Source: a bacterium
Lineage (GTDB): Bacteria; UBP15; UBA6099; JAJRTR01
Assembly (NCBI GenBank): GCA_024278215.1
Contig: JAJRTR010000052.1
Coordinates: forward strand, 46,303 to 66,302
Reading direction: 5' to 3'
Length of the DNA: 20,000 nt
Shown here: piece after piece, positions 1 through 20,000 of the stretch
Numbering within the stretch: position 1 is the first letter of the stretch
How the letters are laid out: the number at the start of each line of letters is the position of its first letter
Notes under the pieces: generated by a model
What the model was told of the DNA's origin: nothing
Database searches by the model: none
Seen by the model: only the letters and a program-made list of their open reading frames with translations
Program-made: the position numbers and the translations under genes

Positions 1-157
1 GATAGCGAAGAAAATACTGTGGAAAAACGGAATAGTGATAGACGCGGGTGATGTCGGCGGCTCGAGCTGGAGGAACATGTCGCTGGATATCGGAAGCGGA
101 AAGTTGACGATTAGAACTGTTGATGGTGAATACGACCTTGTGAAGGCTATCGCTTGA
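1..157 (+). CDS. cheD: 3' end of chemoreceptor glutamine deamidase CheD-like protein (5' truncated by window)
   Basis: Frame from nt 2 reads IAKKILWKNGIVIDAGDVGGSSWRNMSLDIGSGKLTIRTVDGEYDLVKAIA*, stop TGA 155-157. Matches the CheD C-terminal pattern L..xxI.xxDVGG..xR.+.+D..xG; followed by a CheY-like gene. Confidence 0.75.
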   Translation, partial: IAKKILWKNGIVIDAGDVGGSSWRNMSLDIGSGKLTIRTVDGEYDLVKAIA

Positions 158-229
158 ACCGTATATTTCACCAATACGGGTTGAAGAGCCGCTTGCAATA
201 GCGGCTCCAGGGGACAACCATTCAAGGAT

Positions 230-691
230 ATGCTTGTCATGAATGATATGATGCTGATAATGGATAAAACCGACGATACAGGATTTAAAAACGATATGGC
301 GGGATTACCGCAGGATGCGCCCCGGGCGCGGGCGCGTATTTTGTTGGTGGACGATATTGCAGCGATCAGGAAAAGGCTGCGCGAGATACTTGAACCGGCG
401 GGATATGAGATCGTCGGTGAAGCCGAAGACGGCTACGAAGCTGTAGCTATGGCCGGCGAACTGGTTCCCGATCTCATATTGATGGACATAGTGATGAAGA
501 GAATGGACGGTCTTGAGGCGACAACGAAGATTTCAAGGTCGGGAGTAAAATCCAAAATAGTGATGTTCACGCAGGAAGCCAGACCTTCTTCCGTCATAAG
601 GTGCATGAGAACAGGCGCTGTGAATTTCGTGATAAAACCGTCAAACGAAAAACAATTGCTGCGAGTCGTCGAAAACGCCCTGAGACAATAA
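230..691 (+). CDS. Single-domain CheY-like response regulator (true start may be a later ATG)
   Basis: Receiver motifs ILLVDD, PDLILMDIVM (phospho-Asp), DGLE, IVMFT, GAVNFVIKP; no output domain. Confidence 0.9.
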   Translation: MLVMNDMMLIMDKTDDTGFKNDMAGLPQDAPRARARILLVDDIAAIRKRLREILEPAGYEIVGEAEDGYEAVAMAGELVPDLILMDIVMKRMDGLEATTKISRSGVKSKIVMFTQEARPSSVIRCMRTGAVNFVIKPSNEKQLLRVVENALRQ

Positions 692-978
692 TATAATCGT
701 GTATAAAGGTACAGAAAACACCCCCGACGAGTTCGCATCTTCCAATTTACTTTCATCATCACCATTTTGTCTTTGCATTGCTGGCCCCGACCGGTGCGCC
801 GCGGTTTGCGGGTGTTTCCATTATAGTGTTGAATTTACAGAAGATTTACGATCAGATATGCTCTGAAGCGCAGGAGCGAATAAACCATGGATAAGTTGGA
901 CCGATTGCAGGATTTCAGTTCCTCCGTGACCGGCTTTGAACGTGATCCTGCGACAGGCTCAAATGTTGGAGAATAAAT

Positions 979-2853
979 ATGCGGGAAGTTGTGGACCTTG
1001 AACTGTTTTTTGATTCCATGCCGGACATGATTGCGATTCTGGACACGGATTTTAAGATTATCCGTGTCAACAGAGCAATGGCCGCCAGGTTGGCGACAAC
1101 GCCGGGAGATTGTGTCGGGCTGACGTGTTACTCGACCGTGCACGGAACGGAGGAGCCGCCGGCCTACTGCCCTTTCAAGAAGTTGTTGGATGATAAGAAA
1201 CCACACAACGTGGAGATATCCGAAGAGCGACTTGGCGGCGAAATGGAAGTATCGGTTATCCCGTTGAAGAAGGAATCCGGTGAGTTGTCCGGCTGTATCC
1301 ATATAGCGAAGGATATAACGGAACTGCGCAGAAGCAAGAATGAACTCGAAGCGGCGGAATTACGAATGAGGACCATCATGGAGAATGTGCCGGTGGGTAT
1401 TTTCCGCAATACGCCGGGGAGCAAGGGCAAGTTCCTGATGGCGAATGTCGCGCTGGCGAGAATGTTCGGTTTCGAGACTGTGGACGAGATAATGAGTGTC
1501 CCCGTGGAAAGTCTTTACGCCGAACCCGAAAAACGCAAAGAATTTTCCGATAAGTTGCTTGCCACGGGAGACGTCAACAGAGAAAAGATACTTCTTAAAA
1601 GGCGAGACGGCTCCGAACTGACCGCGCGCATTTCCGCGAAAGCTGTAGCGGGAGAAGATGGGGATATAGAATATTTCGACGGTATAATTGAAGACATAAC
1701 AGTGCAGGAAAGCTTAAGGAAACAGTTGATTCACTCCCAGAAAATGGAATCGGTCGGCCGGCTGGCGGGCGGCATAGCCCATGAATTCAACAATATGCTC
1801 GGAGTTATTATGGGCAACGCCCACCTGGCATTGATGGACCTGAAAAAGGGTGATGCTTTTTATGATGAATTCATTTCAGTGATGAAGGCAGCCGAGCGCT
1901 CGAAAGAGATCACTATGAAGATGCTTGCGTTCGCCCGCAAGGACAAACTGGTCGTTGCCGAAATCAATGTTGTAGACATCATTAAAGACATCACGCTGAT
2001 GCTTGATAGAAGCGTTTCCAAAAAAATCGAGATCACAAGCCGTACGAGCGATGTTTATGTGGAAGTCGATATCAACCAGATTCAACAGGTGTTGCTGAGC
2101 GTGTGCAACAACGCCGTGGACGCCATGCCGGGCGGCGGTCGGCTCGTGATCGAATGTGCCGAGGCCCGTTTCGAGCGGGATGTCCGCATCCACGGCGACA
2201 CGCTCGGCAAAGGCGACTATTGCCGCATAAGGATTTCAGACAACGGGGAAGGGATTCCCGCTGATATTCTGCCCGGGATTTTCGATCCTTTCTACACGAC
2301 AAAAGAGACCGGAGCAGGCACCGGGATGGGGCTTTCGATAGCGCACGGAATTATCGAAAATCATAACGGGCGTATTTTTGTCGACAGTCGTGTGGGGCAC
2401 GGCACGGATGTCGAAATATTTCTGCCCGCGGTCGCCGGACCTTCAAAAGAAGAGGAGTCGCGTAAGAAACAAGAAAACGTAAAACACGGTCTCGAAACCA
2501 TTCTTGTCGTGGATGACGAGATATTTATACTCGAGATGATGGGCAAAATGCTCTTCAGGCTGGGATACACTGTCAAACTCGCCGGTTCCGGGCGGGAAGC
2601 CATAGATATTTACAGGGAATCCCCGGAAAAAATCGATGTGGTAATTCTGGATATGGTTATGCCCGGCATGGGCGGGCCGGAAGTATTCTCTGCGCTGAAA
2701 AAGATCGATCCCGACGTTAGAGTGATAGCAGCATCCGGCTACTGCGTAGGCGACCAGGCGGAAGAACTACCGGCAAACGGCGCGAAAGTATTTATTCAAA
2801 AGCCTTTCGAGATTCAGGAACTTACAAAAGCGATCAGGGAAGTACTGGCGTGA
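979..2853 (+). CDS. Cytoplasmic hybrid sensor histidine kinase (PAS-PAS-HisKA-HATPase-REC)
   Basis: Two PAS/PAC repeats ending in DIT; H-box QKMESVGRLAGGIAHEFNN; N-box NNAVDAM; G1 DNGEGI; F-box IFDPFYTTK; G2 GTGMGL; C-terminal receiver ILVVDDE...VILDMVMP...KPF. RBS GGAGA upstream. Confidence 0.95.
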   Translation: MREVVDLELFFDSMPDMIAILDTDFKIIRVNRAMAARLATTPGDCVGLTCYSTVHGTEEPPAYCPFKKLLDDKKPHNVEISEERLGGEMEVSVIPLKKESGELSGCIHIAKDITELRRSKNELEAAELRMRTIMENVPVGIFRNTPGSKGKFLMANVALARMFGFETVDEIMSVPVESLYAEPEKRKEFSDKLLATGDVNREKILLKRRDGSELTARISAKAVAGEDGDIEYFDGIIEDITVQESLRKQLIHSQKMESVGRLAGGIAHEFNNMLGVIMGNAHLALMDLKKGDAFYDEFISVMKAAERSKEITMKMLAFARKDKLVVAEINVVDIIKDITLMLDRSVSKKIEITSRTSDVYVEVDINQIQQVLLSVCNNAVDAMPGGGRLVIECAEARFERDVRIHGDTLGKGDYCRIRISDNGEGIPADILPGIFDPFYTTKETGAGTGMGLSIAHGIIENHNGRIFVDSRVGHGTDVEIFLPAVAGPSKEEESRKKQENVKHGLETILVVDDEIFILEMMGKMLFRLGYTVKLAGSGREAIDIYRESPEKIDVVILDMVMPGMGGPEVFSALKKIDPDVRVIAASGYCVGDQAEELPANGAKVFIQKPFEIQELTKAIREVLA

Positions 2854-5800
2854 GAAAGCCGGACATGGGAAAAAAGACACGCGAAAAACCGGAAACAGGT
2901 GCGCCGGGCGCCGGCGCGTCCTCCGCCGGGAGAGTGCTCCGCCTGAATGTCATGCTGCCGATTATTATCTTTGTCGTCATGGGTATGTCATTTGCTGTAA
3001 TAGCGATCTTTCAGGTCGGTACCAATGCGCGACGGGTTTCATTGGATAAACGCATCATCGATGCCGAAACCAACTACAACTATATGCTGGAGAACGACAC
3101 GAATCGCCTGGGCCAGACTATCGACGCGATTATGCTGAACAAGGACATCAGGGAGGCGCTTATCGCAAAGGACCGCGAAAAGCTTTTAGCTCTTTCCGCA
3201 TCCCAGTTTGAAAATTTCAGAGACAAGTACGCGACGACACACTTCTACTACATGCTTCCGGATCGTACAGTGTTGTTGCGTGTCCACAACCCTTCGAGAT
3301 ACGGCGATGTCGTGGACAGGCTGACAACGCTCGAGGCCGCTATCACTGGTAAGCCTTCCAGCGGTATCGAGTACGGCCCTTATCACACCTTTACGCTCCG
3401 TGTGGTGCATCCCTGGTATGTCGGTGATGAGTTGATCGGATTCGTGGAACTGGGCGAAGAGATCGGACACATCGCGCCGACCCTGGCGCAATTGCTTGAT
3501 TGCGATTTCATCTTCACGCTTTCCAAAAAGGGGCTGGACCGCGCAAAGTGGGAAGAAGGGCTTCGCATGATCGGCAGAACAGGCGACTGGGACCGTTATA
3601 AGTCGATTGTAGTCACCGGGCAGACACGAAGAAGCTTTTCCGATGCCGTTCGTGCCAGGATAGAACAATTATCAGGAGTGCACAAGAAAGGGCAGCTCGG
3701 CATTCTGTTCGCAGACGGCAACAAACATTATGGGATAGGCGTTTTCGGAGTTCGGGATATGGAGGAGACCGAAAGAGGACACATGGTTGTCCTGGTGGAC
3801 CTGACCCGTGATGTCGCTTTCGCAAGACGCGTAACCACCATCCTTTTGCACGTGCTGATCGGCTCTTCCCTGCTTCTGCTGCTGCTGCTTTCGCGGTTCC
3901 TGCGAAGCGCGGAAAACACTATTGTAGACTATGAATCGACGTTACAAAGAAACAGCGAGGAACTTGTTTTGCTCAATATGCAGCTTCGTGAAGATATCGA
4001 AGTGCGGAAACGGCTCGAAGAAAAACTTGTCGAACGCTCGACGGAACTGGACCTGATCTTCAACAGCGCGCCTGTAGTGCTCATATTGACAGACGGCAAC
4101 GCACGCATCGAGAAATACAACAAAGCGGGCGCTGTGCTGATGGATTGCTCCCCGGATAATGTCTCCGGGAGGCTCTGCGGCGATGTCTTGAAGTGTGTGA
4201 CTACCGCCGACGGCACGGAATGCGGCAGTGGTGAGGCATGCTCGTATTGTCATTTTCGCAATTCCGTCGAGGAAACATACAGGACGGGGAAAAGTATCGG
4301 TCCGATTGAAGTTGAACTCAACATTGACGACGGAGAGGCAAGAAGCGTCCGCTACTATATCATCAACACATCATATATGACATTGGGCGGTGAGGGGAAA
4401 GTCCTTATCTGTCTTTCCGACATAACGGAACAGAAAGCCATACGCGACACGCTGCAAAAGAACGATGAGCTTCTCAGGGATTTCCTGGACAGCGCAAACG
4501 ACATGATTCAAATCGTGGCTCCGGACGGAGGCATACTATACACAAACAACGCATGGCGCGAAACACTCGGATACACAGAGGAAGAGGTAGCCTCCCTGAA
4601 TATTCGGGACATAATCCACGCCGACAGCCTGCCCCATTGCATGGAATTGCTGGAAAAAATGTTTTCCGGCGAAAATATTGACTTTATTGATACCGTGTTT
4701 GTTACAAAATACGGCGACAGGATTGATGTCGAGGGGAATATCAACTGCCGTTTTGAAGAGGGCCGCCCCGTGTCCACAAGAGGCATTTTCAGGAATGTCA
4801 CAGAACGGAATATGATGCTATCCGAACTAAGGGAGAGTGAATCCAACCTTAATTCGATTATGGAGAATTCTCCCAACATCATTTCCTTGAAAGACATTAC
4901 GGGAAACTATATTTTCGTAAACAGGGTTTTCGAAAAAGTATTCGATATATCACGTGACGACATTGTAAGCGGAAACGATTACAACCTGTTCCCGCCGGAA
5001 ATCGCGAGCGTCATCAGGAAGAGCGATATGCAGGTTGTGAAATCCGGAAAGCAGATGGAATTCGAGGAAACTGTTTTCGTGGGCAACAGTCTGCAATCGT
5101 ACCTGACAGTAAAATTCCCCATCCTCGACAGTTTGGGAAATTCTGTTGCTATATGCAGCATGGGAACAGATATATCTTCGCGAAAAGAGATCGAAGACGC
5201 CTTGAAATCCCTCGCCGGGGAAACTGCTTCATACACCGGAGAGATGTTTTTCAAAGTCCTTGCGAAAAGTCTCGCCCGCGTTTTCAGCGCAAGATACGCG
5301 TTCATAGCCAGGTGCGATCCGGACAGGCCGGATAAAATCAGGACGATTGTCTTCTGTGATGACGGCAGGTATGTGGAGAATATCGAGTATGTGCTGGAAG
5401 GAACTCCCTGCGGTGAAGTATGCAAAACGCGCAGAATCGTTCTTTATGCGGAACACGTGCGGAAACACTTTGTAGATGATGAATCACTTGCGGATTTAAA
5501 CATTGAAAGCTACCTTGGGGCTCCTGTCCTCGATGCTTCCGGTAACCTGTGCGGTATCATAGCGGTCATGGACGATTCGCCGATGAGGGGTGTCGAAAGC
5601 AAGTTTTCGATCATTGAGGTTTTCGCCATGCGGACCGGTGCCGAGATAGACAGGCTGGACATAGAAAAGGAACTGAGGAACCAGCAGGATATACTCGAGG
5701 AAACTGTCGAAGAGCGCACTGCCGAACTGGCTGTTCTCAACGAGCAGTTGAGCCGGTTCTCCCGGAAATTGATTCGCGCCCAGGAAAAGGAACGCGCTAA

Positions 5801-6398
5801 CCTGTCGCGGGAGTTGCACGACCAGATCGGGCAGCTTATTACCGCTCTTTCCATGGGGCTGCAATGGCTCAGGATACAGCCCGGACTGGACCAGAATCGC
5901 GTGACCATGCTGGCCGACATAACTGAAAAGATATCCATTGAAACCCGCCGGATATGCAAGGGGCTGCGGCCTCTGGCGCTCGACCGCCTCGGCTTGCTGA
6001 GAGCAATTGAAGAGCTGACCAGGGAAACTTTTGAACACTCGGGCATCAACCCCAGTGTTTCAATCAGAGGTATCGACGAAGACAAAATACATCCCGATGT
6101 CGAGATCGACATTTTCAGAATTGTACAGGAAGCCTTTACGAATATAGTCAAGTATTCCGATGCCGACAATGTTTTTCTGAGTTTTTCCATGGAAAATGAG
6201 GAATTGATATTGTGCATCAAAGATGATGGCGTAGGTGCCGGAGATGTTAAGACACATAAGAGAGGTCTGGGCATTATGGGCATGAAGGAACGCGCGGAAA
6301 TGTTCGGGGGATCACTGGTGGTAAGTTCCGGTCCGGGGAAAGGAACGGAATTATTACTGCGAATTCCGTTTGATCGCACAACAGACGGGGAATATTAA
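2850..6398 (+). CDS. Membrane sensor histidine kinase, Cache-like periplasmic domain + 3 PAS + GAF + HisKA_3/HATPase (NarX/UhpB class)
   Basis: Two hydrophobic TM segments flank a Cache-like region (LRVHNP...YGD...R.T). PAS repeats end in DITE/NVTE/DISS; GAF segment (GTPC...SYLGAP...GIIAVMD); ERANLSRELHDQIGQ H-box; FRIVQEAFTNIVKYS; DDGVG; GLGIMGMKERA. GTG start overlaps the upstream stop (GTGA). Confidence 0.93.
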   Translation: MRKPDMGKKTREKPETGAPGAGASSAGRVLRLNVMLPIIIFVVMGMSFAVIAIFQVGTNARRVSLDKRIIDAETNYNYMLENDTNRLGQTIDAIMLNKDIREALIAKDREKLLALSASQFENFRDKYATTHFYYMLPDRTVLLRVHNPSRYGDVVDRLTTLEAAITGKPSSGIEYGPYHTFTLRVVHPWYVGDELIGFVELGEEIGHIAPTLAQLLDCDFIFTLSKKGLDRAKWEEGLRMIGRTGDWDRYKSIVVTGQTRRSFSDAVRARIEQLSGVHKKGQLGILFADGNKHYGIGVFGVRDMEETERGHMVVLVDLTRDVAFARRVTTILLHVLIGSSLLLLLLLSRFLRSAENTIVDYESTLQRNSEELVLLNMQLREDIEVRKRLEEKLVERSTELDLIFNSAPVVLILTDGNARIEKYNKAGAVLMDCSPDNVSGRLCGDVLKCVTTADGTECGSGEACSYCHFRNSVEETYRTGKSIGPIEVELNIDDGEARSVRYYIINTSYMTLGGEGKVLICLSDITEQKAIRDTLQKNDELLRDFLDSANDMIQIVAPDGGILYTNNAWRETLGYTEEEVASLNIRDIIHADSLPHCMELLEKMFSGENIDFIDTVFVTKYGDRIDVEGNINCRFEEGRPVSTRGIFRNVTERNMMLSELRESESNLNSIMENSPNIISLKDITGNYIFVNRVFEKVFDISRDDIVSGNDYNLFPPEIASVIRKSDMQVVKSGKQMEFEETVFVGNSLQSYLTVKFPILDSLGNSVAICSMGTDISSRKEIEDALKSLAGETASYTGEMFFKVLAKSLARVFSARYAFIARCDPDRPDKIRTIVFCDDGRYVENIEYVLEGTPCGEVCKTRRIVLYAEHVRKHFVDDESLADLNIESYLGAPVLDASGNLCGIIAVMDDSPMRGVESKFSIIEVFAMRTGAEIDRLDIEKELRNQQDILEETVEERTAELAVLNEQLSRFSRKLIRAQEKERANLSRELHDQIGQLITALSMGLQWLRIQPGLDQNRVTMLADITEKISIETRRICKGLRPLALDRLGLLRAIEELTRETFEHSGINPSVSIRGIDEDKIHPDVEIDIFRIVQEAFTNIVKYSDADNVFLSFSMENEELILCIKDDGVGAGDVKTHKRGLGIMGMKERAEMFGGSLVVSSGPGKGTELLLRIPFDRTTDGEY

Positions 6399-6425
6399 CA
6401 TGACGTTATTGGTTTGGAGAAATAT

Positions 6426-7064
6426 ATGATAAAAGTATTAGTGGTCGACGACCATGAGCTTGTAAGGGCGGGCATCACCATGCTGATTGATGCTATAGAC
6501 GACATTCATGCAGTTGCGGAAGCGGGAACCGGCCATGAAGCCGTGCGGCTTTGCGAGAAAGAAAAACCGGATGTTGTCCTTCTCGATCTCGATCTCCCGG
6601 ATATCGACGGTTTTGAAGTTACGCAGCAGATTCTCGCGATGAATCCCGATGTGAAGATTCTTGTGCTGACTATGCACGACAGCGAGGAGTTTTCCGAGCG
6701 GATTATGAAAATGGGCGCTGCGGGCTATATTATAAAAGGAATATCTCCCCAGGAATTGCCGAACGCTATAAGGAAGGTCTACAGCGGTGGCAAATACGTC
6801 TCGTCTTCGATAATGGAGAAAATGGCCTTCAGCAAAATTGATAAAGATAAGGAATCGCCTTTGCAGCTATTATCCGACAGGGAACTCCAGGTTCTCATCA
6901 GACTCGCGAAGGGAGGAGAACAATCGGAGATAGCCGACGAGTTGTGCATCAGCATCAGCACCGTCGGCACTTACAGGCAAAGAATATTCGACAAGCTTGG
7001 TTTCAGAAACATTGCGGAACTGGTTCACTTTTCCATCAGAAACAAAGTGATCGATAACTTTTGA
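6426..7064 (+). CDS. NarL/FixJ-family (UvrY/GacA-like) response regulator, REC + LuxR HTH
   Basis: MIKVLVVDDHELVRAGI, PDVVLLDLDLP, LSDRELQVL...IADELCISISTVGTYRQRIFDKL. ATG 6426 preferred over TTG 6414 because GGAGA lies just upstream. Confidence 0.95.
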   Translation: MIKVLVVDDHELVRAGITMLIDAIDDIHAVAEAGTGHEAVRLCEKEKPDVVLLDLDLPDIDGFEVTQQILAMNPDVKILVLTMHDSEEFSERIMKMGAAGYIIKGISPQELPNAIRKVYSGGKYVSSSIMEKMAFSKIDKDKESPLQLLSDRELQVLIRLAKGGEQSEIADELCISISTVGTYRQRIFDKLGFRNIAELVHFSIRNKVIDNF

Positions 7065-7082
7065 GTTTTATACCTAACGCGG

Positions 7083-7340
7083 CATGACCGGAACCAAAAA
7101 GGTCGCATTTTCGTGCCCAAACAAATGCGGTTTGAGCACGGCACACGGTCTATAGTTTGAGCACGGCACACAGAGGTTCATCGTTCCTGCCATCTATCTA
7201 TTTTTCATCGTTCCCAGGGTCTTCATTGGAAACGCCTTTACTGGAAGTTCCAGCTTCCACCAATCTCTTTTTCATCGTTTTTTTACCATCCTGCGTAGCA
7301 TTTCATATGTTCAGGCAGGGTACGGTGACCCCGCCTACAC
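7083..7340. repeat. Cluster of REP-like palindromic/dispersed repeats between convergent genes
   Basis: 37-bp segment 7104-7140 is the exact reverse complement of 14803-14839. 17-bp direct repeat GTTTGAGCACGGCACAC at 7130-7146 and 7155-7171. TTCATCGTT recurs at about 7177, 7204 and 7271. Degenerate palindromes CGTTCC..GGAAACG and GGAAGTTCCAGCTTCC. Confidence 0.7.
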
Positions 7341-7395
7341 TAAAAACGTCAATACAAAGTTGATTCGTGTATAATTATCCGTTTTCAATTCTTAT

Positions 7396-10131
7396 CTACT
7401 TTTCACCATTTTTCTGCAATTCACTGAGTGTACCGCCGATACCTTGATCGTCCAGCAGTCGCAGGACCCCCTTGCTGATCTGGTCGCCCTGAGCAGCAAT
7501 ATAGACATTTGAGTTGATGAGAATGTCTTCCCTTGTCATTTCGGTAAGGTTCCTGGCGAAATCGGCGTCTTCGATGCGACTGTTGGCTGCCATGAGGTTT
7601 ATCTTCTCGACGCTGAGTTCGTCCATAACATGATAAAGTTTTCTCTCTTCGATGCCCATCGCCGCCCTGAGGTCGGACACATTATTGATGGCGTCATTGA
7701 ATTTTTTGATGGGGTCCATTCCGGTCTGTATCATAAGAGAGTCTATCTGCGGGGAAACCGAAGGGGTATAGCTGTAGACATCGGGAGCCACCACAAGATT
7801 AGCCGGCGTCGAGACCATAGTGCCGCGCACCTGTACATAAGGTTTCCCGGCGGGTGTCGTGAAGTCTGTCACACCGGAGCCGGCGGTTATAAGCTGGTCT
7901 GTCCAGTTGATGCCGTCGGAGCTTGCCCATACGTCGAATCCTGTTACTGCGTCATTGGTAACGCCGACAATACTTGCATCTATATTATCACCCACATAAG
8001 CGGGGTTGGTTCTGTAGGAACCGTTCGGCAAGTATTCGAAGAACCTGTGGCCGGTAATTTCATTGTTCCAGCCGGGATTGCTGTCAAGACTGTCCGCGAT
8101 CTGGGTTGTACCGTAGAAAATATCCATCTCATTTACGGGGCCGCCGTCTGTCCTGCCGCCGCCCATTACACGTTCGACATTCGACATGCGGAATGACGCA
8201 TCCGGCTGTGCATTGAATTTAATAGTGAATCCATCCATCTGTCCGCCGGTTGCCATGTCGCAGTAAACTTCTTCATAAGCGCCGGCCTGCGTTATATCCG
8301 AGTTCGGTATCGAATCATAATTAGTCCTGCTTCCGGTTACTCCATAAACGCCGTCCCGGTATCCGGACAACCCGGCACTTAATGCCGGTTCTCCGACACT
8401 ATCTCCCTGGTCGCCGGTCCAGTCTGTACTGAGCGTGGTTATCTCGTCGATAGTGACAGCGCCGCTGCCGTCGAATACGGAAAAGTATGATTGCCATATC
8501 ACACTGCCCAGCGCGCCCCCGCCCCAGTACCTGACGGAAACTGTATAATCGATCGAACCGTCCGTCTGTGGATTCGCCGTGTTGACACTTATAACAATGG
8601 AGTGTGTATTCGCTTTATCGGGAGAACTTGTTGTTTTTACATCGGTGCCGAGTTGCAGATATCCAGGGTTTCCGCTTGGATCGACATCGACCATGTTGTT
8701 GAGACTGCTCATCCACTCCTGTTGCGTGTCGATCAGGAGTGCTGCTCCGGTCCGGTCCGTCAGCTTGAGATTCGAGAGCCCCAGTGCATTCGCGTGCAGA
8801 TTCAGGGCCGAGAGGTTGTCTCTCCAATTATCGCCGTTATCTGAGCCAATCTGGATCGAACCGGGGTCCGACAACTGGAGTGAAAGGTCGGTGACGGCCG
8901 GTGTGCCGTACTGTACTCCGTTGCTGTTAAGCGTAATCTCGGCCCGCAGGTATCGCTGATTGTAGTCAAAAGTAGCGCCGTTGTCGGTTATGGGAAGGGC
9001 GGTCCAGTCGCCGGGGAAAGCGGGATTGCCCGTCGCGCTTTCGTAAAGAACGATCTGCGCGCCCTGTCCGCCGGTGATAATGGAGTTATAGTTGAGAACC
9101 GCCTGTCCGCCTGATGTTCTCGTGTCGATAGGGGCGGTGTAATAGGATGCGGGGTTGGCAGCGATGTCTGTGAAATATTGCGAATAGAAAACCGCCGGTC
9201 TGGTGTCGCCAAGGAGCGTGGAGCCGAAATACATTGCTACCGGTTCATTGTTTCTGTTTGTAAGCTGAAGGTCCCATTTCGAGCCGACATCGACCTCTAT
9301 GTCGACAGAAGCGAGTGTGCTGAAACTATTGGTGGCGGTTCTGTCGAAGGTAATTGTATTGCCTGCAATTACACAATTGCTGGCGTTCGAGAGGTTTGCT
9401 CCCGCTTCGAAAGTCAGCGTTCCCTTCAACTGGCCGGTACCACCGACAGTCTCACCACCGATATAGAGTCTTGCGGTATATTTTCCTGTTGTCGGGTCGT
9501 AGCCGCTGCCGGGGGCGCTGCCGTCTACCCATATATCCATCGTGTCGTCATTTATGTCGCCTATCGGATTGTTCCAGTGTGCCTGTGTGTTCCAGTCCTG
9601 ATATGCGAGCTGCACATTGCCGGGTGCGCTGTTCAGGTCTATTAAAGACGAGTCGTAAACAGCGTTGGCGGACGCCCAGTCGGCCTGGGAGTCGAAAGTA
9701 TATTGTTGGCCTGTCGCTCCGCTCAGCAGTTGTTTGCTGTTGAATGTAACCGTTTCGGAAAGCCTGTCGATTTCGGCGAGGATGGAATCGACTTCGTCCT
9801 GCATGTCCTGTATGTCCGACGAGGATAGAGTGGCTTCGTTGGATGCCCTTACGGCCAGATCGCGGCCCCGCTGCAACAGGCTGTGTATCTCTTTCATGCC
9901 GCCTTCCGCCGTCTGGATCATGGATAAAGCGTCCTGCGTGTTCTGTATCGCTGTGTTTAATCCGCCTATGGTGGCACGCAGATTCGAGGATATGGCTATT
10001 CCGTGCGGGTCGTCCGCACCGCGGTTTATCCTTAGCCCCGACGAAAGTCTTTCCTTTATCGTTCCTGTTTTAGTGAAATGAGCTCTTCTGTCGTTATTAT
10101 TGACCATGGCCCAAAGACTATTGATTTCCAT
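7396..10131 (-). CDS. Large divergent flagellin-family protein (911 aa)
   Basis: N-terminal ERLSSGLRINRGADD...NTQDALSMIQTAEGG..EIHSLLQR.RDLAVRASN...IDRLSETVTFNSKQLLSG; C-terminal AINNVSDLRAAMG...AANSRIEDADFA...VLRLL. RBS AAGGGAGA upstream. Confidence 0.93.
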   Translation of the reverse strand: MEINSLWAMVNNNDRRAHFTKTGTIKERLSSGLRINRGADDPHGIAISSNLRATIGGLNTAIQNTQDALSMIQTAEGGMKEIHSLLQRGRDLAVRASNEATLSSSDIQDMQDEVDSILAEIDRLSETVTFNSKQLLSGATGQQYTFDSQADWASANAVYDSSLIDLNSAPGNVQLAYQDWNTQAHWNNPIGDINDDTMDIWVDGSAPGSGYDPTTGKYTARLYIGGETVGGTGQLKGTLTFEAGANLSNASNCVIAGNTITFDRTATNSFSTLASVDIEVDVGSKWDLQLTNRNNEPVAMYFGSTLLGDTRPAVFYSQYFTDIAANPASYYTAPIDTRTSGGQAVLNYNSIITGGQGAQIVLYESATGNPAFPGDWTALPITDNGATFDYNQRYLRAEITLNSNGVQYGTPAVTDLSLQLSDPGSIQIGSDNGDNWRDNLSALNLHANALGLSNLKLTDRTGAALLIDTQQEWMSSLNNMVDVDPSGNPGYLQLGTDVKTTSSPDKANTHSIVISVNTANPQTDGSIDYTVSVRYWGGGALGSVIWQSYFSVFDGSGAVTIDEITTLSTDWTGDQGDSVGEPALSAGLSGYRDGVYGVTGSRTNYDSIPNSDITQAGAYEEVYCDMATGGQMDGFTIKFNAQPDASFRMSNVERVMGGGRTDGGPVNEMDIFYGTTQIADSLDSNPGWNNEITGHRFFEYLPNGSYRTNPAYVGDNIDASIVGVTNDAVTGFDVWASSDGINWTDQLITAGSGVTDFTTPAGKPYVQVRGTMVSTPANLVVAPDVYSYTPSVSPQIDSLMIQTGMDPIKKFNDAINNVSDLRAAMGIEERKLYHVMDELSVEKINLMAANSRIEDADFARNLTEMTREDILINSNVYIAAQGDQISKGVLRLLDDQGIGGTLSELQKNGEK

Positions 10132-10540
10132 AAAGCGCTCTCCCTTACCGTCACGCGACAGGTTCTGTGTTTAGTATTAGTTATTAAAACTGTGCGTTTT
10201 TCGATATCGTGTGTAAATTTCGTGGACATGACCGGGATTTGCCCTTATCGTGTCCCCGGAAATACAATTGCCTTTTACAAAAACGCACAAGTTTCAGTTA
10301 GTTACGCATTACGGTAATACTTTGACATGTGAGCGCCAGCCTGAAAGCAAACTCCTCGGGGTTAGCATACCCCGGAATGCAACACTTTAAACATGACGGC
10401 ACAATTAACTAATTGTCAAAACCAACAGCACACTATGTGTACCGTACGCCGCCCAATACATAAATATAGTAGTAGTTTTTTGCTTCAATATATACCAATC
10501 CACAGACTGCACGTGAACGTTATATAAATCCACTATTCTT

Positions 10541-10569
10541 TATATCGGAATTATTAAGAAAAAGTTTAG
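10541..10569 (-). promoter_or_regulatory. Sigma28 (FliA/SigD) promoter oriented toward the flagellin gene
   Basis: Minus strand reads CTAAA-ctttttcttaataatt-CCGATATA, i.e. TAAA-N15-TCCGATAT versus consensus TAAA-N15-GCCGATAW. Confidence 0.8.
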
Positions 10570-10933
10570 TATTTATTTCAAAAAGTGTTGCTTACCAGCC
10601 AATTGCAAATTATGTTTGCAGCGAGAGAACGGACGGAATTGCTCCGGGCAAGACGGATGCAAAGAAACGCAATGTCCACGACATGCTCCCGAAAGTGGCG
10701 TGGCCCGCATATTTCATAAATCCGGGGTACCCCTGGGAGGACGACTTTACGGTAAAGTTTTGTCGCCGATCAGGTTTTTATGGATACGGGAGATCTCAGC
10801 TTGCGTGTTCCGGATGAGAGCCTCGGAACGATGAAAAGCGGGTTCCGGTTCTCATCTCATTTCCAGAGATCGGCAGCGATGTAATAACGGATGAGACTTT
10901 CCCACTCGCCGACAAGCATATATAATCTGCACT

Positions 10934-12565
10934 ATGACAAGACGATATGGTTCCAACAGGAGACCGCCTGCAGGACGAGGCGGCGCTTCGTTTGCCCCCC
11001 GCTACAAAGCGGGCGCGACCAATAAGGACCACCGCGGCGATGAAATCGCAGGCGGGCGCGTTTCCAATGTTACCGAACTGCCGAAGGAAGACGCGGGCCT
11101 GCAAAGCCGCATCGAGCTGTACGAGTTCCAGTTGCGCAACCTCAGGCGCGAACTCGAACAGATAAAAATGCAGTCCATAATTGAAAACCTTGGTGGAGAA
11201 AGCGCCACCTGGCTCACCAGTGACTGCCCGGAGCCCGACTTCGACGACGATCTTTTCGACCGGGTTCTTGACTTCTCTGATCTTGACGGAAATGCTTCGT
11301 ACAACGAGATCTGCGAATATGCGGCGCACGGTTACGAGGAAGTCGACGCGCCCGAACCGGCGCTACTGCCCGCGACTACCCGTCGCAATTCCTTCCCCGG
11401 CATGACTCCCGACGCGACCGCCGCTGTTTTTAAATTGTCCGCCATGCTTTCTGAAGCGGAAACAAGGAACCGCGTGCAGGAAATCCTGATCCATCATCTT
11501 TCCGAAAAATTAAAACATACGCTGTCGGACCCGCGACCGGCACTCGCCTGTCATCTCCATGACAGGCTCGAGCCCGCTACTGTGCCGGCGGAAGCGGCTC
11601 CGCCGGAAAACAAACATAATGCCGTCCCCGATGAATTCGACGACATGCGCTTACTGGAACAGAATAATCAGCCTGTATACCTGTTCGAACTCGCTCATGC
11701 CGCGGAAATAATAATGGAAATGGAACAGCGGACAGCAGACATGCGGGAAGTGATCGAACATTCCGAAGAAGTCTGCACGCGCCTTATGGAAGAAAATGGC
11801 GCACTGGCGGCGTCGAACTCCGATTTGCGTGACCAGCTCGCGGATTTCCACAAACATATTGACCGCCATTTCTCGGAACAGCTGGAATTGATGCGGCAAC
11901 ACATGGAAGCGGAGTTCGCGAAAAAACGGGAAAATCTCGAAATGGAATTCGAGAAACTCCTCGACATGGAACGCGACTGGCGCCTTGAAATACAGAACCG
12001 TGCAGACCTCGCATCCGAAGAAGCGATAAGGTTGAAAACGGAACTTGACGAACAGAATAAACAGGTGGAAAAACTGCTTGATGAAAATGCCTACTTCCGG
12101 GTTCTCGTGCATGAATTGAAAAGGGGTGCAGACAATAGGACCGGCGCGCCGCAGAGGGAAACAGGTGCTATTCGCCCGGAAGAAGTACATGTCGAGGAGA
12201 TAGAGAAACTGATCGAAGTGCAGCCCGTGCCGCTCGATGTCTTCAAAAAGCAACTCGAAGAAGTGCTCGACGCGGCGAAGGACAACATCAACCTTGAAAC
12301 GCTACTGAGACTGCGGAAAACAATTATTCATTCGCGAAGAGCCGACGACGGAATAAACGCACTGTTGAGGTTGCTCGAAACAGACGGGAACCACGCGCTT
12401 CTGCCGTCTGTCTGTGTGCTTATCGGCGAACTATACATGACGACCGGCAGGATGGAAGAGGCGGAATATTATCTTTCGCACCCGCTGGCGGGAAACGATG
12501 CCACGGCACAGGCGCTAATGAAAAATATTCCGATGGACAGGCTGGAGAAGCGCTCCCGACAGTAA
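10934..12565 (+). CDS. Hypothetical protein with long coiled coil and C-terminal helical (TPR-like) segment
   Basis: 543-aa ORF; E/L/K/R-rich heptad region in the middle; C-terminal LIGELYMTTGRMEEAEYYL resembles a TPR helix pair. Start uncertain. Confidence 0.75.
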   Translation: MTRRYGSNRRPPAGRGGASFAPRYKAGATNKDHRGDEIAGGRVSNVTELPKEDAGLQSRIELYEFQLRNLRRELEQIKMQSIIENLGGESATWLTSDCPEPDFDDDLFDRVLDFSDLDGNASYNEICEYAAHGYEEVDAPEPALLPATTRRNSFPGMTPDATAAVFKLSAMLSEAETRNRVQEILIHHLSEKLKHTLSDPRPALACHLHDRLEPATVPAEAAPPENKHNAVPDEFDDMRLLEQNNQPVYLFELAHAAEIIMEMEQRTADMREVIEHSEEVCTRLMEENGALAASNSDLRDQLADFHKHIDRHFSEQLELMRQHMEAEFAKKRENLEMEFEKLLDMERDWRLEIQNRADLASEEAIRLKTELDEQNKQVEKLLDENAYFRVLVHELKRGADNRTGAPQRETGAIRPEEVHVEEIEKLIEVQPVPLDVFKKQLEEVLDAAKDNINLETLLRLRKTIIHSRRADDGINALLRLLETDGNHALLPSVCVLIGELYMTTGRMEEAEYYLSHPLAGNDATAQALMKNIPMDRLEKRSRQ

Positions 12566-12616
12566 CCTGTGCCACGCGCGATCCCGCCTGCGTCCGGACG
12601 ATAATACATACAAACT

Positions 12617-13627
12617 ATGGCGATCCCCGACACAAAAAACCGAACCGCCGCGATAATACCGAATTATAACGGCGCAAAGTTTTTGCGACCATGCCTCGAC
12701 GCGCTCCTCGCACAGGAGCCTTCACTGCCTGACATTATCGTCGTGGACAACTGCTCGACAGACGATTCCGTGGAGATCGTCAAAAACGAATATCCCGGAG
12801 TTCATCTCATAGCGATGGAAACGAACGCGGGTTTTGCGAAGGCGGTAAACCGCGGCATCAGGGCGTGTGGACATGAATACGTCGCGCTGGTGAACAACGA
12901 CACGGAAGTGTGGCCGGGCTGGCTGGCGGCGCTCGAGAGGTTCCTCGACGAGAATCAGGATGCCGCCGCCTGTGCCCCCAAAGTCATTTTCCATACAGGT
13001 GAAAACAGGCTGGATTCCGCCGGCGACGCTATTACTCCCTATGGTTTTGTATACAAGATCGGGCACTTCGAAATTGACGAAGGCCGGTACGACAGCGTGC
13101 GTGAAGTCTTCGCTGTTTCCGCCGTCGCCACGATTTACCGCAGGTGCATGTTCGATGATGTCGGGTTTTTCGAAGAAGAATTCTTTGCCTATTATGAGGA
13201 TGTCGACCTGTGTTTCCGAGCACGGCTCGTCGGAAAGAAATTCTATTACAATCCCGCCGCCGTTACATTTCATCACTATTCGGCGACATCCGGCAGCAAG
13301 ATGAAACTCGGCACGGAAGAAGTATACATACACCTGACGGGCACCTGGATAAAAAACGTGCCGCGCAGGATGTTCATAAGGCATTTCCCCTCGATATTGT
13401 TGTTTCACTCTGTGATCTTCGCCGCCGTCGCCACCGCGCGACTCAGAACAAAAGCACGCCTGCCGCGCGTACCGGTTTTTCGCCTGCTGCGCACTATGCT
13501 GCGAAAAAGAAAAACTGTGCAGGCGGCGGCAACAGCGACAACCGCCGAGTTGGAAAAGATCATGTCGCCTGTCTCCGTATGGCAGGCGCTCGGCACCCGG
13601 TTTATGAAAAGCATAGGGAGAAGTTGA
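12617..13627 (+). CDS. Glycosyltransferase family 2 (GT-A fold, rhamnosyltransferase-like)
   Basis: IIPNYNG, IIVVDNCSTDDS, NAGFAKAVNRG, ALVNNDT (DxD-equivalent), VGFFEEEFFAYYEDVDLCFRA. Confidence 0.93.
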   Translation: MAIPDTKNRTAAIIPNYNGAKFLRPCLDALLAQEPSLPDIIVVDNCSTDDSVEIVKNEYPGVHLIAMETNAGFAKAVNRGIRACGHEYVALVNNDTEVWPGWLAALERFLDENQDAAACAPKVIFHTGENRLDSAGDAITPYGFVYKIGHFEIDEGRYDSVREVFAVSAVATIYRRCMFDDVGFFEEEFFAYYEDVDLCFRARLVGKKFYYNPAAVTFHHYSATSGSKMKLGTEEVYIHLTGTWIKNVPRRMFIRHFPSILLFHSVIFAAVATARLRTKARLPRVPVFRLLRTMLRKRKTVQAAATATTAELEKIMSPVSVWQALGTRFMKSIGRS

Positions 13628-13817
13628 GTAAAGACAACATTGCAGCCATGTGATGCAGGATAGCGGGTTCCTGTTCAGTTCCGGCTATGCCGTGTCGGGA
13701 AGCGCGACCGGGGTTTGCCATTGAATTGCGCATCGTGTCGATTGTTGAAAAACGAAGCTGTGGAAGCGGATAATAACAATACAACAGTAATGTGTCACAA
13801 GGAAAGGCGACGGGACA

Positions 13818-14633
13818 ATGGATGAAAAGAAAGCCCCCGCAGAAGTAAAGGAAGAAGTTCGCAGGTACTGGGACCGCCGTGCGTGTGGCACGGAACACGG
13901 CAAATCCGAAAAGTTCAGCCGCGAATATTTCGACGAGATCGAAGAGAAAAGATACTCCATCGAGAAGGAAATCTTTTCGTTTGCGGAGTTTACGAGATTT
14001 CACGGGAAAAGAGTGCTCGAGGTGGGCGTCGGAGCGGGCAGCGACTTCACGCAGTGGGTGCGGGCAGGCGCTGAAGCATACGGTGTCGATCTGACACAGG
14101 AAGCAGTCGATCATGTGAAACACCGTCTGGCGGTCTATGGCCTCGAAGCCGCGGATTTCAAAGTTTCGGACGCCGAAAACCTGCCGTTCGAGGATAATTT
14201 CTTCGACCTTGTCTACTCGTGGGGCGTCATCCACCACACACCCGACACGGAAAAGGCATTCTCCGAAATCGTGCGGGTGACAAAACCGGGCGGCAGAATA
14301 AAACTCATGCTTTATAACCGCCGCTCGCTCTGGGCGTTCTGGCTCTGGGCACAACACGCGCTGCTGAAGGGCAGGCCGTTCCAGAGCTTCGGAAAAGTTA
14401 TCTATTACCACATGGAAAGCCTCGGCACAAAGGCATACACACGAAAGGAAGTGCGCGCGATGGCAGCCGCGCACCCTGTCGGAATAACCCGCATCCGCAC
14501 TCCGGTCAACGAATATGAACTTTACAAATACAAACCCGTTTTGAGGACAATCGCATACCTGCTCGCCTGCATATTCGGATTCGAAACCGCCGGCTGGTTT
14601 ATGATGATCGACTATGTGAAAGAAAGTGAATAG
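13818..14633 (+). CDS. Class I SAM-dependent methyltransferase
   Basis: Motif I VLEVGVGAG, GVDLT, DAENLPFEDNFFDLVYSWGVIHH, RVTKPGG. Confidence 0.93.
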   Translation: MDEKKAPAEVKEEVRRYWDRRACGTEHGKSEKFSREYFDEIEEKRYSIEKEIFSFAEFTRFHGKRVLEVGVGAGSDFTQWVRAGAEAYGVDLTQEAVDHVKHRLAVYGLEAADFKVSDAENLPFEDNFFDLVYSWGVIHHTPDTEKAFSEIVRVTKPGGRIKLMLYNRRSLWAFWLWAQHALLKGRPFQSFGKVIYYHMESLGTKAYTRKEVRAMAAAHPVGITRIRTPVNEYELYKYKPVLRTIAYLLACIFGFETAGWFMMIDYVKESE

Positions 14634-14660
14634 CAGGCTGAATGAAAGTTATCGTATACC

Positions 14661-14860
14661 GGGGCCATGACCGGAACCGGTGTGGACGAGTGTGAGTGCG
14701 ATGACAGCGGGAACGATGAAACGACCGATGTTTTGTCCCGATTGAAGTGCCCATCAACGAGTGTGAGTGCAATGACAGCTGGAACGATGAAACTGCGTGT
14801 GACGTGCTCAAACCGCATTTGTTTGGGCACGAAAATGCGGCTTTTGGGTTCCGGCTGCGC
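14661..14860. repeat. Composite REP/MITE-like repeat element
   Basis: Terminal inverted CCGGAACC (14671-14678) / GGTTCCGG (14847-14854); internal 37-bp direct repeat (14686-14722, 14757-14793, 2 mismatches); 37-bp core shared in inverted orientation with 7104-7140. Confidence 0.7.
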
Positions 14861-14951
14861 CGGGTCAGGCTTACCCCGCATATTTCACCAATGCGGGCTA
14901 TGTCCAATTGCAGCCGACCGCAGCAGAATCAGACTTTTGCAAATGGCTCTA

Positions 14952-14980
14952 TTGAACGAATGATGAATGCAATCTATAAT
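14952..14980 (+). promoter_or_regulatory. Putative sigma70 promoter upstream of the DUF151 gene
   Basis: TTGAAC-N17-TATAAT. Confidence 0.55.
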
Positions 14981-15029
14981 GTGTTATTATTGAACTTGTG
15001 CGTTCAACATGTTTATTACGCATAAGCAG

Positions 15030-15105
15030 GAGATTCTTCATGTCCGTCTCGGAATGACACACTTCCATCACGCAGGTGGTAATGCTGAAAGAAGTGAAGC
15101 ATCTC
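15030..15105. repeat. Pair of degenerate GTCAT/ATGAC-type REP-like units
   Basis: GAGATTCTTCA...CGGAATGAC (15030-15058) and GTAATGCTGAAAGAAGTGAAGCATCTC (15079-15105) are loosely inverted and resemble the widespread GTCATxCTGAxCGAAGxGAAGxATCTC intergenic repeat. Confidence 0.55.
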
Positions 15106-15169
15106 GCTTTTCAAAAACGTAAAGGTCCGGATTTTGAATGAACCGGTAAAGATCGGGTGGTTCAGGAAA

Positions 15170-15670
15170 GTGAATGAAGATTTTGTATTATGTGTAGTTC
15201 ACTGTGTGCGTTTCGATGTTTTCAATAAGGTTCCGGTCGTTCTCCTCAAGGATGTTGAAGGCGACAGGTATCTGCCGATATGGATCGGGATGTTCGAAGC
15301 CACACAGATCGAGATTGCGCTGGAAAAAGTCTCCGTTCCCCGGCCGATGAGCCATGATCTCATGAAATCCATACTGGAAACATTCCACTTGAGCGCGGAA
15401 TCGGTGAGGATTCATGATATAATAGATGGAACATTTCACGCGAAGATCATGGTGAAAAACACATCGGGCGCGGACGGCAATGAGCCTGTGGAAGTCGACG
15501 CGAGGCCAAGTGACGCCATCGCTCTTTCGCTGAGAACCGACACACCGATATATGTCGCGCGAAAAATAATAGACGAAGCGGCGATTGTCGGCAAGGTGCC
15601 GGATGACGATGAAATGCAGAAATTCAAAGAATTCCTTTCCGACATCAAGCCCGGCGACTTCCGGGACTGA
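15170..15670 (+). CDS. Bifunctional nuclease domain protein (DUF151/BFN family)
   Basis: PVVLLKD...RYLPIWIGMFEA, RPMSHDL, FHAKI, VDARPSDAIALSLRTDTPIYV, FKEFLSDIKPGDF. GTG 15170 after AGGA preferred over TTG 15134. Confidence 0.92.
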   Translation: MNEDFVLCVVHCVRFDVFNKVPVVLLKDVEGDRYLPIWIGMFEATQIEIALEKVSVPRPMSHDLMKSILETFHLSAESVRIHDIIDGTFHAKIMVKNTSGADGNEPVEVDARPSDAIALSLRTDTPIYVARKIIDEAAIVGKVPDDDEMQKFKEFLSDIKPGDFRD

Positions 15671-15731
15671 CTAAAGGCAATCCTGGAAATAGAAAGCTCA
15701 AGTGGACGCTATATAACTCAAGGAGTAGACC

Positions 15732-15926
15732 ATGTCTGTACAACCGGCTTCTTCACCAAATGACTATTATGGAGCATGGGGCGCGGCGCTCGCCCAGATA
15801 CTGTTTAATATGAGAGCGACAGCCGAGGTGCTCGCAGGCACTTATGACGAGATGGAAAAACACCAGGCACGCGCTCGCGAGACTTCATGGGAGCAAAACA
15901 TCTACAGAGTTGACATCCGGATTTAA
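15732..15926 (+). CDS. Small hypothetical protein (64 aa)
   Basis: Strong RBS AAGGAG 6 nt before ATG; same strand as neighbours; plausible helical composition. Confidence 0.65.
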   Translation: MSVQPASSPNDYYGAWGAALAQILFNMRATAEVLAGTYDEMEKHQARARETSWEQNIYRVDIRI

Positions 15927-16224
15927 GGGCCGCGAAGGAATATGACCGGAGTCCCCCTTCGGCTCTTTCCATCTCATGCGGCGGCTCCGCGCGCAACACA
16001 TTTTTCGTTCTCCGTTCATTATCAAATTCGGCGGCAGCACTTCTTTATGTCCCAATTGCTTCAATTAAACAGATAAATGTATTACCATAGTGGCTGAACG
16101 AAAACCCTAAAAGGACTATGGATAAAGGAATAATTGGCGAAAAGAGCAAACGAAGATCGGCAGAAAATATCAGGTACAAATACGAGGAAGACAGTTGTAA
16201 TCGCATGTAAGCGATGTATGGCGT

Positions 16225-16253
16225 TTGAAAAAACGCAATCTTCGCAATAAAAT
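16225..16253 (+). promoter_or_regulatory. Putative sigma70 promoter for the SepRS leader/gene
   Basis: TTGAAA-N17-TAAAAT; predicted TSS about 16260 coincides with the 5' end of a long stem. Confidence 0.6.
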
Positions 16254-16260
16254 CTTGAAA

Positions 16261-16422
16261 AGTGGTTGAGCGAAAAACTGATCCGTTAAGCCGGAATGTG
16301 TGAAAAGTGTTCGATATCGAGGCAGACGAAGGAGGCAATGCAACGCATTGTTGACTGAGGATAACGAAGATAGCGGGCAATTTGCGCACATCCCGGCAGG
16401 AGCAGGTTTCCGTTCAACCACT
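16261..16422 (+). ncRNA. Putative ~162-nt rod-shaped structured RNA (5' leader or co-transcribed ncRNA)
   Basis: Nested pairings AGUGGUUGAGCG/CGUUCAACCACU, GCCGGAAUGUG/CACAUCCCGGC, UGUUCG/CGGGCA, UAUC/GAUA, CAG/CUG, GGCAAUGC/GCAUUGUU. Most non-Watson-Crick positions are G-U on the + strand. Confidence 0.5.
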
Positions 16423-16468
16423 ACCATAAATATCTGGCGACAAAATACAGGATTGCGAAGGCTGAACT

Positions 16469-18382
16469 ATGAGACTTTTGATGATACATTCAAATCCGTT
16501 TTCATTCGAGATTACGGACAAAACAAAGTTCGCGGAAGAGATAGTGCCGCCGGTTGTGGACAGGGCTGAAGTGGATAATGCGCTCGTGGTTTTTGCCGCT
16601 GTCGAGCAGCATGATGCCGTCGAGCAGGAAAAAGTTTGCGGGAAAGCTTTCGCTGAAATAAAAAAGACATACGAGAACGTGGGTGCGTCGATAATCGCTC
16701 TGTATCCATATTCACATCTTTCCAACCGGCTCGCGCCGCCCGAAGTGTCACTGCGCCTGTTGAAAAATCTGCGTGGCCTTCTGGAAGACATGCCGCTGGT
16801 TCAGTGTCCGTTCGGATGGTATAAAAAATTCAGCCTCAACGGGATCGGGCACCCTGTGAGCGAATCGAGCAGGGTGATAGAGATCGACGGTCGCCCGCGG
16901 GAACAGAAAGTTATGGGCCGTGGCCGCGAACATCCTGTCGCCGCCATGAACCAGCAGTTCCGCGAGGTCTTCCTCGAACTCGGCCTCGACGAAATGATCA
17001 ATCCGGCGATTATCGACGACTTCCACATCTACAAACAGTACGGCCCGGAAGCGCCACTTATCCTCGACAGGGTTTTCTATATCGCGGGCCTCGACCGGGC
17101 TGATATCGGACTTGGCAAAAGCAAACTCGCAATAATAAATAAAATAGTCCCCGGATTCGACAAAGAGGAACAACTGCAAGCCCTTATGCGCGAATATAAG
17201 GAAGCTCTGATCGAGGCCGACGATTTTCTCGAAGAATTTGCCCTCAGGCTGAAAATCAGCGGCGAACAGGCCGGCGAAATCCTCGAAAAAGCATTCCCCG
17301 AATTCAGGGAATTGACGCCTGTTCCCATGACGCGCACACTGCGCTCGCACATGACAAGCAACTGGTTTCCCGTGCTCCAGCGCATGAGAACTCGATCAAC
17401 GCTGCCCGTGAAACTCTTCTCCGTGGGGTCCCGTTTCAGACGCGAGCAGCGCCAGGATGCGCAACATCTCTACGAAAGCACATCCGCGTCAATTGTTGTC
17501 ATGGACAACAATGTTACGATGGAAGACGGCAAAAAGCTGTCATACGACATCCTGAAAAAAATGGGGTTCAAGCGCTGCAAATTCGTAAAGAAAAAAGTCG
17601 CCAGCCGCTACTACGATCCGGAAACGGACACAGAGATATTCGTAAATTATAAAGGAGCACAGATCGAGGTCGGTAATCTTGGCTTCTACGCGCCGGAATC
17701 ACTCAAGAACTATGACATCGATGTGCCGGTATTCAACATCGGTTTCGGTGTCGAGCGTATGGCTATGATCCTCGGCGGCGGAACCGACATCAGAGCTCTT
17801 GTATACCCGCAATTCTATGAAGAAGTATCATTCACAGACGAAGAACTCGCCGGAATGCTCACGCCATCCGAAAAACCGAAGTCGGAAGAACTCCTGAAAG
17901 CTGTGGCCGCAATGGCAGAGCTGGCACGAAAGTCGAAAGACATCACCGGTCCCGCCGAAGTCGACCTTTTCTGCGGTGATATTCAGGGGGAAAAGGTTAC
18001 TATAACCCTGTTCAATTGGGATGCCGGCAAACCGCTTCTCAGCAAAGCCGCGGAAAACGAAATAGTAGTATATGAAAACGGCATATACGGACTCCCCCCA
18101 AAAGCAGACGCCCTGGGCGGCAAATTTGTAAAAATCTACAACAACGGAGTCAAAACAGGACTGCTCTTCATAGATATGATGATCTGCGGATTCGCAGCGC
18201 GTGTTGAAAAAGCAATCGACGCGGGCGAGACCGGGCAGCTCGAGGAAAAATGGAAAGTCGCCAAAAGACCGCAACAGGTCAATCTTGAAATACCCGAAGC
18301 CGGATACGATTACGTGCAGGGTCTGCACAAGCCCATTAAAGTCGGCGGCCCGCTTTTCTGCGGCCTTCGAGCAAAGTGGTAG
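16469..18382 (+). CDS. sepS: O-phosphoseryl-tRNA synthetase (SepRS) homologue with N-terminal archaeal-type ThrRS editing domain
   Basis: About aa 1-138: MRLLMIHS..AVE..LYPYSHLS..PFGWYKKF..GHPVSESSR (archaeal ThrRS editing domain). From about aa 149: GREHP, EMINP, YKQYGPEAPLILDRVFYIAGL, TLRSHMTSNWF, LPVKLFS..RFRREQRQD..HL..SAS, SRYYDPETDTE, VPVFNIGFGVERMAMI, YPQF, NEIVVY, GPLF (SepRS signatures). Confidence 0.9.
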   Translation: MRLLMIHSNPFSFEITDKTKFAEEIVPPVVDRAEVDNALVVFAAVEQHDAVEQEKVCGKAFAEIKKTYENVGASIIALYPYSHLSNRLAPPEVSLRLLKNLRGLLEDMPLVQCPFGWYKKFSLNGIGHPVSESSRVIEIDGRPREQKVMGRGREHPVAAMNQQFREVFLELGLDEMINPAIIDDFHIYKQYGPEAPLILDRVFYIAGLDRADIGLGKSKLAIINKIVPGFDKEEQLQALMREYKEALIEADDFLEEFALRLKISGEQAGEILEKAFPEFRELTPVPMTRTLRSHMTSNWFPVLQRMRTRSTLPVKLFSVGSRFRREQRQDAQHLYESTSASIVVMDNNVTMEDGKKLSYDILKKMGFKRCKFVKKKVASRYYDPETDTEIFVNYKGAQIEVGNLGFYAPESLKNYDIDVPVFNIGFGVERMAMILGGGTDIRALVYPQFYEEVSFTDEELAGMLTPSEKPKSEELLKAVAAMAELARKSKDITGPAEVDLFCGDIQGEKVTITLFNWDAGKPLLSKAAENEIVVYENGIYGLPPKADALGGKFVKIYNNGVKTGLLFIDMMICGFAARVEKAIDAGETGQLEEKWKVAKRPQQVNLEIPEAGYDYVQGLHKPIKVGGPLFCGLRAKW

Positions 18383-18474
18383 CGCCGTCTCATCGATGCG
18401 GGTTGACCCGCATTGGGGTGAAATATGCGGTACTGTTCAGTTGTGGTTATTATGTGGCGAGGGAGCGCCCAAAC

Positions 18475-18505
18475 GAAAAAAAGCGCCAAGGGGGGCGCTT
18501 TTTTC
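18475..18505. terminator. Bidirectional Rho-independent terminator
   Basis: AAAAAAAGCGCC-aagggg-GGCGCTTTTTT: GC stem with a T-tract on both strands (6 T on +, 7 T on -). Confidence 0.85.
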
Positions 18506-18594
18506 TGAGGTATTAGTTTTAGTATTCCCCTGTCCTCGGTATGCCGTTCGACACTTTCGATGCTTCCCTGTCTGTGTGTCTCTCAACCCAGACT
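18476..18594 (-). ncRNA. Candidate ~120-nt small RNA convergent with the SepRS gene
   Basis: Bounded by a minus-strand promoter (18602-18631) and the minus-strand face of the terminator; no AUG; 5' hairpin GUCUG/CAGAC; three GGA motifs. Confidence 0.5.
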
Positions 18595-18601
18595 GGAAGT
18601 A

Positions 18602-18631
18602 ATTATACAGGGCCGTAGCGAACATGGACAA
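18602..18631 (-). promoter_or_regulatory. Putative sigma70 promoter (minus strand)
   Basis: Minus strand TTGTCC-N18-TATAAT. Confidence 0.6.
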
Positions 18632-18666
18632 TACGGGAAACAAATCAGCAAAACAACAATGCAGTT

Positions 18667-18684
18667 TTGTGATATATTTCACAA
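18667..18684. promoter_or_regulatory. Palindromic transcription-factor site, CRP-like or Rex-like
   Basis: TTGTGATATATTTCACAA contains an exact TGTGA-N6-TCACA (CRP consensus) and is one mismatch from TTGTGAA-N4-TTCACAA (Rex consensus). Confidence 0.65.
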
Positions 18685-19075
18685 TCTACGGACAGACAGG
18701 CAAGTATCAATAACATTCACAGGCAGCCGTCAACATAAACTCCATAGGCGCGTTGAGTATCGTGTCAACGATGAAAAGACGCAACCCGGATTTCTCACAA
18801 AGAAATCCGGAAAATCGCGAGAACCCCCATTCTACTGCGTTGCGTCGGCGATTCGGGATCGGTCACATACCTGCAGTATGCTCCCTCACCATTCACTTGC
18901 CGCGCCTTGCATATCTTGCGTATTTACAAGTGCTACACGAAAGTAGTGCATACACACATTTTTCATCGTTTTGAGGTTAATGACTGGAATAAATTACAGA
19001 CCGGCCCTGCGTGTCTTTATAGGAAAAACTGAATTCTGACAAAAATTCAGAAACGAACATGTTCAGTTGCAAATA

Positions 19076-19084
19076 TGCTATAAT
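19076..19084 (+). promoter_or_regulatory. Extended -10 promoter element upstream of the secreted repeat protein
   Basis: TGcTATAAT in an AT-rich region about 85 nt before ATG 19169. Confidence 0.55.
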
Positions 19085-19168
19085 AAATGTATGATTAGCA
19101 GGTTTTTCCTATTATCCCATAATATCCAGAATGCTATTTTAACAATCAGTTTTCCGGGGAGTTCAAGG

Positions 19169-20000
19169 ATGAAATACTTTAAGGTAATATTTATTTTATT
19201 TTTAATATCTACCGCCGCAACAACTGCTTATGCGGCTGTTCCCGCCCTGATAAATTACCAGGGGCATCTCAAGGAAAGCGGTTCGGCGGTCAGCGGGACA
19301 AAAAACATCGAATTCAAGTTATATGATGCGCTGTCGGGCGGCTCGGAGTTGTGCGCGTCCGGTGCGCAGAGCTTAACAGTCACAAACGGACTGTTCTCGT
19401 ATAAAATCGGCTCTTCCGGTTGCGACTTGACTGCCGTTGACCTGAGCAGTGCTGTCTATCTCGAGATCATTGTCGAAGGCACTACCCTTTCACCAAGGGA
19501 ACAGGTGACAGGTGCGGCATATTCTGTCGAAACGGAAGCGGTAAACGTGGAATTCACACCATCCGGGGGGCTGTCCGCGACAGATGTTCAATCCGCGATT
19601 GAAGAACTCGATGCTGAAAAGCTTTCCGCCGCCGGCGATGCAATGACCAGCGACCTGAACGTCGGCGCGAATGTGCTTGTAGCAGGTGACATCACGGCAG
19701 CGACGGGAACGATTTCGGCGGCGAGTTTCTCCGGCGACGGCAGCGCACTCACGGGTATCAGTTCGACAGACAATACGAAAGTGCTGAAAACCGGTGACGT
19801 AATGACGGGCGACCTCGAAGTGAATTCCGACATAATTGCATCGGGCAATATTACGGCAGCGACGGGAACGATTTCGGCGAATGCTTTCTCCGGCGACGGT
19901 TCAGCTTTAACAGGGATAGTTGTATCAGGTTCTGTTGCGAAAACCGGCGACGCGATGACAGGCGATCTGAATGTCGGCGCGAATGTGCTTGTAGCAGGTG
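19169..20000 (+). CDS. Secreted tail-fibre/adhesin-like repeat protein (3' truncated by window; absent from the ORF track)
   Basis: Open from ATG 19169 to the window end. MKYFKVIFILFLISTAATTAYA signal peptide, AVPALINYQGHL..FKLYDALSGG..GLFS..YLEI..LSPR domain, then 51-53 aa repeats GDxMTxDL...ITAATGTISAxxFSGDGSALTGI. RBS GGGGAG upstream. Confidence 0.85.
   Translation, partial: MKYFKVIFILFLISTAATTAYAAVPALINYQGHLKESGSAVSGTKNIEFKLYDALSGGSELCASGAQSLTVTNGLFSYKIGSSGCDLTAVDLSSAVYLEIIVEGTTLSPREQVTGAAYSVETEAVNVEFTPSGGLSATDVQSAIEELDAEKLSAAGDAMTSDLNVGANVLVAGDITAATGTISAASFSGDGSALTGISSTDNTKVLKTGDVMTGDLEVNSDIIASGNITAATGTISANAFSGDGSALTGIVVSGSVAKTGDAMTGDLNVGANVLVAG

Follow-up and report, generated by a model that had tools for sequence, protein, structure and literature searches.

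The gene analysed here lies in a 20,000-nucleotide stretch of bacterial DNA (‘the window’) and encodes an archaeal ThrRS-type editing domain (ED) joined, through a short linker, to a SepRS; we consider it probable, at roughly 0.6, that the fused domain proofreads Ser-tRNACys in cis, a reading in which Sep charging, deacylase activity, the substrate and action in cis are all things we infer. Both the architecture and the Ser-tRNACys editing hypothesis are already published (Mukai 2017, mBio, PMC5424206) and were later extended (Mukai 2022): the earlier paper describes the ED-SepRS of bacterium ADurb.Bin236 (OQA87054.1) together with this hypothesis, and the later one reports three fused variants. 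The preliminary description of the window had stated, correctly, that bacterial fusions had been noted before without biochemistry; our literature searches found no biochemical test of an ED-SepRS. Conceptually the window brings nothing new; what it offers is a full-length, well-assembled representative, from a genome that is 95% complete.

Domain layout of the fusion protein

Reading from the N-terminus, we see that the uninterrupted ORF begins with MRLLMIHS, typical of archaeal ThrRS editing domains, and that residues 1–137 cover the full length of the Pfam model tRNA-Thr_ED (PF08915; positions 1–137 of 137, E 6.4e-37, 127.1 bits against a gathering cut-off of 30.2 bits). ThrRS editing domains in the PDB (4rrf, 1y2q, 2hl1) match at E-values of about 1e-23 to 1e-25 (8e-25 for 4rrf). 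The predicted fold is DTD-like: the AF2 model, with pLDDT of 90–95 across residues 1–120, superposes on 4rrf_E with a target-normalised TM of 0.92 and an rmsd of 1.3 Å over 140 columns. Three motifs mark this module; YPYSHLS (residues 79–85), PFGWYK (114–119) and GHPVSESSR (127–135).

The linker that follows is around 13 residues long, a 20-amino acid linker having been described for ED-SepRS in Mukai 2022. Here, pLDDT drops below 50 over residues 141–151, with confidently predicted modules on either side (mean pLDDT 88.4), and the pTM of 0.51 for the full fusion means that their mutual placement is not fixed by the model.

On family assignment, the C-terminal part is a SepRS and not a PheRS. 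The NCBIfam model sepS (TIGR00470) scores 440.2 bits over residues 151–636 (model positions 43–531 of 533) against a curated equivalog cut-off of 380.65 bits, whereas the rival models fall far below theirs (pheS, 84.6 versus 237.45 bits; PylS_Cterm, 38.1 versus 178.15 bits), ruling out a PheRS-alpha or PylRS identity. Pfam tRNA-synt_2d (PF01409) matches residues 239–450 (E 1e-41); SepRS entries of the PDB are found with E-values between 1e-109 and 1e-94, with 2du7 (E 1.4e-109) aligning residues 143–633 of the query to 47–544 of its chain; and Foldseek returns 2du3_A as the best match for the AF2 model (E 5e-47). The anticodon-binding part is present, with the sepS model reached to position 531 of 533 and the PDB chains aligning up to query residues 633–636; taken on its own, Pfam SepRS_C is under its cut-off (22.9 versus 26.9 bits). 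The canonical N-terminal extension is absent: alignments begin at model position 43 or chain residue 47, the latter (2du7) implying that the first ∼46 residues of a canonical SepRS are missing.

For Thr188, Ser233 and Asn325 as Sep-pocket residues of SepRS, a search gave nothing usable, and we judged the pocket solely by Asn-X-Gly, a motif that section 3.3.1 of Mukai 2022 gives as perfectly conserved in SepRS; across 38 fusions Asn423 and Gly425 are each at least 90% conserved, and the motif aligns with the NLG of Methanocaldococcus jannaschii SepRS. Proteins that lack the canonical extension are still counted as SepRS in the same paper.

The preliminary description had proposed a single 637-residue fusion, an N-terminal domain of archaeal ThrRS type carrying the motifs YPYSHLS, PFGWYK and GHPxSExSR, a SepRS behind it, and replacement of the usual extension. 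Each of these points is borne out; the first by the ORF call with the Pfam, NCBIfam and PDB matches, the second by the PF08915 match, the presence of all three motifs and the four pocket residues of Ahmad 2015 (see below), the third by a sepS score exceeding the curated equivalog threshold, and the last by the ED occupying the site of the missing ∼46 residues.

Table 1. Features of the sepS locus, in window coordinates.
Feature	Position	Strand	Basis
sepS, ED-SepRS fusion gene, 637 aa; stop codon 18380–18382	16469..18382	+	ORF, domain and family matches
Archaeal ThrRS-type (DTD-like) editing domain (ED), residues 1–137	16469..16879	+	PF08915, PDB 4rrf, AF2 superposition
Pro80-Tyr81-Ser82-His83 codons, pocket strand; equivalent to P. 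abyssi Pro80-Phe81-Ala82-His83	16706..16717	+	Alignment to 1y2q; residue list of Ahmad 2015
Trp117-Tyr118-Lys119 codons; equivalent to P. abyssi Tyr119-Tyr120-Lys121	16817..16825	+	Alignment and Ahmad 2015
Glu132 codon; equivalent to P. abyssi cross-subunit Glu134	16862..16864	+	Alignment and Ahmad 2015
Linker between modules, residues 138–150	16880..16918	+	Gap between Pfam ED end (137) and sepS model start (151)
SepRS body, residues 151–637 (catalytic, insertion and anticodon-binding parts), without canonical N-terminal extension	16919..18379	+	TIGR00470, PDB, Foldseek
Class II (PheRS-alpha-like) catalytic core, residues 239–450	17183..17818	+	PF01409, E 1.1e-41
Asn423-Ile424-Gly425, Asn-X-Gly Sep-pocket motif	17735..17743	+	Motif of Mukai 2022, section 3.3.1; alignment
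Hairpin resembling a terminator (AGCGCC and GGCGCT around a 6-nt loop) with T5 behind it, 100 nt past sepS stop	18482..18504	+	By eye; weak, unflagged in consensus scan

Pocket conservation and distribution of the fusion

The window ED retains His83, Tyr118, Lys119 and Glu132, equivalent to His83, Tyr120, Lys121 and Glu134 of the Pyrococcus abyssi domain. Amongst 51 fused domains these residues are kept in 49, 46, 49 and 45 cases, respectively, a pattern that points to selection on the pocket; eight of the 51 depart at one or more of the four sites, and in three of these eight (P0047, P0048 and P0146) several pocket positions have degenerated. The conservation of Tyr118 and Glu132 is weaker evidence than it seems, since Ahmad 2015 (PMC4491819) reports the side chains of Tyr120 and Glu134 to be dispensable for editing, with only His83 and Lys121 shown to matter; Glu134 acts across subunits in the P. 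abyssi domain.

Within the window’s order, nine of 13 genomes carry the fusion (in two of the nine it is cut by contig ends), and among the 120 best-listed cluster representatives 42 combine PF08915 with PF01409. With 51 fused domains compared, the fusion is much commoner than the three variants given in Mukai 2022 would suggest. In the ED tree, the fused domain of the window sits within an all-fused clade (support 96) and the ED of the host’s own ThrRS in another (support 97); a placement that rules out a recent duplication of the latter as the source of the fusion. Constraining the 51 fused domains to one clade gave a log-likelihood 30.7 above that of the free quick tree, with a p-AU of 0.724 in the AU test; a fit consistent with a single origin. 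ED groups mirror the clades of the SepRS core when the two trees are compared, and the fused proteins diverge to 36% identity over their whole length. The fusion has been retained vertically for a long time.

In clade C, 16 SepRS carry no N-terminal module of any kind, bare forms sharing a clade with other, fused forms, and hence the ED is dispensable for SepRS as such. Two SepCysS-SepRS fusions are nested amongst the ED-SepRS (support 96 and 99), so that the N-terminus is an attachment site for enzymes that work on tRNACys at its aminoacyl end. One member of the order (G001, 94% complete) keeps its ThrRS-ED and has neither SepRS nor SepCysS.

Host genome and neighbourhood of the gene

The host assembly comprises 207 contigs and is 95% complete. 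A search for pathway partners, as advised in the preliminary description, recovered SepCysS (516.8 bits, above cut-off) along with a second homologue, as well as CysRS and two distinct tRNACys genes, at C6:58203–58275 and C135:8112–8185 of the host genome (G000); both of the latter have a GCA anticodon, U73 and A37, and the ED relies on U73 according to Mukai 2022, citing Novoa 2015. The genome also encodes cysK and a cysE-like gene, located side by side, which together with CysRS indicates that the indirect route is not essential in this host. The only ThrRS found is of archaeal type, its own ED intact, and there is in addition a free-standing ED paralogue whose pocket is altered.

The genome is bacterial, as had been proposed, with flagellin and two-component genes on the contig and an even GC content across the window. 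Of the neighbours named in the preliminary description, the flagellin and the NarL-type regulator were confirmed; the sigma-28 promoter was not, a search for TAAA-N14–16-GCCGATA giving no match and the hexamer CGATAA alone being present at 10250–10245 on the reverse strand, 114 nt ahead of the flagellin start. Rfam gave no matches over the whole 20,000-nt window and there is thus no sign of a riboswitch or T-box ahead of sepS, whilst promoter and terminator scans of 15600–19100 found sites no more frequent than in shuffles. A conserved operon was ruled out: amongst the 12 window proteins, only sepS was matched in eight loci from relatives, these representing six places, two of which were taken twice.

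Proposed function and relation to known systems

In the pathway we propose, the SepRS body would charge the host tRNACys (GCA, U73, A37) with phosphoserine, and SepCysS, whose gene lies at another place in the genome, would turn Sep-tRNACys into Cys-tRNACys. Ser-tRNACys could come either from loss of phosphate by Sep-tRNACys or from occasional charging with serine; the ED would most likely hydrolyse it while the tRNA is still bound by SepRS, clearance that would keep cysteine codons from being read as serine. Support for proofreading in cis comes from the identity of the two modules, the kept pocket, the low-confidence linker as a possible tether, the presence of SepCysS and of tRNACys with U73, and retention of the fusion; the pathway context is supported by G001 which, without SepRS, is also without SepCysS. 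Counting against it are the degenerate pockets (three of 51), the 16 SepRS that have no ED, and the CysRS, cysK and cysE-like gene of the host.

The same degenerate pockets, in domains that have been kept regardless, could mean that the fused module is mainly structural—dimerising, or binding the tRNA acceptor—and replaces the lost extension, with hydrolysis irrelevant or lost. The ED does occupy precisely the place of the missing canonical extension, and the cross-subunit Glu of solved editing domains implies dimers, SepRS itself being a tetramer; we nevertheless regard this as unlikely, with the equivalents of His83 and Lys119 each persisting in 49 of 51 fused domains despite divergence to 36% identity, and with 16 related SepRS that manage without the module, so that no structural replacement is required. 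The ED might instead act in trans on Ser-tRNAThr or another tRNA with U73, a second ThrRS proofreader that happens to be carried by SepRS: the pocket is of ThrRS type, and U73 is also found in all three tRNAThr and all four tRNAGly genes of the host. This is quite unlikely given that the only ThrRS found already has an intact ED, that the fused domains form a group of their own which tracks the SepRS core rather than ThrRS, and that G001 keeps its ThrRS-ED in the absence of SepRS and SepCysS.

Position 82, beside the catalytic His, raises a further alternative. Ser or Thr stands there in 31 of the 51 fused domains versus two of 148 others, and the position lies within 6 Å of the scissile bond in the P. 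abyssi ThrRS ED, according to Ahmad 2015 (PMC4491819). The domain may have been retuned for another substrate such as Cys-tRNACys or Sep-tRNACys, with SepRS/SepCysS releasing free cysteine or clearing stalled intermediates and CysRS doing the decoding; in its favour are the host CysRS, the presence of two different tRNACys genes, and the similar size of Cys and Ser. We hold this to be very unlikely, as Ala82 is retained in 18 of the 51 fused domains, the adjacent cysK and cysE-like genes leave such a route unneeded, and hydrolysis of the pathway’s own product would be wasteful. A broader version is likewise a long shot: that the fused domain is a lineage-specific retuned hydrolase which may act on Cys-tRNACys or Sep-tRNACys, that in bacteria which also have CysRS the SepRS/SepCysS pair supplies free cysteine or sulfur in a tRNA-dependent way and does not serve decoding, and that the SepRS N-terminus is an exchangeable slot, occupied by the ED in most lineages and by SepCysS in two, and empty in others. 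The odds of a misassembly or contamination chimera, with an archaeal fragment on a bacterial contig, are negligible. Each domain is archaeal in type and the assembly is in 207 pieces, but the same junction recurs in the nine related genomes and in the 42 best-listed representatives, from several sources; the flagellin and two-component genes on the contig are bacterial, and GC is even across the window. Recurrence on independent contigs refutes an artefact at the junction.

Were the editing activity real, this would be a synthetase of an indirect pathway that proofreads what its own intermediate decays into. SepRS is the main tool for phosphoserine incorporation into proteins, and a natural Ser-clearing module could, on the same condition, serve that use. 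For a bench test, the host genome supplies the cognate tRNAs, SepCysS and CysRS, and its own ThrRS ED as an internal control.

The closest known system is the ADurb.Bin236 enzyme (OQA87054.1; P0273), which shares the order of parts (ED-linker-SepRS, without extension) and the functional hypothesis, and is 64% identical to the window protein over 637 amino acids without gaps. The two are orthologous, lying in the same SepRS clade A (support 100); OQA87054.1 also clusters at 90% with P0011, and the ED of P0011 is the same as the one in G007, a member of the window’s order. The enzymes themselves are alike, and the differences lie around them: OQA87054.1 belongs to a different family within that order, and the window’s genome has, in addition, the free ED paralogue with altered pocket. 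Canonical archaeal SepRS (M. jannaschii 2DU7/5X6C, Methanococcus maripaludis 2ODR, Archaeoglobus fulgidus 2DU3) align end to end over the catalytic, insertion and anticodon-binding parts and share Asn-X-Gly; in contrast, the window enzyme has an ED in place of the first ∼46 residues, and its host has A37 rather than G37 in tRNACys and a coexisting CysRS. Fold and pocket residues are shared with the archaeal ThrRS ED (P. abyssi 1Y2Q/2HL1, M. jannaschii 4RRF; Ahmad 2015, PMC4491819), from which the window domain differs in being joined to SepRS, in having Ser for Ala82 and in grouping apart from the host ThrRS ED. The free-standing tRNA-Thr-ED genes found beside clade VII SepCysS genes in Euryarchaeota belong to the same domain family and have a link to the pathway, with a role proposed in trans (Mukai 2017, PMC5424206); compared here by description only, they are separate archaeal genes, whereas the window ED is fused and bacterial. 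In the SepRS-SepCysE-SepCysS transsulfursome (Chen 2017, PMC5688128), a partner acting at the 3′-end of tRNACys is likewise held at SepRS by flexible linkers of ∼10 residues, although there the adapter is a separate protein and the partner is SepCysS, whereas in the window enzyme the tether is covalent and the partner a putative deacylase.

Domain architecture, predicted structure and setting

Moving along the 637-residue product of sepS from its N-terminus, we see that residues 1-137 match solved ThrRS editing domains (E about 1e-23 to 1e-25) and carry all three of the archaeal ThrRS editing motifs quoted in the preliminary description, at residues 79-85, 114-119 and 127-135. Beyond this, residues 151-636 align with positions 43-531 of the 533-position TIGR00470 model, the curated NCBIfam equivalog for SepRS, and at 440.2 bits clear its cut-off of 380.65; the class II PheRS-alpha-like core occupying residues 239-450. 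Models for PheRS and PylRS fall far under their own cut-offs, and the identity of the C-terminal part as SepRS thus stands. Solved SepRS structures also match (E 1e-109 to 1e-94), from chain residue 42-54 onward; both kinds of alignment therefore skip the start of SepRS, whose canonical N-terminal extension has been replaced, and the observation in the preliminary description is thereby confirmed.

An AlphaFold2 model, for which 38 fusion sequences served as input, has a mean pLDDT of 88.4, with residues 141-151 below 50, and a pTM of 0.51; a value that fits two firmly predicted modules whose relative placement is not fixed. The SepRS module is matched by Foldseek to Archaeoglobus fulgidus SepRS (E 5e-47), and the editing domain (ED) superposes on that of Methanocaldococcus jannaschii with a target-normalised TM-score of 0.92 and an rmsd of 1.3 A.

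The window forms part of contig 22 in an assembly of 4.55 Mb (95% complete, 1.3% contamination), and its GC content is uniform. Around sepS lie bacterial genes for response regulators, PAS histidine kinases, a glycosyltransferase and a methyltransferase, together with the flagellin and NarL-type regulator already remarked upon. The helical regions at both ends of the flagellin are normal, and its middle ~670 residues have no Pfam match; the 543-aa ORF gave zero Pfam matches at E up to 0.001, and the ORF running off the window matched a Chlorovirus glycoprotein repeat weakly and nothing else. A terminator-like hairpin, recognised by visual inspection and with no call from the terminator scan, lies 3' of sepS, and sepS alone was matched across eight relative loci (six places, two of them represented twice), with no conserved neighbours.

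That the ORF is an artefact is extremely improbable: of the 120 cluster representatives listed as best, 42 share the ED-SepRS junction, from several sources (NCBI, JGI, ENA, Logan), as do 9 of the order's 13 genomes, two of the nine being truncated by contig ends, which rules out the misassembly considered in the preliminary description. None of 28 more distant genomes searched gave a SepRS-grade match. Among the genomes sampled, the nearest kinship beyond the order is only that of the same domain, with no level in between, so the order is isolated within this sample.

Features of the window and of its genome (G000; C, contig; L, extracted locus)
Feature	Position	Strand	Details
Flagellin	window 7396-10131	-	911 aa, unusually long
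543-aa ORF	window 10934-12565	+	between flagellin and family-2 glycosyltransferase
sepS (ED-SepRS)	window 16469..18382	+	single unbroken ORF, 637 aa
ORF with signal-like start	window 19067-19999, continues past window end	+	repeats GDAMTGDLNVGANVLVAGDITAATGTISA..FSGDGSALTGI
Free-standing ED paralogue	L012:1489-1914 = G000:C22:42358-42771	-	141 aa, PF08915 E 3e-36
ThrRS, archaeal type	L010:7-1902 = G000:C196	-	631 aa: ED, class II core, anticodon-binding domain
tRNAThr genes	C193:320-394, C193:650-723, C199:3148-3221		all three U73
Second SepCysS homologue and run	L041:5149-8678 = G000:C121	-	397 aa, 338.6 bits, under cut-off
CysRS	G000:C16:13333-14715 (L007)		411.4 bits on cysS model, over cut-off

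The editing pocket and the origin of the fusion

In the Pyrococcus abyssi ED, the residues around the scissile bond are described as Pro80, Phe81, Ala82, His83, Tyr120, Lys121 and Glu134; K121M loses function and H83A kills activity (the Aeropyrum pernix equivalent remaining moderately active), with activity retained in Y120A and E134A (Ahmad et al. 2015, PMC4491819). By alignment, the window ED places Pro80-Tyr81-Ser82-His83, Tyr118, Lys119 and Glu132 at these sites. Across 199 aligned editing domains (51 fused, 148 others), the pocket His and Lys are each retained by 49 of the fused set, the Tyr by 46 and the Glu by 45; deviation at any pocket site is seen in eight of the 51, and three are degenerate at several. 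The most conspicuous contrast is at position 82, which is Ser in 26 and Thr in 5 of the fused domains (31/51), and Ala or Val in the other 148, save for two Ser and one Asn.

Support values for the trees come from quick searches. The ED tree (IQ-TREE; 199 rows, 142 columns) omits rows with fewer than 120 profile positions as well as P0001, which duplicates the window's sequence, and samples a biased set: the 150 best matches to the fused ED, the SepRS hits and the loci of the order. It places the window's fused ED inside a clade of 27 fused rows (support 96) and the host ThrRS ED with the ThrRS EDs of related genomes (97), which argues that the fused domain did not arise by recent copying from the resident thrS. 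On this tree the fused rows require three label changes; a constrained tree uniting all 51 scored 30.7 log-likelihood units above the free quick tree, and the AU test did not reject a single origin (p-AU 0.724), which on these sequences is likely.

The SepRS-core tree (123 rows, one short row removed) has four clades about an unresolved centre: A (support 100), with 25 fused rows, including the window, and one N-terminally partial row; B, with 15 fused rows and two proteins of ~900 aa; C, with five fused rows and 16 forms whose core begins within the first nine residues; and D, with 59 canonical forms bearing the extension, the named ones being from archaea, Poribacteria and Firestonebacteria. 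The grouping of the EDs parallels A, B and the fused part of C; a pattern that fits an old fusion, diversified jointly with the enzyme and later lost or replaced. Nested among ED-SepRS (96 and 99) are P0044 and P0064, metagenome proteins of 903 and 911 aa in which SepCysS (Aminotran_5/SepSecS, ~residues 66-377) and SepRS (from ~residue 410) form a single polypeptide; both recur on several contigs (clusters of two and five members), and neither main-text passages of Mukai 2017 and 2022 nor a literature search yielded a description of this type of fusion.

Further editing domains and cysteine genes in the genome

The archaeal-type ThrRS, present in 9 of 13 order genomes, is the only ThrRS found in G000, where no bacterial-type thrS was detected; U73 on tRNAThr is the archaeal, not the usual bacterial, discriminator. 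The free-standing ED paralogue sits ~3.5 kb ahead of the window, flanked on one side by an ORF resembling a nitroreductase and on the other by one of 181 aa with no annotation (both named from sequence only). In its pocket Phe-Asn replaces Tyr-Lys and Arg the cross-subunit Glu; three changes shared with G004, a genome of another family, and with 0 of 197 other aligned domains, the two paralogues forming a sister pair (99) on a stem of length 1.3. Since K121M abolishes editing in P. abyssi, this paralogue probably does something other than editing. A metagenome protein of 840 aa (P0139) joins a ThrRS-type ED (residues 1-139) to MBG_2 and cadherin-like domains, an odd combination for which faulty gene calling may be responsible.

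Of the partners listed in the preliminary description, SepCysS, CysRS and tRNACys are found in G000. SepCysS (516.8 bits, over cut-off) adjoins a PLP enzyme of Cys/Met metabolism, cysK (479.8 bits) adjoins a cysE-like gene (165 bits, under cut-off), and the two tRNACys(GCA) genes differ, both having U73 and A37. The indirect route thus lies alongside the direct one and ordinary cysteine synthesis. A second SepCysS homologue shares its run with a DUF169 protein and a PALP enzyme that begins with a Cys-rich, zinc-ribbon-like stretch; homologues with similar scores occur in three relatives (G002, G004, G005). Ten relatives score 484-533 bits on the cysS model against 411 for G000, a sign that the CysRS of this SepRS-keeping genome may have diverged or been replaced; in G006 the match is partial, at 298 bits (373.7 with neighbours in frame). 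Of the 13 genomes of the order, 10 have SepCysS and 12 have CysRS. SepRS and SepCysS are both missing from G001, which belongs to the same family and is 94% complete, and the pairing is broken in three incomplete genomes: G010 (73%) has SepRS and no SepCysS, G004 (78%) and G012 (88%) the reverse.

Function of the tethered domain and published precedent

The best-supported reading, as already published, is proofreading of Ser-tRNACys in cis, to which we give a probability of roughly 0.6: SepRS would load phosphoserine onto tRNACys, and the tethered ED would remove Ser-tRNACys prior to release or upon rebinding. In its favour we count the conserved pocket, the low-confidence tether (consistent with flexibility in the predicted model), U73 on tRNACys, the co-diversification of ED and SepRS core, and the occupation of the same N-terminal position by SepCysS in two nested lineages. 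Against it we count the dispensability of the ED in clade C, the degenerate pockets of some fused domains, the presence of CysRS and cysK, and the published finding that editing can do without two of the four conserved side chains. A mainly structural role for the ED is possible and appreciably less probable; editing of Ser-tRNAThr in trans is unlikely, and retuning to some other substrate marginally more so. In G000, U73 occurs on 2/2 tRNACys, 3/3 tRNAThr and 4/4 tRNAGly genes; this spread, together with the ThrRS-borne ED and the free ED lacking the pocket Lys and Glu, is compatible with the suggestion in Mukai 2022 that fusion restrains the ED because bacterial tRNAGly likewise carries U73. 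All in-silico expectations of the preliminary description agree with what was found, and its interpretation is partly supported.

The SepRS homologue OQA87054.1 of bacterium ADurb.Bin236 has been described with an additional N-terminal domain, and Ser-tRNACys editing, in cis or trans, proposed to follow dephosphorylation of Sep-tRNACys (Mukai et al. 2017, mBio, PMC5424206); Mukai 2022 describes a fusion linker of 20 aa and conservation of the serine-recognition motif. A biochemical test of ED-SepRS was not found in open-access PMC and bioRxiv. OQA87054.1 and the window protein share 64% identity, gap-free across all 637 residues; the former belongs to the 90% cluster of P0011, whose ED is identical to that of G007, a genome from the same order as the window. 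This makes the window gene orthologous to the example of 2017, and both architecture and editing hypothesis were already known. What is added here is the breadth of the fusion, the evidence that it probably arose once, the statistics on the pocket, the change at position 82 and the genome context.

Follow-up and report, generated by a model that had tools for sequence, protein, structure and literature searches.

We found that the window, a 20,000-nt stretch of bacterial DNA, carries a SepRS gene of the published ThrRS-editing-domain::SepRS class, and that the anticodon pocket of the encoded enzyme has been rebuilt in a way that is probably still specific for GCA on A37-type tRNA-Cys. The tRNA-dependent cysteine pathway of archaea begins with SepRS, which is also the enzyme most relied on when phosphoserine is genetically encoded. 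One deep bacterial branch of the family appears to have rebuilt, once, the exact pocket that engineers mutate, with an invariant Asn-Trp-Asp (N-W-D) and coupled changes. This branch may be a natural experiment on a second way to read the anticodon GCA, and SepRSs of the N-W-D type are a candidate enzyme type for code-expansion work.

Domain architecture of the SepRS fusion

The gene and its features are listed below, in coordinates of the window.

16469..18382, + strand: the entire ThrRS-editing-domain::SepRS fusion gene (637 aa), from an ATG start codon to a TAG stop codon, the latter checked
16469..16879, + strand: serine-editing domain of the archaeal ThrRS type with a DTD-like fold, aa 1-137 (PF08915, 6.4e-37, profile 1-137 of 137)
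16703..16723, + strand: YPYSHLS including H83, aligned with the P. abyssi editing-site region P80-F81-A82-H83
16808..16873, + strand: PFGWYK ... GHPVSESSR with W117, Y118, K119 and E132, aligned with P. abyssi Y119, Y120, K121 and E134
16880..16918, + strand: linker, aa 138-150, in place of the canonical SepRS N-terminal extension (the TIGR00470 match begins at aa 151)
16919..17833, + strand: class II catalytic core of SepRS, including the insertion domain, aa 151-455 (Pfam, TIGR00470 and PDB-chain alignment)
17342-17356, + strand: RSHMT, aa 292-296, Sep-pocket motif
17477-17491, + strand: STSAS, aa 337-341, Sep-pocket motif
17609-17614, + strand: YY, aa 381-382, Sep-pocket motif
17732-17758, + strand: FNIGFGVER, aa 422-430, Sep-pocket motif
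17834..18379, + strand: C-terminal anticodon-binding domain, aa 456-637 (phmmer match to SepRS chains)
18011..18049, + strand: anticodon-loop-contacting strand end and loop FNWDAGKPLLSKA, with N516 at A. fulgidus E418 and D518 at E420
18011-18013, + strand: F515 (sequence coordinates)
18014-18022, + strand: N516-W517-D518 (sequence coordinates)
18332..18358, + strand: C-terminal PIKVGGPLF, aa 622-630, with G626 opposite A. fulgidus R522

Pfam assigned PF08915 and PF01409 to the 637-aa ORF. The SepRS equivalog model TIGR00470 reached 440.2 bits, above its cut-off of 380.65, and was covered over positions 43-531 of 533, with aa 151 of the protein falling at model position 43. PDB SepRS chains matched the protein with E-values of 1e-95 to 1e-109, and a search of the host genome with the SepRS model returned this locus only. 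The core is PheRS-like class II, and the residues of its Sep-pocket motifs are identical to those of M. jannaschii SepRS and invariant in our homolog alignment (A1). The gene is thus predicted to encode a SepRS with its Sep-type core intact, as the sequence-only reading had held; what that reading had left out is the fused N-terminal ThrRS editing domain.

The editing domain aligns end-to-end with those of M. jannaschii and P. abyssi, and its predicted model superposes on 4rrf_E with a TM-score of 0.92 and an rmsd of 1.3 A. The serine-editing site is kept, with H83, W117, Y118, K119 and E132 opposite P. abyssi H83, Y119, Y120, K121 and E134, residues whose roles are set out in the text of PMC4491819. 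The linker is poorly modelled (pLDDT <50 at aa 143-147). In the anticodon-binding domain the pLDDT is mostly >90; aa 468-637 alone matched SepRS chains by phmmer (E 1.6e-12 to 2.8e-11), and the Pfam model SepRS_C reached 22.9 bits, under its cut-off of 26.9.

The host is bacterial: its genome encodes a tmRNA with the tag ANNELALAA, a bacterial-type CysRS and MiaA (280 bits), as well as CysK and a CysE-like gene, so that the Sep pathway coexists there with CysRS and CysK. SepCysS lies on another contig, C65 (516.8 bits against a cut-off of 365.25), and a paralog on contig C121 scored 338.6 bits. The small ORFs 5' of SepCysS on C65, which are SepCysSn candidates, had no Pfam match.

The anticodon pocket

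Direct HMMER alignment of aa 504-548 with the A. fulgidus chains pairs N516 with residue 418 and D518 with residue 420, the positions of two glutamates each of which we take to contact a base of the anticodon. A full-length alignment agrees on this register with high posterior probability, F-E-N-E of M. jannaschii and F-E-K-E of M. maripaludis standing opposite F-N-W-D. The change from E-x-E to N-x-D described in the sequence-only reading is therefore real, and that reading had located its elements exactly (F515 at 18011-18013, FNWDAGKPLLSKA at 18011-18049, PIKVGGPLF at 18332-18358). It had also compared the C-terminus with the archaeal 'kidvrgplf', and A. fulgidus 518-526 does align with PIKVGGPLF, by way of homolog P0103. 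In the predicted model, strand 508-516 ends at N516, and W517 and D518 start the next loop.

The idea that both acidic sites had been altered held for site 1, which is E->N, and less so for site 3 (D518), where D is not unusual, being present in 44/68 of the homologs that carry E at site 1. As judged from the alignments, what truly sets the window protein apart is the E->N change at site 1, the Trp that stands invariably between the two sites, and the coupled substitutions around them.

Distribution of the N-W-D signature

N-W-D was present in 77/146 homologs, a bacterial set with identity down to ~40%, and each of its three residues was invariant (77/77). E-x-[D/E] was present in 68/146: site 1 was E in 68/68, and site 3 was D in 44 and E in 24. 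Since the E-types are uniform at site 1 only, the pair of glutamates at 418 and 420 marks a sub-group and is not family-defining. Other positions follow the same division. K521 was found in 73/77 N-W-D rows; position 525 was S in 70/77 N-W-D rows versus G in 62/68 E-type rows, position 526 hydrophobic versus P in 67/68, and position 626 G in 55/77 versus K/R in 53/68.

On a tree of 109 rows, built with columns 512-530 removed, the N-W-D trait required only a single change, and the 60 non-N-W-D rows lay on one side of a branch marked 100*. All 42 editing-domain fusions seen in this analysis belong to the N-W-D branch. Nine of nine SepRS genes found in 13 genomes of the order, the gene in the window included, combine FNWD with the editing-domain motifs. 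Sequences with the source names Poribacteria and Firestonebacteria, from unrelated phyla, have N-W-D too. From these alignments, N-W-D is not private to the gene in the window and appears to mark one deep bacterial SepRS branch. SepRSs that lack the anticodon-binding domain were found beside tRNA-Cys genes at two loci (L092, L093) and grouped with the N-W-D side in the tree; Parcubacteria SepRSs without this domain are described, for some cases, in the text of Mukai 2017 (PMC5424206).

tRNAs and stop codons of the host genome

The host assembly is in 207 contigs, with a completeness of 95%. ARAGORN found 47 tRNAs in it, two being tRNA-Cys(GCA) and none having a UCA, CUA or UUA anticodon; Rfam gave 46 tRNA matches, every one also in the ARAGORN list. 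A 94-nt 'tRNA-Arg(CCG)' on contig C65, called by ARAGORN only and missed by Rfam, was rejected because it folds weakly and is rich in G-U pairs and mismatches. A missed tRNA is possible, as the assembly is a 95%-complete draft in 207 contigs, in which ARAGORN found no tRNA-Asn. The two tRNA-Cys(GCA) have identical CUGCAAA loops and both have U73; they are the only candidate substrates found. They lie at C135:8112-8185 and C6:58203-58275 and represent both tRNA-Cys families of the order. A non-canonical tRNA-Cys, which the sequence-only reading had entertained as a partner, did not appear, and its call for a list of tRNAs with GCA, UCA and CUA anticodons yields the two tRNA-Cys for GCA and none for the others.

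Nor did its other proposed partners, a UGA-reading tRNA or tRNA-Sec, turn up in the host genome. Matches to tRNA-Sec were sub-gathering and corresponded to tRNA-Ser/Leu and other ordinary tRNAs; a search for SelA had no match, and the best for SelB stayed under its cut-off of 242 at 181.7 bits, over model positions 1-266 of 581 only. An Rfam scan of the 20,000-nt window at the gathering threshold returned 0 families. No tRNA gene adjoins the N-W-D-type SepRS in the window, at 5 genome-contig loci (0/5, L010-L014) or at 5 metagenome loci (0/5, L075-L079), so the gene neighbourhood yields no tRNA partner.

TGA is the commonest terminator among the 2502 host ORFs of at least 300 codons (TGA 1280, TAA 735, TAG 487). 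Open segments of 150 codons or more that share a frame and are parted by a single stop gave TGA 381, TAA 173 and TAG 136; TGA is slightly over-represented in these split pairs (55% versus 51%), which we do not regard as evidence. We saw no sign of stop-codon recoding in the host genome.

tRNA-Cys was found in 11/12 sister genomes. The 26 tRNA-Cys loci across the order (25 distinct genes) all have the anticodon GCA, a CUGCAAA loop and U73. They form two families that are kept across the order, family A adjoining tRNA-Val(GAC) and family B solitary, with another acceptor and D stem; the anticodon loops of the two are identical. The only well-assembled relative without SepRS (G001, 94% complete) had family A alone. 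Family B was not found in two SepRS-positive genomes, G002 (93% complete) and G005 (83%), and it was found, and SepRS not, in G004, G009 and G012 (67-88% complete).

The host tRNA-Cys has A37, inside A36-A37-A38, versus G37 in archaeal tRNA-Cys. A36-A37-A38 is the MiaA recognition motif according to the text of PMC5874877. G37 is present in the tRNA-Cys genes that adjoin E-type SepRS genes (L084, L112), and A37 in those beside the C-terminally truncated SepRSs nearest the N-W-D side (L092, L093). These four neighbouring tRNA genes, together with one bacterial order, give a weak hint that the N-W-D pocket may be linked to A37.

How the rebuilt pocket may read tRNA-Cys

The best explanation, and a probable one, is that the enzyme in the window is a bacterial SepRS of the published fusion class with a rebuilt pocket still specific for GCA on A37-type tRNA-Cys. 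Going by family membership, the core would charge tRNA-Cys(GCA) with phosphoserine, SepCysS, encoded elsewhere in the genome, would convert Sep-tRNA-Cys to Cys-tRNA-Cys, and the fused editing domain would clear Ser-tRNA-Cys, as proposed by Mukai et al. The pocket would have been rebuilt once in the N-W-D branch, its signature being N-W-D, K521, S525, G626 and a hydrophobic side chain at position 526: the loss of the first glutamate would have gone together with that of a C-terminal Arg/Lys, an invariant Trp would have been gained and the second acidic residue retained as Asp. The result would be a different yet specific hold on G34-C35-A36 and not a loosening toward stop-codon-reading tRNAs. 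That the enzyme in the window charges the GCA tRNA is a prediction. Going by its N-terminus and its missing helix, the Chloroflexi-type SepRS assayed in Mukai 2017 falls in an E-x-E group.

The sequence-only reading had suggested relaxed or redirected recognition, in which the change from E to N would let the enzyme charge, in addition or instead, tRNA-Sec, a tRNA that reads stop codons or some other tRNA without a GCA anticodon. Sep or Cys would then be placed at UGA or UAG. Asn at site 1 is what the A. fulgidus E418N/E420N mutant crystallised with tRNA-Opal has, the draft's tRNA inventory is incomplete, and no assay of an N-W-D-type SepRS was found in the literature searched. We nevertheless consider this reading unlikely. 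That N, W and D never vary in 77 sequences of a deep bacterial clade suits a specific, constrained readout better and counts against relaxed recognition, and an acidic residue is kept at site 3, unlike in the engineered mutant. The host evidence points the same way: neither tRNA scan (47 by ARAGORN, 46/46 Rfam matches in the same list) gave a UCA, CUA or UUA anticodon, the tRNA-Sec, SelA and SelB searches were empty or below cut-off, TGA ends 1280/2502 ORFs with nearly equal proportions in the split pairs (381/173/136 versus 1280/735/487), and 25/25 distinct tRNA-Cys-like genes of the order read GCA. Since Asn at site 1 is the engineered change for UCA/CUA recognition, it makes chemical sense that base 34 might be discriminated somewhat less well. 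In a milder form, the readout of base 34 would be naturally loosened across the branch, like E418N, and tRNA choice would rest mainly on U73, the acceptor stem and the proofreading domain; this too strikes us as improbable. If it were true, N-W-D enzymes would be natural scaffolds accepting UCA/CUA suppressor tRNAs for phosphoserine insertion, and natural recoding of stop codons to Cys could be supported in some hosts.

Alternatively, the altered pocket could serve mainly to sort the two tRNA-Cys families, SepRS serving one and CysRS the other. Conservation of both families across the order, the presence of family A alone in SepRS-lacking G001, and the SepRS/CysRS isoacceptor preference known in Methanosarcina mazei (in the text of PMC8762117) agree with such a division of labour. 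Against it, G002 and G005 have SepRS without family B, and G004, G009 and G012 show the opposite; N-W-D is also present in Poribacteria and Firestonebacteria (source names), which are not known to have these two tRNA families. Because both families share the CUGCAAA loop and U73, a change in anticodon contacts alone cannot distinguish them, and we find the sorting idea quite improbable. N-W-D could also be a neutral clade marker, in bacteria where the anticodon-binding domain carries little weight, as the domain-less SepRSs beside tRNA-Cys genes (L092, L093), which the tree puts with the N-W-D side, might suggest. However, three neighbouring residues stay the same in 77/77 sequences at ~40% identity, and the C-terminal strand that faces them shows coupled substitutions; this is not what neutral drift would give, and it makes this explanation very unlikely. 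Specific readout of GCA by the rebuilt pocket is the reading that we prefer.

Comparison with known enzymes

A. fulgidus SepRS (2du3/2du4) shares the core and the anticodon-binding domain with the protein in the window (E 1.9e-94) and is the top Foldseek match of its predicted model (1.4e-42). N530, G627, P628 and F630 are kept, and L541 is a hydrophobic residue at the I444 position. The substitutions from A. fulgidus to the window protein are E418->N516, E419->W517, E420->D518, G427->S525, P428->K526 and R522->G626. The window protein also has an editing domain where A. fulgidus has its N-terminal extension, and its host's tRNA-Cys has A37, not G37.

The wild-type A. fulgidus chains read 'vveeeent' here and those of 2du5/2du6 read 'vvnenent'; the PDB title of the latter type is 'E418N/E420N mutant complexed with tRNAOpal'. 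This mutant, with tRNA-Opal or tRNA-Amber, is reportedly the subject of a primary paper by Fukunaga and Yokoyama in 2007. The likeness to these suppressor-recognition substitutions, drawn in the sequence-only reading, goes as far as Asn at position 418: the window protein has Asp, not Asn, at 420, with the invariant Trp at 419, and the change in its branch is natural, ancient and coupled with other substitutions. A suppressor-type pair would need two Asn, at 418 and 420, plus a UCA/CUA tRNA as its cognate; only the Asn at 418 was found, and no suppressor tRNA was detected in the 95%-complete draft of the host.

ThrRS-editing-domain::SepRS fusions of uncultured bacteria are already known from the text of Mukai 2017 (PMC5424206) and Mukai 2022 (PMC8762117), with ADurb.Bin236 (OQA87054.1), Desantisbacteria-like organisms and the Nitrospirae bacterium HyVt-268 as hosts. 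As in those fusions, going by their published description, PF08915 replaces the N-terminal extension via a short linker, the editing residues are kept, the gene comes from a bacterium and SepCysS lies at another place in the genome; we noticed no structural difference. The text of the two papers examined here does not mention the N-W-D pocket or residues equivalent to E418/E420, which the figures and one data supplement may show, and 'NWD' is absent from the Mukai 2017 supplements searched, the data file sd1.rtf aside. A literature search on anticodon contact by SepRS E418/E420 (or E412/E414) found nothing relevant. The fusion class is thus established, and discussion of its N-W-D pocket was not found in the literature searched.

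The Chloroflexi-type SepRS is likewise a bacterial enzyme with an A37-type tRNA-Cys. It differs in keeping E-x-E ('VVE[KT]EAGKRLIGPAGF'), in having no editing domain and in lacking the helix after the I444 position, and it lies on the opposite side of the tree's main split from the window protein. We assigned metagenome loci to this type by their MATFD... N-termini and the helix deletion, with no exact sequence match. The Chloroflexi SepRS tested in vitro is a JGI gene whose primer encodes MATFDVND (text of Mukai 2017, PMC5424206); its exact N-terminus had no match in 80 metagenome loci, so the assignment is one of family resemblance only. Neither this gene nor Parcubacteria KPJ56532 was among the best 120 matches of either protein search. 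According to the same text, the helix-deleted Chloroflexi-type enzyme charges both A37 and G37 tRNA-Cys in vitro. As a side observation, the acceptance of an A37 tRNA by E-x-E Chloroflexi enzymes as well (PMC5424206, in its text) runs against a link of the pocket to A37/i6A37.

A ThrRS-editing-domain::SepRS fusion with altered anticodon contacts

The gene carrying the altered residues is a ThrRS-editing-domain::SepRS fusion (SepRS, O-phosphoseryl-tRNA synthetase), which the sequence-only reading had missed. A coordinate check placed its residues as follows.

16469–18382, + strand: ThrRS-editing-domain::SepRS gene, 637 codons, ATG start, TAG stop
18011, + strand: start of F515
18014–18022, + strand: N-W-D (N516-W517-D518)
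18332–18358, + strand: PIKVGGPLF

We identify the fusion from Pfam, NCBIfam, solved-structure and Foldseek matches. Residues 1–137 cover the full profile of the 'Archaea-specific editing domain of threonyl-tRNA synthetase' (PF08915, 6.4e-37) and match archaeal ThrRS editing domains at 1e-23. Pfam also finds a PheRS-like class II core (PF01409, 1.1e-41), and residues 151–636 match positions 43–531 of the SepRS equivalog TIGR00470 (NCBIfam) at 440.2 bits, the cut-off being 380.65 bits. E-values against the SepRS structures of M. jannaschii, M. maripaludis and A. fulgidus range from 1e-109 to 1e-94. An AlphaFold2 model computed with 47 relatives as input (mean pLDDT 86.3; linker disordered at about residues 143–147) has A. 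fulgidus SepRS as its best Foldseek match (1.4e-42), and its N-terminal domain resembles the M. jannaschii ThrRS editing domain (TM 0.92, rmsd 1.3 Å). H83, W117, Y118, K119 and E132 align with P. abyssi H83, Y119, Y120, K121 and E134, editing-site residues whose roles are given in the accessible text of PMC4491819; by this alignment the editing site looks intact.

The altered residues are confined to the final 370 bases of the gene. The earlier observation of an ExE to NxD change at the anticodon-contact positions is correct and sharper than chance: direct alignment of residues 504–548 with the A. fulgidus chains sets N516 opposite 418 and D518 opposite 420. The engineered Asn mutant that it referred to is also real, as the chains read 'vveeeent' here in wild-type 2du3/2du4 and 'vvnenent' in 2du5/2du6, and the Foldseek table titles 2du5 'E418N/E420N mutant complexed with tRNAOpal'. 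The phosphoserine (Sep) pocket motifs were found complete, as had been noted. In the A. fulgidus enzyme, E418 and E420 contact the GCA anticodon.

The N-W-D pocket evolved once

Our homolog set comprised 146 distinct sequences from two protein searches, taken from the top 120 of 910 matches in one and the top 120 of 1142 in the other. In the MAFFT alignment of these best-match homologs, 77 of 146 rows carry N-W-D with all three residues invariant, so the pocket is fixed clade-wide; 68 carry E-x-[D/E] and a single row reads K-D-E. The E-type rows always have E at the first site and have D (44) or E (24) at the third. Asp is thus the commoner residue at the second contact outside the methanogen and Archaeoglobus enzymes, and, as judged from the aligned rows, the true novelties of the pocket are the E-to-N change plus the fixed Trp. 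Nearby positions also characterize the N-W-D rows: K521 is present in 73 of 77, and position 525 is Ser in 70 of 77 (Gly in 62 of 68 E-type rows). Position 526 is hydrophobic (Pro in 67 of 68 E-type rows), and position 626, equivalent to A. fulgidus R522, is Gly in 55 of 77 (Lys or Arg in 53 of 68). Among these homologs, every source name in the N-W-D set is bacterial ('bacterium', Poribacteria, Firestonebacteria), and those in the E set are archaeal (Bathyarchaeota, Hadarchaeales, Hecatellaceae, Odinarchaeia, Lokiarchaeota). Precomputed Pfam assignments show editing-domain fusions in 42 of 77 N-W-D rows versus 0 of 69 others.

We computed a FastTree phylogeny of 109 rows (47 of the 77 N-W-D rows, alternate E-type rows and 27 metagenome ORFs), having taken out columns 512–530 beforehand. 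The N-W-D label costs one change on this tree, and a branch supported at 100 (SH-like) has all 60 rows with other motifs on one of its sides. A 'long N-terminal domain' label costs 5 changes, indicating that the N-terminal slot was repeatedly gained, lost or swapped.

Two N-W-D-type SepRSs from outside the window, P0044 (903 aa) and P0064 (911 aa), carry in the editing-domain slot a PLP domain (PF00266/PF05889, about residues 66–377) like that of SepCysS, the enzyme that converts Sep-tRNA-Cys to Cys-tRNA-Cys. They are natural single-chain SepCysS::SepRS fusions, and the tree places each of them amid sequences fused to the editing domain. We found no wording of this kind in the main text of PMC8762117.

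Relation to published SepRSs

A literature search on SepRS and editing domains found only two papers that use the term 'tRNA-Thr-ED'. In their accessible text, PMC5424206 (Mukai 2017) reports a single bacterial SepRS that has a ThrRS-type serine-editing domain at its N-terminus, proposed to clear Ser-tRNA-Cys, and PMC8762117 (Mukai 2022) reports three ThrRS-editing-domain::SepRS fusions, from Desantisbacteria-like bacteria and a Nitrospirae MAG. The window gene has the same architecture and is a further member of this class. We found no mention of the 418/420-equivalent residues in the accessible text of either paper; an alignment figure may show them. By sequence comparison, the fusion class and its unfused bacterial kin share a once-evolved N-W-D pocket, a point apparently undescribed.

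According to the accessible part of PMC5424206, the 2017 assays used bacterial SepRSs of two sources, a Parcubacteria bin and a gene from a Chloroflexi metagenome. Of 80 fetched metagenome loci, about 40 form a helix-deleted group with ORFs that begin MATFD..., as the primer for the Chloroflexi gene does; all are E-x-E, and the tree places them on its E side.

tRNA partners in the host genome and its order

The altered contacts had been read as possibly relaxing or changing recognition toward a new partner, such as a UGA-reading tRNA or tRNA-Sec; this interpretation is not supported in the host genome, a 4.55-Mb bacterial draft (207 contigs, 95% complete) that encodes tmRNA. ARAGORN lists 47 tRNAs, including all 46 Rfam tRNA matches. 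Two are tRNA-Cys(GCA), and none in this 95%-complete draft has a UCA, CUA or UUA anticodon, in a set that is incomplete, since tRNA-Asn was not found. Matches to the tRNA-Sec model in this genome were sub-threshold only and fell on ordinary tRNAs, tRNA-Ser and tRNA-Leu among them. SelA had no match, and the best SelB match (181.7 bits; cut-off 242.25) covered only model positions 1–266 of 581. ORFs of at least 300 codons end most often in TGA (TGA 1280, TAA 735, TAG 487), and a crude test on pairs of ORFs in one frame with a single stop between them gives nearly these proportions. A divergent tRNA-Gly(UCC) with U73 (contig C29, 5786–5855) only narrowly qualifies by the gathering score of the Rfam tRNA model (29.2 bits); the accessible text of PMC8762117 argues that U73 tRNA-Gly would make a free editing domain risky in bacteria.

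SepRS exceeds the cut-off in 8 of the 12 further genomes from this order, all eight of FNWD type with editing-domain motifs, and in none of 28 more distant bacteria sampled. The order's tRNA-Cys loci are:

Host genome: contig C135, 8112–8185; contig C6, 58203–58275
Relatives: L031–L056

All 26 loci of the order examined with ARAGORN (25 distinct genes, L041 and L054 being one) have anticodon GCA, loop CUGCAAA and U73. They form two families: A always adjoins tRNA-Val(GAC); B is solitary and often duplicated. The acceptor and D stems differ and the anticodon loops are identical, so the pocket change alone cannot choose between them. G001, a 94% complete relative without SepRS, showed family A only; across other, less complete order genomes the co-occurrence of family B and SepRS is imperfect.

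A36-A37-A38, the MiaA motif according to the accessible text of PMC5874877, is present in all tRNA-Cys of the order; archaeal tRNA-Cys has G37. Four tRNA-Cys genes were found adjoining SepRS genes: those beside the E-type have G37, and those beside the truncated type that lies closest to the N-W-D side have A37. In the metagenome loci L092 (ORF end 5894, tRNA 6084–6157) and L093 (1094, 1083–1154), tRNA-Cys(GCA) with A37 directly follows a SepRS without anticodon-binding domain, as in the published SepRS-deltaC arrangement. Both branch on the N-W-D side, L092 being 52% identical to the window protein's core.

A proposed mechanism

We propose that the window SepRS would charge tRNA-Cys(GCA) with Sep, that SepCysS would then make Cys-tRNA-Cys, and that the fused editing domain would remove Ser-tRNA-Cys. 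In the pocket, D518 would retain the carboxylate contact made by E420. A charged pair would become a neutral one through N516 combined with the loss of the facing Arg/Lys (G626), and W517 would provide an extra surface for stacking. The A37 of the order's tRNA-Cys and the G37/A37 split of the four neighbouring genes lead us to suggest that the rebuilt pocket fitted an archaeal enzyme to the anticodon loop of bacteria. This step is speculative, since A37 is accepted by the E-x-E enzyme of Chloroflexi too (PMC5424206, accessible text).

SepCysS is present in the host genome (516.8 bits), with a paralog at 338.6 bits, both off the window's contig. CysRS, MiaA and CysK with an adjoining CysE-like gene are also encoded; given CysRS and the CysK/CysE-like pair, the tRNA-dependent route is not the sole way to Cys or Cys-tRNA. 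In locus L029 (contig C65), small ORFs of 65–68 aa (3973–4201) abut the start of SepCysS (4198–5316); they have no Pfam match and could be a candidate SepCysSn-like adapter. A divergent gene for a Cys/Met-metabolism PLP enzyme also lies upstream.

Window neighbours

The other window genes encode two-component regulators, a flagellin, a glycosyltransferase, a methyltransferase and a bifunctional-nuclease-domain protein, none pathway-related. A gathering-score scan found no Rfam family in the window; the roughly 800 bases from the bifunctional-nuclease-domain gene to the SepRS start (15671–16468) hold no convincing ORF and no Rfam family.

7396–10131, − strand: flagellin, 911 aa; Flagellin_N, residues 24–139; Flagellin_C, residues 809–893
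19067–19999, + strand: repeat protein, open at the window end, hydrophobic N-terminus

The flagellin carries an insert of about 670 residues between its two domains, with no Pfam match. The sole Pfam match of the repeat protein is a weak, sub-threshold one to the Chlorovirus glycoprotein repeat; its units read '...TGDxMTGDLxV...ITAATGTISAxxFSGDGSALTGI'.
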